IMG/VR virus record: IMGVR_UViG_3300042261_000868
Span: 16,665 to 80,664 of that record
Reading direction: 5' to 3' (one strand)
DNA: 64,000 nucleotides
Origin: a virus
A model generated the notes under the pieces. The model searched no databases. It saw only the letters and a list, made by a program, of their open reading frames with translations, and had not been told where the DNA came from. The first letter of the stretch is position 1. The number at the start of each line of letters is the position of its first letter. This document shows positions 1 through 64,000 of this stretch, piece after piece. Position numbers and translations under genes: made by a program.

Positions 1-12
1 CTCTGGGATATT

Positions 13-381
13 TTGAAAGTTTTGCCAGAGAAGCAACTTGTTATGAAAATTAGAGAAAGTCTAAATAGAAAAGATGATGGTATTGGATATGTCTACGGTG
101 TAATTAGTGTAATATCATATTATGCCGCCAATAAACTTTCCGAGTCTACATTAGCTAAACCAATCTCTAATTTATTAAGGGAGTTATTAACGAAGTCAAG
201 CATTATGCAGATGAATGCAACGTATGAAAATAATGTTTTAAAATTTAAGTTAATTCACCCATTGACAATTAAAGAAGGTTTGATAAAATTAGACGGTGGA
301 CACAATTATTTCCGTGCCAGTTCTAAATCTGGACACAGATCAAGTCCTTCTGGCGGTATTGCTTTTAAATTACCAAATTGA
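13..381 (+). CDS. hypothetical protein, probably the 3' part of a gene truncated by the window edge
   Basis: Open frame from the window start with a TTG start; no recognisable motif. Confidence 0.5.
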   Translation: MKVLPEKQLVMKIRESLNRKDDGIGYVYGVISVISYYAANKLSESTLAKPISNLLRELLTKSSIMQMNATYENNVLKFKLIHPLTIKEGLIKLDGGHNYFRASSKSGHRSSPSGGIAFKLPN

Positions 382-388
382 GGTTAAT

Positions 389-547
389 ATGAAAATTAGA
401 AGATATAGAAATGGTGTTTTGGTTTCGGAAGAGGTTTCTAACACACCCGCACCAACACCCACACCAACAGAGTCACCACAAAAACAAAAGACTCAAATCC
501 CAACTGCACCTAAGAAGGATTGCGGTTGCGGAAAAAAGAAACCGTAA
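389..547 (+). CDS. small Pro/Lys-rich protein with C-terminal CGCGKK motif
   Basis: ATG at 389 preceded by GAGG; 52 aa ending KKDCGCGKKKP. Confidence 0.6.
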   Translation: MKIRRYRNGVLVSEEVSNTPAPTPTPTESPQKQKTQIPTAPKKDCGCGKKKP

Positions 548-682
548 TTTTTGGCAATTGATTTTTCAGACTGAGTTGATAAAATTAACTCAGAAAGAAA
601 TTATTTATAGCAATTGATCCTAGCACTCACTTGTAAAAATTTAATAAAAATTCAATAAATACACTAACCGAATTAGGAGGTA

Positions 683-3052
683 ATGATGTCCATTAAAGTT
701 TTAAGAGAATATACGAGATATGCCAAGTATGCGAAGTACAACAAAGAAGCAAAAAGAAGAGAAACATGGGAAGAACAAGTAAACCGTGTTTTTGGAATGC
801 ACGAAGAAAAATTTAAAGATAAAATTTCTACTTTTAAAGAAGAGTTTGATTTTGCAAAAGAAATGGTAAATAAAAAGCTTATCTTAGGTTCACAAAGAGC
901 TTTACAGTTTGGTGGAATTGCCATTCTTAGTAAAGAAGCCAGAATGTATAACTGCACGGTTAGTTACTGTGACCGCCCTAGATTCTTTCAAGAGGCAATG
1001 TGGTTATTACTTTGTGGTTGTGGTGTTGGGTTCAGTGTGCAAACACATCATATTGCAAAGTTGCCAAAATTAGCTCCATTAACTGGAAAAACAGTTACAT
1101 TTAAAGTACCTGATACCATTGAGGGTTGGAGTGATGCTATTGGTATCTTAATAAACTCCTATTTCGGAAAAGAAGGTATTTTCGAGGACTACAGAAGCAA
1201 GAGAGTGGAGTTTGATTTTTCTGAGATTCGTCCAGCGGGTGCTCCTCTCTCATGGGGTGGTAAAGCCCCAGGTCCAGATGGACTCAAGAGTTCGCTTGAA
1301 AAGATACGTTCAGTTCTAGAAACCGCTTTAAATAATAAACAAGAATATCTAAGACCAATTGATGCCTACGATGTTATTATGCATGCATCTGATGCCGTTC
1401 TTTCTGGTGGTATCCGCCGTAGTGCAACTATTTGTCTTTTCAGTGTTGATGACACCGAAATGATTAATGCTAAAACTGGTGATTGGTTTATTAAGAACCC
1501 ACAGCGCGGTCGCTCAAATAACTCTGCCATTTTAATTAGAAATAAGACATCTAGAGAACAGTTTGGTACTCTTATGAAAAGTGTTAAAGAGTTTGGTGAA
1601 CCAGGGTTCGTATGGGTCGATGATACTGAGGCACTCTATAATCCTTGTGTTGAAATCGGAATGAGAGCCTATGATGAACAAGGTAATACTGGTTGGCAAT
1701 TCTGCAACCTTTGTGAAATTAATATGAAGAAATGTAAGACAGAGAAAGACTTCCTCCTTGCTTGCAAGGGTGCCGCTATCCTTGGAACACTTCAAGCCGC
1801 ATATGATAACTTCCCATATTTGGGAGAAGTAACCAACCGTATCGTTAAGAGAGAAGCCCTTTTGGGTGTCTCAATGACAGGTATGATGGATAGCCCAGAA
1901 ATCGCATTTGATCCAGAGATTCAAAAGAAGGGGGCTAAAGAGGTACTTCGTGTCAATGCTGAGTTTGCACCAAAGGTCGGCATAAATGTTTGTGCTAGAG
2001 CAACTTGTGTCAAACCCGCTGGATCTACTTCGTGCTTACTTGGTACTGCTTCTGGTATCCACCCACATCATGCTCGTCGCTACTTCCGTAGAGTCCAATC
2101 AAATGTTATGGAATATCCTTTGCAATACTTTGAAGCTCACAATCCTCGTGCCGTTGAAAAGTCAGTCTGGTCTAATACTGGTACTGACAAGGTTATTACC
2201 TTCCTTTGCGAAGTTCCAGAAGGGGCTAGAACGAAGAATCAACTTGTGGCTACCGAGTTACTTGAACATGTTAAGTTAACCCAGCAAAATTGGGTTGAGT
2301 ATGGTACTCGTAAAGATGTTTGTGTTGCTCCTTGGTTAAGACACAATGTGTCAAATACCATTACAGTATTACCCGAGGAATGGGATGGGGTAGAAAATTT
2401 TATCTATGACAACCGTAAATGGTTTGCTGGTATCTCATTGCTCCCTGCTTCTGGTGACTTAGATTATCCTCAAGCTCCTTTCTGCAAGGTTCTTGATTAC
2501 AAGGAAATCGTAGCAGAGTATGGAGAAGGTGCTTTGTTTGCTTCTGGTTTGATTGTAGATGGTCAACGTGCTTTCAATGATAACTTATGGGCTGCTTGTG
2601 ATTGTGCCTTGGGAATAGGCGAAAAACTCGAACTACCGCCTAAGCCAGAGGAACCAGCAATGCCAGTTAAGAATGGATATACCGATAAAGTATTCGCTGA
2701 GAAACTTAAAGTTTATACCGAAGCATTGAACAAGTACCTTGTTGATAAAGAGAACCACGAAATTATCTCTTTAAAGTTGGATTGGAACAGAAGGTTTACT
2801 CAATTTGCTGATAGGTATGTTGAAGGTAATAAACGTAAATGCAGTCACCTTCTCAAGTATGTATCCCTTTGGAAACAGTGGATTGATTTAAAGAGGGAAT
2901 ATGTAGATGTTGATTGGTCATTGGCTTTAGAAGAAGAACACGAAATTGATGTCTCCACCATTGGCGGGGAGGCATGTGCTGGTGGGAAATGCGACATAGG
3001 CGATCTAGGCAAGAAGATTGAAGAGACTAAACAAGTTAAAAGAGAAGCTTAA
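683..3052 (+). CDS. nrdJ: class II (adenosylcobalamin-dependent) ribonucleotide reductase, monomeric RTPR type
   Basis: Motifs YNC..LLCGCGVGFSV, GGIRRSA, NPCVEI, CNLCEIN, TCVKPAGSTS and C-terminal CAGGKC; AGGAGG RBS; no beta-subunit gene adjacent. Confidence 0.9.
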   Translation: MMSIKVLREYTRYAKYAKYNKEAKRRETWEEQVNRVFGMHEEKFKDKISTFKEEFDFAKEMVNKKLILGSQRALQFGGIAILSKEARMYNCTVSYCDRPRFFQEAMWLLLCGCGVGFSVQTHHIAKLPKLAPLTGKTVTFKVPDTIEGWSDAIGILINSYFGKEGIFEDYRSKRVEFDFSEIRPAGAPLSWGGKAPGPDGLKSSLEKIRSVLETALNNKQEYLRPIDAYDVIMHASDAVLSGGIRRSATICLFSVDDTEMINAKTGDWFIKNPQRGRSNNSAILIRNKTSREQFGTLMKSVKEFGEPGFVWVDDTEALYNPCVEIGMRAYDEQGNTGWQFCNLCEINMKKCKTEKDFLLACKGAAILGTLQAAYDNFPYLGEVTNRIVKREALLGVSMTGMMDSPEIAFDPEIQKKGAKEVLRVNAEFAPKVGINVCARATCVKPAGSTSCLLGTASGIHPHHARRYFRRVQSNVMEYPLQYFEAHNPRAVEKSVWSNTGTDKVITFLCEVPEGARTKNQLVATELLEHVKLTQQNWVEYGTRKDVCVAPWLRHNVSNTITVLPEEWDGVENFIYDNRKWFAGISLLPASGDLDYPQAPFCKVLDYKEIVAEYGEGALFASGLIVDGQRAFNDNLWAACDCALGIGEKLELPPKPEEPAMPVKNGYTDKVFAEKLKVYTEALNKYLVDKENHEIISLKLDWNRRFTQFADRYVEGNKRKCSHLLKYVSLWKQWIDLKREYVDVDWSLALEEEHEIDVSTIGGEACAGGKCDIGDLGKKIEETKQVKREA

Positions 3053-3092
3053 AAAAAATAATTTGTGATAAAATACATAAAAGGAGTTTAAA

Positions 3093-3356
3093 ATGAATAT
3101 TAATGATTTACAAAATGTGATTGCTCTTGCCCGTAAGGGTCTTTCAGTGGTTGCAGCAAATCTCTCATCCCAAGAGGGAGCTTCCGCATTCAATTCCATT
3201 GGAGAAGTTGAAAAATTCGTCAGTGGACTTATTGAGCAACAGAATAAACAAATGGAAGCCCAAAAGCAACTGGAAGCCCAAAAGCAACTGGAAGCCCAAA
3301 AGCAACTTGAAGCTCAGCCTAATGTTGAGGTAATTCAAGTTAATCAACAGCCCTAA
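3093..3356 (+). CDS. hypothetical protein with EAQKQL repeats
   Basis: AAGGAG RBS; 87 aa ORF. Confidence 0.7.
   Translation: MNINDLQNVIALARKGLSVVAANLSSQEGASAFNSIGEVEKFVSGLIEQQNKQMEAQKQLEAQKQLEAQKQLEAQPNVEVIQVNQQP
3255..3317 (+). repeat. 18-bp tandem repeat (GAAGCCCAAAAGCAACTG), about 3.5 copies
   Basis: Directly visible; in frame, encodes (EAQKQL)n. Confidence 0.9.
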
Positions 3357-3363
3357 TGTGATA

Positions 3364-4230
3364 ATGAGTAAGCCAATTTCATCTGAGACATCTATTAGCG
3401 ATTTTTATAAAATAAAGATAACTGATAAATGCTCTGGTAAGTATAGATTAACCGATAAGGAAGCAACGAGGTTTGGCTACAGCCAAACCTTTTTGCAGAA
3501 TTTGAAGGGTGTTATACTTATGCCCAATAGCCCAAATAACGATGCTGCGGTTAATAATATGTTAGTCGGCAAATATGATACCGACTTGGTTTTCACACAT
3601 CCAGGTCAAGGTGGGGCTTTTGGTGATTCGTTTGGATGGATTTCTTTCATTTGTAGACTTTCAGAAGCATCTGGGAAAAGAATAAAAGTAGCTAGGTTAC
3701 ATTCAAAGGCAATTCTTCTAGGTAAAGAGTTATTAAACACAACTGGTGTCTTTGAAGAGGTTAATACCGACAAGGTTTTCCGTTTACCAGGCGGAACCAA
3801 GGGAGGCTATAGAGAGGTTTATTCTACTTTATTCCTACCAGCAAAGACACAATGGGTATTCAATGAAAGCAAAGTTGTTGCTGTTCAGTTTGGTAAAAGA
3901 GGATTAGCAGATAGAAGAATCCAAGATCCTAAAGACGAGGAAAGAATCATCAAGGCACTTGAAGACAAAGGATATACTGTTAAGCAAATTGGTGGTCACT
4001 TATCAAACATTGAATGTATGGAATTGGCTGCCTCTTGTCAGTTTTTCGTGGGTACTTGTAGTGGTATGTCTCATCTTTGTCATTCGGTAGGAACTCCCGT
4101 ACATATGCTAACTAACAACCGAAGTCTTGAGAGAGTTTCTGCTGGTCATGTAAAAAATGTCCGATCCCCATATCCAACCATATTCTGGCAAACCCCAAAG
4201 GATTTTATTGAATATGTCAAATCACTCTAA
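3364..4230 (+). CDS. glycosyltransferase, GT-B fold, GT9 (heptosyltransferase)-like
   Basis: N-terminal GGAFGDS and C-terminal ECMELAASCQFFVGTCSGMSHLCHSVGTP resemble the GT9 motif fvg.DSG..HlA.a.g.p. Confidence 0.65.
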   Translation: MSKPISSETSISDFYKIKITDKCSGKYRLTDKEATRFGYSQTFLQNLKGVILMPNSPNNDAAVNNMLVGKYDTDLVFTHPGQGGAFGDSFGWISFICRLSEASGKRIKVARLHSKAILLGKELLNTTGVFEEVNTDKVFRLPGGTKGGYREVYSTLFLPAKTQWVFNESKVVAVQFGKRGLADRRIQDPKDEERIIKALEDKGYTVKQIGGHLSNIECMELAASCQFFVGTCSGMSHLCHSVGTPVHMLTNNRSLERVSAGHVKNVRSPYPTIFWQTPKDFIEYVKSL

Positions 4231-5059
4231 CACAGACGCAATTAGTTTAGTGGTTTTTTGTGTTGACAAGAAAAATCCCAATGCTCAATATGCATATCTT
4301 AAATCACTTGAAGACAGTATTGATGTTGTTTCACGAAGCCTAAAATCACAAATAGATATTCATCAACTTTTTAAGATACCAAATTTAGTTATATTAACCA
4401 ATTTTGATTTTACATATAAAGGTATAACTGCTATAAACATGCCACATGCGGTTTGTGAAAAAAACTTCTTTGGTAACAAATATACCCTTCCGTTCCAATA
4501 CATCAAAGAAAAAAACATAAATCAAGATATATGGTTACATGATTTTGATTGTTTCCCTCAATCAAATTTTCCATTTCCTCAAATAACAAAAGAACAAATT
4601 GGGGGTGTATTAACCAAACCCAATTACATTAACAGCGGAAGTCTTTTTATTAAAAAAGAAGACTTAGATTTCTTTACTTATTTTAAGCAAATATATGACA
4701 TCACACCTTATCATAAAATGGACGAATATCTCCTAAATGATCTCATATATAGAAAACAAATCATAATTGATAAATACTGCAACAAACACTTAACAGATAT
4801 ATTTAAAAGATTTAATAAGGGAATTTGTAGCTTGAATAGTACCTATAATTATTCAAATTCTATGGCTAAAAGAGTTAGAAAACTCGATTTCACACCTCTA
4901 GCAATACACTTCCATCCAGAGAAACCAGAACAACATCGATGCTTTGAAGGAAAAAATATAATTAAAGAAGAGTTAAACAAAATATTCCTTGAGCATTGTC
5001 CGATTGAATACCGTAATAGGAACTTAGAGCTTTATAATAAATGGAGACATCCGAAATGA
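4214..5059 (+). CDS. putative GT-A fold glycosyltransferase (nucleotide-diphospho-sugar transferase)
   Basis: DxD motif (WLHDFDCF), INSGSLF, DEYLLN, LNSTYNY and IHF, in the order seen in GT8/GT77-like enzymes. Confidence 0.6.
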   Translation: MSNHSNTDAISLVVFCVDKKNPNAQYAYLKSLEDSIDVVSRSLKSQIDIHQLFKIPNLVILTNFDFTYKGITAINMPHAVCEKNFFGNKYTLPFQYIKEKNINQDIWLHDFDCFPQSNFPFPQITKEQIGGVLTKPNYINSGSLFIKKEDLDFFTYFKQIYDITPYHKMDEYLLNDLIYRKQIIIDKYCNKHLTDIFKRFNKGICSLNSTYNYSNSMAKRVRKLDFTPLAIHFHPEKPEQHRCFEGKNIIKEELNKIFLEHCPIEYRNRNLELYNKWRHPK

Positions 5060-5805
5060 TTAAAAGAAAACCACCAACCCAAGTACCAGAATCATCAGAA
5101 CCAATGGATTATGGTTTCCTTAAGAACACCGAATTAACTGATTTCTTTAAGCAGAATCTACATAAAATTACATCAACCAAATATCTTGAAGATATTATTA
5201 AATTTAAAGTAGGGTTTGACCTTAGTAGAAAAGTAGTTAAGTTTTCCCCCGAATTGAAAACGGGTGGATTATGTGCTAACCAAGTTCCAAACGAGATTGC
5301 TGGCTTTCTTTTCCATATCCTCACTAACCACTACAGGATTGATCGTTATATGGAAGTTGGAGTCAACATGGGCGGAACCTTTTATTTAATTGATTCCTTC
5401 CTAAGAGCAATAAACCCAAACTATGCTGGTGCGGTTGCTGTTGATAAAAAGAATGTTCTATTGGATTCTGATAATTACTTTAAAAAATATCCAACCACCA
5501 AGATACTTATTGGTGATTCAAAAAGAATGATTATCCCAGAAAAATTTGACTTGATTTTTATAGATGGCGACCACACCTATCTTGGTGCTAAGGCTGACTA
5601 TTTAAATTTCAAATCTTGTTCAGATTTTATGGCATTTCACGATGTTGAAATACTCCATAGATCAACTAATGTTAAGAAGTTATGGGAAGAGATTAAGAAA
5701 GAGTATCCTAACAATACCATGGAGTTCTTTAATAAATCCTCCGAATTTCAAACAACTTTAGGCATAGGAGTCTTAATAAAGACCAAACCTAAAGTAATGG
5801 CTTGA
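5041..5805 (+). CDS. class I SAM-dependent methyltransferase (Methyltransf_24-like)
   Basis: YMEVGVNMGGT, FDLIFIDGDHTY..A..D and FHDV motifs. Confidence 0.8.
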   Translation: METSEMIKRKPPTQVPESSEPMDYGFLKNTELTDFFKQNLHKITSTKYLEDIIKFKVGFDLSRKVVKFSPELKTGGLCANQVPNEIAGFLFHILTNHYRIDRYMEVGVNMGGTFYLIDSFLRAINPNYAGAVAVDKKNVLLDSDNYFKKYPTTKILIGDSKRMIIPEKFDLIFIDGDHTYLGAKADYLNFKSCSDFMAFHDVEILHRSTNVKKLWEEIKKEYPNNTMEFFNKSSEFQTTLGIGVLIKTKPKVMA

Positions 5806-6428
5806 CATTTAAGAATAATAAATATAATAGTGCCACACCCATAACAAAAGGGGGATATGTGCGTTGCATGGTTCTAAATCAAGATTACCAACTGTTGAAT
5901 ATTGCCGAGTGGAATAAGGCTCTCAACCTTATTCTTGAAGGCAAGGTCACTGTTCTAGAGAAGTACGACACGAAGATTAACTCAGCAACACAAAGCTGGG
6001 AAATGCCAGCCGTTGTATGCTTGAATTACTTCGTTCATGCTAAAAAGAAGAACAAAGTCTTTAATGCCCCAACAAAGAGGAACATCTTCATCAGAGATGA
6101 ATACACATGTCAATACTGTGGTATCAAAGTTAGCTTGACCACTGGTACACTTGATCACGTTATGCCTCTTTCTCGTGGTGGTCCAAACACGGTTGGCAAC
6201 ATTGTTTGTGCATGTAAGAAGTGTAACAACAACAAGGCTGACATGACTGCTAAGGAGTTTGAGAACTGGCAAGACAAGCACACAGGCGACCATGGCTATC
6301 CTCTCAAGAACCTACCTCGCTCTCTCAATGAGGATGAGAAACTTAAGTGTATCTTGAAGTCTTACAAGAGTAAGGAAAGACTCACTTGGTTGAAATGTTT
6401 GAAGGAGCATGGTATTGAACTATGGTAA
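5802..6428 (+). CDS. HNH endonuclease (McrA/HNH_5-like)
   Basis: VLNQDY..L, RNIFIRDEYTCQYCG, TLDHVMPLSRGG...NIVCACKKCNNNK. Confidence 0.9.
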   Translation: MTFKNNKYNSATPITKGGYVRCMVLNQDYQLLNIAEWNKALNLILEGKVTVLEKYDTKINSATQSWEMPAVVCLNYFVHAKKKNKVFNAPTKRNIFIRDEYTCQYCGIKVSLTTGTLDHVMPLSRGGPNTVGNIVCACKKCNNNKADMTAKEFENWQDKHTGDHGYPLKNLPRSLNEDEKLKCILKSYKSKERLTWLKCLKEHGIELW

Positions 6429-6682
6429 AATATCATAAGGTGAAACTCGTACCCTTGAACGAGAGAGCTACCAAGATAGTTAACTACTATCAAAATAGCC
6501 TTCTCATTCAAGAGTATGATGTTTTAGGAAAACCATTATCTATTGCCCCTAACGGAAAACAAGGCATATATTGTGTCTCTCCAGATTTTTCTTGGAGGGG
6601 TTGGTTTGTTTTGGATGATGATGTTCGATTTAGCCTTGAACAAAACCAACTTGATGATATAATTGCTAAAGTGAAGGGATAA
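6422..6682 (+). CDS. hypothetical protein
   Basis: ORF overlapping the HNH stop; operon-like packing. Confidence 0.6.
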   Translation: MVKYHKVKLVPLNERATKIVNYYQNSLLIQEYDVLGKPLSIAPNGKQGIYCVSPDFSWRGWFVLDDDVRFSLEQNQLDDIIAKVKG

Positions 6683-6683
6683 A

Positions 6684-6935
6684 ATGAATAAAAAATTAAG
6701 AGGTTTTTTACGCCTTAAAAAAGGCATAGTTCAAAACTTACATCCCGATTTAAAAATATTAGATGAAACCAATATTCCATTTGAGGGTTGGTTTCATCTA
6801 GATCAGAAATTTTTCTATATAAATTATGGATACGACAATCTTGAGAAAGGGGTAATAACCCAAACCGTAAAATTTATCGTACAAGTTATAAAAGAATATG
6901 AACAAGATTATAAAGAACTTAAAACAGGAGTTTAA
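6684..6935 (+). CDS. hypothetical protein
   Basis: Tightly packed ORF. Confidence 0.6.
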   Translation: MNKKLRGFLRLKKGIVQNLHPDLKILDETNIPFEGWFHLDQKFFYINYGYDNLEKGVITQTVKFIVQVIKEYEQDYKELKTGV

Positions 6936-6937
6936 CA

Positions 6938-7195
6938 ATGATTCTATATTGTGATGATGAAAAAGAAATTTATATAGGTGTTTGTGGGATTGATACTGAT
7001 GAGTCAAAAATAATCAAAAAAGTATCAAAAATTTTAGGAATTGATTTTGAAAAATCAGCGGTTGTTCCAGATGAAATTGAACCTCATATGATTCTTGATT
7101 TTGAAATGGATACAATTGTGGTTCAATATAATGACTATAATGAGGATTTTGCTGAACTCTCTGAGAAGGGTATTGCAATTTATATTATCCCATGA
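6938..7195 (+). CDS. hypothetical acidic protein
   Basis: AGGAG RBS; tightly packed. Confidence 0.6.
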   Translation: MILYCDDEKEIYIGVCGIDTDESKIIKKVSKILGIDFEKSAVVPDEIEPHMILDFEMDTIVVQYNDYNEDFAELSEKGIAIYIIP

Positions 7196-7986
7196 CTGTT
7201 GTAAAACCAGAGGAAAAGGATAAAGACCTATGGATTAGTCATAGCTCCATGGAGTCTATGGAACAATGTCTTCTAAAATGGTACTTGCGATATATTGAGA
7301 AGAATAAGCCAGTTGTAGATAGTTTTGATGCCCTTCTAGGAGACATAACCCACAAGACCATCCAAGCTTATGAAGGGGTTAACTCAAAGTCGCTTAATGA
7401 AACTTTTAAGAAAGCACTTGCAGAAGCTAACCCCAAATCGGAGTTTTTAGATCAATATAAACCAAGACTCGCCAAGGCACTTAGAAACTTCGCCAAGTTT
7501 TGGAATGACCGCCTTAAGAATGTTGGATTAACCAAAAACGAAAAGGAAAGAAAATTCTTCCTTCCCGCTCCAGTTGAGGGATTCAAAATAATCGGTATTA
7601 TGGATATCTACTTTAAAAGAAACGATATCATTACCCTTTTAGATTGGAAGACCAGTAAGAAAGTTTCGGATCATACCGAACAGCTTGCTTTTTATTTCTT
7701 AATCCTTAAGTTGACCAATGAAATCCCTGAAGATGTAAATACTTTCGATGCTGAAATTGTCTATCTTTCATTAGTAGATGACAAAGATGATTATGTCACT
7801 GTCAAGTACCATCTTGATGAAAAAGACCTTGATGCAGCCTGTTATAGACTTGAATCTTATATTAGGCGAATCCAACAAAAAGGTGTTTTAAAAGAGAATT
7901 ACCCAAAGAAACCTGGACCTCTCTGCCCTTGGTGCGATTACTATAAAGCTGGTATTTGCAACGGAAAAGAAGACTTGCAATCTTGA
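7192..7986 (+). CDS. PD-(D/E)XK nuclease, RecB/Cas4-like with Cys cluster
   Basis: SHSS...QC..KWY, GIMD, DWKTS, QLAFY, CPWCDY...C. Confidence 0.85.
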   Translation: MTVVKPEEKDKDLWISHSSMESMEQCLLKWYLRYIEKNKPVVDSFDALLGDITHKTIQAYEGVNSKSLNETFKKALAEANPKSEFLDQYKPRLAKALRNFAKFWNDRLKNVGLTKNEKERKFFLPAPVEGFKIIGIMDIYFKRNDIITLLDWKTSKKVSDHTEQLAFYFLILKLTNEIPEDVNTFDAEIVYLSLVDDKDDYVTVKYHLDEKDLDAACYRLESYIRRIQQKGVLKENYPKKPGPLCPWCDYYKAGICNGKEDLQS

Positions 7987-8002
7987 ATTTTTGGGTTATA
8001 AT
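7975..8002 (+). promoter_or_regulatory. sigma70-like promoter for ligA
   Basis: TTGCAA-16 nt-TATAAT, 17 nt upstream of the ATG. Confidence 0.55.
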
Positions 8003-8019
8003 TCCGCAAAGGATTCTAT

Positions 8020-9954
8020 ATGTCCCCAGCCATTCAAAGACTTATTAAGCAACTCCAAGATGCCGATAGTGCCTACTATAATGATGGTAGTTCAACCTTA
8101 ACCGATAAGGAATATGATCGCCTCAAGGATCTTTTAAGAAACCTTGATCCCGATAATGCTTATCTTAAAGAAGTTGCTCACGAAAACCTAACTGTAACTG
8201 AATGGGAGAAGGTTAAACACAAGTATCCTCTAGGTAGCTTAAATAAGTGTAACGAGGAAGATGAGCTTCGTAAATGGTTGGGGGACACACTAGTTGTCGG
8301 TCAAGAGAAACTTGATGGTCTTTCCATCGCCTTAACTTATCTTAACGGAAATATCTCAAGTGCTGTAACCCGTGGTGATGGCGAAGTTGGTGATAATATC
8401 CTTCAAAATGTTGTGAAGATGAAAGGTGTCCCGAGGCAAATTAAGTTTCAAAAGCCACTTGTGGTCCGTGCTGAAATTCTTTTAAAGCATTCCGAATGGT
8501 TTAAGATGCCAGTTGAGGATCGTGGTAAGAATCCTAGAAATACTGCTGCTGGTGCTGCTAAGGAACTTAATGGTTCCAAGTGCAAGTATTTGAGTGTGGT
8601 TGCTTATAGCATTCTCAATAGCGAAAGCGATAGTGAAATTGTTGACCTTGAGCTACTAGAGAAACTTGGGTTTGAGGTTGTCCCATATTTCATTCCAGTG
8701 AATATATATGCTTTAGTTACTCAGTATCATGTGTATAATGTAACTTCTCGTAATAAGCTTGATTATGACATTGATGGTCTTGTTATTAAATCAATTGAAA
8801 AGGATTCTTCTGATGATTGGAAGTATCCCAAGTCCCAAATTGCTTGGAAGTTTCCTCACCAGACCACTGAAACCATTTTACGGGATGTTGTTTGGCAAGT
8901 TAGTGGCGACCGTGTAACTCCAGTTGCGGTATTTGATCCCGTTGACTTGGCTGGTGTTACTATCAGTAGAGCAAGCCTCCATAACATGGAATACATCAAG
9001 CGACTTAATGTTCGCATTGGTGATAAGATTGAGATAACTCGCCGTAACGATGTCATTCCTCAAGTTGAGAGAGTCCTTATCTCTAATGGCGGTAATGAAA
9101 TCACCGCTCCAGAGAAATGCCCAATGTGTGGTAAACATGTCGCCTTTGATAAGAACATTAATGAAGATGATATGGCTTGGTTAGTATGCACCAACACTGA
9201 TTGTCCAGCCAAGGTTCTCAAGAATATCATCAAGTGGCTTGAAGTCCACGATACTAAAGGTGTTGCTGAGAAGATGGTTGAGACACTTTTCAATCACAGT
9301 GTTTTCTATTCTCTTCCTGACTTCCTTCAATTGGCAGGAATCGATTCGGTAAAGGAGAAGAATATCCTTTCTATTGAAGGTATGGGCGAGGCGAAACTCC
9401 AGATCCTTCAAGAGCAAATTAAAAAGACAATAAACTGTGACCTTATAAGTTTCTTTGGGGGGCTTAATGTGTCTGGGTTTGGTCGCAGGATGTGGGAGAG
9501 GATTATTAAGTACCTCCAAATTGAGAAAGACACGGTTACTGTAAACGATGTAATTGATTTTATTTCTCTCCCATATATGAAGGGGTTGGGTCATATTGAA
9601 GGTTTTGCTGAGACAAATACCAAGGAGCTTCAAAGCTACATTAAGACTCACACAACCTATATCAATGAAATGATTAATATTGTTAAGCCCCAAGACTATA
9701 GCAAGCCATCCTTGACCTCAGAAAACCTCAAAGGCAAGTCTTTCTGCTTTACGGGGGAGTTAACCGCTATGCCCCGTAAAGAGGCCCAAGATGCCGTTCT
9801 ACGCAATGGTGGAGAGATTAAGTCATCTGTAACCAAGGGTCTTACTTATCTTGTCACCAATGATCCCAACTCTGGCTCAACCAAAAATAAAAAGGCACAA
9901 GCTTTGGGGACCACAATAATTGGCGAAGTTGAGTTTTTAAAGTTAATTAAATAA
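8020..9954 (+). CDS. ligA: NAD-dependent DNA ligase
   Basis: YYN..D.EYD domain Ia, EKLDG adenylation motif, TRGDG, DGLVIK, OB fold, Cys4 zinc finger, HhH region and C-terminal BRCT (FCFTGEL..SVTKGLTYLV). Confidence 0.95.
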   Translation: MSPAIQRLIKQLQDADSAYYNDGSSTLTDKEYDRLKDLLRNLDPDNAYLKEVAHENLTVTEWEKVKHKYPLGSLNKCNEEDELRKWLGDTLVVGQEKLDGLSIALTYLNGNISSAVTRGDGEVGDNILQNVVKMKGVPRQIKFQKPLVVRAEILLKHSEWFKMPVEDRGKNPRNTAAGAAKELNGSKCKYLSVVAYSILNSESDSEIVDLELLEKLGFEVVPYFIPVNIYALVTQYHVYNVTSRNKLDYDIDGLVIKSIEKDSSDDWKYPKSQIAWKFPHQTTETILRDVVWQVSGDRVTPVAVFDPVDLAGVTISRASLHNMEYIKRLNVRIGDKIEITRRNDVIPQVERVLISNGGNEITAPEKCPMCGKHVAFDKNINEDDMAWLVCTNTDCPAKVLKNIIKWLEVHDTKGVAEKMVETLFNHSVFYSLPDFLQLAGIDSVKEKNILSIEGMGEAKLQILQEQIKKTINCDLISFFGGLNVSGFGRRMWERIIKYLQIEKDTVTVNDVIDFISLPYMKGLGHIEGFAETNTKELQSYIKTHTTYINEMINIVKPQDYSKPSLTSENLKGKSFCFTGELTAMPRKEAQDAVLRNGGEIKSSVTKGLTYLVTNDPNSGSTKNKKAQALGTTIIGEVEFLKLIK

Positions 9955-9963
9955 TCTTGGTTA

Positions 9964-9991
9964 TTGAATTGTCAAGAGAATCTTCTATAAT
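9964..9991 (+). promoter_or_regulatory. sigma70-like promoter
   Basis: TTGAAT-16 nt-TATAAT followed by an AAGGAGG RBS. Confidence 0.6.
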
Positions 9992-10016
9992 ACACACATA
10001 GAAAAGGAGGAACAGT

Positions 10017-10208
10017 ATGAAAAATACCCGTTTCGTTGTTTATGGTCGTGACACTGGAGGTATGTACCTTGCACTCCGCAAGACTCGCAAGAGTGTTACC
10101 CAACCAAAGTATACTTGGTGCAAAGATCGCTCTCGTGCCGTTAGGCTTACCGCCGAAGCTGCCCGTAAGGTCGCTGCCCGTTACTATGGTTTAGTTAAGT
10201 CAATCTGA
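10017..10208 (+). CDS. small basic hypothetical protein (monocistronic)
   Basis: Strong AAGGAGG RBS with its own promoter and terminator. Confidence 0.75.
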   Translation: MKNTRFVVYGRDTGGMYLALRKTRKSVTQPKYTWCKDRSRAVRLTAEAARKVAARYYGLVKSI

Positions 10209-10230
10209 TTACTTTCGGAAACTTAAACCA

Positions 10231-10263
10231 AAAAAAGCCACCCCTAAAAAGGGTGGCTTTTTT
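10231..10263 (+). terminator. intrinsic terminator
   Basis: AAAAAAGCCACCC-CTAAAAA-GGGTGGCTTTTTT hairpin with U tract. Confidence 0.85.
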
Positions 10264-10290
10264 GTTATAATCATATATGGAGAATTTTTT

Positions 10291-10737
10291 ATGAGTTCAT
10301 TATCAATACCAATGGCTGAAGTTTTAGAGTTAATTAAATCAGATAAAACACTAAGAGCCGCTATTTTAGAAAAAGATGATGCAATCATTGATGATCTTTA
10401 TAAGTTTATAGGCACACCAAATTGCCCATCTTGTATTGCTAAAGTGCAAGATTTTGTAAATCAAAATATTGATTTTATAAATACATTAGTAAAGAGCATT
10501 CAGAAACCAATCCCCAGCCCAGAGAAAGTAACACCACCTAAAGTCACCGAATCTCACCCCGCTGTCCCCACACCAATGAAGGTAGCTGGTGAAGTATATG
10601 AGATAGATGCTGACCCAAACCAATATAAAGAGCTAATTGAGTTATCTCAATCTCAAAGGTGGTTATATAGAGGATTAACGGTAGTTGAGAAAATTAACGA
10701 TGAGGGTAAAAAGGTTTGGATGATAATGTTCTATTAA
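10291..10737 (+). CDS. hypothetical protein with CxxC
   Basis: GGAG RBS; CPSC motif; directly precedes the baseplate genes. Confidence 0.7.
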   Translation: MSSLSIPMAEVLELIKSDKTLRAAILEKDDAIIDDLYKFIGTPNCPSCIAKVQDFVNQNIDFINTLVKSIQKPIPSPEKVTPPKVTESHPAVPTPMKVAGEVYEIDADPNQYKELIELSQSQRWLYRGLTVVEKINDEGKKVWMIMFY

Positions 10738-10747
10738 AGGAATATAA

Positions 10748-12535
10748 ATGGATGTAGATTATTCAAATTTTGAAAAAGAAGATTTTTCAATCAATGGGTT
10801 TTATAGAGCATTCGTTGAGGATAATGTAGATCCACTTAGCGTTGGGAGACTCAGAGTTCGTATTTTGGGCATCCATTCAATGGATATACTAGAAGCCCCT
10901 ACGGAAAATTTACCTTGGGCTGAACCAGTTATACCTATAGCTTATAGTGGGGGTGCTAATCTCCAGAATATTGATGTTAAGCCAGGTGTCTCCGCTGTTC
11001 CTCAAAGCAAATATGTACCAGCCCCAGTAGTCGCCCCATTAGCACAGCAAATTCCAACAACACCAACCGATAGTGTCAATAAAGCCACAACCGAATTTGT
11101 TACTATTCCAATACACCAAGATGCAAATCTTTGTAATAGTGGAACTGGTGGGCACTTTGCTGTTCCAGCCAAAGGCTCTCTTGTTTGGGTTTTCTTTGAT
11201 GGTGGGTGTCACTTAAGACCACATTATTTTGCTATGGCTACTCAAGCCAGAGATTGGAAAGCACAAAAACTTAAGATGCAAGGGGACATAGTTGACAGAG
11301 AGAATATAATTACTACATTATTTTCAACACTTTCAGCCGCCTCTGATGTAGCACCCCATAAATTTACTGGAACAGCAACCCCAAGCTCAGAAGTAAAAAC
11401 CGCACTCCAAGCACCTACTTATACCCCAACTGGTAATACCTTTGATCTCAATAATAGAACCGAAAATTTAACTTCGTGGACAACACCAGGCGGTACGACT
11501 ATCCTCGTAAACCATACTTGGGGGAAAGAACAGCTTTATATAATACACAAAGGTTATTCTCAATTTATTGACGAAAAAGGTCAAGTTACAAAAGTTGTTG
11601 GTCATACTGCCCCAACACCAGTAAATACAACAACCGCATTAAACCCAACAAATGCCAGTGGTCTTGCTAATGATGAAACGGAAATAAATGCTGGTTTAAA
11701 GAATCTTTATATCATTGGTGACTATAATATGCTTACTGTTGGCAATTGTGTTATTCAATGTAATAGTAATGTTCAAATAAACGCAATGTCAAATGTTGGA
11801 GTGGTTGCTCGCCAAGGTAATGTAAATGTACTTGCGGAATTAGGTTCAATAAACTTGGAAGCTAGTAAAGCTTCAATAAACTTAAAAGCACTTGATATTC
11901 AATTTGAAGCAGACAATAATATAACATTTAAATCAAAAAACTCAATAGATATGAATGCTGTTGCTGATGTTCAGATGAAAAGCAACGGTAAAATACTTTT
12001 AGAATCTACAAATATTGAAAGTAAAGCCACTGGTGCTTTTTCTGTAGATGCAACCAGTTCAGTTAATTTGAAAGCTGCTGGTATATCTACATATTCTTCC
12101 GATGGTGGACTAACCATTACCTCTTCAAAAACATCAGTTAATGGTGATACCTTAGTGTTGATTAATTCCGCTTTAGTTGAAATAAAAGGTACTGGTGGGG
12201 TCAATATAGAGGGAACAACCACGAATATTAAAGGTGCTACCGTTAATGTAAATGGGGATGGTGTGGTTAGTATTCTTGGTGCAACTACAAATGTTTACGG
12301 TACTGGTGCTGCTATGATTGGTGGCACTATTGCTACTATGGGTGGGGCTATAACCAATATAACGGGAATATTAACTTTGGGGATAGGTTCTGTTATTGCT
12401 GGACCTCCCGCTACACCCGTGTCTAATACTTTTACAAAACCAGAAATTCCTCCAGTAAACCCTTATGTAGAATCCCCATTCGTCCCTGCCGCTGCGGATA
12501 TACCAATAGTCGCAACACCATCTCAAATTGTATAA
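10748..12535 (+). CDS. baseplate hub/central spike protein, T4 gp5-like (OB fold plus beta-helix)
   Basis: FYRAFVEDNVDPLSVGRLRVRILGIH..LPWA..P..GSLVWVFFDGG..RP OB-fold signature; C-terminal ~8-residue beta-strand repeats. Confidence 0.85.
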   Translation: MDVDYSNFEKEDFSINGFYRAFVEDNVDPLSVGRLRVRILGIHSMDILEAPTENLPWAEPVIPIAYSGGANLQNIDVKPGVSAVPQSKYVPAPVVAPLAQQIPTTPTDSVNKATTEFVTIPIHQDANLCNSGTGGHFAVPAKGSLVWVFFDGGCHLRPHYFAMATQARDWKAQKLKMQGDIVDRENIITTLFSTLSAASDVAPHKFTGTATPSSEVKTALQAPTYTPTGNTFDLNNRTENLTSWTTPGGTTILVNHTWGKEQLYIIHKGYSQFIDEKGQVTKVVGHTAPTPVNTTTALNPTNASGLANDETEINAGLKNLYIIGDYNMLTVGNCVIQCNSNVQINAMSNVGVVARQGNVNVLAELGSINLEASKASINLKALDIQFEADNNITFKSKNSIDMNAVADVQMKSNGKILLESTNIESKATGAFSVDATSSVNLKAAGISTYSSDGGLTITSSKTSVNGDTLVLINSALVEIKGTGGVNIEGTTTNIKGATVNVNGDGVVSILGATTNVYGTGAAMIGGTIATMGGAITNITGILTLGIGSVIAGPPATPVSNTFTKPEIPPVNPYVESPFVPAAADIPIVATPSQIV

Positions 12536-12538
12536 ATA
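12531..12538 (+). promoter_or_regulatory. T4-type late promoter TATAAATA
   Basis: Exact consensus 16 nt upstream of the gp25-like ATG. Confidence 0.6.
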
Positions 12539-12554
12539 ATAAAAAGAGACTAAA

Positions 12555-12959
12555 ATGGCAAATACAAGTAACAACGAAAAGATTTTTGCTTCTGATTTAG
12601 CATTTAAGCCAACTGTATCAAACACAGGGGACTTATCTGTGGTTACTAATAGAGCAGCTATTAATCAATCTCTTTTTAACATAATTAAAACCAGAAAAGG
12701 TTCCCGTGTTGGGAATCCAGAATTTGGGGCTGGTGTGGAGACTTTTCTTTTTGAACCACTAACTCAAGATACAGCAGAAGCGATGGGTAAAGCTATCGTG
12801 AGTCAAATTACACTTTGGGAACCAAGAATAAATATATTATCTACTGAGATGAAAGTTTATGATGCTCCACAAGCAGGATATGAATTAAGTATAAGATATA
12901 TAATACTCCAGACATTCACCGAAGGGGATTATTCTTTGTTCTTAACTAAGCAAATTTAA
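12555..12959 (+). CDS. baseplate wedge protein, gp25/GPW family
   Basis: AINQSLFNIIKTRKGSR...PEFG.G....LFEP...I..WEPRI. Confidence 0.92.
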   Translation: MANTSNNEKIFASDLAFKPTVSNTGDLSVVTNRAAINQSLFNIIKTRKGSRVGNPEFGAGVETFLFEPLTQDTAEAMGKAIVSQITLWEPRINILSTEMKVYDAPQAGYELSIRYIILQTFTEGDYSLFLTKQI

Positions 12960-12968
12960 AGGTTTAAA

Positions 12969-15900
12969 ATGAAAAAAACAATAGACTATACAAAAATAGA
13001 ATTTTCAGATTTAAGAGCAGAATTAATCTCTTACTTAAAAGAAACGAACACTTTTAAGGATATTGATATTGAAGGTTCTAATATAAAGACATTCGTTGAT
13101 ATATTTGCTTACATTGGTCAATTATTTGGGTTTTATACATATGCATCAGCTAACGAACTTTTCCTTCCTACTGTCAAAAAATATAGTAATTTAATAAAAA
13201 TAGCAGAACTTTTAAAATATGAACCAAGAGGAATAACATCAGCCAAGTTAGATGTTGTTGGTTCATTAAATCCAGATTATGTTATTAGTAAAGATGGACA
13301 ACAAATTGAGATTCCAGCATATTCAATTTTCCCAGCTTCTCGTCAAACCGAATTAGGTAAAAACTTTCAATTTACCAATGTAGAACCAGTAAATTATATT
13401 ATTAGAAGTTATGGTGTTAAAGCTGTTGAACAAAGTGATATTTACTATGCTGGTTACAAGTTACCTTTAACTGCCCCAGCCGCTTTCTTCACTAACTCGA
13501 ATGCTGTTCAATTGCTCCCAACCGCTTTTACATTACCTCTTTCTAAAAATAAACAATTAAGAATACTTGAGAGAAACGATGTAACCAATTATCGTTCACC
13601 AGATATCTCAAACTACCCAGCATCTAATGGAACATCAAGTCAAGGGCAGCCATTTGAGAAAACAATCAATGCTATTGACTATGCAACCCCAATAACACCT
13701 AACACCATATGCTATTTGGTATTTAATTACTCTCAAAGTAACTCAGAACCATATCTTTCATTAACAATTGATTCAAACATATTTAACACAAAAGAGGACG
13801 ATGTTATATGTTCGTTGCAGCTAGTACCAACCGATAATACAAACACATATTATACCCTTCAAACAATTGATGTATTAACACACAATCGCTTCTATGTTGG
13901 CACCTTGGGATTATATAATCTTGAGAGTGTGAATCTAGAGTTCCAAACAATGCAAAATCGTCCAAAGTCTCTTGAAAAAATCATTATGCATATTAATAAG
14001 GATGGGACAAACCCAGAATTAGGTGTTCTAATTAACGGGAATACCTATACCTTTAGTTCTGGTACAATTGAATCACAGAAACTAAAACCAAATTCTTTTG
14101 ACTTATCAGTTACCGAATATAATGTAAATCTTTGTCTTGATTCACCCGACTCACCAGAAATAAATTATGGTGCAAGACTCGAAATAACAACAAACTCTCC
14201 AATAGACTCACAAGCAACCATAGCAAAAATATACACCCAAAGACAAGATACACTAACAGCCACCCCAACAATTACAAATACCAACGGTGGTAGATTCGGT
14301 GACATAGCTGTAGTCAGTGTCATTGAACCAGAAACCTCTAATCAAAAGAACGGAATAGTTACTTTCTCATCTGGACAAGACAACTCAAAAGTTGTTTTTA
14401 ATAAACCATTTAGTACAAATAACTATCATATTTCTTTAGGTTCCACACAAAATATCAGAAAATGGTATGCAAACCAAAACATAAATGGGTTCACTCTTTA
14501 TATTGAACCAGATTCCAACTTTAGTGGAGATATATCTTGGGTAGCCACCGAAACGATCCCAAATAATCTCACCGAAATAAAAGTGTTTTTTGATAAACCA
14601 CTTCCAAAAGTATTGGAAAACAACACATTAACCAGTAACTATATGGTTTCATTAACACCTAGCGAAAACATTGAGATTTGGTACGAAAACCTAACTCAAG
14701 ATGGGTTCACTATAAAAACAAGTCGCAATTATGCTGGTAGAGTTTCTTGGAGTGCTTATAATTATTTTGACAATGAATTTACACCAGTAGAAAACATAAG
14801 TCAATCTCTCCGTCAAACTGGTAAAGTTGTCTTGAGAGCAGTTAGTACATATAATATAGTTCTTGAGACGCCAATAAGTGACGAGAACTATTCCATACAA
14901 TTAACTACAGATAAAGATGTTAAAGTTTGGTACACAGACAAATTATCACAAGGTTTCACTATTAATGTTGAAGAAAGTGCCTCCTCAAGTGATACTACAG
15001 TTAACTGGACTGTAGAAAGTTCAGAAACAGATTATCTATATCAAGCACATGGAGAAGTTCAATTCGCTGGTCAAACCACCCTCCACAACTATATACCTGG
15101 CTATACTTTCACAAACATACCAGAATCATTCCAAATCAACAACCTTTACGAAGGCACCCCTAAAATATCACATATTAACTCAAACCTTGTTATTGACACG
15201 GTTGGTAATGCTCTTCAATTATCATTAGATCCACATAGAATTTATGAGGATGATGTAAAATTCATAATCGGTAATACTGTCATATCATCAAACACCATTA
15301 GAGTATTCGTCAAAAATAGCGAAGGTAAGTGGGACGAGTGGGAAAGAGCGGGGTTTGTATTCAATAAGACATTAAATGTCGGGGAGAAAATCTTTAAGAT
15401 ATCCATAAATTCTGATAGTAAACTTAGTATTGAATTTGGTAACGGGTCAAACTGGGGAACCAGTATTAAGGATACCGAGTTAATTGTATTTGGATTAGAG
15501 TCTGTGGGTAAAGAAGGAAACATCACAAAAGGCACCCTTTCATCAAATGTTATACTTTCCCAATATATCTTAGGTAATGATATTACATCGGTTGATTTTG
15601 AGCAAAACCTAATAAACTTAATCGGTTTAAAACAAAAACTCTATTTCTCTGGCAACTCTGTTGAAACATCAATTATAGACTCAGAAAATACAAAACTTGA
15701 ATTTACTGATATTACGGTTGAACAAAACAAAAATGCCTTCGGCGGAAATGAAATTGAATCAACTGAAGAGTTACGTCAAAACGCAAATAACTTTTTCGTA
15801 TCTCAAAGTAGACTTGTATCACTAGATGATTATAATAGATACATATCATCTGCATTCACTGATTATCTTTTAAAGACCAAGGTTTTGTCTTTCAAAGAAG

Positions 15901-16547
15901 CAAAGGAATTTGGTTTAATTCCATCAACCGAGCCAGCAAATTATTGGTTTAACTATATCTTTGTAATTGGTTTAAATAAAGACGGATCAAACATCATAAG
16001 TAAGATTCTTAAAGACTTCTTAATTGATTCCCTTGATAAATCAACATTTAAAATGGTTGGCGTTGACCACGAAATTATCAATGCAAATTGGGTGCCTATA
16101 GATATCGCTATTCGCTATAAGAAGTCTAAAGGCGGAAGCTACCAGAACATTGAAACACAAATGAAGAATAACCTTGAGCAATATTTTTCTGACTACTCAA
16201 TACACGAACTTGGTGAAACTATTTACCACTCCACTATCAGTTCACTAATCAAAGTAGATAATGTTGAAACTTTTGAAGTTATGCTTAACAAAAACCCAGA
16301 TAATAAACTACAAGCAAACGACTACAATGTTAACTTCTCAACATCAGATGCCGATGTAAATATTGCTAGAAGAAATAGATTGATGGAATTAGTTGCTAAA
16401 GATCCAAGTTTAGTTAAAATCTATCAACCTTTATTTGACACCCTAAATGTAGATGGTACGAGAGAATGGAATTACAGTCTTGATGTAACTCTCGAACAAT
16501 TTGAATATCCAAAGCTTGGAAGTGTTATAATCGAGAAACAAGGATAA
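12969..16547 (+). CDS. baseplate wedge protein, T4 gp6-like, with large inserted domains
   Basis: N-terminal F.DLR.ELISYLK...FKD.D.EGSN...ANE.FL.T; IEFGNG; GG.E.ES.EELR.NA...SQ.RLVSLDDY; follows gp25. Confidence 0.88.
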   Translation: MKKTIDYTKIEFSDLRAELISYLKETNTFKDIDIEGSNIKTFVDIFAYIGQLFGFYTYASANELFLPTVKKYSNLIKIAELLKYEPRGITSAKLDVVGSLNPDYVISKDGQQIEIPAYSIFPASRQTELGKNFQFTNVEPVNYIIRSYGVKAVEQSDIYYAGYKLPLTAPAAFFTNSNAVQLLPTAFTLPLSKNKQLRILERNDVTNYRSPDISNYPASNGTSSQGQPFEKTINAIDYATPITPNTICYLVFNYSQSNSEPYLSLTIDSNIFNTKEDDVICSLQLVPTDNTNTYYTLQTIDVLTHNRFYVGTLGLYNLESVNLEFQTMQNRPKSLEKIIMHINKDGTNPELGVLINGNTYTFSSGTIESQKLKPNSFDLSVTEYNVNLCLDSPDSPEINYGARLEITTNSPIDSQATIAKIYTQRQDTLTATPTITNTNGGRFGDIAVVSVIEPETSNQKNGIVTFSSGQDNSKVVFNKPFSTNNYHISLGSTQNIRKWYANQNINGFTLYIEPDSNFSGDISWVATETIPNNLTEIKVFFDKPLPKVLENNTLTSNYMVSLTPSENIEIWYENLTQDGFTIKTSRNYAGRVSWSAYNYFDNEFTPVENISQSLRQTGKVVLRAVSTYNIVLETPISDENYSIQLTTDKDVKVWYTDKLSQGFTINVEESASSSDTTVNWTVESSETDYLYQAHGEVQFAGQTTLHNYIPGYTFTNIPESFQINNLYEGTPKISHINSNLVIDTVGNALQLSLDPHRIYEDDVKFIIGNTVISSNTIRVFVKNSEGKWDEWERAGFVFNKTLNVGEKIFKISINSDSKLSIEFGNGSNWGTSIKDTELIVFGLESVGKEGNITKGTLSSNVILSQYILGNDITSVDFEQNLINLIGLKQKLYFSGNSVETSIIDSENTKLEFTDITVEQNKNAFGGNEIESTEELRQNANNFFVSQSRLVSLDDYNRYISSAFTDYLLKTKVLSFKEAKEFGLIPSTEPANYWFNYIFVIGLNKDGSNIISKILKDFLIDSLDKSTFKMVGVDHEIINANWVPIDIAIRYKKSKGGSYQNIETQMKNNLEQYFSDYSIHELGETIYHSTISSLIKVDNVETFEVMLNKNPDNKLQANDYNVNFSTSDADVNIARRNRLMELVAKDPSLVKIYQPLFDTLNVDGTREWNYSLDVTLEQFEYPKLGSVIIEKQG

Positions 16548-16554
16548 ATTTTAA

Positions 16555-19500
16555 ATGGCATTTAACGCAGATTTTACTATTGATAATGATGGTATCCACG
16601 CCAACGAAAAGATTTATTTTAAAAACACATCAACAAGTGGGTTTTTGATAGACAGTGATTTCTTGGAGATTGATGGGGATGTTACAAAAGCAGATTTAGA
16701 CCTATCTAATTATATAGTAAGTAGTATTAGTAAATTACAATGGTCATTCACTGATGGTAACTTTTTTAATACTGACGATGTTATCCATAGATTTAAAGAA
16801 TCTAAAACTGAGAGAGTCACTCTAAAGATTTGGTCAGAGGCTTTCGTTTATCAAGGAACCACCTTTTACTTCACACATAACATAACTAAAGATGTAGATG
16901 TTCAGTCTAGATTCTATAAGTTTATAAAGGATCATTATCCAATCTACGACGACATTACATCAAACGAACTTGATGATTTAATGAAGTCGGCTGGTAAGTT
17001 TTTTGATAGAATGCATACCGATATTGGTGGATTAACTTCTCTAATAGATATTCATAGAATAGACCCAGAGTATCTTGAATATTGGGCACTTACTTTAGGA
17101 CACACAGAGTATGCAAAGAAGGTTGGATATCAACTTAAAACAAATGATTTTGACAACTATGATATCTTTGATAAAATTAAATATAATACAGCAACGAGTA
17201 AAGAGATAGATACATTAAGAAACTTTTTACTCTTTAGTGCTGATTTGTTTAGAAATAAGGGAACCCCCGATAATATTATTAAGTTCCTTAAGTTCTTTGG
17301 TGTTGATGCTAAAATCAAAGACCTATGGACACAATCTTGGACAGCTATTCTCAGACCATCTATCGTTGAAACATTTAGTGGTTATACAGACTTTGACGAT
17401 AACCAATTAAAATTAAAATGGGATAACATAAAGGTTGCCGATTTTGATAACTCAAAGAGTCACTTCATAAAGAACTTTAGTTCTATAATTCTTGATAGTT
17501 ACCATATCGTTGAGGAGATTGAGAATCCTTATGATGAAGTAGCAACTGTTGCTGTGTCTGGTGATAAACTTGGTTGGAAGGAATTTGAATTAACCACTAA
17601 TTACGGTTTAACTGCCTCTCCATCTATAATCTCGCATATCTTTAAAATAAACGGAAGCCCAGTATTAGACTCAGAAACCGATGACTTCACTCTTTATACA
17701 GATGTGGTTCCAAACAACCCAACCAGATTTGACTCAGAGAAGTATTCGGTATTACAAATTGATCCAACAGTAATAGCTGACGGAGATAGATTTAGCATAC
17801 TTTACGATTTACCATACGATGGTAAGAAAGACTGTATCGTTACCACAACAACTGAAAAGGTTAAAGATTTTGACTTAAAGGTTTCTTTTAGGACAAAACA
17901 AGAGAACACAAGGACCAATCTCTACAGGGCACCAGACAATGAAATATTCGTTTCATTTAGAGGAACAAAGAGTTCAATAGACAACAATTCAGATTATAAT
18001 AACTTCTATAAATTCTCTATTAACACAGATAGATCAACATTCTCCCTTTCAAAAATCATCTTAAGCGAAAGCATAAACGACTACTTGACTCAACACATTA
18101 GTCTTAGTTATAATAACGACGAAGTTTATGAGCCAATTATAATCTATCCAGAAACATCTTCTATCTCAGCCAGTGAGGTATTTGTATTTGATCGTGAAAA
18201 AGAATATGAGCTTCTTTTAATGGTCAATGGTTCTTCACTTTCAAGTTATGTTAGAGAAAAGAGAAACGAAAATGAAGTTAAAGCTGATATAAGCAACTTC
18301 AAAGGAAACAATAACATTTATGGTGTTACAGAAATTGAATGGACACCGCTCATTGAGAACTTCTCTTTTGATGTTCTTCCAAAAAAAGTAAAGACGGTTG
18401 ATGCTTATGGTAACGAGATGTATGCCGAGACATACAAAGTAATTAACGAGGCTGGATATTATGGATTTGGTGTTAAAGACGGTATAGTTGAATATACCAG
18501 AATTGAACTAAATAACCTTGACCCAGATACTCGTTTATATAACGAAGTTGAAAAGGAATTGGAATTAAAACCAAAACATCTTGAAAGAATACCATCCTAT
18601 GAAACCAGAATGGATAACTACGAGAATACAAAAAAGGACTTCTTAAAGGTTGTTTCAGAAGACTTTAAGACAAACTCCACATATGATGTATCAAAAGAGG
18701 AATCCAAATCCCTTGATATCTTATTCGTAGACAAGGCATCTGTTCCTCAAACATTAGGAACAAGACTTACTGTTAACTTCAACCAAAATTGGATTAATAG
18801 CAATTTCACAAGTGACGAAGATTTAATTAATAAAATAATTATTCCAATTGGTAGCCAAAGAAACTGGTTTATACCAGAACAAAGAGTCTTAAGTAGTTCA
18901 AACTACGAAAGTTACAACACAACAAGTGGAGCACCTGGCTTCTTCTCTGCTGATTTCTCCCCAATGCTTGGTGAATATTCCCTTGAGCCACTTGATAGTT
19001 TCTCGTCAGTGTCAAGAGCAAACATTGATACATATACACTCAACTTTAATAGCAGACTACAGCAATATATTGATTATAGGTCCGATGGGTTTACCCTTGA
19101 TGGTGTTTGGGAAGAGGTATATCCTTATTCAAATGTTTTTGAGTCTATTTCCAAAGATATTGTTTTAGATGACTCGTCCATATATGTGAATAAAATGTTC
19201 GTACCTATTACGGTTGACATTGCAGAGGGTACAAGAATATTGGGAGTCAAGTTCAAGAACTGCGATAACATAAAGTCCCTCATAAGCAGATATGGTACAG
19301 AGTTCAATAAAGAAGTCCAATTGTGGGGTAGCTTTACCTTCCATGTGCCTTGCAATACTACTCTTTATAAGCCATCTTCTTACCCATTAGAAGAATCCAA
19401 TAAGTTCCCTGGTCACTATATGATGACCATTTTCGTACCGCTTGGTATATTAAACGAAGCTGTTTTGAATTATAGTTTAGGTAGAGAGTTCACCCAACAG

Positions 19501-21912
19501 AGCGATAACTATCCTTCTGTGATTGATTTAAATGGTATTTTTGCTAAACTTGTCCCAGAGAAGCTAACTGTATCATCTAGTAGTGCTACCGTAATTGTAC
19601 CAAACCCCTATGAGAGTGCAGAAAAGGGTCTTATGGTGAAATATTTCGTTTCTGGAAAGATGGACTTATTAACCAAAATAACAAAACCAATTTCTTCCTC
19701 AAGCGAAAAAAGAAATTATGTCTTCACCCTAGACCAACAACCAAGAGAGTTCCTTGACAGTCTTTCATCATCTGAAAGTGATTTCAACTGGTGGGCACCA
19801 ACCGAAGTTTGGAGAAGAAGAGACTTTGAGATTCAGCAAGTAGATTTAGAAGAGGACATCGCTTCTGGTATTAATTTCGCTGATAAGTCAATGGATGAAA
19901 ACAACAACTCTAAGTTGTTCTTTGGTAAAGAAATCCCAACCAGTAACCCAAATGTTAAGAGTTTAAGCATCAAGTTAACCGATGGTGTTATAACCCCAGG
20001 TACTATGTATTATGCCAGAGTGAAGCTTAACATTACTTATTCTGGTGTGAGTTCCCAAAATCTAGATAGTTTGACAGAATCAGAAAAGAACAACATTAAG
20101 ATTAACGGACAGAAATACACAGATGATCTAAAACTTGCTGCTGTTAAAGTATGCAAAGAAATGATAGTTCCTATTGCTTGGTATGGGCAAGACGAGTTAA
20201 CGATATCAAACCCAAACTATGATAAGTGTTCAACCAATCCAGCAGTTTCCGCTACCTTTGTATTAAGCGATACCCTTGAATATGCTAACTTCATTGAGAG
20301 AAGTTTCAAAGGAAACGAAACCATTACTTTTGCTCCTATGGGTCTAATGACAGAGGCGATCAATCAGAAACCAATTTCCAACATTAATATCCTTTTAAAC
20401 AACGAAGATTTGGCTAAATTTGTTTCTGAATCCGAATGGAATCACAATAGTTGGAATAAGTTCTTTATTGAACATTTGGAAATTTCGGAAATTATTGAAG
20501 AGGTTCAACCAGAAAATTTCAAGTTATTTGATAAGTATATAATCCTTGCTCAAAGTAAAATAAACATTGGTGCTAACCTTGAGTTCTCTTATAACTCAGC
20601 AGAACTTGATTGGGATGTTTTAAAGAACTTCAGTTACTTTATAAACAACCATGTTAACGAGGATTTGATTTTTGACATACCATACGACTTAATAGACATC
20701 AACGATTGGAATAAGAATATTAAAGAGGTACTCTTAAACAGATATGTCATTGATAATTCCCTCTACACCATTGGTGATAGCACAATCACGGTTGGAACCA
20801 GTGACTTGTTAGAAAACCTCGTTGGGGGTATTCTAACTGCCAGATATAACTTTGATTTTTACTTTGATAAAGAAAGAAAATACAAAACAGTTGAAGATGA
20901 CTTCAATATAACCCGCCAAATTAAATGGATTCCATATGAGTCTAACTCAACCGAGATTTATGAGAACATGAAGAGAATACCATCTGATAACTTACTTCTT
21001 GGATTACCAGCAAATAATAGCACAAGTAGCCATGACATTATTGTTAAAGACAATGTTTATGCCTTCAGATCACTTAATAAGAACTCATTGTATCCATTTG
21101 AAGGAAGACAGAGTGGAACGAGAGTTAATAATCGTTCAGTTAACATAACTCAAAACGAACCAAATGCTCGTCGTATCTTTATGATAGATAACGATAATTT
21201 CATATTTGACATACAAGCAGATGTGTATTTTGATGCAAAACTTAATGACATTAAAAACTATAGAGGTAAGAAGTTTGAAATGATTCTCAAAGCAAGCGAA
21301 ACATTTGATACAGATTTAGGAAAAAATATCCTCAATAACTACTACTTTGCTGGTATTGGTTCATATGACTTTGATGTTGCTATGGGTGTTTCGCAATATA
21401 ACAAAGATACAAAAAAGAATGAAAGTTCCTTCGTAGCTGGTTTTGGTGACTATAACACTAAAAACATCAAATCAAATGTCTGGTATAGGCTAAGATGTAT
21501 CGTTACTAACGATTACATTAGAGTTCTTTTTAACGAAAAAGATGAATCAGAGAGACTTGTTATGAACTACTTTATTAACAAAGATTACCAGACAGATACC
21601 GCAAGGTATTTGTCGGGAGACTTTGAAGAATTAGTTTATAATGTTACTGGTCTTGATAAACTCAACATTGTATATCCAGAGAAGGCAGGAGAAAACACCA
21701 ATAATAAGTTCGTTAGAAGATATATTAATAATGAGCTTATTCCAACAGTTAGACCAACTGGCTCGCTTTGTGGGTTTAGAATTTATAATGAATATACCTA
21801 TATGACGAATGTTCAATATAAGTATCTTTCTGAGGATGGTTATCAAGTCGGTAATGCATTTGATGTTAGTAACTTAAGTGATATGATTTCGGACATAAAT
21901 AAGAAATATTGA
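16555..21912 (+). CDS. large baseplate/tail protein (PKD-like N terminus plus gp7/P2 gpI-like region)
   Basis: ADF...YFKNTS...WSFTDG...HRF PKD-like start; IDPEYLEYWALTLG and LFRNKGT...IKFLKFFG wedge motifs; follows gp6. Confidence 0.65.
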   Translation: MAFNADFTIDNDGIHANEKIYFKNTSTSGFLIDSDFLEIDGDVTKADLDLSNYIVSSISKLQWSFTDGNFFNTDDVIHRFKESKTERVTLKIWSEAFVYQGTTFYFTHNITKDVDVQSRFYKFIKDHYPIYDDITSNELDDLMKSAGKFFDRMHTDIGGLTSLIDIHRIDPEYLEYWALTLGHTEYAKKVGYQLKTNDFDNYDIFDKIKYNTATSKEIDTLRNFLLFSADLFRNKGTPDNIIKFLKFFGVDAKIKDLWTQSWTAILRPSIVETFSGYTDFDDNQLKLKWDNIKVADFDNSKSHFIKNFSSIILDSYHIVEEIENPYDEVATVAVSGDKLGWKEFELTTNYGLTASPSIISHIFKINGSPVLDSETDDFTLYTDVVPNNPTRFDSEKYSVLQIDPTVIADGDRFSILYDLPYDGKKDCIVTTTTEKVKDFDLKVSFRTKQENTRTNLYRAPDNEIFVSFRGTKSSIDNNSDYNNFYKFSINTDRSTFSLSKIILSESINDYLTQHISLSYNNDEVYEPIIIYPETSSISASEVFVFDREKEYELLLMVNGSSLSSYVREKRNENEVKADISNFKGNNNIYGVTEIEWTPLIENFSFDVLPKKVKTVDAYGNEMYAETYKVINEAGYYGFGVKDGIVEYTRIELNNLDPDTRLYNEVEKELELKPKHLERIPSYETRMDNYENTKKDFLKVVSEDFKTNSTYDVSKEESKSLDILFVDKASVPQTLGTRLTVNFNQNWINSNFTSDEDLINKIIIPIGSQRNWFIPEQRVLSSSNYESYNTTSGAPGFFSADFSPMLGEYSLEPLDSFSSVSRANIDTYTLNFNSRLQQYIDYRSDGFTLDGVWEEVYPYSNVFESISKDIVLDDSSIYVNKMFVPITVDIAEGTRILGVKFKNCDNIKSLISRYGTEFNKEVQLWGSFTFHVPCNTTLYKPSSYPLEESNKFPGHYMMTIFVPLGILNEAVLNYSLGREFTQQSDNYPSVIDLNGIFAKLVPEKLTVSSSSATVIVPNPYESAEKGLMVKYFVSGKMDLLTKITKPISSSSEKRNYVFTLDQQPREFLDSLSSSESDFNWWAPTEVWRRRDFEIQQVDLEEDIASGINFADKSMDENNNSKLFFGKEIPTSNPNVKSLSIKLTDGVITPGTMYYARVKLNITYSGVSSQNLDSLTESEKNNIKINGQKYTDDLKLAAVKVCKEMIVPIAWYGQDELTISNPNYDKCSTNPAVSATFVLSDTLEYANFIERSFKGNETITFAPMGLMTEAINQKPISNINILLNNEDLAKFVSESEWNHNSWNKFFIEHLEISEIIEEVQPENFKLFDKYIILAQSKINIGANLEFSYNSAELDWDVLKNFSYFINNHVNEDLIFDIPYDLIDINDWNKNIKEVLLNRYVIDNSLYTIGDSTITVGTSDLLENLVGGILTARYNFDFYFDKERKYKTVEDDFNITRQIKWIPYESNSTEIYENMKRIPSDNLLLGLPANNSTSSHDIIVKDNVYAFRSLNKNSLYPFEGRQSGTRVNNRSVNITQNEPNARRIFMIDNDNFIFDIQADVYFDAKLNDIKNYRGKKFEMILKASETFDTDLGKNILNNYYFAGIGSYDFDVAMGVSQYNKDTKKNESSFVAGFGDYNTKNIKSNVWYRLRCIVTNDYIRVLFNEKDESERLVMNYFINKDYQTDTARYLSGDFEELVYNVTGLDKLNIVYPEKAGENTNNKFVRRYINNELIPTVRPTGSLCGFRIYNEYTYMTNVQYKYLSEDGYQVGNAFDVSNLSDMISDINKKY

Positions 21913-21919
21913 GGGATAC

Positions 21920-22396
21920 ATGTCATCCAGTTCCATAAGCGATTCTAGTCTTTTTGATGAGTTTCCAGAATTAACCTATTTTGGTAAGACTCTTAATGGG
22001 ACGAATGTTCTTGTATACAACAATTCATTGTTCTACAAGAAGCAAGGACAGAATATCATCAAGTATTGTGATAATGTTCGTAAAGTAGAGGTTCATAATA
22101 ATCAAATAATCCTTCTTTATAACCAAAATAATTGGACCGAATCTTTAGATTTGGTTGTTTTAAAAGAAAATTTTTCAGATACTAAAAAAGTATTCGTAAA
22201 AGATAAAGCTTTTGATGTGGACGATATTAATAATTATTTAAAATACAGCAACCGAACTATTAAGGACTTCTATGTTACTGGGGGTGAATTATTCGTTGTA
22301 TTCCAAAATCTAGTTGGAGATGTTAGTTCGTCTAGTATATCTCTCAGTTCCTTCTCAAGCGATTCAGATTCAGAGAGTAGCTCCAGTTCATTGTAA
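21920..22396 (+). CDS. hypothetical virion-associated protein with Ser-rich termini
   Basis: Position in the structural block; MSSSSISDSS start and SSSSISLSSFSSDSDSESSSSSL end. Confidence 0.6.
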   Translation: MSSSSISDSSLFDEFPELTYFGKTLNGTNVLVYNNSLFYKKQGQNIIKYCDNVRKVEVHNNQIILLYNQNNWTESLDLVVLKENFSDTKKVFVKDKAFDVDDINNYLKYSNRTIKDFYVTGGELFVVFQNLVGDVSSSSISLSSFSSDSDSESSSSSL

Positions 22397-22423
22397 ATCT
22401 TGAAAATTATATCTTATTAAAAG

Positions 22424-22431
22424 TATAAATA
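22424..22431 (+). promoter_or_regulatory. T4-type late promoter TATAAATA
   Basis: Exact consensus in the intergenic gap, 23 nt upstream of ATG 22455. Confidence 0.6.
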
Positions 22432-22454
22432 GGGTATAATGAGACAAGATATTT

Positions 22455-25400
22455 ATGATAACTTATAGACCATCAATTGGTAATAATGAAACAAAAGTAG
22501 GCGTCACAAGTGACGGCAAATTCTTCGGTAAATCTACTGGAGGCAAGGTTCTTTTGAACCTCAGAACAAACGATGAGCCAAAGTCCACCTACTATAAAAA
22601 CAACTACACCGATTTATCAAATGACTCTTCTTGGTTTTTTAAATCAATAACCGACACTGATTTCTTGGGTGGATCAATAACCTATAGAGCAATCTATATT
22701 GGTGCCAACGAGAGATATGAAGAAAACGAAATCCTAGGCACTATTTCAACTTCGGTAACTAATGACGATGGTGATCCTTTATTAGTAAATTCGGTCACTA
22801 CAAGCCTCTGGGTGGAGGGTTTCTACACCGAGCTAACTAGTGATGGATCTTTAAGCCTTCAAGACGAGAATGACAGATATGACCAATTGGTTGCCGCTGG
22901 TGCCACATGGTCTAATAGTATTACATATACCAATACCCTTTTGCCTGGTCAATTTATTAAGGTTTGGGTTAAGACTGTTGTAACCGATAATGCTAGTATA
23001 ACAGATATAAACGATTTCAACTATTTGATTACCGTAGGTGACTTGACCTTTACTGTTAGAAAAACTCCAAGTCGCTTATCGTATAGTAGGTTATTCAAAG
23101 CCAAACTCAATGCCGAAACAATAACCCTTAAAGAAGCAATGTCAGCCGAATTTGGCACTACTAACTACGATGGTGTCTTTAAGGTAATTAAAAAAGATGA
23201 CTTTGTAAATCTCTTTTATATAACAAATTGCGAACAGGGTGATTTAGAAGACTATGATTCAAGTGTCAATGAATTAAGATTATTGGTTACAAAAACTGGC
23301 GATAATCTTGGTGAATATAAGTATATTGATGTTCCGTTAACCCCTCTCTTTAACAATTCAGAGATTTTAACTGATACCAATTACCAACAGTATCTTAAGG
23401 TAATGACTTGCGATCTTCCAATTACCATTCAAGCAACCGATTCTAATGGTGGAGTTACGACCAATGAACATGACGATATTAGCTTATCCGTTTCAACATC
23501 TGGTGATGGGGTGTATGTAACCAACATAGCCGAGAAATTGCCAGGCAGAAAGTTCATTGTAGATGTCTTCGTTTCTAGAAAAGAAGATATAAACTATGCC
23601 CATGTATTTTATGCTGAATTGCATACTGATTACACCACACGAGACATTCTTAACTATCAGCATATCTTTTACAAGTGGGTCTTTAAAGTCGCTACGATTG
23701 ATTTAAACCATATTAACAATAAACTATTTGACAGAGTAGAATATGGCTATTCAAATAAACATACTTCATTCATAACGGAGTGGTATGATGTGGTAATAAA
23801 GAGTTACTTTTATCCTACAAATATAATATTACAAGATGATTTGTTTACTGCGGTTGGGTTTGAAACAGAGGATTGCTACTTTAAAAACTATAAAGGTAAA
23901 CTCCTCTTCATTTGGGAAAAAGATTTAATTTTAAGAGACTTTAAGGTTCAAGAAAGTCACTTCCCAAGAAACGATTATAGTGACTTTAGAACTATAGAGA
24001 ATCTTACTCAAAAGCCAACCCTTTTGAAATTTGGTAATTTAGCACAAGTAGCACCAACAACAGATATTGAACGTGCTTTTATATCTGGTAGTTATAATTA
24101 TATTAATATGGGTCCACCTCATATTAAATCAGTAAATCACGGTGCTTCTTCCGTGTTCTATGATTTGGACAACTCAAAGATAAACGAATATAACACGACT
24201 TGGGCATTCAATATTAGTAGCGAGAACATCGCCGCTTCTGGAAGTAATGTCTCTCTTATGGTCTATGATTTGTTTGACCCTCGCTCAATGCATGCGGTAT
24301 ATGCCAGTGATTATACAAACATATCTGGCGGAGCAATCGTTGCTGTTTCTGGAAGTAACTTTATAGATGAAAATATCTCTATTTTCTCAATTAATTGCCA
24401 AGATGATATAACAGAAAAGGCACTTGAAGTTACTTATAATTTCAATACAGATGCTTGGGTAATCAACAGAAAAGATGCTGATTGTATTCCAATTACAGAG
24501 AGTATTAGTGGAGCAAGTCTTCCTTTATTAACTCCAGATCAACAGTCAGTCATAACTGTAGAATTATTCACACATGAGGTAAGTGGTGGAACAACAACTG
24601 AGTTCTTCCCAGGTGGATTTAGAATCAATAATGGTTGCATTAAAAGAACCATTATCAACTATCGTGTCTATGTAAACGGTAAGCTTTTGACCATTGGTGA
24701 TACGTGTTCATTAAATAATGTTAATATCTACCAAATAACACATAACCCTAACGGTGACTTTACTGGTAGTATTAGCTATTGGGACATTAGAGAACCAGTA
24801 GAAGATTTAGATACTTATGTCTCTGCTCTTCATAGGATTCATTTAAACATTGTTTGGGGACTTCTAGATATTGAGAAGCCAGTTAAGACCTCTGACCCAC
24901 GTTTCAACAACTTCAATGCTAGAAGAAAAGTCACCTTACAACACTTAACACCGTTTAAAGACACGATGATAGTTCCTTTGGTTCTTTATGGCAACTCATA
25001 TAGTGCTACTACCTATAATAACCAGACTCTAAACACAGAAGTAACCAGAAGTATCTTTGATTTCAATAAATTGAGTTTAAACAAGAAGTCATTTGGGTTC
25101 TTTATTGAGAAGACCTTTGTTCCAGTTGAGTTTAATGTGCAGCCATATGATTTTGACAATGATATTCTTGTTATTTGGTTAAGACTTGAGAATTGGCAAG
25201 GCGAGGCTATTCAAATGTTCTATTCTGATGCTATTTTAAATGTCAACGACCCACAAAACATCGTAAAAGACTATTATGGGTTCTGGAGAATGGATGACTT
25301 TATTAAAGAAAGCATCAACCGTTTCACCGACCAAAGGCTATTTAATGCTGGTGAAACTGTGCTAATGACCAAGAAAGATGAAAATGTTTATTTAACTTTA

Positions 25401-25619
25401 ATAAATAACATAGTAAGGTTTGGTGACTCTAAGTATTATAAGAGTAACTACTTTGATGTTGAATTTGATGATTTGGCTGTTACAAAAGACGAGATGCCTA
25501 AAATCCAAGAGTTCATCTCAGATAATGTTAAATTATTCAAACCTGGGTTTATGGAAATAAGAGATGTAAAGAGTCTCTATGATTACAAGTTAGAGACAAA
25601 CAATACAGGGGAGAATTAA
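22455..25619 (+). CDS. large virion structural protein with C-terminal DUF2341-like domain
   Basis: RRKVTL...VPLVL...FDF.K...F....VEF.V..YD...VIWLRL...IQMFY...GFWRMD pattern near the C terminus. Confidence 0.55.
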   Translation: MITYRPSIGNNETKVGVTSDGKFFGKSTGGKVLLNLRTNDEPKSTYYKNNYTDLSNDSSWFFKSITDTDFLGGSITYRAIYIGANERYEENEILGTISTSVTNDDGDPLLVNSVTTSLWVEGFYTELTSDGSLSLQDENDRYDQLVAAGATWSNSITYTNTLLPGQFIKVWVKTVVTDNASITDINDFNYLITVGDLTFTVRKTPSRLSYSRLFKAKLNAETITLKEAMSAEFGTTNYDGVFKVIKKDDFVNLFYITNCEQGDLEDYDSSVNELRLLVTKTGDNLGEYKYIDVPLTPLFNNSEILTDTNYQQYLKVMTCDLPITIQATDSNGGVTTNEHDDISLSVSTSGDGVYVTNIAEKLPGRKFIVDVFVSRKEDINYAHVFYAELHTDYTTRDILNYQHIFYKWVFKVATIDLNHINNKLFDRVEYGYSNKHTSFITEWYDVVIKSYFYPTNIILQDDLFTAVGFETEDCYFKNYKGKLLFIWEKDLILRDFKVQESHFPRNDYSDFRTIENLTQKPTLLKFGNLAQVAPTTDIERAFISGSYNYINMGPPHIKSVNHGASSVFYDLDNSKINEYNTTWAFNISSENIAASGSNVSLMVYDLFDPRSMHAVYASDYTNISGGAIVAVSGSNFIDENISIFSINCQDDITEKALEVTYNFNTDAWVINRKDADCIPITESISGASLPLLTPDQQSVITVELFTHEVSGGTTTEFFPGGFRINNGCIKRTIINYRVYVNGKLLTIGDTCSLNNVNIYQITHNPNGDFTGSISYWDIREPVEDLDTYVSALHRIHLNIVWGLLDIEKPVKTSDPRFNNFNARRKVTLQHLTPFKDTMIVPLVLYGNSYSATTYNNQTLNTEVTRSIFDFNKLSLNKKSFGFFIEKTFVPVEFNVQPYDFDNDILVIWLRLENWQGEAIQMFYSDAILNVNDPQNIVKDYYGFWRMDDFIKESINRFTDQRLFNAGETVLMTKKDENVYLTLINNIVRFGDSKYYKSNYFDVEFDDLAVTKDEMPKIQEFISDNVKLFKPGFMEIRDVKSLYDYKLETNNTGEN

Positions 25620-25620
25620 T

Positions 25621-26418
25621 ATGTCAAGTGTCTTAGTTGATAACCAGAAGTTATCGGGTGGCCTCCTTGCCAATGCTGGAAACAATACCAATGCTTGGTA
25701 TACAAGATTAAGTAACGATGAGTTCCAAGTTAACGGTGCCTTTAATCCACTTGAAGGTGTCTTTGATTGGGTTTTAACCAAAACAACAAACACTCATTAT
25801 GTGAAATCCGATATAATTCGCTTTAAATCGCCCCGTCAGATCGTTCAAGTTACCTTTAAGTCAACATTTGCGGACGAAAACTACTATGTTTTCTTTACCT
25901 CTAATTCAAATGTTAACCTTTACTGGTCAAACAAGAAGAGAACTGGGTTCGTTATTAATTCAAGTGCCCCGTTTGAATCAGAAGTTACATGGTTAGCCAT
26001 CCACAAGTCCTTTGCTCAACTAACTGGGGTTAATAACCCAGGCACCATATACTCTGGAACTCGCTCCTTGGTCTATGACACCATTGACTGTAGTGAATTG
26101 GTTCCTAATTGCGGAGACAATGATCTCTGTATTGACCAAGAGCTTGATATAACCAAAGATTGCCATGCTAATCTCCAAGGCTGGTATGAAAATGAATATA
26201 TTATTAAACCAACAGCATATTCCGATAACCCAAACATCCCAATGAACTTTGATGATGGGCTGTTTTCTGTCCTCACAACAACTAATGTTAATATAAATAC
26301 ATATTGGCTTGAAAAAGCTAATGATAGGGCGAAAATTGGCACAAGTTTCCCCATTAAGTGTATAATAGATTATCTTTTTATAAAGAATGGTTACGATTGG
26401 TGGGATGAGTTGCCTTAA
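25621..26418 (+). CDS. virion protein with two lectin-like beta modules
   Basis: VTF...F.DENY.V..T.N.NV..YW..K...GF.I...V.W module, also present in neighbouring genes. Confidence 0.55.
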   Translation: MSSVLVDNQKLSGGLLANAGNNTNAWYTRLSNDEFQVNGAFNPLEGVFDWVLTKTTNTHYVKSDIIRFKSPRQIVQVTFKSTFADENYYVFFTSNSNVNLYWSNKKRTGFVINSSAPFESEVTWLAIHKSFAQLTGVNNPGTIYSGTRSLVYDTIDCSELVPNCGDNDLCIDQELDITKDCHANLQGWYENEYIIKPTAYSDNPNIPMNFDDGLFSVLTTTNVNINTYWLEKANDRAKIGTSFPIKCIIDYLFIKNGYDWWDELP

Positions 26419-26433
26419 GGAGCTATAAAGCAA

Positions 26434-27759
26434 ATGAATGACTTTAATAAAAATATTGACCTTTTAAATCCTACGTTATTTGTCAATGACACTAACTACA
26501 ATGCTCCTTTAAAGCAACTTCTTGAAAACGACGAATACATTCTAAAGTTTTTAAATGGAAACAGAATAGTTTTAAAAAGCTTCTTAGGCAACTTACTTGA
26601 CTACAACTCAACTGGAGAAAAGATTCTTTCTAACGGTGGGAGATTTAATACCTACAAGAAGTGTAACACCTGGAAGGCTTTAAAGAGTTTTGCAATTAAT
26701 AACGATGAAGACATAACCTTTGACGAAGCAAATGAGATGTTGGTTTATAAGGGATATTGCGATACGGCAACTTGTCTACCCGACTACAATGTAAACAGAG
26801 AGACTTGGATTGAGAGAGAAATCTATATCCCAGAGATGCTTAGAGGTCAACAGTTGTTGTTAGCCATAAAGGCTGCCAGCTTTGAGACTGATTCAAATTG
26901 GGATTTAGCAACAGCAGAAGCAATTTCCACCGCTTCTATTTCTGGTGGGTTTGAAACATTAGCAGTTGAGATCCTCAACGGTGAACAAACAGTTAGGGAA
27001 TTTAAAGTTGTTGGGCCATGGGACAATCATGCTGATTATGAACACCCATCAGCCGCCCCAGAAATGTTAACTGCCTCTGTTTCTTTTAGAGTTAAGCCAT
27101 CCACTAAGTCAATTAAGATAAAAATCTTTAGAACAGCCAATGTTGGATACCTACACATCAATAAAATTTTCTTGGGTGCTGTTACATTACCTTACGACAA
27201 CTCAATAGAATCATATGATTTAGATGGTATTGACATTAACAACTTCTATGACTTTGATAATGATGTTGCAAAAGTAACCGCAACAACAGTAGTTGGACAT
27301 AAAGTTGCTCGCTTAACCGATACTCCAAAGCAAAACGACTTACTTTTAATGTATCATATGTATGAGGAAATAAGGAAAAATTGGTCTTACAGAGCTATTC
27401 TTACGGGCACACCAGATTCTACATTGCCAGAACACGGTGTTATAAATTTGGATACAGCTAACAGGGTTTATACCATAACCCATCATCCAATTGAAATTGG
27501 CGAATCGCACCCATTAGTAACCCTAGTGGCACCAACAAGTGGTTCAACTCTTTATGTCCAATCTGTCTTTGATGTTCAAGCAAGTGACTTTAAGGTTGTT
27601 TTATCTGACTTCCCAGATAATAATAGCTATAAATTAAATTGGTTTATCCCAACAATTGAAACTGCCGATATAATAGATCAATGGACCGTTTCAGCCCCAG
27701 TTTCCGCTGCTGCCGCAACAATATACCCAGATATTTTTGATTACGAGAATGAATTTTAA
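26434..27759 (+). CDS. tail/baseplate-associated structural protein
   Basis: N.PLKQLLEND tail-fibre-type N-terminal motif; C-terminal beta module. Confidence 0.55.
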   Translation: MNDFNKNIDLLNPTLFVNDTNYNAPLKQLLENDEYILKFLNGNRIVLKSFLGNLLDYNSTGEKILSNGGRFNTYKKCNTWKALKSFAINNDEDITFDEANEMLVYKGYCDTATCLPDYNVNRETWIEREIYIPEMLRGQQLLLAIKAASFETDSNWDLATAEAISTASISGGFETLAVEILNGEQTVREFKVVGPWDNHADYEHPSAAPEMLTASVSFRVKPSTKSIKIKIFRTANVGYLHINKIFLGAVTLPYDNSIESYDLDGIDINNFYDFDNDVAKVTATTVVGHKVARLTDTPKQNDLLLMYHMYEEIRKNWSYRAILTGTPDSTLPEHGVINLDTANRVYTITHHPIEIGESHPLVTLVAPTSGSTLYVQSVFDVQASDFKVVLSDFPDNNSYKLNWFIPTIETADIIDQWTVSAPVSAAAATIYPDIFDYENEF

Positions 27760-27768
27760 GGTTAAACA

Positions 27769-30700
27769 ATGGAAGTAAATGATACCAAAAAGGCTCTATT
27801 AACAAAAGAGCTTAGACTTCAAACAGATAAACTTTTAGCTGAAGTATCAACTCAAAGTACATCTGGGTCTGAGGTAACAAATATAGACTCATTTAAGTTC
27901 TCCGATGAATGGACGAATAATAAAAATGTATTCTCCAATGCGACGGTTGAAAAAATTAAAAGCACAACTATTGCTGATTTGGTTAATATTCCCGAAGGGC
28001 TTGTATACAACAATGTCAATGATACTCTAACTTTCGTTGATGAAAGCCTTTCGAAATATTTTGGTTCATCTTGCAAAATTGAAGGATCAAACCAAATTAC
28101 TCTTAATGAGTTAGTTTCAGATATTGAGATTTTTGATACCCTTGACAAGATAAACAACTTCGGTGATGTGTATGATTTCCAATTTAGACAGCTTGATTTT
28201 AGTACGAATAAGTATTCAAATGTCAAACCTTTCGTTACCTTTGAGAAAATACTAGGATACTTCTCTATTGATAAGTTACTTAATGATGAATTAATAAGAA
28301 AGAACAGCCAAACGGCACTTAACGAAGAATATGCAAATACCGATAGGTCATCGGAGTTCCCACCATATAGTGGCTTCTTAATCAATTCAGAGTATTTGAA
28401 CAATGGTTGGGTAAGTATTGACCAGATTATCCGTTCAGCATATAACGACGATTATGCATACGACACGGAGGCTTCACTTGCTATAAGAACAACAAAGATT
28501 AAAGAAGCAAAAAGAGCTTTAATCGTGTTAACATTAAGCTATGTTTGTGATATCTTTAATCTCAACTCTTTCAATAAGCTTTCTGATTTTGGCGTGAGAA
28601 TAATTGATAGAACAACTGGTAAGGAATTATCTGTCACAAACACAAAAAACGAGTTAATTGAGAAAATCGCAACCACAATTGTTGCTACATACAGCGGACA
28701 GTTAGAAGAACCAACTAATGGTGAACAAATAAATGTCGCATCAAATTTAAATCAAACTAAAACCAAATGCAATAAAATCAAAACAAACAAATGCAACGGA
28801 ACATTGTTTACAACAAGTGATAAGCAAAACACAAATACAGAAGAAAACGGATTTATTCACGAAATTGATGCTCAAGTAAGATTAAATCCTTTTAGAGAAT
28901 TGTTACTAGCTAAACCAGATATTTTAAATACAATTGATCCTATTCACTGGACTTCTGGTGTAGATAATCTCACACAAACTGGAGAGCTTTATGATATCAT
29001 TAAAGAGTTTGGTGGAAACACATATAAGAGCGGTAAATTAAATCAAGATAGAGCATTTGCATATGGGTCTGGTGAATTTACTAATGGTATTGCTATTGGT
29101 GGATATTTTCATGACTCAAATAATATTGGTATAACCAACTCAACCGAATCTTGGAACGGAATTGCTTGGACAAATAGAGAAAATTGTCCATTAGATGCTG
29201 CCTGTGGATTAACTGGCGGAAACCAAGACCTCGCAGTTATGTCATATGGTCTTAGTAGTTCTTGGACAAACGAAGATAAAACCTTTGATAACTTTTTTAA
29301 ACCATCAATAAACACATTAACCACACAATCAGCTATTTTCCAAAACAATACTTGGAAGATAATTTCTGAAATTTCACCAGTATTACCAAGACATAGTGTA
29401 GCTGGAAAAATAAATATAAAGTATGACGAGTCTGTTCCAGGTGAAAACATAGAACAGATTTATGACAAAACTATCTTTCCTATGTGTAATGTGGCAATTT
29501 CACAAGCCAAGCAATTTGCTTCTCAAAAATTTGACTTCTCAACTGAAGCTAGTAGTTTAAGTGGTGCTGTTGAAACTCCAAACACAAGCCCTAGAGTCTG
29601 GTTTGATATTTGGCAATGCAACGGTGTTGCATTTGGCGGCTCTAATTCAGAACACCAACCAATGAATACAATAACAGATAAAAGCGAATTATCCACTGGC
29701 ATAACTGATGAATTTGAATCTATCAATTGGACACACATTAACAAAAACACTATCAATCCAGAAGATTCGGAATTAGTGGTTGAAACCCAAACCTTCGGCT
29801 GTTGGTTCGTTGATCCAACTAGAAAATATCCTATAAAGGCTCTTGGTGTTTCGTATGTCGGAACCAATGACAGTGGTTTAGCAACTGGCGGAAAAACATC
29901 AAATTCTCTTAGCAATGAGACAAGAGATAATGTTAAAGTTAATATGAAAACATATTACTTTGATGTTGAGAAATACAACCAGAACAATTTGTCAGTTATT
30001 CCATACTGCTATGAGAATAACGGTATCTCTTGGATTCGTAGAGACGATTTACCAGAAGCCGTATATTATCATGCTGGGGTTGGTGACAACGAATATGCTT
30101 TGTTCTTTGGTGGACTACATGGATCACTCGAAACACCACAAGTTTACACATCCTTCAAGAATTGTCAAGATTGGGAAACACTTATTAATCTATATGGTGG
30201 TGCATTTGCAAGAAACGGTGCCTTCTCGTTAAATGGAAATCTTCGTTACTCTTCTTTCTCAAATATCTACGACGGTAATTCGGTTGGTGCGGAAAACAGT
30301 TATGGTAACTCCTACTTCAAGAATAGAAACAATCAAACCACCGATACATCTACTGTTATATATTCCTCTGAATATTTAAATTCAGAAAACCAAACATTAC
30401 AAGACATATATCCAAATATAACAGATTTCCTCTCAGTACAAGACCCTGAGTTTACATTCCCAAATAAGCAGATACATACAAATGTTTATAAAAAATTAAT
30501 CTATACATACAACAAATTATATTTTAAGGCAACCCATTATTCCATCGTTTATGATCTTGTTTTTGACCAAAAGATCGTATCAGATTATGAAAAAATAACA
30601 GTTAATATGATTGATGGTACAATAACCGTTTTAGCAACTGAAGACAATGAAGAAGCAGTCAAGCAATACTTTGGTACTTTGAATAACATATTACTAACTA

Positions 30701-33700
30701 GTGAAGATTATATAGTTATCTCGTCTGTATTCAAAAGCGGAACTAATAAGTTAATATCCCTTAGAGAAGATTCTCCAGCTAATAAAACATCAGTTTTAGA
30801 TATTTGGGAAGAAAAATTAACAGATGCCAATATTGGTACATTGGGGGAATTCACATATTATATTGCAAACCACCCACAAAAATTCATTGAAACTTATACA
30901 CCAAGTGGTTTAATACCATACGGTGTTGCGGCATCTCCAGAAAACTATCTAAGTAATTTAGGTGCAATTTATGCTGGACATCCATCCGATGGCGGGTTGT
31001 GGTTGTGTTCTAGACCAACCATTGGTGAAGTTCTATATGATCCAAAAAACTTCTTAAACGAAAACTGTCCAAAGAATGAATTAATCCAACACGGATTTAA
31101 TGCTGTCAGTGGCTCCGAAAAATATACTTATTTCGTCTCTCCTGCATTATTTGAAACATACACTAACACGATTAACGGTAATAAAACACAATATCCAAAT
31201 TATATATATACTGGGCTTTATCAGTATCTTGAAAAAGAAAATGACGAATATACTATTAATGAAACTTGGAAAAGCAATATCCAAAGAAATCCAGCTTTAC
31301 TTGTCAACATAAAAAAGAAAGTAACCAGAGACGGATATAGCCCAACAGAAAAACGCGAGTTAATTAAGTTCCCATACTATGGAACTGATTGCTCTGGTTC
31401 ATTTGTGTTTTATAATACAGAAAAATACAATTCATTTAATCAGGTGTTTTCGGAATTCATTTCAGATCAATTTATTTCCCCAGAAATTATACTTGATAGA
31501 GACTTAATACATATTCATATGTATGATAACGACTCAACTGGATATCTTGGTTATGGTGATAAGAAGTCAAGTAGTATAAGAGATAAGGCTGGACTTTGGC
31601 CTTGGGTTGATTTGTTAGGCGCGGACGCATCAAATGATTGTGTTGTTGGTGAATACACATATCGCTGGGATCTTAGTGGTAATCTTTATTTTGCCTTAGT
31701 TGAAGAAGTTAATACCCTCACTGACGAAATTGTTGGTGCATATAAGCAGGAGAAAATTAAGATAACCAAATATCTTTCAAATGGCAAGAAGGCATTTGAT
31801 TACACCATAGATTATAGAGAAAATCTTGATATCACTAAGATGACCAAAATAAGCAAGAACGATATGGTTTATGCGGGAGAAGGCACAAAAACATTCCAAG
31901 ACCACCTTGCGGAAAAAAATAACGAGTATGGTATCTTCAACATCTTCGGTAATTCAATAAAACGTCAAATAATTAAAAACAATCTTTACAATAGCTTACA
32001 TGTTTATGGGAATAAACAGAATTACGAAAATACCGACAGAACTGTTATTTCTTACAATTGGGACGAAGTTTGCAAAGACGAATTTAATGAGAGCAGTATT
32101 AGTGGATATCCTTTCAAGTACACCAATATTTGTGAACTTATAAAAGAGAATGATTTGTATAACAATCCAAAAAGATATCAGTTTTACCTCGAATCTTATT
32201 CTTTTGGTGACGGTTCATTTAGTATTACTCCAGCAACCGAATGGTACACTCCAATATATCACCAAGAAAACACTAAGGTAAAAACAATAATACCTCCACA
32301 AATTCTAACAGAAAATCTCTGTGGAATACGCGAGAACCTCATAAAGCTCCGTTACAATCTATTTTCCCTTGTCGCACACAATGGTCTATTCTTTGGTGAT
32401 ATTCGTGTAATGGGCGAAGACCTAGATCGTTGCTATATGCCAAGCAATTGCTCAACAATTGCTTGTGGTGATGCTCCAACTTTCGTATTTGATTATGATG
32501 CAACAAAGGGACAACCAGAATATTATATGGATAAGCTAACAAATCCAAATAATCTTGAATGGCGTGACACTGGTATCGCAACTGATTTTACTTCTAATAT
32601 GTTTGCAAGATTCAGAAGAGATGTGTTAGCGGATAATAGACTTGATACAGAATTCTTAGTATCAAATGGATTGAATGTATATCCTCTAACATACAAAGAC
32701 TCTAATAATAAATACTGGAGTCCTCTTGATATTGCCACAAATAGTGCTATAACTAATAAAACACTTGATGCTAAAGCAAATGCGGTAATTTTCTGTGGTG
32801 GTGTTTTTGATGTGATGTACGACAAAAACTTCTATGAAACCATTTACTTCCTTGAAGAAATGGCTAAATTAGCACAAAATGAGCATGTTTGGGTTATATT
32901 CTTAACTATTCCACCAAGAGCAATGATGCAATATGATGTTGCCATTGAGAGACATGTTTGGTATAATAATTTAGTCGGCGGCGGAAGATTAGATGATCCA
33001 GCGGGACAGGTTAGAATGAGTATTAAAGAACAACCAATCACTGGTGACACTTGGAATGTTCCAATGGGATTTGGACCATATAGTGGCTTAGTTGATCCGT
33101 TCATTGGCAAGACAAAACTTGAAAAACTTGTTGCTATAAACGAATGGATGAAATCTAAACTCACTTCATATGACCACGATGTTTTGGATCTTTATGATTT
33201 CTTTGCAGATAAGACTACCCCAGCAATAAATCAACAGAAGTATGTTTTCAACCCAGCAGATAACACAATAAGCCCAACGGGTGAAGAGATTTATGGTTTT
33301 ATTAACCCAGAATACACCAATGGAAGATTCTCAAATGATGCACAGAATCAATTCAATGGGTTAATCTCTTATGTTGGTAATGAAGCAATGATTAACTTTA
33401 TCTATGAATCTGTTGACTTAACACCAAGATTTAATGCAAAAATAATGGACTTTGATGGAAACATAATTGATCCAAAGCAAATCTTTGACTATGAATACCC
33501 ACATTTATCCAGAAACCAAAGAGATGTTTATTATGACTTACACAAAGTTGGAGTTGAAAATACTTTCCATGAAACCCCAGGCGATTATGATCCGTCCATT
33601 GATATTGAATCAGTTAGATTGAAGCCAGGCGAAAATGGAAGCTTTAGTAACTTAATCCACAAAGTATGCTATGAAACCCTTTACTTTGATTTGCTATGCT

Positions 33701-35250
33701 GCTTATTAAAGCAAGATACTTGTTATGCCTCTTGTTACGAAACAATTTGTGATATATTGGGAGATAATAAGGACGATCCAAAGTACAAATGGAAGCAACA
33801 CAATCACGAAGAATGGACCACCCCAATCCTTGAATCACCATTTGCTGGACCATTCAGCACCGACGAATTCAATGTTTGGTTAGCTTCTGGTAATACCAAA
33901 GGCAACCGTTGGGGTACTAATATTTGGGCATCAGATGAGGGTGGAGTCATAACGGTTCATCACAAGAAGCAAAGAATCGGTATTAATGACCCACAAGCTG
34001 GTTATGCCGTTGAAGACGGTGTTTGGAAGCAAATTGAAAAATCCGCAAATCGCGGACATCTATACTATGCTACAATTACCACAGAAGTTAAGATTTCACA
34101 TATTGAAGTATCAGAACTTGAGAAACCAACTGCTTGTAGAGTCTTCTATGACGAGTTTATCTTTGATTTAGATGCTTATTCCGAACAAGGAATAGATACG
34201 TTAGTTAAAGACATAATTAGTGTATCTTATCCTAGCTACAGTGGTACTGAATTAGTCCCACATGCACAAGAATACAACACTAAGTATGAGATTCTAGGGC
34301 TTGAATGCGACGAGAATGTAAATGCATACCAGCCAGCGGAAAGCCAACTAAATCCATATGTCGGTGGAGATTCCCTTTGTAACTCAGAGTCGTTCTCATA
34401 CACTGAATGGGTAACAAGCTTCTTACAAGAGATGAAGAACAATGTTGGCTTAAGAAAAATTGTTGACCAAAAGGAAAACAAATACTTCTTTAAGTATGAC
34501 ATTAACAGACCTTTCGGAAGTACCACCTATAAGGATTCCGATTCCATTGAGTTAACCAATGATATTAAGATCGTTGAAACTGAGTGGAGACGTTATCAAG
34601 ATGGTGTTGGATTGGGTGGTGATGTCCCAATTCTCAATGTCAGTAGTGACAATAAGTTGGTTTGTAACGATTTGAACTCTTGGTTCATCGGCCAAACCGC
34701 ATTTGGTACACCAGACAGAGCAGTTGTGTTTGGTGGATTTGAATTCCCAGCAGACGGTAAGGTTAATGTAAGTACCCTCTGGTGGGAGAATCTTACAACA
34801 GACCTTACATTTAAATGGAATAAGTTTGCTATAAGCCCAGAAGATACCTTTAATAAAAATTATTCTAATAGAATTCTATCTTCAGTTTTTACAAATAAAG
34901 AGCCAACTACAGCCAAATCCTCATTAGGGGCTGTAATATTTGACTTAACTAACAACATTCTTGTTGAAAGACATGGCACAGCTATATTTGATAAGCAGAA
35001 TTCAGTCCAGGTAACTGTTGAGTTGCCAGAAATTTTGGTCAATAAAGATAAATACAGTATAACATTGACACCTAGTGATAACATCAACTGCTGGTGGGAA
35101 AATAAGACTCCAAGCAGCTTTACAATTAAAATAGATGCAGAGGAATGGTCTGGGTCGGTTGAGTGGTTTGTTACCTTAAACGACAAAGTTACTAGTGAAG
35201 ATGTAGATAAGGACTCAAATAAGGCTTTCAATAGCTACGAGGAACTCTAA
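27769..35250 (+). CDS. giant (2493 aa) tail-fibre/virion protein with kelch-like repeats and a degenerate SGNH domain
   Basis: GG-containing blade repeats (GIAIGG..STESWNGIAWT, ALFFGG, AVVFGG); SGNH-like blocks at ~32455-33420; C-terminal shared beta module. Confidence 0.6.
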   Translation: MEVNDTKKALLTKELRLQTDKLLAEVSTQSTSGSEVTNIDSFKFSDEWTNNKNVFSNATVEKIKSTTIADLVNIPEGLVYNNVNDTLTFVDESLSKYFGSSCKIEGSNQITLNELVSDIEIFDTLDKINNFGDVYDFQFRQLDFSTNKYSNVKPFVTFEKILGYFSIDKLLNDELIRKNSQTALNEEYANTDRSSEFPPYSGFLINSEYLNNGWVSIDQIIRSAYNDDYAYDTEASLAIRTTKIKEAKRALIVLTLSYVCDIFNLNSFNKLSDFGVRIIDRTTGKELSVTNTKNELIEKIATTIVATYSGQLEEPTNGEQINVASNLNQTKTKCNKIKTNKCNGTLFTTSDKQNTNTEENGFIHEIDAQVRLNPFRELLLAKPDILNTIDPIHWTSGVDNLTQTGELYDIIKEFGGNTYKSGKLNQDRAFAYGSGEFTNGIAIGGYFHDSNNIGITNSTESWNGIAWTNRENCPLDAACGLTGGNQDLAVMSYGLSSSWTNEDKTFDNFFKPSINTLTTQSAIFQNNTWKIISEISPVLPRHSVAGKINIKYDESVPGENIEQIYDKTIFPMCNVAISQAKQFASQKFDFSTEASSLSGAVETPNTSPRVWFDIWQCNGVAFGGSNSEHQPMNTITDKSELSTGITDEFESINWTHINKNTINPEDSELVVETQTFGCWFVDPTRKYPIKALGVSYVGTNDSGLATGGKTSNSLSNETRDNVKVNMKTYYFDVEKYNQNNLSVIPYCYENNGISWIRRDDLPEAVYYHAGVGDNEYALFFGGLHGSLETPQVYTSFKNCQDWETLINLYGGAFARNGAFSLNGNLRYSSFSNIYDGNSVGAENSYGNSYFKNRNNQTTDTSTVIYSSEYLNSENQTLQDIYPNITDFLSVQDPEFTFPNKQIHTNVYKKLIYTYNKLYFKATHYSIVYDLVFDQKIVSDYEKITVNMIDGTITVLATEDNEEAVKQYFGTLNNILLTSEDYIVISSVFKSGTNKLISLREDSPANKTSVLDIWEEKLTDANIGTLGEFTYYIANHPQKFIETYTPSGLIPYGVAASPENYLSNLGAIYAGHPSDGGLWLCSRPTIGEVLYDPKNFLNENCPKNELIQHGFNAVSGSEKYTYFVSPALFETYTNTINGNKTQYPNYIYTGLYQYLEKENDEYTINETWKSNIQRNPALLVNIKKKVTRDGYSPTEKRELIKFPYYGTDCSGSFVFYNTEKYNSFNQVFSEFISDQFISPEIILDRDLIHIHMYDNDSTGYLGYGDKKSSSIRDKAGLWPWVDLLGADASNDCVVGEYTYRWDLSGNLYFALVEEVNTLTDEIVGAYKQEKIKITKYLSNGKKAFDYTIDYRENLDITKMTKISKNDMVYAGEGTKTFQDHLAEKNNEYGIFNIFGNSIKRQIIKNNLYNSLHVYGNKQNYENTDRTVISYNWDEVCKDEFNESSISGYPFKYTNICELIKENDLYNNPKRYQFYLESYSFGDGSFSITPATEWYTPIYHQENTKVKTIIPPQILTENLCGIRENLIKLRYNLFSLVAHNGLFFGDIRVMGEDLDRCYMPSNCSTIACGDAPTFVFDYDATKGQPEYYMDKLTNPNNLEWRDTGIATDFTSNMFARFRRDVLADNRLDTEFLVSNGLNVYPLTYKDSNNKYWSPLDIATNSAITNKTLDAKANAVIFCGGVFDVMYDKNFYETIYFLEEMAKLAQNEHVWVIFLTIPPRAMMQYDVAIERHVWYNNLVGGGRLDDPAGQVRMSIKEQPITGDTWNVPMGFGPYSGLVDPFIGKTKLEKLVAINEWMKSKLTSYDHDVLDLYDFFADKTTPAINQQKYVFNPADNTISPTGEEIYGFINPEYTNGRFSNDAQNQFNGLISYVGNEAMINFIYESVDLTPRFNAKIMDFDGNIIDPKQIFDYEYPHLSRNQRDVYYDLHKVGVENTFHETPGDYDPSIDIESVRLKPGENGSFSNLIHKVCYETLYFDLLCCLLKQDTCYASCYETICDILGDNKDDPKYKWKQHNHEEWTTPILESPFAGPFSTDEFNVWLASGNTKGNRWGTNIWASDEGGVITVHHKKQRIGINDPQAGYAVEDGVWKQIEKSANRGHLYYATITTEVKISHIEVSELEKPTACRVFYDEFIFDLDAYSEQGIDTLVKDIISVSYPSYSGTELVPHAQEYNTKYEILGLECDENVNAYQPAESQLNPYVGGDSLCNSESFSYTEWVTSFLQEMKNNVGLRKIVDQKENKYFFKYDINRPFGSTTYKDSDSIELTNDIKIVETEWRRYQDGVGLGGDVPILNVSSDNKLVCNDLNSWFIGQTAFGTPDRAVVFGGFEFPADGKVNVSTLWWENLTTDLTFKWNKFAISPEDTFNKNYSNRILSSVFTNKEPTTAKSSLGAVIFDLTNNILVERHGTAIFDKQNSVQVTVELPEILVNKDKYSITLTPSDNINCWWENKTPSSFTIKIDAEEWSGSVEWFVTLNDKVTSEDVDKDSNKAFNSYEEL

Positions 35251-35251
35251 T

Positions 35252-36526
35252 ATGACTGAAGAAGCAAAGAAATTTACATCAGACGGTGTGGTATTAAGAG
35301 GTCCAGCATCTTTTGGCTCTAATGGCTACTTAACCGATGTTGAGATGGGCATTTTTATAAACGAAAAAGGTGATTTGATTTTTAGAGACAATTATGTTAA
35401 AAATGTACTTAAAAAAGATGCCATATCCCTTAGAGAACTTTATAATAAAAACAAAGGTGTATTTTCAGAAGTATCAGATGGAGTTGAAAAACTCTTTTTT
35501 AAAGATTCCACCGTTAGTAGAGCCTATTCCTTAGAAGAAATTGTTAACCTCTGTCAGAGTGCTAGAAAGAGCCTCATCACTGGTCCTCTTTGGTGGGTTG
35601 GTAGAACAGAAATTGATCATACTGAATGTGCAAACATTACTATTGAAACCGAAAAGGATAATCCAGATGCTCCACACCTTCTATGGAGCTTGGATAGATA
35701 CTTGTCGGAAGTTACCAATACGAAACCTTGTGATTCTCCAAGCCCAATGACTTTCTATGAGAAAACCATAGACCCAAAAACTGGCGAATGGATTTGGTGG
35801 GATGTTCAGAACCTTGAGATAGTTGTTCCTCCAGTTTCAGATCCATATAAACTTGCGACAATCATTGCTAAGTTAAGTTACCAAACATATAACTCAGAAG
35901 AACCAGTTATTTTCAGACTATATGATGCAACTATTGGTAAGGAATTAACCAGAACCGCCGTAATCCAAGCAAACAAGGGTAAATTGCTAACCCCAGTTAC
36001 TATGACTTATTTTGGAAATATATACGACCAAAATAGCCTTATAAATTCAACAACAAACTGTTCTACTGATGATTGTAGTTGCACCACGGTTGATTGCTTT
36101 GACGGTGATGGTAACTGCTTCGTTCCTAATGTTAAATATGTGAACAGCACATATATGACCCAATCACACATTATTAAGGTTCAATTCCATGTTACTAATT
36201 ATCAACCTAACCATTGGGAAAGAGTGATGGGTGCGGCATATGGGACGGAATCGGTTACTAAATCAAGTATTGAAGCAGTAATGTTTGATATCAACCCAAG
36301 TTCCCGTATTAGCAGAAAACAAGGAACAGCAGAAATAGCAAATTCAGACACCTTTAAAGTTACTCTTGACAGCAATTTTGCCACTTCATCATATTCCATT
36401 CAATTAACCCCAAATAAAAATGTAAAAGTTTGGGTCATTGACAAGTCTGAAAGTGGATTCACTATTAAATGCTCCAAAAAAATAACTTGTTCAGTTGATT
36501 GGACTGCGATACTTTTAAATAAATAG
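35252..36526 (+). CDS. Cys-rich virion structural protein
   Basis: Position in the tail block; C-terminal shared beta module. Confidence 0.55.
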   Translation: MTEEAKKFTSDGVVLRGPASFGSNGYLTDVEMGIFINEKGDLIFRDNYVKNVLKKDAISLRELYNKNKGVFSEVSDGVEKLFFKDSTVSRAYSLEEIVNLCQSARKSLITGPLWWVGRTEIDHTECANITIETEKDNPDAPHLLWSLDRYLSEVTNTKPCDSPSPMTFYEKTIDPKTGEWIWWDVQNLEIVVPPVSDPYKLATIIAKLSYQTYNSEEPVIFRLYDATIGKELTRTAVIQANKGKLLTPVTMTYFGNIYDQNSLINSTTNCSTDDCSCTTVDCFDGDGNCFVPNVKYVNSTYMTQSHIIKVQFHVTNYQPNHWERVMGAAYGTESVTKSSIEAVMFDINPSSRISRKQGTAEIANSDTFKVTLDSNFATSSYSIQLTPNKNVKVWVIDKSESGFTIKCSKKITCSVDWTAILLNK

Positions 36527-36543
36527 ATAAATAAGGATACATT

Positions 36544-39102
36544 ATGGCTGGCACACCCTTTTTAGCATCAGAAATAAATATTGGCGACTTAGCAAACAAA
36601 ATAAGTATTGCTAGTGATGGGAGTATGACATTCACCGATCCATATGTCCCTACTATAAAATTAAAGGATTTATCGATCATTAATGAAAGAAGTGCTAGAA
36701 TAAGTGGAGATGCTATTCTCCAAGATCAAATTTCCGACTTAGCAAGTATAACTGGTGACTATACATTACTCACCACTACTGAAAGCATCTCTGGTGACTT
36801 ACAATCTCAAATTGACTCAAACTCTATTTCAATTAATAACTTAGCAAGTATAACTGGTAACTATACATTACTCACCACTACTGAAAGCATCTCTGGTGAC
36901 TTACAATCTCAAATTGACTCAAACTCTATTTCAATTAATAACTTAGCAAGTATAACTGGTAACTATACATTACTCACCACTACTGAAAGTATCTCTGGTG
37001 ACTTACAATCTCAAATTGACTCAAAGCAACCTCATATAACTCTTGTTGCTGGAAGTAATATAAGTATCGTAGAGTCACCTATAGATACTTGGACAATTGG
37101 TTCCAATGGTAGCATTGCGGCAACTACTAATGCTACGAATACCACAAGGTATCCTTTGTTTGCGAGTAGCATAAGTGGTGATGTATCTCTCTACACGGAT
37201 GGTGACTTAACATATAATCCTTCAACAAACTTATGGACAGTTAAGGCAATATCTTCACCGAAGTCGGTAGATTCAAGTCAAGGGTTTGGACTTGATGCTC
37301 TAAAAAATAATACGGGGGCAAATAATACTGCTGTTGGTTATCAAGGACTCTTTACTAACATCACTGGAGGTGGCAACGTTGCCATAGGATACCAAGCGGG
37401 GTATTACGAAACTGGAAGCAACAAACTCCACATTGCCAATAACTCTAGCAGTTCCCTGGTCTACGGTGACTTCGATGCAGGTACTCTTGCGATCAACCTC
37501 GCATCGTCTAGGCAGGCCCTTTTCAGTCTACAGGGATCAACATATGCTGACCTGAATCTCGGTGGCGGCGCTGGTGCGCTGGGGCAACTCACGCTCCATA
37601 GCGATGGGGCACCGACCACCGCAGATCGTGCCAGAATCAGATTCACCACGAGCAGCGTAGGCGATGATTGGGCTATTCAGCGCGTGGGGGCGGGTTCCCC
37701 GAATCTCGGGAAGCGCATATCCTTCTGCTATGGAAATCTGTCCGGTGCACCGCTCGAAGTGATGGGTCTGTACCAGGACGGCGGCGTGCAGATCGGCGGC
37801 ACCTACGGCACCAGCCCAGGTGCCGGTAATCTTTCAATTAACAGTAATTCAGCGGCATTACCATCATTAACAGTAAAAGGTGCAACTGGTCAGACTGCCG
37901 ACCTCCAGCAATGGCAGGACAGCTCTGGAAACTCGCTAGTCGCGGTCCACAGTGAAGGGTTCAGCGTCCGCACTCGTCCTGGTGGCGCCAACCAGCGAAT
38001 CTACATCCGCCCGATTGCTGGGAATGAAACGGGCGAGATGGAGATTGCCGCCGACAGCGTGATGTCCCTCAAAGCTGCTAGTTTCTACCAGTACTACATC
38101 GGCGGCAGTAGTTATCGAGTCGATCTGTACAATAGTCGATTCCGCTTCAAGGACAACCTCACGTTTGGCGAAGCGGCAGCCGGATTGTCTGCCAATGTGC
38201 AGTTCGAGGTTGCGACTCAGATCCGCAGCAACAATGCGGCGGCGATCCCCTTGTACGTTCGCGGATTCACCGGGCAGACCGCCAACCTGCAAGAGTGGCA
38301 GAACAGCGCCGGGCAAATCCTGGCCTTCGTAGCGAGTAACGGAGCGGTCTCGCTCAACCCCCTCCAGGCCGCAATAACCCCGCTCACAGTCAATATGGGT
38401 TCCACCAGAACTGCCATATTCAGTCTGAACTCGTCGACGTATGCCGACTTGAATCTTGGTGGTGGCGCTGGGGCATTGGGTCAGCTAACGCTTCATTCGG
38501 ACGGCCTCCCTACCACCGTAAATCAAGCCAGGATCAGATTCACCACGAACACCGGGTCCGACAGCTGGTTGATTCAGCGTGTCGGGCAGGGCAGTCCCAA
38601 CCTCAACAAGCGTCTCGCCTTCCAGTACGGGACCATCGGTGGAACGCTTCTTGAACCCCTCGGCCTGTACCAGGACGGTGGCGTTCAGGTCGGTGGCACC
38701 TTCAGCACTAGTCCAGGTTCCGGCAATCTCGCAATCAACAGTAATTCAGCGGCACTACCATCATTGACAGTAAAAGGTGCGGCTGCCCAGACGGCCAACC
38801 TCCAAGAGTGGCGGAATTCAACGAATAGTATATTAACATCTATAGCATCTGATGGTAACATATCTTTAATAAAAGGAGTTCCTTATAGTTGGCCTTCCAG
38901 CAACTCAATAGGAACTTTAACAAATAATGGATCTGGTGGATTATCGTGGCAACAACCAAGTTCATCATTTATAAACCTAGATTCTGTTCCAACCCCAACA
39001 ACTAGTGGCTCATTTGGTCAAATGGGTGTAATTAGTGGCTACATGTATATATGGACTGGAATAAATACTGTCGTTAGACAAGTAGTAGAAACTTCATGGT
39101 AA
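36544..39102 (+). CDS. tail fibre protein (mosaic)
   Basis: ISGDLQSQID coiled-coil repeats, NTAVGY/NVAIGY trimeric head repeats and GQTA.LQ.W repeats typical of phage fibres. Confidence 0.8.
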   Translation: MAGTPFLASEINIGDLANKISIASDGSMTFTDPYVPTIKLKDLSIINERSARISGDAILQDQISDLASITGDYTLLTTTESISGDLQSQIDSNSISINNLASITGNYTLLTTTESISGDLQSQIDSNSISINNLASITGNYTLLTTTESISGDLQSQIDSKQPHITLVAGSNISIVESPIDTWTIGSNGSIAATTNATNTTRYPLFASSISGDVSLYTDGDLTYNPSTNLWTVKAISSPKSVDSSQGFGLDALKNNTGANNTAVGYQGLFTNITGGGNVAIGYQAGYYETGSNKLHIANNSSSSLVYGDFDAGTLAINLASSRQALFSLQGSTYADLNLGGGAGALGQLTLHSDGAPTTADRARIRFTTSSVGDDWAIQRVGAGSPNLGKRISFCYGNLSGAPLEVMGLYQDGGVQIGGTYGTSPGAGNLSINSNSAALPSLTVKGATGQTADLQQWQDSSGNSLVAVHSEGFSVRTRPGGANQRIYIRPIAGNETGEMEIAADSVMSLKAASFYQYYIGGSSYRVDLYNSRFRFKDNLTFGEAAAGLSANVQFEVATQIRSNNAAAIPLYVRGFTGQTANLQEWQNSAGQILAFVASNGAVSLNPLQAAITPLTVNMGSTRTAIFSLNSSTYADLNLGGGAGALGQLTLHSDGLPTTVNQARIRFTTNTGSDSWLIQRVGQGSPNLNKRLAFQYGTIGGTLLEPLGLYQDGGVQVGGTFSTSPGSGNLAINSNSAALPSLTVKGAAAQTANLQEWRNSTNSILTSIASDGNISLIKGVPYSWPSSNSIGTLTNNGSGGLSWQQPSSSFINLDSVPTPTTSGSFGQMGVISGYMYIWTGINTVVRQVVETSW
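36739..37025 (+). repeat. 102-bp near-perfect tandem repeat, about 2.8 copies
   Basis: Units start at 36739, 36841 and 36943 and encode LASITGNYTLLTTTESISGDLQSQIDSNSISINN. Confidence 0.92.
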
Positions 39103-39123
39103 TCAAATAATAAGGAGAAAAAT

Positions 39124-39495
39124 ATGCCAACAAATTATAAACAATCAGATGTAGTAGGTACTTTCTGGAAACGTGCCAATTCTGTTAGTATACAAAATAC
39201 ACTAAACGGTACACCAAGTATCACTTATCACGAGTTTGATGCAATTCAAATCGCAGATAAAATAATAGAAAACTCTGTTAGTAGTGTTTCGCAAACAATG
39301 ATTGACGAAAATGTGACATTTCCTTTAGTCAATTCAGAGAATTGGTCAGAACCTATGATCCAATCATATAAAGATGCAATGGTCGCTGCTATTCAATCTG
39401 GTGAAGTTCCTATTTGGGTAATTTATCAATTACTCAATAGCCATTATGCACATCTAGCAACAACAAGAGATTTAGCCCCAGAGAATAATCAATAA
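39124..39495 (+). CDS. putative tail-fibre-associated protein (assembly chaperone-like position)
   Basis: AAGGAG RBS; directly follows the fibre gene; NYK...V.GT.W.RA..V.I.N..NG.PSIT start. Confidence 0.5.
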   Translation: MPTNYKQSDVVGTFWKRANSVSIQNTLNGTPSITYHEFDAIQIADKIIENSVSSVSQTMIDENVTFPLVNSENWSEPMIQSYKDAMVAAIQSGEVPIWVIYQLLNSHYAHLATTRDLAPENNQ

Positions 39496-39509
39496 ATATA
39501 TTATATGAT

Positions 39510-39761
39510 ATGAGTCATATCCAAATAGTAAATACTAATGATGGGATTGGTAAGTCCCTAGAAGAAAATTTAGGTATATCAACTGTTGCTACCTCCACCG
39601 AATCTTTATCTTTTGAACCAACTGATATAAGAGGCGGGATAGCAATAAAATCAGATTCCTTACCCACCGATCCAACCCCAGGTACTATTTCTATAGATTC
39701 AAACGATGGAAATACTCTTAAGTGGTGGAACGGAACAATCTGGAAGTCCGCTGGGCAGTAA
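39510..39761 (+). CDS. small virion protein
   Basis: PTDPTPGTI.IDS....LKWWNGTIW fibre-type motif. Confidence 0.55.
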   Translation: MSHIQIVNTNDGIGKSLEENLGISTVATSTESLSFEPTDIRGGIAIKSDSLPTDPTPGTISIDSNDGNTLKWWNGTIWKSAGQ

Positions 39762-39860
39762 GTTATTAATAACCCCAATATAATATACAAGATTTCAATA
39801 TAATAATTAATAAACCATTATTATTTTTAATAAACTTAAAGAGATGACATATAAGGAAAA

Positions 39861-39868
39861 TATAAATA
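39861..39868 (+). promoter_or_regulatory. T4-type late promoter TATAAATA
   Basis: Exact consensus 16 nt upstream of ATG 39885. Confidence 0.6.
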
Positions 39869-39884
39869 GATAAGAGCATGAATT

Positions 39885-42800
39885 ATGCAGTTTCCATATA
39901 AAATTTATCAAGTAAGAAATCCATCTGTTCCAGCATATGTCTATATGGGTAAGGCCACCATCGCTGGATATTATGGTGCAAAATCATCTAATTTCCCCCA
40001 CCAAGTCCGTAAGGACTGTCAAGATATTTTTCTTTTTGCTACTATAGTTGGTGGTAAGAATATTAAAATAACAGCAGCAACCGAAACCGACCCATATATG
40101 TATATTGATACAAGATGGACTAATTTTGTATCATCTGCCGATACTTCAGCATCTTATAGTTTTCTTAAAGAAGCAACAACCGATTCTAATTTTACCTTAA
40201 AAGCATCTTTCCGCTCCCTTAATAGCGATGGATCATTGTTAATAAAATCTGGAGCAAATTCCAAATTTTTCTGGAATGGTGTTGAAAATGTAGTTGATCC
40301 AGACTTACCTTCAAATTTAACATGTCAAACCGATGATGTCACAGAAGAAGACGGTCAGATAATAATTAAAAGATATGACTATACTCTAGTTGATAACCCA
40401 ATCACCAAGCCATATTGGGATAAGAAATCAGTATCGTTGATTGATACTAAACTAGTGGATCAAGATAACTATAAAGTCTTAATGCAATTAAAGTCAATTG
40501 TTGGTAGTGAATGTATCAAAGTTGAAGATACCGATAGAGGAACAATTAGAATAAGTTATAACAAAGAATTGTGTCCATGTGGCTGCTTCGACTTTGACAC
40601 CAGTGTTTCGTCTAGTTCAAGCTCTATCGAGGTCTGTGCTGGTTTAAGCTCCTTCTGCGATTCTTCGTCCTCCTTGTCCAGTAGTTCAAGTTCCTCCAGC
40701 TCCTCAAGTTCCTCCAGCTCCTCAAGTTCCTCCAGCTCCTCAAGTTCCTCAAGTTCCTCCAGCTCCTCAAGTTCCTCCAGCTCCTCAAGTTCCTCAAGCA
40801 GTACCAGTGAATCCAGCACTTCTTCATCAAGTACCTCAAGCAACTCTAGCTCCAGTTCTTCTTTTGATGAGCGATGTGAGCCGTTTGTTTATGCTTCTAC
40901 TCCAGTTGTGGATTCGTTATTTGGGCAGAGTATTGCAGTATCCGAAGACGGTGAATGGGTAGCGGTTGGAGCACCAGGCGAAAAGGCTGTTTATATTTTC
41001 CAAACCCCAGTAAGTCTCCCAACTGGTTTACCTGGATATACACAAATCGCAAAGATAACAAGTACAGACAAAGACTTTGGCTGGAGTGTTGACTTCTCAT
41101 CTGATGCCGAATGGTTAGTTGTTGGTGCCCCAGGATACAACAATGATCAAGGCCGTATACATATCTTCTCAGAAACCGCCATTGGTGGTTGGGCATTGGC
41201 ATCGGTCCCAACATATACCATTTCTGGTACAGGTACACTTCAAAGGGGATTAACGCTAAACCTTATTGGTCATAGATTCGGCCAGAGTGTGTGTATTAAC
41301 AACGGTGCTACGGTTGGTGCTGCTAGTGTATTAGTCGGTTGCCCATACTTCACCGAAAATCCAAATGTATATGGCATAAATGCTGGTTCAGCATTTAGTT
41401 ACAAGTATTCTGGTGGTCCTTGGGTTGAAGAAAGAATCATACCATTTGATGCAGAACAACAAGATAAATTTGGTTGGGATGTTGCATTAACATCAGACGG
41501 CCTTTCAGCAGTAATAGGTAGCTATGAAGATGCTGACAATGGCATTCAAAGTGGCTCTGCTTATGTTTATAGTTATTCTGGGTCTTGGACTTTGAATACA
41601 AAATTATTAGCATCTGATGGTCAAGAAGGCGACAGATATGGAAGTGCAGTAGCTATTGCCGATAATAGCGGCACACTTCACGTTGCTATCGGTTCACCTC
41701 AACATAATAGCGACTTGGGTGCTGTTTATATGTATAACAATGCCTCTGGTTGGCAAGAGCAGAAGATGACATCAATAAACCCAATTTCAAATGAGAGATT
41801 TGGTTTTGATGTTTCTCTTAATAGTTGTGGAAGTATGGCTGCTATTTCTTCTGTTCCTAGAAATTATTCATATGAGCCATTCTCTGGGTTTGCTAAGTTA
41901 TTAACAAGAGACACATTAACTCATTGGACAATAGATGAAGAGCTTATGTTCTCTGGTCAAACCATTAACGATGGTTATGCTTTTGCAGTTGACTTATCCG
42001 AAACTGGAAGTCATGTTGGTATTGCTGCACCTTACTACGATTCAAAAACTGGTTATATTAGATTAATCAGTCTTGAATCGGACTGTTATAATTGGATAGT
42101 TCCTTGTGTCGGAGAGGAGAGATCAAGTTCATCATCAAGTTCTTCTTCAAATTTATCATCAAATTCTTCTTCAAGTTCATCATCAAGTTCTTCTTCAAGT
42201 TCATCATCAAGTTCTTCTTCAAGTTCATCATCAAGTTCTTCTTCAAGTTCATCATCAAGTTCTTCCACAAGTAGCTCAAGTTCCTCTTATTATGAAACAT
42301 ATGGGTCGCAAGGTATTAATATTGGAACTGGAAGTCCACCAGGAAGTTCCACTTGTTCTGGTGGTATATGGACTATAGTTGGTGGCGGTGGTGGTACTAT
42401 TGGTGGTGTTTCTAATTTCCCCGTTGAAAATTCATATATGCATTATAGATATATGGAAGTTTCTGGTGATTTCTACTTGGGGGCACGTATTACCTCTTTT
42501 TCAGCAGATGGAATAAATAGGATGGGTGGAATAATATTCCGCGAAACCCTAGAACCCGATTCGAGAGAAATGGCTTTTGTATTGTCAGATATCCCAGGAG
42601 GAGTATATAATAAAATACATACTTCTCATCGTGGCAATATTGATAATATCTATTATTGGTCAGATGGACAATACGCTCCTGATTTGTCCACAACACCACC
42701 TAATATATGGTTGGGAATAGAGAGATATGGAGATGAGTTCTTTACTTATTATTCTATAGATGGAACAAACTGGCATGGGTGGGTATTTGCTAACATACCA

Positions 42801-42920
42801 ATGAATTCTAATTATTTTGTTGGATTGGCTGCATCTAATTTAGATGGAAATGTATCAATTACCTTCTCTGATGTTTATCCACAAATAGGAAACAGTATTG
42901 ATGTTCCTCCCAACCCATAA
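39885..42920 (+). CDS. FG-GAP repeat beta-propeller protein with two poly-Ser linkers and a C-terminal ConA/DUF1349-like domain
   Basis: About seven FG.SVA.S.DG...VGAP repeats; poly-Ser tracts; C-terminal GDF...ARI......GIIFRETL...WL..ER.GD.F..YYS.DG..W. Confidence 0.8.
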   Translation: MQFPYKIYQVRNPSVPAYVYMGKATIAGYYGAKSSNFPHQVRKDCQDIFLFATIVGGKNIKITAATETDPYMYIDTRWTNFVSSADTSASYSFLKEATTDSNFTLKASFRSLNSDGSLLIKSGANSKFFWNGVENVVDPDLPSNLTCQTDDVTEEDGQIIIKRYDYTLVDNPITKPYWDKKSVSLIDTKLVDQDNYKVLMQLKSIVGSECIKVEDTDRGTIRISYNKELCPCGCFDFDTSVSSSSSSIEVCAGLSSFCDSSSSLSSSSSSSSSSSSSSSSSSSSSSSSSSSSSSSSSSSSSSSSSSTSESSTSSSSTSSNSSSSSSFDERCEPFVYASTPVVDSLFGQSIAVSEDGEWVAVGAPGEKAVYIFQTPVSLPTGLPGYTQIAKITSTDKDFGWSVDFSSDAEWLVVGAPGYNNDQGRIHIFSETAIGGWALASVPTYTISGTGTLQRGLTLNLIGHRFGQSVCINNGATVGAASVLVGCPYFTENPNVYGINAGSAFSYKYSGGPWVEERIIPFDAEQQDKFGWDVALTSDGLSAVIGSYEDADNGIQSGSAYVYSYSGSWTLNTKLLASDGQEGDRYGSAVAIADNSGTLHVAIGSPQHNSDLGAVYMYNNASGWQEQKMTSINPISNERFGFDVSLNSCGSMAAISSVPRNYSYEPFSGFAKLLTRDTLTHWTIDEELMFSGQTINDGYAFAVDLSETGSHVGIAAPYYDSKTGYIRLISLESDCYNWIVPCVGEERSSSSSSSSSNLSSNSSSSSSSSSSSSSSSSSSSSSSSSSSSSSSSSSSTSSSSSSYYETYGSQGINIGTGSPPGSSTCSGGIWTIVGGGGGTIGGVSNFPVENSYMHYRYMEVSGDFYLGARITSFSADGINRMGGIIFRETLEPDSREMAFVLSDIPGGVYNKIHTSHRGNIDNIYYWSDGQYAPDLSTTPPNIWLGIERYGDEFFTYYSIDGTNWHGWVFANIPMNSNYFVGLAASNLDGNVSITFSDVYPQIGNSIDVPPNP
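40662..40862 (+). repeat. Ser-codon microsatellite (9-bp units AGTTCCTCC/AGCTCCTCA)
   Basis: Directly visible; encodes a long poly-Ser run. Confidence 0.9.
42123..42288 (+). repeat. Ser-codon tandem repeat (24-bp unit TCAAGTTCATCATCAAGTTCTTCT)
   Basis: Directly visible; second poly-Ser run. Confidence 0.9.
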
Positions 42921-43013
42921 AGGGATTGGGCTTCTAAAGTAAAACTTTAGAAGCCCAATCCGACATTCATCCCATCGGCTAAACCCATCGGCTAAAGCCA
43001 ATGGGTTTTCTGG
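42898..43013 (-). mobile_element. miniature non-autonomous IS200/IS605-like element (PATE-like remnant)
   Basis: Minus strand reads GAAAACCCATTGGCTTTAGCCGATGGG...ATGAATG, then GAAGCCCAATCCCTTTATGGGTTGGGAGGAACATCAA: two imperfect terminal hairpins resembling tnpB-element ends, with no transposase between them. Confidence 0.55.
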
Positions 43014-43025
43014 TGGGACAATGAT

Positions 43026-43055
43026 AAAAAAGGAGGCTTTTATGCCTCCTTTTTT
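43026..43055. terminator. bidirectional intrinsic terminator at the strand switch
   Basis: AAAAAAGGAGGC-TTTTAT-GCCTCCTTTTTT between convergent gene blocks. Confidence 0.9.
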
Positions 43056-43056
43056 G

Positions 43057-43782
43057 TTAAATATTCTTTTTCGCTTTATCAAATAAAAGTCGCTTTAATG
43101 TATTCATCTGTGACATTAGATTAGATTTAGTTTTCTCATCAGTTGCTTTAGAGATTTCATATTCTAATTTTTTATAAATGGTTTCTACCATACCCTCTTG
43201 TTTATTGTTAAGACTATACTTACAGTCTTTAACAAGAGTCCCAGCAATAGAACACCAATCAGTGACTTCCTCAATACGATACTTCGTATTTTTCTCCATT
43301 AACTTCATTTCAAAAGCGATGCTTTCGCGTTTAATTTGAAGTCTTTTTAAATCAAACTTCATTAACATTGGATCACCCATTTCTTTAGGAACTTCATTTG
43401 ATTCAATAAGAGCGTGGAGTGCGCCTATTTTATAATCTAATTCTTCTATGTCAACTTTAATAGACTCAATTTTATAAACATTCCTAACGAGTTCATTAAA
43501 GTGGACCTCTGCCTCTGCCTTACATTGCCAAAATTTAGCATCGGCTGTGGGGAATTGACCATCTGAAAGCACAGATGCCAATTTAACAATCATTGGTCTA
43601 TATTGTGGGGTGTCCACAAAAGATGATATAGCAAAATCCTTAGCAGCATTGAGTGCCTTAATATCCTCTGGGGATATTAAGGTTTGCTCAACGAAAACCT
43701 TAAGGATATTTTTAGTCTCTTCGGCTACTTGGGTACTTGCTTCAAGTTTCTTAAGTGGAACTATGCTCTGATTATCTGTCAT
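43057..43782 (-). CDS. hypothetical coiled-coil protein
   Basis: 241 aa; FPT.DAKFWQC..E motif followed by heptad repeats. Confidence 0.7.
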   Translation of the reverse strand: MTDNQSIVPLKKLEASTQVAEETKNILKVFVEQTLISPEDIKALNAAKDFAISSFVDTPQYRPMIVKLASVLSDGQFPTADAKFWQCKAEAEVHFNELVRNVYKIESIKVDIEELDYKIGALHALIESNEVPKEMGDPMLMKFDLKRLQIKRESIAFEMKLMEKNTKYRIEEVTDWCSIAGTLVKDCKYSLNNKQEGMVETIYKKLEYEISKATDEKTKSNLMSQMNTLKRLLFDKAKKNI

Positions 43783-44414
43783 TTTTTTCCTTTTTTATGT
43801 TTCTTATTTTTATTTGGGATAACCTCATCTGCAATATTAAACTTCAAGGCTTCTTGGGCTGTTAACCAGATGTCGTGTTCAGCAAGTAATTCTTTTTCAA
43901 TCTCTTTCTTTCTAAGACCCGTGCAGTTCATATAATGAGCAAGCATACGATCATATGTGCTTTTGAATTCTTTATTAACAGAGATAAGGTTATTATGACC
44001 ACCAGCGGCACCCCAACTATAAAGATGACTCATGATGGATGTTTTTTCGGTAACAACTCTTTTTCCAGGTTCACCATTCATAAAAATCATTAAAGCGGCA
44101 CTTGCGATTTGCCCTAAACCAGTTGTGTAAACTGGAGTAGTAATATAATCCATAACATCACAAATTTGCCAAGCAGCATTAATAGAACCACCGCCACTAT
44201 TAATAATCATTGTAATTGGGTGGAAGTTATTAGTCATATTGTTTATTTTGTCTAATGCGACCATTTGTTGTGTTGCCGCAACTGCTGTTTGAAGGGTAAT
44301 TTCACCGACAATGTAAACGATATAATCAAGTGGATTTATTCTAATGACTGATTCTTCGTGCTCATCATCCTGATCTTGCTCGTTAACTACTTCTTCGTTT
44401 GGTTTTTTAATCAT
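43779..44414 (-). CDS. clpP: ATP-dependent Clp protease proteolytic subunit homologue
   Basis: INSGGGS, G..ASAA (catalytic Ser), GKR....SIMSH (His), HDIWLTAQEAL..IADEV (Asp). Confidence 0.9.
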   Translation of the reverse strand: MIKKPNEEVVNEQDQDDEHEESVIRINPLDYIVYIVGEITLQTAVAATQQMVALDKINNMTNNFHPITMIINSGGGSINAAWQICDVMDYITTPVYTTGLGQIASAALMIFMNGEPGKRVVTEKTSIMSHLYSWGAAGGHNNLISVNKEFKSTYDRMLAHYMNCTGLRKKEIEKELLAEHDIWLTAQEALKFNIADEVIPNKNKKHKKGKK

Positions 44415-44423
44415 TGAAGCCTT

Positions 44424-44660
44424 TCATTGTTTTGGGGGTGCTTGTCCGATATTCTCGTTTGGAGTCATAACTGTTGATATATCTATCATTAAAGATAATT
44501 CTTTATAGTTTTTTCCTTTTCTTTCTAGAAAGTGCGAACCGCCTCGAATTGCGAGCGACCCACACGAACACTTCTCATATTTATTTGCATCTTTGGAGAT
44601 AAGAATATCTCCACAATCCAAACATTTTGCTTTATTTAACTTTACCATTCCTAAGCTCAT
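44424..44660 (-). CDS. zinc-ribbon phage protein
   Basis: NKAKCLDCGDILIS...CSCG...I.GG. Confidence 0.7.
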   Translation of the reverse strand: MSLGMVKLNKAKCLDCGDILISKDANKYEKCSCGSLAIRGGSHFLERKGKNYKELSLMIDISTVMTPNENIGQAPPKQ

Positions 44661-45274
44661 AATATTTTCTCCATGTGCATTATACTGAATACTTGTTCTT
44701 TAAGGCGATCTATCCATCCGTCGCGGTCTTCGTTAATTACAATGTAATCCCAAACTTCAGGCTTTTCAATATCTGGTAACTCACCATCAGCCCCGTCATT
44801 TTTAAATACTCCACCAGGGCGATGAATTAAAATCTTTAATAATCTTGGTGTGGGTTCATCCTTTATATATTTCTTTTTATAAAATTCAAAAGAGCGAGTA
44901 AAACAAGCACTTTCATTTGGGAATCTATAATCAGATACGATACCAATTTTTGCATCTGAAAGGAGTAATTCTTGATAAACACTATTGGCCCACACATCAG
45001 ACCAGATCGCTCTTGCTGCACAACCCTCTTTAATAAGAACATCTCTGACACTTAAACCACCTAGATGCTCTGGCTTAGACATTTTATAGTTATTATCGTC
45101 CATCTTATAAAAGTCTAAATTATACCTTTCAGCGACTTGCTGTTTCAATAGTTTTGCAAAATAACTCCTACAATATGGAATTTTTTTATCTTTAAAAGTC
45201 TCTTCAAGGATATTACAACAAGTATCTTTACCGTGCTGTTGACGGTGGCCGAACAAAAGAATATGGGACAACAT
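44657..45274 (-). CDS. deoxynucleoside monophosphate kinase (T4 gp1-like)
   Basis: G...HGKDT P-loop, FAKLLKQ, RDVL..EG, VWAN, SDYRFPNE. Confidence 0.85.
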   Translation of the reverse strand: MLSHILLFGHRQQHGKDTCCNILEETFKDKKIPYCRSYFAKLLKQQVAERYNLDFYKMDDNNYKMSKPEHLGGLSVRDVLIKEGCAARAIWSDVWANSVYQELLLSDAKIGIVSDYRFPNESACFTRSFEFYKKKYIKDEPTPRLLKILIHRPGGVFKNDGADGELPDIEKPEVWDYIVINEDRDGWIDRLKEQVFSIMHMEKIL

Positions 45275-45325
45275 AAACGACTCCTTCGCTATTATTACAC
45301 TTATTATAAGTGCAAGATAATAGTT

Positions 45326-45517
45326 TCAATCACTGTTTTTTGATTTACGGAAGAAGCCATCGCCCAAATTTTCATTTTGCTCGCTTTTTTGTTCAAGCAT
45401 CACAGAGCTAATACCTTCACGAAGGCATTTTGGACAAATGATATTCTGATTACAACTTCCAGCTTTTACTGAAATAGTTACACTCTGACATGTTGGACAT
45501 CTAAACATTATTTCCAT
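45326..45517 (-). CDS. small zinc-finger protein
   Basis: CPTC...CPKC. Confidence 0.6.
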   Translation of the reverse strand: MEIMFRCPTCQSVTISVKAGSCNQNIICPKCLREGISSVMLEQKSEQNENLGDGFFRKSKNSD

Positions 45518-45518
45518 A

Positions 45519-45896
45519 TTATTTCCTTAAACCAAACCTCTGATATAGTAATTGATCTTGAGTTAACTTTGGTTTGTTTAAATAGCTCAAGTTAGAATTA
45601 GATTGCTGCTCTTGGAATCGTGCCATCTGAATTCGCTGTTGTGGGCGTAAGTGTTGTATGTTTGGAGGAGGTGGTGCTTGACGTTTGATACCAAGCATTT
45701 CTGGACTAATATCAGCGGGTAAACCATTTTCTTGAATAATACCCATTGCTATTTGCTTCCTAATAGCTTGTTTAGTTTCTTCTTGCTCTTTAATGGTGTG
45801 ATTAAGATTAGCTCTTACGACAAACCATTTTGTTTGCTTAGGATCGTATGGCAATTCTTCTGGGTTGTCAAAATCTGTTTCTGAGCTAATATACAT
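45519..45896 (-). CDS. hypothetical protein
   Basis: GGAG RBS; TATAAATA upstream at 45906-45913. Confidence 0.65.
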   Translation of the reverse strand: MYISSETDFDNPEELPYDPKQTKWFVVRANLNHTIKEQEETKQAIRKQIAMGIIQENGLPADISPEMLGIKRQAPPPPNIQHLRPQQRIQMARFQEQQSNSNLSYLNKPKLTQDQLLYQRFGLRK

Positions 45897-45917
45897 AACA
45901 TCTCCTATTTATAAGAG

Positions 45918-46913
45918 TCAGAGTACCAAGTATCCATGTGTTGTAACATTCATGCAATACTTATAGACGGTTTCATACTCTTTAAGTAATTGCACTATTT
46001 TAACAGTTTTCTCTAATTTATCTCCATTAACTTCATAGAGACTTAAAATTTTAAGTTGCTTGTGGGCATGGAGAAGATAATTATAGAAGTTAATAACCCC
46101 ATGCACAGTTCGAGCCAATAAACGATTATTAAATGCCATAGCAACTTGTGGGTGCTTAACAATGTTCTCTGGGAGTGTCTTATGGGAAACTTCTGTCCAA
46201 ATTTTTCCAATGTTGTTGCAAGTATCCCTAATATCAGCGGAAACCGATCTAGCGGGATTGTTCTGTTTTTGGAGTGCTATGTTTTCCCTCTGCATCTGAA
46301 TGATGTTCTCCATTAAATCGTCAGGAATAAAAAACTCTGGCTCATCACAACCGATTAGATAAAGATAGTCCCTTGATTTATCATTAGCTTTTATGCTGGC
46401 AACATATTGAATCGTCTGTGGTTTGTTTGTCCAATTATTGCAGATAAGAGCATATCTCTTAAACTCTTCCTCATCGGAGCCGCTATTGCACTTATTGATA
46501 ATTGTTTGTTTGCTTCCTTTCATCTGAAAGCAACCAAAAAAGGTAGATGTGCTGGACTCTGAACGTCTCCCAAACAACTGATCCAAGGTTTTAATTTTAC
46601 GGTTCTTAAGATATTTCGTGGAGTTACCTCCAAAGAAATCTGGAGTGTTGATTCGCTCATGCTGGCTAGTAAACCCAACATTCCAGATGGTAGAAAGCCC
46701 AATGTGGTCAAATGGATTACCTTGCTCCTTTTCCAATTCAGACAATTCAAAAAACATATTCAAGTATGACTTAGCAGAAATTGAAGCAGTTGGAGTATTG
46801 GTACTATCTGTACCCGATGCTGGGTCAAGGCTAATAATAGTCCCACCCATAATTGCGGTACGGAGATTGTTTATTTTAAAAGTCTCTTCAATTTTCTTGA
46901 TGGGATCACTCAT
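45918..46913 (-). CDS. hypothetical protein overlapping the AAA ATPase stop
   Basis: 331 aa; 8-bp overlap with the upstream ORF suggests translational coupling. Confidence 0.75.
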   Translation of the reverse strand: MSDPIKKIEETFKINNLRTAIMGGTIISLDPASGTDSTNTPTASISAKSYLNMFFELSELEKEQGNPFDHIGLSTIWNVGFTSQHERINTPDFFGGNSTKYLKNRKIKTLDQLFGRRSESSTSTFFGCFQMKGSKQTIINKCNSGSDEEEFKRYALICNNWTNKPQTIQYVASIKANDKSRDYLYLIGCDEPEFFIPDDLMENIIQMQRENIALQKQNNPARSVSADIRDTCNNIGKIWTEVSHKTLPENIVKHPQVAMAFNNRLLARTVHGVINFYNYLLHAHKQLKILSLYEVNGDKLEKTVKIVQLLKEYETVYKYCMNVTTHGYLVL

Positions 46914-48096
46914 ATGTCATCCATTCCTTAAGGTTTTTGGGTTCTGTTAGGACTCCTTTTTTAACAAGGTAATCGCATACCTTTATGTTAAACTCTACAT
47001 CCATAAGTATTCTGTCTTTAATAATAGGATTGCCGTTGAATATAGCAGCACAAGAGTCAGATGGTACGATAGCATTGTTAAAGAACTTAAACATCCAATC
47101 CATGTCATTAATGGTCAATGTATCCTTACGATCATTGATCCAATTATTGATTGAATCAATGAGTTTTCCAAGGATATCAACACGTTCTGTCTTAACACCT
47201 TCAATCTTGGTAGTTAATGCTTCGGTAATCAACTGTTCATTATTATCATAGTCAAGCAAATGGTCAATAGTTATATTACAACCCCTCTTTGAGAATTCGG
47301 CCAACCATTCATCGGCAAATTGTTCACCCAAATAGGTTTCAATAATGTGCTTACCATGCTGACGAACCCAATCTGCGGGCTTCTTACCAATAACCCGCAT
47401 GGTGTGGTCAATGGAACGACGAGTTGGTTTAATCTGGAAATCAAGTTTAAAATTACCAATTGTCATAAACTCTGGATTCTTTTTAAGGACATTAATAGTA
47501 ACTTGGTCCATTCCAGTTGATTTAAGGAAATTGATGTATTCAGTATTGGTCGGCTTAAAGATACAGTGACCGACACGGTTTAACATAGCCTCATCACTGA
47601 TGGTATTAACCTCATACTCATCGGTAGGTGGGTTCATCGCACAGATAATGGCATCTTCTTTATTAACACTATGGGTATGCAACTTGCCACCAATTAAAAA
47701 AGGAAGCATAGCAGACAAGACGAACCGATTGCCTCTATTAAATTCGTCTAAAAAGAAGAGGTTAGGCATACCAGTAGCCTTAGAATTCTCAAGTGCCTTA
47801 TGTAGCCACTCAGGGCACGACCAAACAGTGGCATTGCCGATTACCTTCCCATTCTCGTCCTTATACTCCACTGACTTAGGAATGCCTATTAGATCGCAAA
47901 TGTCGCCTTGGGTAGCCAAGTGGACCACCACGAGGTTATAGCCCCGCTTTTGAGCTATCTGGGTCACGAATTCAGTCTTTCCTACACCCGCAAGGCCCCA
48001 TAGAGCTACAGGGAGCTTATAATCGCCCTTGGAGGAGTCTAAAGAGAAGTTAATAATCTCTTCAATCTGGGTACAGTCGAATACTTGTGTTGGCAT
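46906..48096 (-). CDS. MoxR-like AAA+ ATPase (AAA_5 type)
   Basis: Walker A WGLAGVGKT, DLIGIP, Walker B LFFLDEFNR, AMNP, AMLNR, PTRRS. Confidence 0.88.
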   Translation of the reverse strand: MPTQVFDCTQIEEIINFSLDSSKGDYKLPVALWGLAGVGKTEFVTQIAQKRGYNLVVVHLATQGDICDLIGIPKSVEYKDENGKVIGNATVWSCPEWLHKALENSKATGMPNLFFLDEFNRGNRFVLSAMLPFLIGGKLHTHSVNKEDAIICAMNPPTDEYEVNTISDEAMLNRVGHCIFKPTNTEYINFLKSTGMDQVTINVLKKNPEFMTIGNFKLDFQIKPTRRSIDHTMRVIGKKPADWVRQHGKHIIETYLGEQFADEWLAEFSKRGCNITIDHLLDYDNNEQLITEALTTKIEGVKTERVDILGKLIDSINNWINDRKDTLTINDMDWMFKFFNNAIVPSDSCAAIFNGNPIIKDRILMDVEFNIKVCDYLVKKGVLTEPKNLKEWMTYE

Positions 48097-48114
48097 ATCG
48101 GTCCTCTGGAGGGT

Positions 48115-48141
48115 ATTATATGGTTATTTTTTTAAAGTCAA
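48115..48141 (-). promoter_or_regulatory. sigma70-like promoter for the AAA gene
   Basis: TTGACT-15 nt-TATAAT. Confidence 0.55.
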
Positions 48142-48142
48142 T

Positions 48143-50071
48143 TTATTCTTCGTCTTGGCATATGACTTTGTGCCCAAGACTCTCAAGTACGGTTTTGTAG
48201 CGGGAATGTCCTCTACTTAAAAACATAAGTATCTTGAAGTTATATTGACTAGCGGGGAAGTAATCAATTTCACCATCGGTAAAAAGGATAACTGGTTTTT
48301 TATTTCTTTCTGCTTTAAGTCTCTCAAAGAGAACTTGCATAATTGTTCCGCCAGTTTCTCTAACGAGCATTTTATGTATTTTGGAGATATTAACCATACC
48401 ATCAAACGAGACACGAGTATGGCATTGCATAACTCGTAACTTATCGGCATTGAAGTCTTTAGATATACGGATAACTTGGTTGCAGAAGTCGTTCCAATCC
48501 GATCCACAAATAGAACCAGAAGTGTCCATACCAATGATGCAGTCTAAGCCCCTTTCCATTTTCTTGCCTGGGAAGTAATCTGGCTTGATTCTATTTTCTC
48601 TGGACATAGTAAAGTCTGCTTCGGAGACATTGATGGCAAGATTCATAAAGTTTTGAAGCATCTGTTTCCAGTTTTTGGTTTTCACTTTAAAGAAGTTAGC
48701 CAACTCCGCTCCAAACTTGTCAAGCCCAGGAATTGAGTTTAACCCCTTCAAGACCTCATTGAAGTCAGACATATCAACACCAGACCGCTTAAGGCTCTCT
48801 TTAAGGGCGCTTCTGGCTTCTGATCGTTGTGTTGCATTATCCAAGGCATCAAACCCTTGGTGAACATTCTCACCAGAGAATTTTTTCCCACGCTCACTTG
48901 CCTTTTCTTTTGTTGGAGCCGTATCACCATTGAGGGATTTAGATTCTTTTTCCTCTTTATCATCACTAGCTTCAGCATCATCTTCGCCGTTTTCTTCATC
49001 CTCATCATTTTCGGATTCTTCCGTTTCCATTTCTTCGTCCATTTCAACATCAACAATGTCCCATTCAGCATGGTCATCATAACCACTATCTTCGCCTTCA
49101 TCCTCTTCTGATGGGGGTGTCTCTGAAAGAATACGGTAATATTCGTCAGCACTTTTACCCAAATAACAGTTCAACATAAATGCTGGATCTCTACTAAATC
49201 GATCCTTAAGAGTCGGAAGATGCTTCTGTATGTCACTGTAAACATCATCTTGGTTAATAGTGAATAACTCATTAATCTTCTGCGCCATCTCATTATCAGT
49301 CTTATATTGATAGGTGATAGCAGATATAACAAACTTCTTGAACCACTTCTTGTTTGCTGGGGTAATAAGAACTTTTTTAATGGGTTGAGTAAAAATACAC
49401 GACTGATTGATTGCAAAGTCAGTAGCATAATTCCACAGACGCATATCTTTTGATTCCTGGCGACCAGAAATATGATTCAAAATAACGTGAAGGTATTCGT
49501 GGATAAATGCAGAAACCATGTTCCTTAAAAGGGCATCGTCAGTAATGAGTACCATACCCCACCAACGAAAAGAGGTTTCGTCCCATTCTCCCCTCACAGA
49601 GCAATCATAGAGCATCTTAAGTAACTTAAAGTTAACTCCAGTCACTTCGGAGGTAATTTCTTTGCCCTCCGCAATCTTCTCCGCGACTTTGGTAAGGTAA
49701 TTCTTTAAATCCTCTGGGTTCATAGTTTCTTCCAATATGGAAGAAATATGCATTTCATACATTCTCAATGGATTAAATTTTATCTTATACCGATTTGCTG
49801 ATGCAACATACGACACAGCAGCGGCTTTTTTAAATTTGAAATCATCCTTCTGCCAAATACGGCGACTAAAATACTTCCAAAAGTTATTACCTATAAAATC
49901 ACGCGGAGTCTTTTCGCCGCCCCCATATGTGCCAAAAAAGCTGGTAGCTGTAGAACCCCGTGCGAGAGCATTTAATATATTATTTTCTTCAACCCAATCA
50001 TTATCATTTTTAAACCAAAAACTCCTATTACAAAATAGGAGTTCACTAGTTGAGTATAAGATTTTGTCCAT
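48143..50071 (-). CDS. metallopeptidase-like (HExxH) plus vWA domain protein, DUF2201-like
   Basis: HEYLHVILNH, WNYATDFAIN, acidic linker, MIDAS DTSGS, GGT, LFTDG. Confidence 0.85.
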   Translation of the reverse strand: MDKILYSTSELLFCNRSFWFKNDNDWVEENNILNALARGSTATSFFGTYGGGEKTPRDFIGNNFWKYFSRRIWQKDDFKFKKAAAVSYVASANRYKIKFNPLRMYEMHISSILEETMNPEDLKNYLTKVAEKIAEGKEITSEVTGVNFKLLKMLYDCSVRGEWDETSFRWWGMVLITDDALLRNMVSAFIHEYLHVILNHISGRQESKDMRLWNYATDFAINQSCIFTQPIKKVLITPANKKWFKKFVISAITYQYKTDNEMAQKINELFTINQDDVYSDIQKHLPTLKDRFSRDPAFMLNCYLGKSADEYYRILSETPPSEEDEGEDSGYDDHAEWDIVDVEMDEEMETEESENDEDEENGEDDAEASDDKEEKESKSLNGDTAPTKEKASERGKKFSGENVHQGFDALDNATQRSEARSALKESLKRSGVDMSDFNEVLKGLNSIPGLDKFGAELANFFKVKTKNWKQMLQNFMNLAINVSEADFTMSRENRIKPDYFPGKKMERGLDCIIGMDTSGSICGSDWNDFCNQVIRISKDFNADKLRVMQCHTRVSFDGMVNISKIHKMLVRETGGTIMQVLFERLKAERNKKPVILFTDGEIDYFPASQYNFKILMFLSRGHSRYKTVLESLGHKVICQDEE

Positions 50072-50088
50072 TGAAAGCTCCTTGGGTT

Positions 50089-50115
50089 ATTATAGGAACT
50101 TTCTAAAAAAGTCAA
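50089..50115 (-). promoter_or_regulatory. sigma70-like promoter for the vWA gene
   Basis: TTGACT-15 nt-TATAAT followed by AAGGAG. Confidence 0.55.
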
Positions 50116-50552
50116 GTTTTCTTTTGTGATAATCTCCACTTGGTATATTCATCCATATAAGGCACAAAGATCACATTAGGTGGTGCTACTATATAATTAC
50201 TGCCGTTAATTTCTGTCTCGTTTCTTGACTCATAAAACTTAACCCAGTAAGAGTTTAGCAACTTACCTGGGCAACAAACCCTACATATTTGTCTAGTATT
50301 ACCAGACCAATTTTTTGGAACGAGGGTGGTTCCACTGGTAAATTTATCTTTTGCTTTATCCCACCAAGAAAGCTTCGGTGGTGGATTTGGACGAAGACCA
50401 GTAACGAATTTTTTGTTACCAGTAGTGGTTTCCATTTCGGCATCTAATGATGATCTTATGCTACTTAAGTCATCCTCTGAGAGTTGTTCTTGGTTTGTGA
50501 TTTCATCGCCAAAGGGTGCTGTATCCTCTTCTCCGTATTTCTTTTTAGGCAT
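50112..50552 (-). CDS. hypothetical protein
   Basis: ORF from MPKKK; packed in an operon. Confidence 0.6.
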   Translation of the reverse strand: MPKKKYGEEDTAPFGDEITNQEQLSEDDLSSIRSSLDAEMETTTGNKKFVTGLRPNPPPKLSWWDKAKDKFTSGTTLVPKNWSGNTRQICRVCCPGKLLNSYWVKFYESRNETEINGSNYIVAPPNVIFVPYMDEYTKWRLSQKKT

Positions 50553-50799
50553 TAAGTGGTTCCTTTTCGTCAATTGGGGTTATAAGGTCTTCTTCGTCAA
50601 CTAATTCGGCTAATTTGAAAAGGGGTTTTACTTTTTCTAACTCTTCGTACTTAAACAATCCCCTGCCTTGTGGATAGAAGTGAACACTATAACGAACGGG
50701 TAATGTGGGTTCAATGAAAACCACTACACCTTCCTTATCCATTTTTAAGTGTTTTATCTTATCTCCAACTTTTAGAACATTTGATCTCGGTCTTGACAT
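50545..50799 (-). CDS. small SH3/KOW-like hypothetical protein
   Basis: LKVGDKIKH....GVVV...YSVHF pattern. Confidence 0.55.
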   Translation of the reverse strand: MSRPRSNVLKVGDKIKHLKMDKEGVVVFIEPTLPVRYSVHFYPQGRGLFKYEELEKVKPLFKLAELVDEEDLITPIDEKEPLNA

Positions 50800-51911
50800 A
50801 ATTTGGTCCTTTCACTGTTTAGGTATAATAATATTTTGGACACATCATTGAATTCAGCATTAACTGAAATTTTTGCTTTTGCCATTTCAAGTAAGTTATT
50901 AATCTCTAATGGATCGCTTATCCCGAAAGCATTTCTTATCATGCTTTCGGTGATACATAATTCTGTCTTAGCAAATAATTTTACTTTTTGTTTTCTTAGA
51001 TTTCTTGCTAGTAACTTGAAATTCATTGCTTTCAATAAGCGACACATACTAACAACTCTAGTTTTATCAACATTAAATAGAACCTTCTCAAGTTGCTCAT
51101 CAGACTCATCAACGATTTCTCGTATTAATGAGGTTATTTTTAATACTTGTTCAACATCTTTTAGAAGGAAACCACATTTCTCAACGAAAAAGTTCTCAAG
51201 ATTAGCAAGTTCAATGTTATCAAATAATATACTAAATAACTCGTATGTGTCGTTATATTTTAAATGATTAAGTATTGGTGACTCAATAAGATTGACTCCG
51301 AAAAGTTCCTTTGAGATACCAAAGGTATTCACGAATGAGACATATTTTCTTGGGTAATTCTTCTTGAGGATATCCTTAAGGAAGTTATAAATTTTTCTTT
51401 TTTCTATCTTTGAGAATACTGCTCTTTTCGTGAAGATGAAGTAAGCGGTGTTTGGGTCAATATAGAAATCAGTTAAGTCTAGTGCATTTAATACAGTAAA
51501 GACATTGTAAGGCGAATTATCAAAACTCTGTTTTGCCTTTTCTGTTAACTTAATAACCCCCTTGTTAAAGTCTCTTAATCCATTGTTAAACGATTGGATA
51601 TTATCTATACCAGCTAGAATATCGTTTAAATCAATATAAAGGCAATTAACTGTCAATAGTTCCTTATCTGCATTTATCTTCTTACCACAATAAAATTTAC
51701 ATTGTTTATTACCACACACCACATTTAATCTTGGAAGTAATTTTTCAAAGGTTTCTTCGTCTTTTGTTTCAACAAAAAATTCAAAGGCCGTTGGCTTTCT
51801 TTTTAAGAGAGATTCCCTTAGAGATTCACCTATGAGGTAAACCTTCGCTGTTGGAATAACCGATAATATAAAATCCTTTATATTACTGAAAAGCTCTTTA
51901 GCCGAATTCAT
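50772..51911 (-). CDS. degenerate tRNA nucleotidyltransferase/poly(A) polymerase-fold protein
   Basis: VYLIGESLRESLLKRKPTAFEF aligns to the family motif VGG.VRD.LL...PKDID; LLTVNCL aligns to DFTINA; GLRDFNKGVIK is retained; catalytic residues are substituted. Confidence 0.7.
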   Translation of the reverse strand: MNSAKELFSNIKDFILSVIPTAKVYLIGESLRESLLKRKPTAFEFFVETKDEETFEKLLPRLNVVCGNKQCKFYCGKKINADKELLTVNCLYIDLNDILAGIDNIQSFNNGLRDFNKGVIKLTEKAKQSFDNSPYNVFTVLNALDLTDFYIDPNTAYFIFTKRAVFSKIEKRKIYNFLKDILKKNYPRKYVSFVNTFGISKELFGVNLIESPILNHLKYNDTYELFSILFDNIELANLENFFVEKCGFLLKDVEQVLKITSLIREIVDESDEQLEKVLFNVDKTRVVSMCRLLKAMNFKLLARNLRKQKVKLFAKTELCITESMIRNAFGISDPLEINNLLEMAKAKISVNAEFNDVSKILLYLNSERTKLCQDRDQMF

Positions 51912-51914
51912 AAC

Positions 51915-52184
51915 TTATTTCTTTGGCTTCCCTTGTGGTTTGGCTGGTTCTTGGTTTTCATTTGAGTTAACCACCATTTCTTCAACAATTACACCTATTG
52001 GTATGTTTTGGCGCAACTCTTCAATTGCCTTTTCTAACTTTGGGTAGTTAGCTTCATAAAACTTTAAGTGGGTGAGTGCGGTAAGAATAATACTGCTCTT
52101 TTGTCCAAACATACCAAGTCTTGCCCATCCAATCAAATCATCTGTATTGTAAGTAGTTAAACCAGTTCTAGCGTCGAATGCCAT
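51915..52184 (-). CDS. hypothetical protein
   Basis: GGAGG RBS. Confidence 0.65.
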   Translation of the reverse strand: MAFDARTGLTTYNTDDLIGWARLGMFGQKSSIILTALTHLKFYEANYPKLEKAIEELRQNIPIGVIVEEMVVNSNENQEPAKPQGKPKK

Positions 52185-52425
52185 TCTCTACCTCCATATT
52201 GTTATTACTCGTATTATATCCAACTTTTGTAATCATCAAGGTACAAGATAATAACATAAGAATAAAGATAGTTACTGCGAATAGATTTGTAATTAAATTG
52301 AGTTTTTTAACATCAGATTCGTTCTGATAGAGAATCATATAATGTTTTATTCCAGCCTTTGCAACTACATACAAAACCGCTGTTGCCATTAAGGCAAGCA
52401 CATTCATTAAAATTATTAACAACAT
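52168..52425 (-). CDS. small membrane protein (2 TM)
   Basis: Two hydrophobic stretches; GAGG RBS. Confidence 0.6.
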   Translation of the reverse strand: MLLIILMNVLALMATAVLYVVAKAGIKHYMILYQNESDVKKLNLITNLFAVTIFILMLLSCTLMITKVGYNTSNNNMEVENGIRR

Positions 52426-52439
52426 AAATTACCTCAAAG

Positions 52440-52742
52440 TTAATGGAGTTTATTGCCCCATTTCATATTAAATTCTTGTGCCAATGACCTTAGATTAGGT
52501 AATGCTTTAACTAAGCATTTAATTTGGGTAGGTGGACGCAAATCATAAAGCGATTTTGGTTTTTCGTTCACATTTAAACGAATACTTGGATTAATATGTT
52601 TCTTTAAAACAAGCCAAGCAATAAAGGTCTTTAAATTATCACAAAGAGATACACCAGTAACTTCAAAGAAAAGATCCTCTGGGGATTCTTTTACCTCAAC
52701 ATCGGGACCATTTTCAAAAAAATCTTTAAAGGACTTAATCAT
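52440..52742 (-). CDS. hypothetical protein, candidate internal head protein
   Basis: N terminus MIKSFKDFFE resembles the T4 capsid-targeting sequence; TATAAATA lies 5 nt upstream. Confidence 0.55.
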   Translation of the reverse strand: MIKSFKDFFENGPDVEVKESPEDLFFEVTGVSLCDNLKTFIAWLVLKKHINPSIRLNVNEKPKSLYDLRPPTQIKCLVKALPNLRSLAQEFNMKWGNKLH

Positions 52743-52746
52743 ACTA

Positions 52747-53085
52747 CTATTTATACAATTTTTGCATCATATCTAAAAACTCAGATTCTTGAGGTTCCTC
52801 TGAATTATGGAGTTTAAAAAGGATATATGCATGTTGAAAATATTCGCCTGGTGTTATTGTAAGGAATTTTGTTTCGTCCACCAAGCGTGCCTTCGTGGCA
52901 ATTAAACCAGCAAGACCTATCATAATTAATATATCTTGGGTAAACTTGTTTTCGTGATTAATAAGAGCAAATGCCTGCACCGTAGGTTCTATGAAAGAAA
53001 TATCTGGCATATAGGGAACCAATTCCCCAAGCCACTTAAGGGTTTCTTCGGTTGATTTTTTTAATTCTTCGGGAGACATGAGCAC
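52747..53085 (-). CDS. hypothetical protein
   Basis: 112 aa ORF in operon. Confidence 0.6.
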   Translation of the reverse strand: MLMSPEELKKSTEETLKWLGELVPYMPDISFIEPTVQAFALINHENKFTQDILIMIGLAGLIATKARLVDETKFLTITPGEYFQHAYILFKLHNSEEPQESEFLDMMQKLYK

Positions 53086-53443
53086 CTTTCTTTTTCCTCC
53101 AGATCACTTCTGCTAACTTAACATCCCAACACATTTCTAGTATACCAGCATCCACCAACTTGTTTAAGACTCTTTCAACTAATTCTTTGTAAATGTTCTT
53201 AATAATTTTTTCAATATCATCCTCATAAACTAGCATTTGTGACGGATTTTCTGGATTTTCAAATATATACTTATTCACTTCAAATTGTACTAAATCATCT
53301 GATAGGAGACACTCTTCGTATATATCCAAAAACTCTTGTGTTTTTTGAAAGATAAAAAGAAATGTATTTGTTGCTTCTTTTCTGACGAAATTTAAGAAAT
53401 AAATACGATTGTTTATTTTATAAACTTCTTGTTGATATTTCAT
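53036..53443 (-). CDS. hypothetical protein, paralogue of 53487-53903
   Basis: C-terminal LNKLVDAGILEMCWD....IW. Confidence 0.65.
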   Translation of the reverse strand: MKYQQEVYKINNRIYFLNFVRKEATNTFLFIFQKTQEFLDIYEECLLSDDLVQFEVNKYIFENPENPSQMLVYEDDIEKIIKNIYKELVERVLNKLVDAGILEMCWDVKLAEVIWRKKKGAHVSRRIKKINRRNP

Positions 53444-53486
53444 GACTCATATTTTCTCCTATCAGTATTTATTAGTATTATACCCT

Positions 53487-53903
53487 CTATTTCTTTTTTT
53501 CTAACCAGATAAAATCCTTGGCTTTATTGTCCCAGCAAAGATCCATAAAGCCTTTATCTACCATCTTGTTCAAAGCAAATGAGACTATATCATTTGCTAT
53601 TAATGATATAAGTCGCCCGATATCATTCTTAAATACATATATATCTTCTGATTGAAAATCAAGTTCTTTGGACATTTTTGCAAATAAAAACCTATTAGCA
53701 TAGAACATTAGTTTTTCTTCTGTTATACTCCCATCAACGATTTCTGTTATATGGTCAAGTACAATAGGGTTAAGACTTAACTTAGTAAAAGCTAAACTGG
53801 TCGCATTATGTTGGATGAATATCATAAACTCATTAATATCAAGTATCTGACAAACATCCTTCTCTTTTTCTTCTTTATGGTTTTTATGGTTTTTATCTTC
53901 CAT
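53487..53903 (-). CDS. hypothetical protein, paralogue of 53036-53443
   Basis: C-terminal LNKMVDKGFMDLCWD....IW; TATAAATA 6 nt upstream. Confidence 0.65.
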   Translation of the reverse strand: MEDKNHKNHKEEKEKDVCQILDINEFMIFIQHNATSLAFTKLSLNPIVLDHITEIVDGSITEEKLMFYANRFLFAKMSKELDFQSEDIYVFKNDIGRLISLIANDIVSFALNKMVDKGFMDLCWDNKAKDFIWLEKKK

Positions 53904-53912
53904 GGCTACTAT

Positions 53913-54155
53913 TTATATAATCTTATTTTTCTCTTTTTTCTTAACCCAAGCACGAATAAATGCTTTTGTTTCTCGTGCTTCATCACCCCTCCAATCTTTA
54001 CAATTCTCTAAAATGTAGAGTAGCTGAATACAAAGACCATCGGTTCCGCCACATTCAATAGCATCGGGGATTCCCTCAAGATACTTTTTGGCATATGGGT
54101 CTTTACAGTTTTCCTTGAGTGCCTTTATAGCCTCATTTATGCTTCTCACTGACAT
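53913..54155 (-). CDS. hypothetical phage protein
   Basis: QLLYILEN...WRG.EARETK motif. Confidence 0.65.
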   Translation of the reverse strand: MSVRSINEAIKALKENCKDPYAKKYLEGIPDAIECGGTDGLCIQLLYILENCKDWRGDEARETKAFIRAWVKKKEKNKII

Positions 54156-54547
54156 GTATATTCAACTTTGTCCATAATACTTTGAGAGAATTCTTCTGGT
54201 GTTGAAAACTGAATACTGTGCTTATTTGCTACCTTTGACCAGATAATTGTCTTGTTGGAATTCTTTATGGCTTCACAGTTTCGCATCCACTCTTTGATGA
54301 CATTATTTCTAAAATTCAACAAGTCACTCTTGGAAGAAAATGGATATTTAATTTTAAAAATGTTATGACCAATTTGGTTCGCTCTGCCTAAATTGGTGGT
54401 AATTTTCTGACTGACAACTTTAAGATTCTTCTCTTTACCAAGCAATATATACTTATGTGAATCCTTTTCGGAACAAAGAGCTAAAACACCCTTCTCACAC
54501 TTCATAAGGTATACATCAACAATTTCACGGACAACTTCATCTGTCAT
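54146..54547 (-). CDS. hypothetical protein
   Basis: AAGGAG RBS. Confidence 0.65.
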   Translation of the reverse strand: MTDEVVREIVDVYLMKCEKGVLALCSEKDSHKYILLGKEKNLKVVSQKITTNLGRANQIGHNIFKIKYPFSSKSDLLNFRNNVIKEWMRNCEAIKNSNKTIIWSKVANKHSIQFSTPEEFSQSIMDKVEYTCQ

Positions 54548-54562
54548 AATAAACTCCTTTGT

Positions 54563-55024
54563 TTAGGTTATTGTTGCTTTTCCAGAACCGCCCATAGCTT
54601 TATGAAGCTGTTTCCAGAATAGGTCATGGAACCCTTTTTTTCTTTTCTTTCCATTTATATAATGGAAACCACGAATAACAAAATCAATGCAATGGGCTAA
54701 TTCATGTGATACGGTATCATAAACCTCCTCTGGTGGATCTGACTGTGCTAAGTCTTTGTTAATTTCTATTATAAGGTATTTTCTGGCACAGTCAACAAGA
54801 TAACGTTTGTATCTCATGTCAATATCCATCTTTAGAGCTTCTTTATAAGTCACCGCATTTGCTTGACCAGCACAAATTTTAAGTCTTGGATTAAAAATAA
54901 TAAAAACTCTTAGTTCACTAACAAGTTTCTTAACCTCATAACTGAAAGAGGATGATTTAGCAAAGTTTCTTTTACTTCGCTGAACCATCCTCCCAATAAC
55001 TTTATGAGTTACCTTGATATCCAT
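54563..55024 (-). CDS. SprT-like zinc metalloprotease domain protein
   Basis: RL...AGQA, DTVSHELAH, H...WK...MGG. Confidence 0.8.
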   Translation of the reverse strand: MDIKVTHKVIGRMVQRSKRNFAKSSSFSYEVKKLVSELRVFIIFNPRLKICAGQANAVTYKEALKMDIDMRYKRYLVDCARKYLIIEINKDLAQSDPPEEVYDTVSHELAHCIDFVIRGFHYINGKKRKKGFHDLFWKQLHKAMGGSGKATIT

Positions 55025-55027
55025 AAA

Positions 55028-55345
55028 TCAGAAGATTTTTTGCTGCCCTGGAATATCGTTGTTAGGTGCTTGACCAAATTCTTTAATAACACCAACAGCC
55101 CCATTTTCTGCAACCTTGGTATCTTCATATGGTGCAGCAATTGCTCTATATAACTCAAGCTTGCAACATTCTAATGCACCAACCACCTCGTTGATATTAG
55201 CATACTTAGTCCCTTTTTCTGCGAGGTAGGTGTGGGTAATTAGTGAAATGAGGTAATTCAAGTCACCAGCACACTGTGCTTGCATACCAAGATATTGTGC
55301 AGCCGCTTTAAATTTGGTGCGATCTTCTGGCTTAATGTATGGCAT
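55028..55345 (-). CDS. conserved phage protein (DUF6899-like)
   Basis: MPYIK.EDR...GDLNY.I...Y...NEVVGALEC.KLELYR...APYED.K..ENG. Confidence 0.7.
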   Translation of the reverse strand: MPYIKPEDRTKFKAAAQYLGMQAQCAGDLNYLISLITHTYLAEKGTKYANINEVVGALECCKLELYRAIAAPYEDTKVAENGAVGVIKEFGQAPNNDIPGQQKIF

Positions 55346-55347
55346 AA

Positions 55348-55536
55348 TTAAGCCTCTGATTTGGCTGGCTCGGTGAGGTCGGACTCCTCTTCCGCAAAGA
55401 AGAAGATAAATCCACTCTCGGGAGTGCCTTCAACATTGGTCACTTTCTTGTTGGTTTTCTTCTCAACGAAGCGGGTAAGAAGTTTCTTGGCCTCGTCTGT
55501 GGATACTTTAACTGATAAGTTTGTAACTAGCTTCAT
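55348..55536 (-). CDS. hypothetical protein
   Basis: AAGGAG RBS before MKLVTNL. Confidence 0.6.
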   Translation of the reverse strand: MKLVTNLSVKVSTDEAKKLLTRFVEKKTNKKVTNVEGTPESGFIFFFAEEESDLTEPAKSEA

Positions 55537-55546
55537 GTGTTCTCCT

Positions 55547-56071
55547 TTATAATGTCCAGTAGGAAATATCAAAGTTGCCTGCATCAATTGATGCAAGATG
55601 AGTCAACACTGATTCCCAACTGTTATGTAAATATGGTGTTTTGATTAGACAGCACATCCATGGGTTAAACTTGTTAAGATGCTCAACGTCATATTTCAAA
55701 AGTATAGGCTTTTTTTGCCAGTTGGCATTAACTAATTCGTGTATAGTGCCAATAGTGGGAATATTTGGATCGTAGTAGCAAATCAAAAAGTCTGCTTTAT
55801 CTACTGCCCTTAAGTCTTTTCTAACGATAGGCCAGAATTCTTCTTTAAGGTCTTCCCAATATTCCCCCCGTACCAATTCTCTAAATTTCTTCTTATCATC
55901 ATCAACTTCACCAACTCCGTTAGCGGTGGTTTTGGTTGGATCTATGACCTCAATACCAAATTCTTGTAACTTTGGTGTAAGCATATCTCGCCAAGCGGCA
56001 CCGTTATCATTATAACCTTGCATTGCTCCACAAAGATAAACAGATTTTCCTTTTAGATAATTCACATTCAC
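55547..56071 (-). CDS. nucleoside 2-deoxyribosyltransferase-like protein
   Basis: VYLCGAM...WR...IDP...DLRAVDKAD...GTIHEL..A...KP. Confidence 0.8.
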   Translation of the reverse strand: MNVNYLKGKSVYLCGAMQGYNDNGAAWRDMLTPKLQEFGIEVIDPTKTTANGVGEVDDDKKKFRELVRGEYWEDLKEEFWPIVRKDLRAVDKADFLICYYDPNIPTIGTIHELVNANWQKKPILLKYDVEHLNKFNPWMCCLIKTPYLHNSWESVLTHLASIDAGNFDISYWTL

Positions 56072-56304
56072 TCCATAAAGTTTGATGAGTCCATATCTGG
56101 CGCACCAGTTGGTTTAGCAATACCCCTAGAATCATTAGTTTGCCACCCAGGTCCATCAAATCGGACATATGGGGCCGAAATTACTTTTTCTAATTTCGTG
56201 GATTCGCAATCTTTACATTTGATTTTTGAGGATGGTCCAGACATGGGATGTTCAATTTCTTGAACACACCCACATTCTGAACACTTATAATCATACCTTG
56301 GCAT
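56068..56304 (-). CDS. FmdB-family zinc-ribbon protein
   Basis: MPRYDYKCSECG...CKDC..LEKVISAP..F.GPGW.TND. Confidence 0.85.
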   Translation of the reverse strand: MPRYDYKCSECGCVQEIEHPMSGPSSKIKCKDCESTKLEKVISAPYVRFDGPGWQTNDSRGIAKPTGAPDMDSSNFME

Positions 56305-56659
56305 CGGCAATCTTCTCCCTAAGCCTTTGGGCTAATTCTTCTGCACGTTCAACTTTATCCTTGGTTCGCTGAACAAGTGCCATAGCCTCATTAAACCTAT
56401 GTTCAGATGCAGCTATTTCTTCTGGTGTCTTTTCACGATAGAAGTTAAAGTCAACATCGTCGATCGTAAAGATTGGTAAATCAAAAGGAGGCTTTTCTGC
56501 CTCATATATGTAGCAATCCATTGGAATACGGTTCTCTTTAATCATCATATTACGAATCTGGTCAAGTTCAGACTTCGCAGACTCAAGAGTTTTATGTCCA
56601 TCCCACTTAACATGGCACTCTTGAGCATTTTCTGGAAACAAAGCGAGGAAAATAGCCAT
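56291..56659 (-). CDS. hypothetical protein
   Basis: Coupled ORF. Confidence 0.65.
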   Translation of the reverse strand: MAIFLALFPENAQECHVKWDGHKTLESAKSELDQIRNMMIKENRIPMDCYIYEAEKPPFDLPIFTIDDVDFNFYREKTPEEIAASEHRFNEAMALVQRTKDKVERAEELAQRLREKIADAKV

Positions 56660-56895
56660 TACTTGAACTCCCCATAAACTTCGGGATACACAACATAGCC
56701 TCTGCTAGTATGTTCATACTTCACACGAACACGGGTTTCAAAACAAATATCTTGAAGTTCTGTTAGGTTAGCGATATTAACCGCTGGTCCCTTCCAGAAA
56801 GCAACCCCTTCGTGATGGAAGATTTTGCGGTCAGCTTTACGCATATCTGCAAGAAACTGACAGTGTTCTTTGTTTAAATACTTGGGTAATGCCAT
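56659..56895 (-). CDS. hypothetical protein
   Basis: First gene after the promoter at 56923-56950; WKGPAV motif. Confidence 0.65.
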   Translation of the reverse strand: MALPKYLNKEHCQFLADMRKADRKIFHHEGVAFWKGPAVNIANLTELQDICFETRVRVKYEHTSRGYVVYPEVYGEFK

Positions 56896-56922
56896 AGGTT
56901 TTTCCTTTTTGGTTATGGGTTT

Positions 56923-56950
56923 ATTATACTGATAAATTTATCAGTGTCAA
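56923..56950 (-). promoter_or_regulatory. consensus sigma70-like promoter whose spacer is an 18-bp palindrome
   Basis: TTGACA-16 nt-TATAAT; ACTGATAAATTTATCAGT at 56928-56945. Confidence 0.7.
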
Positions 56951-57297
56951 GTTGGTTTATTAAAGTCTTTTTCGGTTGGGCAATATGATAATGTTGGATC
57001 ACGACCTAGTTTGCGTAAACTTTGCCCGTTTGGACAAATGCAAAACACCTTTGCATCAATTGGAAGACCCATTGGAGTAAAACATTTTGAATGAATAACT
57101 CCATTGCCCCCACAAAGAGCACATGCTGGGAAAGTGAAACCTCTTTCTGGATCGGAGACAGGTACATTATAATATGCCATCCAATAATTGTCAATAACCT
57201 CGTTGCAGAAAGCCTCTGCCCAAGCAAGTTTCTCGTCTGAGTCTTCTATGTTATTAAGATTCTCAATTAACTTTTCGGCTAGTTCTTTTCTTTTCAT
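56947..57297 (-). CDS. hypothetical zinc-binding protein
   Basis: CALCGGNG...FCICPNG. Confidence 0.65.
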   Translation of the reverse strand: MKRKELAEKLIENLNNIEDSDEKLAWAEAFCNEVIDNYWMAYYNVPVSDPERGFTFPACALCGGNGVIHSKCFTPMGLPIDAKVFCICPNGQSLRKLGRDPTLSYCPTEKDFNKPT

Positions 57298-57713
57298 TTG
57301 AATTTCCTTTTAAGTTTCTTTAAAGCAACTCGACAATATCTTTTAAATCTTGGTTTTGGTTTCCTATTGGCAACTTGTAGCATTATTTTAACTTCTTTTA
57401 TTTGTTTTAATGCTTCGCTCTCTACTGTAGAATTAACACTCGGACAGTCAAAAGTAACATTACCTTTAAAAACAATTCCACTATCGTTTATAGTTATCAT
57501 ATTACCGTTAGGGGATTGAGCAACAAAGGTATGAGATTGAGCAACATTTGACATTGATATACCCGATAACGGACCGAAAGCAACGGTATCATTTGGGTTC
57601 GTAGGGAATTCAACAATAGGTTTTAATTCACCATAACGGTCAATATACTTACCAAGAGCCTCTTCAAGTCTCTTGTTAACGTCTTCAAGTTTTTTGATAT
57701 ATTCTTCGTTCAT
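57294..57713 (-). CDS. hypothetical protein
   Basis: Coupled ORF. Confidence 0.55.
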   Translation of the reverse strand: MNEEYIKKLEDVNKRLEEALGKYIDRYGELKPIVEFPTNPNDTVAFGPLSGISMSNVAQSHTFVAQSPNGNMITINDSGIVFKGNVTFDCPSVNSTVESEALKQIKEVKIMLQVANRKPKPRFKRYCRVALKKLKRKFK

Positions 57714-58195
57714 TTGACTACAATAATATCATCCCAGCCTTCGTCATAGTCAACTGGGTTTTCTAAGAGTATTTTACTCTGTCTTTCTATTATTTCAAGA
57801 GGTATCTTTTTAGATGATTTTTTTAATCTCTCTATACATATCTCTGGATTCGTAGCAAAATAAATTGCCGTAGTTTTATATTTAAATTCCTTGCATATCT
57901 TAACGATATCAATTCTATTATCTTTATCTAAGTTCAAATCATCATAATAGATTATAGGAATCTTATAACTTAAAAAGTTCTTAAGGTTACTTAAAGTGAC
58001 TTTATTAACCATATCATCTTTACTGTGGTCCAAAACATCGCCAGATAAATCATTTCTAATAATATCAACATGAATTCTCTTGGACTTCTTAGCAGGCAAG
58101 AGTTTCTTTTTAACGGCGGATTCCCACCAATAACTTTTGCCACTTGCAGGCAACCCCACAGAGACATACACCGTTGGAATTATTTGTAATTTCAT
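57710..58195 (-). CDS. P-loop kinase, polynucleotide-kinase/AAA_33-like
   Basis: VGLPASGKS, I.VD.IR, DD.NL...R, CIER, EGWD.I. Confidence 0.8.
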   Translation of the reverse strand: MKLQIIPTVYVSVGLPASGKSYWWESAVKKKLLPAKKSKRIHVDIIRNDLSGDVLDHSKDDMVNKVTLSNLKNFLSYKIPIIYYDDLNLDKDNRIDIVKICKEFKYKTTAIYFATNPEICIERLKKSSKKIPLEIIERQSKILLENPVDYDEGWDDIIVVK

Positions 58196-58551
58196 TTTTC
58201 AATAAAAGGGTTTAAGTCTCTGAGAATTTCAATAGGAATATTAGCACCATCAACATCTAATTCTTCCAATTTGATTTTTTCAGTTTCCACTTCTACTTCA
58301 ATATCAGCCATTTCTCTCCATTCTTTAAAGAATGGAAGAGCCTTTGGATCTTCTGGTTTTACTTTTTCAGTAATATCGTGTTTAGAAAGCAACTGTGCTT
58401 TGGTCATTTCTATTATTGAAGCCTGACTTCTGATTGAAATAGATATTTGTGCCAATTTATAATTGGTTCTGACCTTTAAAGGCAATTTAAGTGCAATAAG
58501 AGCCTCAATTGCCTTATCAGCAATGACAATCTGAATATTTTTTAATTTCAT
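58192..58551 (-). CDS. phage protein, DUF1617-like
   Basis: GAGG RBS before MKLKN; LP....YKLA...EVE...IKLEEL...L.PFIE pattern. Confidence 0.5.
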   Translation of the reverse strand: MKLKNIQIVIADKAIEALIALKLPLKVRTNYKLAQISISIRSQASIIEMTKAQLLSKHDITEKVKPEDPKALPFFKEWREMADIEVEVETEKIKLEELDVDGANIPIEILRDLNPFIEK

Positions 58552-58579
58552 ATACACCTCAACAATATTATAACAAAAA

Positions 58580-59092
58580 TTATAATATGTTATCGGTGTT
58601 ATTTTCAGGAGGTGCAGCATTTGGATCTGCTGCTGGAGCGGCCTCTGGTTCTGGTGATGTGAGGCCACTTAAATCGTCTTGGCCTGGTTCGCCAGTTGCT
58701 TGTGTTGCTGCTGGGTCTGCTGTTGGGGCTTGTTGTCCAGAACCACTTAAGTAACTATGAATAAATTCAATAAGTCCTGGCTTTTTCATTGCACCGATTT
58801 GATTAATGACTTCTTCTGATGACTTCCCAGCATCTTTCTCTGCCAATGCCCACTGAACGGTGCCTTTGAGAACTTCCATTGAAATCTCTGGATCTTTAGC
58901 TTTGCCGCTTGGTCCTTTGGGTTGTTGTTGACCGCCAGTAGCGGGGGCTGGAGCTGGGGTTGTTGGAGCAGCGGGTTGGTCAAGTCCTAAGTCGCTTTGG
59001 CTAACTTGAGCGGGATCGACTTCACGAAGAGTATATCTTTCCTGAATTCTTTTGTTTAATCCTTCTTTATATTCATTGATGTCAAAAGCCAT
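58580..59092 (-). CDS. low-complexity Pro/Ala/Gln-rich protein
   Basis: AAGGAG RBS; 170 aa. Confidence 0.7.
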   Translation of the reverse strand: MAFDINEYKEGLNKRIQERYTLREVDPAQVSQSDLGLDQPAAPTTPAPAPATGGQQQPKGPSGKAKDPEISMEVLKGTVQWALAEKDAGKSSEEVINQIGAMKKPGLIEFIHSYLSGSGQQAPTADPAATQATGEPGQDDLSGLTSPEPEAAPAADPNAAPPENNTDNIL

Positions 59093-59101
59093 TTGAACTC
59101 C

Positions 59102-59401
59102 TTAATTTTTATATCTGTTAATAAGTGTTGTAATGTCTTTAGCACTACGAATGCCAGTGAAGTTTTCTACAATCTTCCCATCCTTCATAATGAAGGTGGC
59201 TGGAATGCCATTTACATTAAACTTTGCAGCAAGGTCTGGGTGTTCGTCTGTGTTTACTGAATAGAAAGAGACTGAATCAATATTTTTAGAAACATTTTCC
59301 ATGATGGGTGTATACACTCTGCAAGGACCACACCAATCAGCGAAAAACTTAACGACACTTACACCTTGTGCTAATTCTTCAATTTTTTCAAGTTTCTTCA
59401 T
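59102..59401 (-). CDS. trxA: thioredoxin
   Basis: FFADWCGPC active site; cis-Pro motif GIPA. Confidence 0.93.
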   Translation of the reverse strand: MKKLEKIEELAQGVSVVKFFADWCGPCRVYTPIMENVSKNIDSVSFYSVNTDEHPDLAAKFNVNGIPATFIMKDGKIVENFTGIRSAKDITTLINRYKN

Positions 59402-59409
59402 ATTGTTCC

Positions 59410-60183
59410 TTATGGTTGTTGCGGGCCTTTAACGGGTTGTCCAGCTTGTTGTCCAGGAAGCTGTCCAGCATCAGCCAATCTCTTCTTCATGATGTCTCTC
59501 CACTTTGGATATGTCTCGTACATATTCTCGCAGGCCATATGCATAAGGTATTTTTCGTTTTGGTCTTCGCAACCACTGTGGATTTGCTTAATCTGTTGAA
59601 CAATCTTATCAAAGATATTTGAAAGTTTAAACTCAAACTCCATTTCTGGACTTAAGCCACCAATGATATCACCCGATGGTGCTCCTTGGGTTGCGGCCAC
59701 AGGAGCACCGCCTACTGGTGTGCCTGGTTGCTGACCTGGAAGCTGGGTTCCTGGGGCTGGTGATGGTGATGTTGGGTATGCATCAAGTTCCTTAATGATT
59801 TCTTCATAGGACTTTTGAGCGAATGGGATTTGGCTTTCAGTAAGCTTGGCACGAAGGGTATTGTTCTTAACCCCATAGATAGCATCCATATAGAAGAGTC
59901 TGTCATCAATAGCACTCTCTGTAAGGTTCTTTGATTGGCAGTATTTAACTACCTTATTAAAATCTTCAATATTCTTAATATTGATATCAACAATCTTCCC
60001 CACTAACTCAAGCGGGTTAGATCCATATGCTAAAATGTCCTTTGAAGCATTTTCTTCGATGACATACCATCTCTGAATTTTATTGTCATCAAAATAGTGG
60101 ATAGTTGCGGTCTTAACTTCTTTATCCATTCCAACTGATTCTTTAAGCTTATTTTGATAATTAACTTTGTCAATCTTTTGCAT
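59410..60183 (-). CDS. hypothetical late protein with repeated LxES motifs
   Basis: LKES and LTES (x2); TATAAATA at 60207-60214; AGGAG RBS. Confidence 0.7.
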   Translation of the reverse strand: MQKIDKVNYQNKLKESVGMDKEVKTATIHYFDDNKIQRWYVIEENASKDILAYGSNPLELVGKIVDINIKNIEDFNKVVKYCQSKNLTESAIDDRLFYMDAIYGVKNNTLRAKLTESQIPFAQKSYEEIIKELDAYPTSPSPAPGTQLPGQQPGTPVGGAPVAATQGAPSGDIIGGLSPEMEFEFKLSNIFDKIVQQIKQIHSGCEDQNEKYLMHMACENMYETYPKWRDIMKKRLADAGQLPGQQAGQPVKGPQQP

Positions 60184-60218
60184 ATGCTTCTCCTAAAGTA
60201 TATTGGTATTTATATATT

Positions 60219-60779
60219 TTAGGGTTGCTTATGGGGAATCAAAACATATTGCCCACCCGCATATTCCATTCTGGAACAATTTACTAACAATGTAGCAAGT
60301 CGTTTGGCAGTATCTTCAACTATATTGGGGATATATCTTTCTCGCCCCTCTAATTTAACTTGAATCTTAACTTTACAATTCTCGTCTAAAAACTCTTTAA
60401 CTTTTTTTGCTTTAATTTGAAGGTCGTGGTCTTGAATTGTGGGGGACATTCTAATTTCGTGGTCCTCTGACCTATTTAATGCCTCGTTATGCTTTTTCTT
60501 TTTCTTAAGATGATAAAGATGCTTTTTATAATCCATCAATTTACATACGGGTGGGTGTGCATTGGGGGCAACCTCAACTAAATCAAGACTCTTTAGATTC
60601 GCTCTAGAAAGTGCTTCGGTAATAGTTAGGATGCCTTGTTTTTGATCATTCTCATCAATAAGGAGTACCTTTGGTACTCGTATTTCAAAATTAATTCTAT
60701 GCTCCTTTTCACTAACAGAGTTATTAATTTGATATTTTTTATTAAATTCTTTCATAGGCATCATTTGAGCGGTAGACAC
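60219..60779 (-). CDS. infC: translation initiation factor IF-3
   Basis: RIN.EIR...V.LID...Q.GI....EAL..A....LDLVEVAPNA.PPVCKLMDY.K; EIR.SP.I..HDL..K; KVK....GRE; GTG start after AAGGAG. Confidence 0.93.
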   Translation of the reverse strand: MSTAQMMPMKEFNKKYQINNSVSEKEHRINFEIRVPKVLLIDENDQKQGILTITEALSRANLKSLDLVEVAPNAHPPVCKLMDYKKHLYHLKKKKKHNEALNRSEDHEIRMSPTIQDHDLQIKAKKVKEFLDENCKVKIQVKLEGRERYIPNIVEDTAKRLATLLVNCSRMEYAGGQYVLIPHKQP

Positions 60780-60798
60780 TTAATCTCCTTGGTGGGGT

Positions 60799-60852
60799 TA
60801 TTTATAAAATTGATTTCTAATAGTATTATACGACAAATGTAAATTTTTACAA
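60799..60852 (-). promoter_or_regulatory. tandem early-type and late-type promoters for infC
   Basis: TTGTAA-16 nt-TATAAT (60852-60825) and TATAAATA (60806-60799). Confidence 0.55.
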
Positions 60853-60859
60853 TCCAAGA

Positions 60860-62554
60860 TTATAGATCGTATATTTCTTTTACTTTCTTGCCGTAACTCT
60901 TGATTATTTGGCCGCCAACAGCATTGGCTTCATCTTCTAAATCTCCACCGACATCTTGATATTGAGTATTAAGTTCAATTTTACCAACTTTGCGCTGATG
61001 GAAATGCACCAATTCATGAGCTAAGGTTCTCAAAAAGTCCGCTAATGACCTTCCCTTAACATATACCATGATTTCTTCATTGGTTGGGTTGAATGCTCCA
61101 TGTGTCATTCCACCCTTACGAGTAACTAAAAAACTAATCTTAGGCAATTCAGTTAATCTAAGGTAACTTAATGCGTGTTGGATGAAGTTCTCAATGATGG
61201 TTGAGATAGTTTCATCAAATTCTTGCTCAGTTACGAAGGAATAACTATCCTTAGTTATAGGATTTGGTTTAAAATACTCCTCTTGTATCATTGAACTCTT
61301 TATAAACTCAGCGATTTCGCCTGGATTGTTGTTAATTTGACCATCCCATAAGGCAGAAAGCACTTTTTTCTGTGCAACTCCAATCTTTGGGAAGTCTTTT
61401 TTGTCCTTAATACCCATAAATTGGGCCAAAGTAGGTCCATCAACCGCTAACTCCTTGCCACGTAAAGGTACTTGACGCATCTTTTCGATTTTTTGTTGAA
61501 TTTCTTCATCAATTTCTTTAAAAACTTCTGATAAGACTGCTAAATCTTGGTCAGTTAAATTTCCAACATAACTATGTGGGTACTCTTTTGTGTTTTTTAT
61601 TAACTTTGCGGTTTCAATAAGTTTGATGTATTTAGCATCTGGCTTCATAATGTTGTAATTACCACCATTAATAAAGAAAGCAACCATTTGCCCAGAGATT
61701 TTATCCTCTGGTTTGGTTAAATGAGGTAATTTTACAATGAAAGGATTAAATTCAGCACCGAAAAGCTTTTCACCCACCTCTAACTTCCAGAGAAGGGTAA
61801 TAAATGTCTCGCTATCGGCCTTTCCTTTCGTCCACGCCTTCTTAAATTCCTCAAAGATTCTCTCGCCAGATACACTAGAAAGTTCGCTAGAAAGGTTTCT
61901 AATGGCATTGGCAGTCTCACCACTGATATCAAACCCCATTCTCGTAGCAAATTGAATGGCACGAAGCATCCTTAAGTGATCCTCACCAAAACGAGCAAGA
62001 GGATCACCTACAGCCTTTAATACGCCACCTTCTAAATCCTTTAATCCACCGTTGGGGTCAATGACAGCATCTTTTAAAAGTGCAATTGCTTTCTCTTTAG
62101 GGTATGCTTGGACATTTATAAAGACACTTAAAGGAACTGCCATGGCATTCCAAGTAAAGTCGCGCCTCTTTAAATCATCCTCAACAGATGCATTGGGGTC
62201 AACTTGAACAGTGAAATCCGTATGCTTATCGCCAGTACGGTCTTCCTTGGTTCTAGGAATTGCAAAATCAAATTCTTCTTTATCTATATTCGCCTTAACA
62301 ATACCAAACTGTTGACCAACTTCTTTTGGTTTGCCTATTTGGACTAAAGCGTGTTGAATTTCCTCAAGACTTAATTTCCTTACAAGGAAATCAATATCCT
62401 TGGGGTCATGACCTAACACAAAGTCTCTTATGGGTCCACCAACAACAAATATCTCACCACCAGCTTGAGTGATAGCATTATTAATCTTTTGTAAGGTACT
62501 TATATCAACCTTACTCTCATCGAGAACCTTGAAGAAACTTTGAAAATTATCCAT
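60860..62554 (-). CDS. CCA tRNA nucleotidyltransferase fused to a C-terminal HExxH metallopeptidase-like domain
   Basis: VGGPIRD...KDID, RRDFTWNAM, DPNGGLKDL, EDHLRMLRA, VSGERI.EEF.K; C-terminal RTLAHELVH..Q...EDEANA. Confidence 0.88.
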   Translation of the reverse strand: MDNFQSFFKVLDESKVDISTLQKINNAITQAGGEIFVVGGPIRDFVLGHDPKDIDFLVRKLSLEEIQHALVQIGKPKEVGQQFGIVKANIDKEEFDFAIPRTKEDRTGDKHTDFTVQVDPNASVEDDLKRRDFTWNAMAVPLSVFINVQAYPKEKAIALLKDAVIDPNGGLKDLEGGVLKAVGDPLARFGEDHLRMLRAIQFATRMGFDISGETANAIRNLSSELSSVSGERIFEEFKKAWTKGKADSETFITLLWKLEVGEKLFGAEFNPFIVKLPHLTKPEDKISGQMVAFFINGGNYNIMKPDAKYIKLIETAKLIKNTKEYPHSYVGNLTDQDLAVLSEVFKEIDEEIQQKIEKMRQVPLRGKELAVDGPTLAQFMGIKDKKDFPKIGVAQKKVLSALWDGQINNNPGEIAEFIKSSMIQEEYFKPNPITKDSYSFVTEQEFDETISTIIENFIQHALSYLRLTELPKISFLVTRKGGMTHGAFNPTNEEIMVYVKGRSLADFLRTLAHELVHFHQRKVGKIELNTQYQDVGGDLEDEANAVGGQIIKSYGKKVKEIYDL

Positions 62555-62563
62555 ATGTTATCT

Positions 62564-62571
62564 TATTTATA
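62564..62571 (-). promoter_or_regulatory. T4-type late promoter TATAAATA
   Basis: Exact consensus 9 nt upstream of the CCA-enzyme ATG. Confidence 0.55.
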
Positions 62572-63085
62572 CTATCTTTTTCCAAACCTTTGTATAGTTT
62601 AGAGTTAATAAGTCTTTATTGTTAATCATACCAGTTAATTCATTTGGACGATTCCAACGACGATACCCCTTGTATTTAGCATCGCAAGATTTTTTTACTA
62701 TAGTATTTCGGTCAATAAGCCTTTCACTGAGGTCTGCTAGTTCTTGTCTATCAACAAACAAAAAATGGGTTTTAAATTCAAAAGCAACTAAATCAGCTTT
62801 TCCATAAAGCCAACCAGGGTTTCCCCTAACATTTTTAAATTCAACCCAAATCCACTCATCCCGCTGTTCACCAGAACGACTAAGTTTCTTCATCGCCTTC
62901 ACTTCAACTTTTTTAGTGCCTTCTTTGTGGTGAAAGAAGTAATCAAAATGTTCCTTCATATCGTTGTGTCTAGATGATTTCTCAATAGTCACCTTCTCGG
63001 CAGCAGCAATCTTCTTTAACTCATTCTCGGCATTGTTACCAATTTCAAGGCACTTACCATCGGTGTCGTACTTATTAGGTTGCAT
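62567..63085 (-). CDS. phage PD-(D/E)XK-like nuclease-fold protein
   Basis: G..AE, HFD, VEVK, WVEFKNV.G.PGWLYG.AD..AF; start at MQPNKY is coupled to the upstream stop (TAATG). Confidence 0.6.
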   Translation of the reverse strand: MQPNKYDTDGKCLEIGNNAENELKKIAAAEKVTIEKSSRHNDMKEHFDYFFHHKEGTKKVEVKAMKKLSRSGEQRDEWIWVEFKNVRGNPGWLYGKADLVAFEFKTHFLFVDRQELADLSERLIDRNTIVKKSCDAKYKGYRRWNRPNELTGMINNKDLLTLNYTKVWKKIV

Positions 63086-63288
63086 TATGCTTCCCACATA
63101 ATAAAAGCAAATGTTGCCAATAATGGCAATATCACAAGAACCACCGCTGCTGCTATTAAGATTATGGATGCCATCAAAGCAAATGCCAAGGCACATAATG
63201 AAATAAGTATTCCAACTACTATCACTGTTGCTAACGCGGAAAGCAATAAAACAAACGGTGATAACAAGATTCGGAGAAATATATTCAT
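63085..63288 (-). CDS. small membrane protein
   Basis: Almost entirely hydrophobic, 67 aa; GAGG RBS; promoter upstream. Confidence 0.65.
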   Translation of the reverse strand: MNIFLRILLSPFVLLLSALATVIVVGILISLCALAFALMASIILIAAAVVLVILPLLATFAFIMWEA

Positions 63289-63312
63289 TTTTTTGTTTTA
63301 CCTCTTGGTGTT

Positions 63313-63339
63313 ATTATATCTTCTTTTTTTTAAAGTCAA
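63313..63339 (-). promoter_or_regulatory. sigma70-like promoter
   Basis: TTGACT-15 nt-TATAAT. Confidence 0.5.
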
Positions 63340-63559
63340 CATCAAGTTTTTTACACCTTTTTCTTATTGCATTATCAGAAACTCCAAACATTTTTCCTAT
63401 GGTTGTCATTGGATATTGAGAAACCAATTTTTCTAGTTCCTCTTTAGATACTTCAAATTTTTTGGGTTCGTTTTGGAAATGCGTGGGGGAGTCGAACCCC
63501 GAAACCTTAACAGTTTTGCAGACTGCTCCCAGAAACCCCCTGAGATTAAGGACACGCAT
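63314..63559 (-). CDS. HTH-domain ORF overlapping the tRNA-Cys (leaderless gene or homing-endonuclease remnant)
   Basis: SKEELEKLV...TTIGKMFGVSDNAIRKRCKKL HTH; the only ATG upstream of the HTH lies inside the tRNA. Confidence 0.45.
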   Translation of the reverse strand: MRVLNLRGFLGAVCKTVKVSGFDSPTHFQNEPKKFEVSKEELEKLVSQYPMTTIGKMFGVSDNAIRKRCKKLDVDFKKKKI

Positions 63560-63560
63560 C
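63474..63560 (-). tRNA. tRNA-Cys(GCA) with non-canonical structure
   Basis: Acceptor GATGCGT(G)/(C)ACGCATT, discriminator U, encoded CCA, anticodon loop CT-GCA-AA, T loop TTCGACT; 87 nt. Confidence 0.8.
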
Positions 63561-63567
63561 TATGCTA

Positions 63568-63595
63568 ATTATATCAGTATCCGTGGACTTGTCAA
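63568..63595 (-). promoter_or_regulatory. consensus sigma70-like promoter with extended -10 for the tRNA-Cys
   Basis: TTGACA-16 nt-TATAAT with TGn extension, 7 nt before tRNA G1. Confidence 0.75.
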
Positions 63596-63948
63596 CGACT
63601 GCGTTTCTTACCGTAGACACTTCCAGTAGAAGTGAACCCATCATCATAATGTTGTGGTGGCGGCAAAGGCTTAACCTCTGGTGGCTTAGGTGGCTCAGGT
63701 ATAACTACCTCAACCTTAATCTCATCCACTGGTTTAACCACAGCAATCGTAACTTCTGCTTTAACTACTACTTCGGGCTTCTCAACCTTTGGAGTAACAC
63801 TGATATTCTTTAAAATATCCTGAGCAGCTTGATTATTATCAAGCTCCTTAATTTCAACCTCAGTAAGAGGATGATCCCCGTCTACTAAAACAATAGGATC
63901 TTCGTCCCCTTGTTGTTTCGTGAAAAGCCACTTAAGTAAGTTTCTCAT
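63592..63948 (-). CDS. hypothetical Pro/Val-rich protein
   Basis: AGGA RBS; ORF between the two tRNA genes. Confidence 0.6.
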   Translation of the reverse strand: MRNLLKWLFTKQQGDEDPIVLVDGDHPLTEVEIKELDNNQAAQDILKNISVTPKVEKPEVVVKAEVTIAVVKPVDEIKVEVVIPEPPKPPEVKPLPPPQHYDDGFTSTGSVYGKKRSR

Positions 63949-63963
63949 ATATTCCTAAAATCT

Positions 63964-64000
63964 TGGTGCCCATTAGAGGACTTGCGCCCCTCTCTGAAGT
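63964..64000 (-). tRNA. 3' half of a tRNA gene (truncated by window end, identity unknown)
   Basis: Minus strand AGGGG-CGCAAGT-CCTCT T arm, AATGGGC acceptor strand, A-CCA end. Confidence 0.65.

Follow-up and report, generated by a model that had tools for sequence, protein, structure and literature searches.

The window, a stretch of 64,000 nucleotides that forms the end of an 80.7-kb viral contig from freshwater (IMG/VR; approximately 34% complete), carries on its minus strand a whole gene of 87 nt for a non-canonical tRNA-Cys with the anticodon GCA, which was characterized from its sequence, predicted folds, an alignment of relatives, and a covariance model (R1; Table 1). The letters at positions 63474–63560 of this strand were exactly those quoted in a preliminary description of the DNA. 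The RNA begins with the 5′ strand of an 8-bp acceptor stem (GAUGCGUG/CACGCAUU), which is followed by U9, an insertion of six nucleotides, a D-like hairpin with a stem of 6 bp (7 if the pair G/A22:U28 is counted) and a loop containing GGGUU, an anticodon stem that in the window type consists of four Watson-Crick pairs with a G:U pair on top, an extended variable region, and the T arm.

All copies of this RNA that were found share the anticodon loop CUGCAAA with GCA, U33, and A36-A37-A38, the discriminator U73, the encoded CCA, the T loop UUCGA(CU), and the GG in the D-like loop. The identity of tRNA-Cys is conferred by U73 and the GCA anticodon (Pallanck, 1992; Komatsoulis and Abelson, 1993; cited in PMC5389517), both of which are present and invariant here, and the earlier statement that the Cys identity elements and the T loop are intact thus extends to all types; the CCA end is invariant as well. 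Other canonical features seen in the window RNA are the 7-nt anticodon loop, U33, a purine at position 37, a T loop of the form TTCRA, and a 3′ CCA directly after the discriminator.

Table 1. Location of the tRNA-Cys gene, its parts and neighbors in the window, and other unusual phage tRNA genes (locations preceded by a locus name refer to that locus, all others to the window).
Feature	Location	Strand	Description
Non-canonical tRNA-Cys(GCA) gene	63474–63560	−	Whole, 87 nt, CCA encoded
Acceptor stem, 5′ strand (positions 1–8)	63553–63560	−	Pairs with 63478–63485 (8 bp); three pairs changed on both sides, two on a single side, G8:C76 invariant
Extra helix, 5′ strand (positions 10–15)	63546–63551	−	CCUUAA; “E-loop”-like insertion between acceptor and D-like stem
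D-like hairpin (positions 16–34)	63527–63545	−	UCUCAG-GGGGUUU-CUGGGA; 16:34 and 17:33 compensated; GGGUUU loop invariant
Anticodon arm (positions 35–51)	63510–63526	−	G, then CAGU-CUGCAAA-ACUG; 36:50 and 37:49 compensated; loop invariant
Anticodon GCA	63517–63519	−	In 7-nt loop CUGCAAA, with U33 and A36-A37-A38
Extended variable region (positions 51–60)	63501–63510	−	UUAAGG, 3′ strand of the extra helix; UUUC, linker
T arm (positions 61–75)	63486–63500	−	4-bp stem GGGG/CCCC, loop UUCGACU; invariant across types
Acceptor stem, 3′ strand (positions 76–83), discriminator, and CCA	63474–63485	−	U73 equivalent at 63477; CCA at 63474–63476
Sigma-70 type promoter	63568–63595	−	TTGACA-16 nt-TATAAT, TG before the −10 element; 12/12 match; ends 7 nt before position 1
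HNH homing endonuclease remnant	63314–63463	−	C-terminal helix-turn-helix; PHROG HNH endonuclease match (profile positions 124–180 of 183); not part of the RNA
Phage tRNA nucleotidyltransferase, CCA-adding type	60860–62554	−	564 aa; about 0.9 kb from the tRNA gene
IF3 homolog	60219–60779	−	Full two-domain protein; adjoins the nucleotidyltransferase gene
tRNA-Tyr(GUA)-like gene	L002 8668–8761; L130 4471–4564	− (L002); + (L130)	Upstream neighbor in third-type clusters; missed by ARAGORN
D-armless tRNA-like genes (Arg UCU and others)	L163 4071–4146, 3985–4061; L162 13987–14062, 16254–16330	−	Matched by RF00005, missed by ARAGORN
tRNA-Lys and tRNA-Asn	L002 8996–9086, 9124–9214, 7658–7746	−	Long variable-arm hairpins (class II shape)
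Non-canonical phage tRNA-Cys	L023 9166–9243	+	7/4; missed by ARAGORN; 322-kb phage
Sec-like tRNA-Cys	L097 8064–8145	−	9-bp acceptor, 6-bp D stem with tetraloop

Detection and distribution of the RNA

ARAGORN reported 0 tRNA genes in the 64-kb window, and no Rfam family matched it at the gathering thresholds, in line with the low scores that had been expected of tRNA finders. The best match in a sensitive Rfam scan was bacterial tRNA-Sec (RF01852), which at 30 bits fell below its cut-off of 47, and matches to the Tymovirus TLS (13.5 bits) and mascRNA (12.7 bits) in the same scan were dismissed as noise. The homologs that lie inside both tRNA clusters described below were not matched by RF00005 at E ≤ 1e-3 either. 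An in silico deletion scan showed that ARAGORN called a tRNA-Cys(GCA) once almost any 3–16 nt within positions 7–30 were removed. Since many alternative deletions restored the call, the oversized D region alone hides the gene, and there is no single excisable intron.

In pattern scans of viral contigs and metagenomes, the RNA came up as three to four sequence types, spread over five or more further phage contexts whose flanks differ. One copy (L133) belongs to a relative of the window phage with the same upstream ORF, and its tRNA differs from that of the window only at position 1, which is A instead of G. The acceptor stem is largely rewritten in a second type (L126, L129, and L131), and the D-like, anticodon, and extra-helix sequences are rewritten in a third (L002, L128, L130, L134, and L135). 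Logan contigs from three other freshwater studies contained the tRNA with two to three differences per 109-nt stretch including flanks, these flanks being of the L133 type. A covariance model built from four distinct family sequences (R1) assigned more than 100 bits to family members and at most 44 bits to every ordinary tRNA in approximately 1.5 Mb of phage loci, and the family thus is sharply delimited from ordinary tRNAs.

A motif scan of one genome per species for 185,579 prokaryote species returned 25 pattern matches; as model R1 gave no score to any of them, they were regarded as chance matches. The GenBank phages (INPHARED) contained no copy of the tRNA, and their match was to the HNH endonuclease remnant only. 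A collection scan with the D-arm pattern and any anticodon retrieved unrelated RNAs only, and a locus search via the CCA-adding enzyme led only to relatives of 36% identity whose loci were devoid of tRNAs. Among the matches listed for a first, broad Cys pattern, most were ordinary or long-variable-arm phage tRNA-Cys. Within the reach of these searches, the RNA is confined to uncultured phages.

Fold and covariation

The minimum free energy and centroid structures calculated for the window RNA by itself both contained the 8-bp acceptor stem, an extra helix of 5 bp, a 7-bp D-like hairpin, the anticodon hairpin, and the 4-bp T stem; with a folding energy z-score of −1.3, this single-sequence fold is not significant alone. 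The same five helices were independently recovered by RNAalifold. In an alignment of four sequences, 96% of the cells were paired under the proposed structure. Nine pairs, spread across the acceptor, D-like, anticodon, and extra helices, were changed on both sides compared with 2.2 in shuffles and 0–2 in slid-partner controls, and the shuffle statistics overstate the significance of this number because there are only three independent types and each compensation amounts to a single evolutionary event.

Every type has an acceptor stem of 8 bp, in which three pairs are compensated and the eighth (G:C) is constant, and the T stem GGGG/CCCC does not vary. The would-be fifth T pair (49:65) is C:C or U:C in every type, and the canonical arrangement of a 7-bp acceptor and a 5-bp T stem was found in none of them; instead, the 8-bp acceptor and the 4-bp T stem form the 12-bp branch that characterizes (8/4) tRNAs. 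As far as the aligned sequences indicate, 8/4 is the only consistent reading of the acceptor and T stems, and the basis of this assignment is the constant mismatch at the fifth T pair, not covariation. The 8/4 geometry had been suggested as a possibility in the preliminary description and is borne out by the invariant G8:C pair, the compensated acceptor pairs, and this mismatch; the 6-bp D-like stem noted there also proved to be conserved, with two compensated pairs and a seventh pair that is G:U or A:U. Two pairs of the anticodon stem are compensated as well, and its top pair is G:U or G:A.

In all types, 7 nt (U9 and positions 10–15) separate the acceptor from the D-like stem. The extra helix that these nucleotides can form with the variable region was less uniform. 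Every type retains the pairs 10:56, 11:55, and 12:54, and compensatory changes occur at 11:55 (C:G to U:A) and 12:54 (U:A to C:G). The pairs 13:53, 14:52, and 15:51, in contrast, are disrupted in the third type, and the second type likewise lacks 14:52. Thermodynamically, the helix is likely in the window type alone, where its pair probability was approximately 0.66; the values for the two remaining types were 0.2 and 0.16. Since the proximal pairs are kept and the distal ones broken, the conserved element is a helix of 3–4 bp, and the perfect 6-bp version is lineage-specific. The perfect CCTTAA/TTAAGG helix emphasized in the preliminary description, for which covariation among homologs had been named as a check, thus stands for its three proximal pairs, but not for the three distal ones. 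Judged from this pattern, an extra helix is plausible and its proximal half alone is supported.

Neighboring genes and phage tRNA clusters

Transcription of the window gene is predicted to start at A(−1) or G(+1) of the tRNA, given the position of the consensus promoter in front of it. Three such perfect promoters exist in the window, all on the gene strand, versus 0.12 expected by chance, and one of the other two precedes an ordinary gene with a ribosome-binding site; the window phage appears to use consensus host-type promoters. These other two perfect TTGACA-N-TATAAT promoters are located at window positions 56923–56950 and 57166–57194 (minus strand). The −10 element is absent in L133 and in the Logan relatives, and the promoter upstream of the tRNA is thus not conserved, being either a lineage-specific addition or lost in the others. 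Its presence 7 nt upstream had been taken as an argument against a decayed pseudogene; the promoter itself was confirmed, with all 12 consensus positions matched, but the argument is weakened by the relatives that lack the −10 element. In three flanks that otherwise differ (window, L133, and L126), the tRNA is immediately preceded by the hexamer AGCATA, and CAT precedes many of the tRNAs in the clusters L162 and L163. All copies have an A at position −1, and in a precursor this A could form a pair with U73.

In L133, a 15-bp intrinsic terminator is located 4 nt past the CCA. The HNH endonuclease remnant of the window lies directly 3′ of the tRNA at the spot of this terminator in the relatives, and one Logan contig has 666 extra nt at the same spot, presumably a fuller HNH endonuclease gene. 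Given this position of the remnant, an 81-aa ORF that overlaps the tRNA is probably no gene. The CCA-adding enzyme encoded farther downstream has a C-terminal extension with an HExxH-like motif and a weak match to Peptidase_M78. Its presence together with the adjoining IF3 gene fits a translation-related neighborhood.

Two of the three types are situated inside large phage tRNA clusters. In the cluster of a 112.8-kb contig, ARAGORN with introns allowed identified tRNAs for 19 of the 20 amino acids, Cys alone being missing, and the additional RF00005 matches in this cluster did not include a GCA tRNA. The RNA described here thus would fill exactly the one gap in this set. Its upstream neighbor in the third-type clusters, the tRNA-Tyr(GUA)-like gene, combines an 8-bp acceptor with an extra loop of 7–9 nt, a D stem of 6 bp capped by a tetraloop, a variable arm, and a T stem that is 4-bp or bulged, and its two copies differ in sequence, but have the same shape. 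With this second E-loop-like 8/4 gene beside the third type, E-loop 8/4 tRNAs appear to be recurrent in these phages.

The apparently D-armless tRNA-like genes in L162 and L163 have only approximately 7 nt before and 20 nt after the anticodon arm. Further peculiarities of these two clusters (L162, G001:76500–96400; L163, G002) are Gln and Tyr tRNAs with anticodon-loop inserts of approximately 45 nt that hold a T-arm-like hairpin, and, in one of the two, a tRNA with a CUA (amber suppressor) anticodon. The class II shape of the Lys and Asn tRNAs in L002 is unusual for tRNAs of these specificities.

Relation to known tRNAs and probable function

Transfer RNAs with 8/4 and 9/3 acceptor branches have been described (Mukai et al., 2017; PMC5389517), including (8/4) tRNA-Ser and tRNA-His from phage clusters, selC* tRNA-Cys, and a group with an “E-loop” located between the acceptor stem and the D stem (PMC7609411). 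The statement in the preliminary description that 8/4 tRNAs such as selC* tRNA-Cys and allo-tRNAs exist is thus documented, and for the same reason the architecture cannot count as wholly new: 8/4 species are on record both from phage clusters and with an extra loop between acceptor and D stem (PMC5389517; PMC7609411). With the E-loop (8/4) tRNAs, known from irregular tRNA polycistrons (PMC5389517; PMC7609411), the window RNA shares the 8-bp acceptor, the 4-bp T stem, the insertion after the acceptor, and U73, and standard finders miss both alike. The insertion lies where an E-loop is expected, a likeness in described shape. The published E-loop tRNAs originate from soil metatranscriptomes (probably acidobacterial), have other anticodons (GCU), and were assigned no function, whereas the window RNA is a Cys GCA species of phage clusters. 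The complementarity between its extra nucleotides and a lengthened variable region also sets it apart from them; no description of pairing between extra nucleotides after the acceptor and an extended variable region was found in the literature searched.

The selC* tRNA-Cys and allo-tRNAs (PMC5389517) have the 12-bp 8/4 branch, the long D stem, and the occurrence in phage clusters in common with the window RNA, and selC* also U73 and GCA. They differ in their long variable-arm hairpin, their D tetraloop, and their anticodon stem of 6 bp, in contrast to a variable region of 8–10 nt without such a hairpin, a D loop of 5–7 nt, and an anticodon stem of 4–5 bp in the window RNA; the selC* system moreover comprises linked selB* and cysS* genes. 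Canonical tRNA-Cys (RF00005) has the same CUGCAAA loop, U73, CCA, T loop, and overall tRNA logic, but is 7/5 where the window RNA is 8/4 and lacks U8, and its distance from the acceptor to the anticodon stem is approximately 19 nt versus 27 nt. The variable region of 9–10 nt and the extra helix enclosing the D and anticodon arms further separate the window RNA from it. Bacterial tRNA-Sec is similar in its long acceptor and 6-bp D stem, but apart from the low score mentioned above the anticodon is GCA instead of UCA, a variable arm is lacking, and the branch has 12 instead of 13 bp.

Copies that are identical or compensated occur in phages with differing flanks, and on this evidence the RNA is a real gene under selection, in agreement with the earlier view that it is not a decayed pseudogene. 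Its gap-filling position in a phage tRNA set points to ordinary decoding. Considering all of these data, the locus probably (with a probability of roughly 0.7) encodes a functional phage tRNA-Cys(GCA) that reads UGU and UGC and belongs to the known 8/4 class, with a non-canonical body of the E-loop type. A role in translation would agree with the finding that 8/4 tRNAs, Cys species included, function in E. coli translation (PMC5389517).

It is unlikely that the RNA is tRNA-shaped without a role in decoding, acting as a decoy or sponge for a host defense nuclease that targets tRNAs or as a regulator that binds a tRNA-binding protein. Such a role would suit a non-canonical body missed by both RF00005 and ARAGORN, and in the window phage the gene is the sole tRNA-like gene seen in 80 kb and has a strong promoter of its own. 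The strict retention of the anticodon loop, U73, CCA, T loop, and 12-bp acceptor branch fits decoding better than mimicry, however, and the RNA corresponds to the single missing amino acid in a phage tRNA set that covers 19 of 20. We know of no defense nuclease specific for tRNA-Cys, and the suggestion in the preliminary description of a decoy or a nuclease-resistant tRNA gained no support, since the place of the RNA in the tRNA sets suggests ordinary decoding. Precedents for the non-decoding reading are that some irregular 8/4 tRNAs have been proposed to be non-translational and that E. coli enzymes failed to charge the E-loop (8/4) tRNA that Mukai et al. assayed in vitro (PMC5389517).

Use in recoding, in the manner of selC* tRNA-Cys, with SelB-like delivery or as a near-cognate reader of UGA instead of a general elongator, is improbable. 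The tRNA-Sec model is the best Rfam match, the 8/4 branch, long D stem, U73, and GCA are as in selC* tRNA-Cys (PMC5389517), and one type has A1:U72 like the cysS*-dependent selC* species, but the long variable-arm hairpin and the 6-bp anticodon stem are absent, the anticodon is GCA and never UCA in every copy, a search for CysRS (PF01406) gave no match in three phage fragments (14–37% complete), and the clusters otherwise resemble general decoding sets. A decaying pseudogene, or a tRNA gene broken by an insertion or intron, is hardly credible: the conservation of the sequence, identical or compensated across phages with different flanks, largely refutes it, no single defined deletion restores a canonical gene while many different ones trigger an ARAGORN call, and ARAGORN still finds no Cys tRNA with introns allowed, and these points weigh against the oversized D region, the failure of the finders, and the homing-endonuclease remnant directly downstream, which could be cited in its favor. 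An intron or insertion was also rejected as such because no unique excision yields a canonical gene. A fragment of a phage attachment site was discarded, as the RNA is full length, matches no cellular genome in the one motif scan, and sits within tRNA clusters. The idea of a “superwobble” linked to 4-bp anticodon stems (PMC13092985) concerns C34 tRNAs, not G34 tRNAs, and was set aside.

For a functional tRNA-Cys, the body observed here consists of an acceptor branch of 8 + 4 instead of 7 + 5, followed by one nucleotide, six extra nucleotides, and a D-like hairpin of 6–7 bp. Three or more nucleotides at the start of the insertion pair with the variable region, which is lengthened to 9–10 nt, and the short helix so formed encloses both the D-like hairpin and the anticodon arm. 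As the 3′ strand of the anticodon stem continues without a gap into that of the extra helix, both can stack into a helix of 10–11 layers. In the proposed model, the extra helix would stack on the anticodon stem in place of the normal D stem, and the 10–11 layers would equal the length of a normal anticodon stem, the 26:44 layer, and the D stem taken together. The D-like hairpin would leave from the junction of the extra helix and the anticodon stem and lie alongside the extra helix. As both are of approximately the same length, its GG loop could reach the T loop and keep the elbow, and with it the L shape. The acceptor and T stems would supply the standard 12 bp for EF-Tu, and the host CysRS would charge the RNA via U73 and GCA. 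In the window phage, transcription from the gene's own promoter would begin at the mature 5′ end or 1 nt before it. The most far-reaching part of this model, namely that the helix between insertion and variable region functionally replaces the D stem, giving two three-way junctions instead of one four-way junction in an RNA that is still charged and used on ribosomes, is put forward tentatively and may well be incorrect.

If this rewiring were real, the RNA would form, together with the D-armless Arg tRNAs of the same clusters, a class of topologically rewired phage tRNAs that is invisible to annotation and possibly insensitive to host tRNA-directed nucleases, and that in the window phage would be independent of 5′ leader processing. 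The RNA also offers a concrete and testable example of an extra core helix in a tRNA. Should it be charged and decode, CysRS, EF-Tu, and the ribosome would tolerate a wider range of tRNA structures than is known, and a compact natural scaffold would be added to the 8/4 tRNAs used in genetic-code engineering. For annotation, the consequence is that among large phages with near-complete tRNA sets, some of which standard tools list as lacking Cys, a “missing” tRNA-Cys can be an artefact caused by a non-cloverleaf tRNA.

Other phage tRNA-Cys genes also deviate from the canonical form. In the 7/4 tRNA-Cys of L023, a complementarity between GUCAA and UUGAC could likewise close around the anticodon arm, and many of the phage tRNA-Cys(GCA) among the matches listed for loci L005–L123 have variable loops of 6–7 nt or long variable-arm hairpins. 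Among phages, tRNA-Cys seems to be unusually variable in shape.
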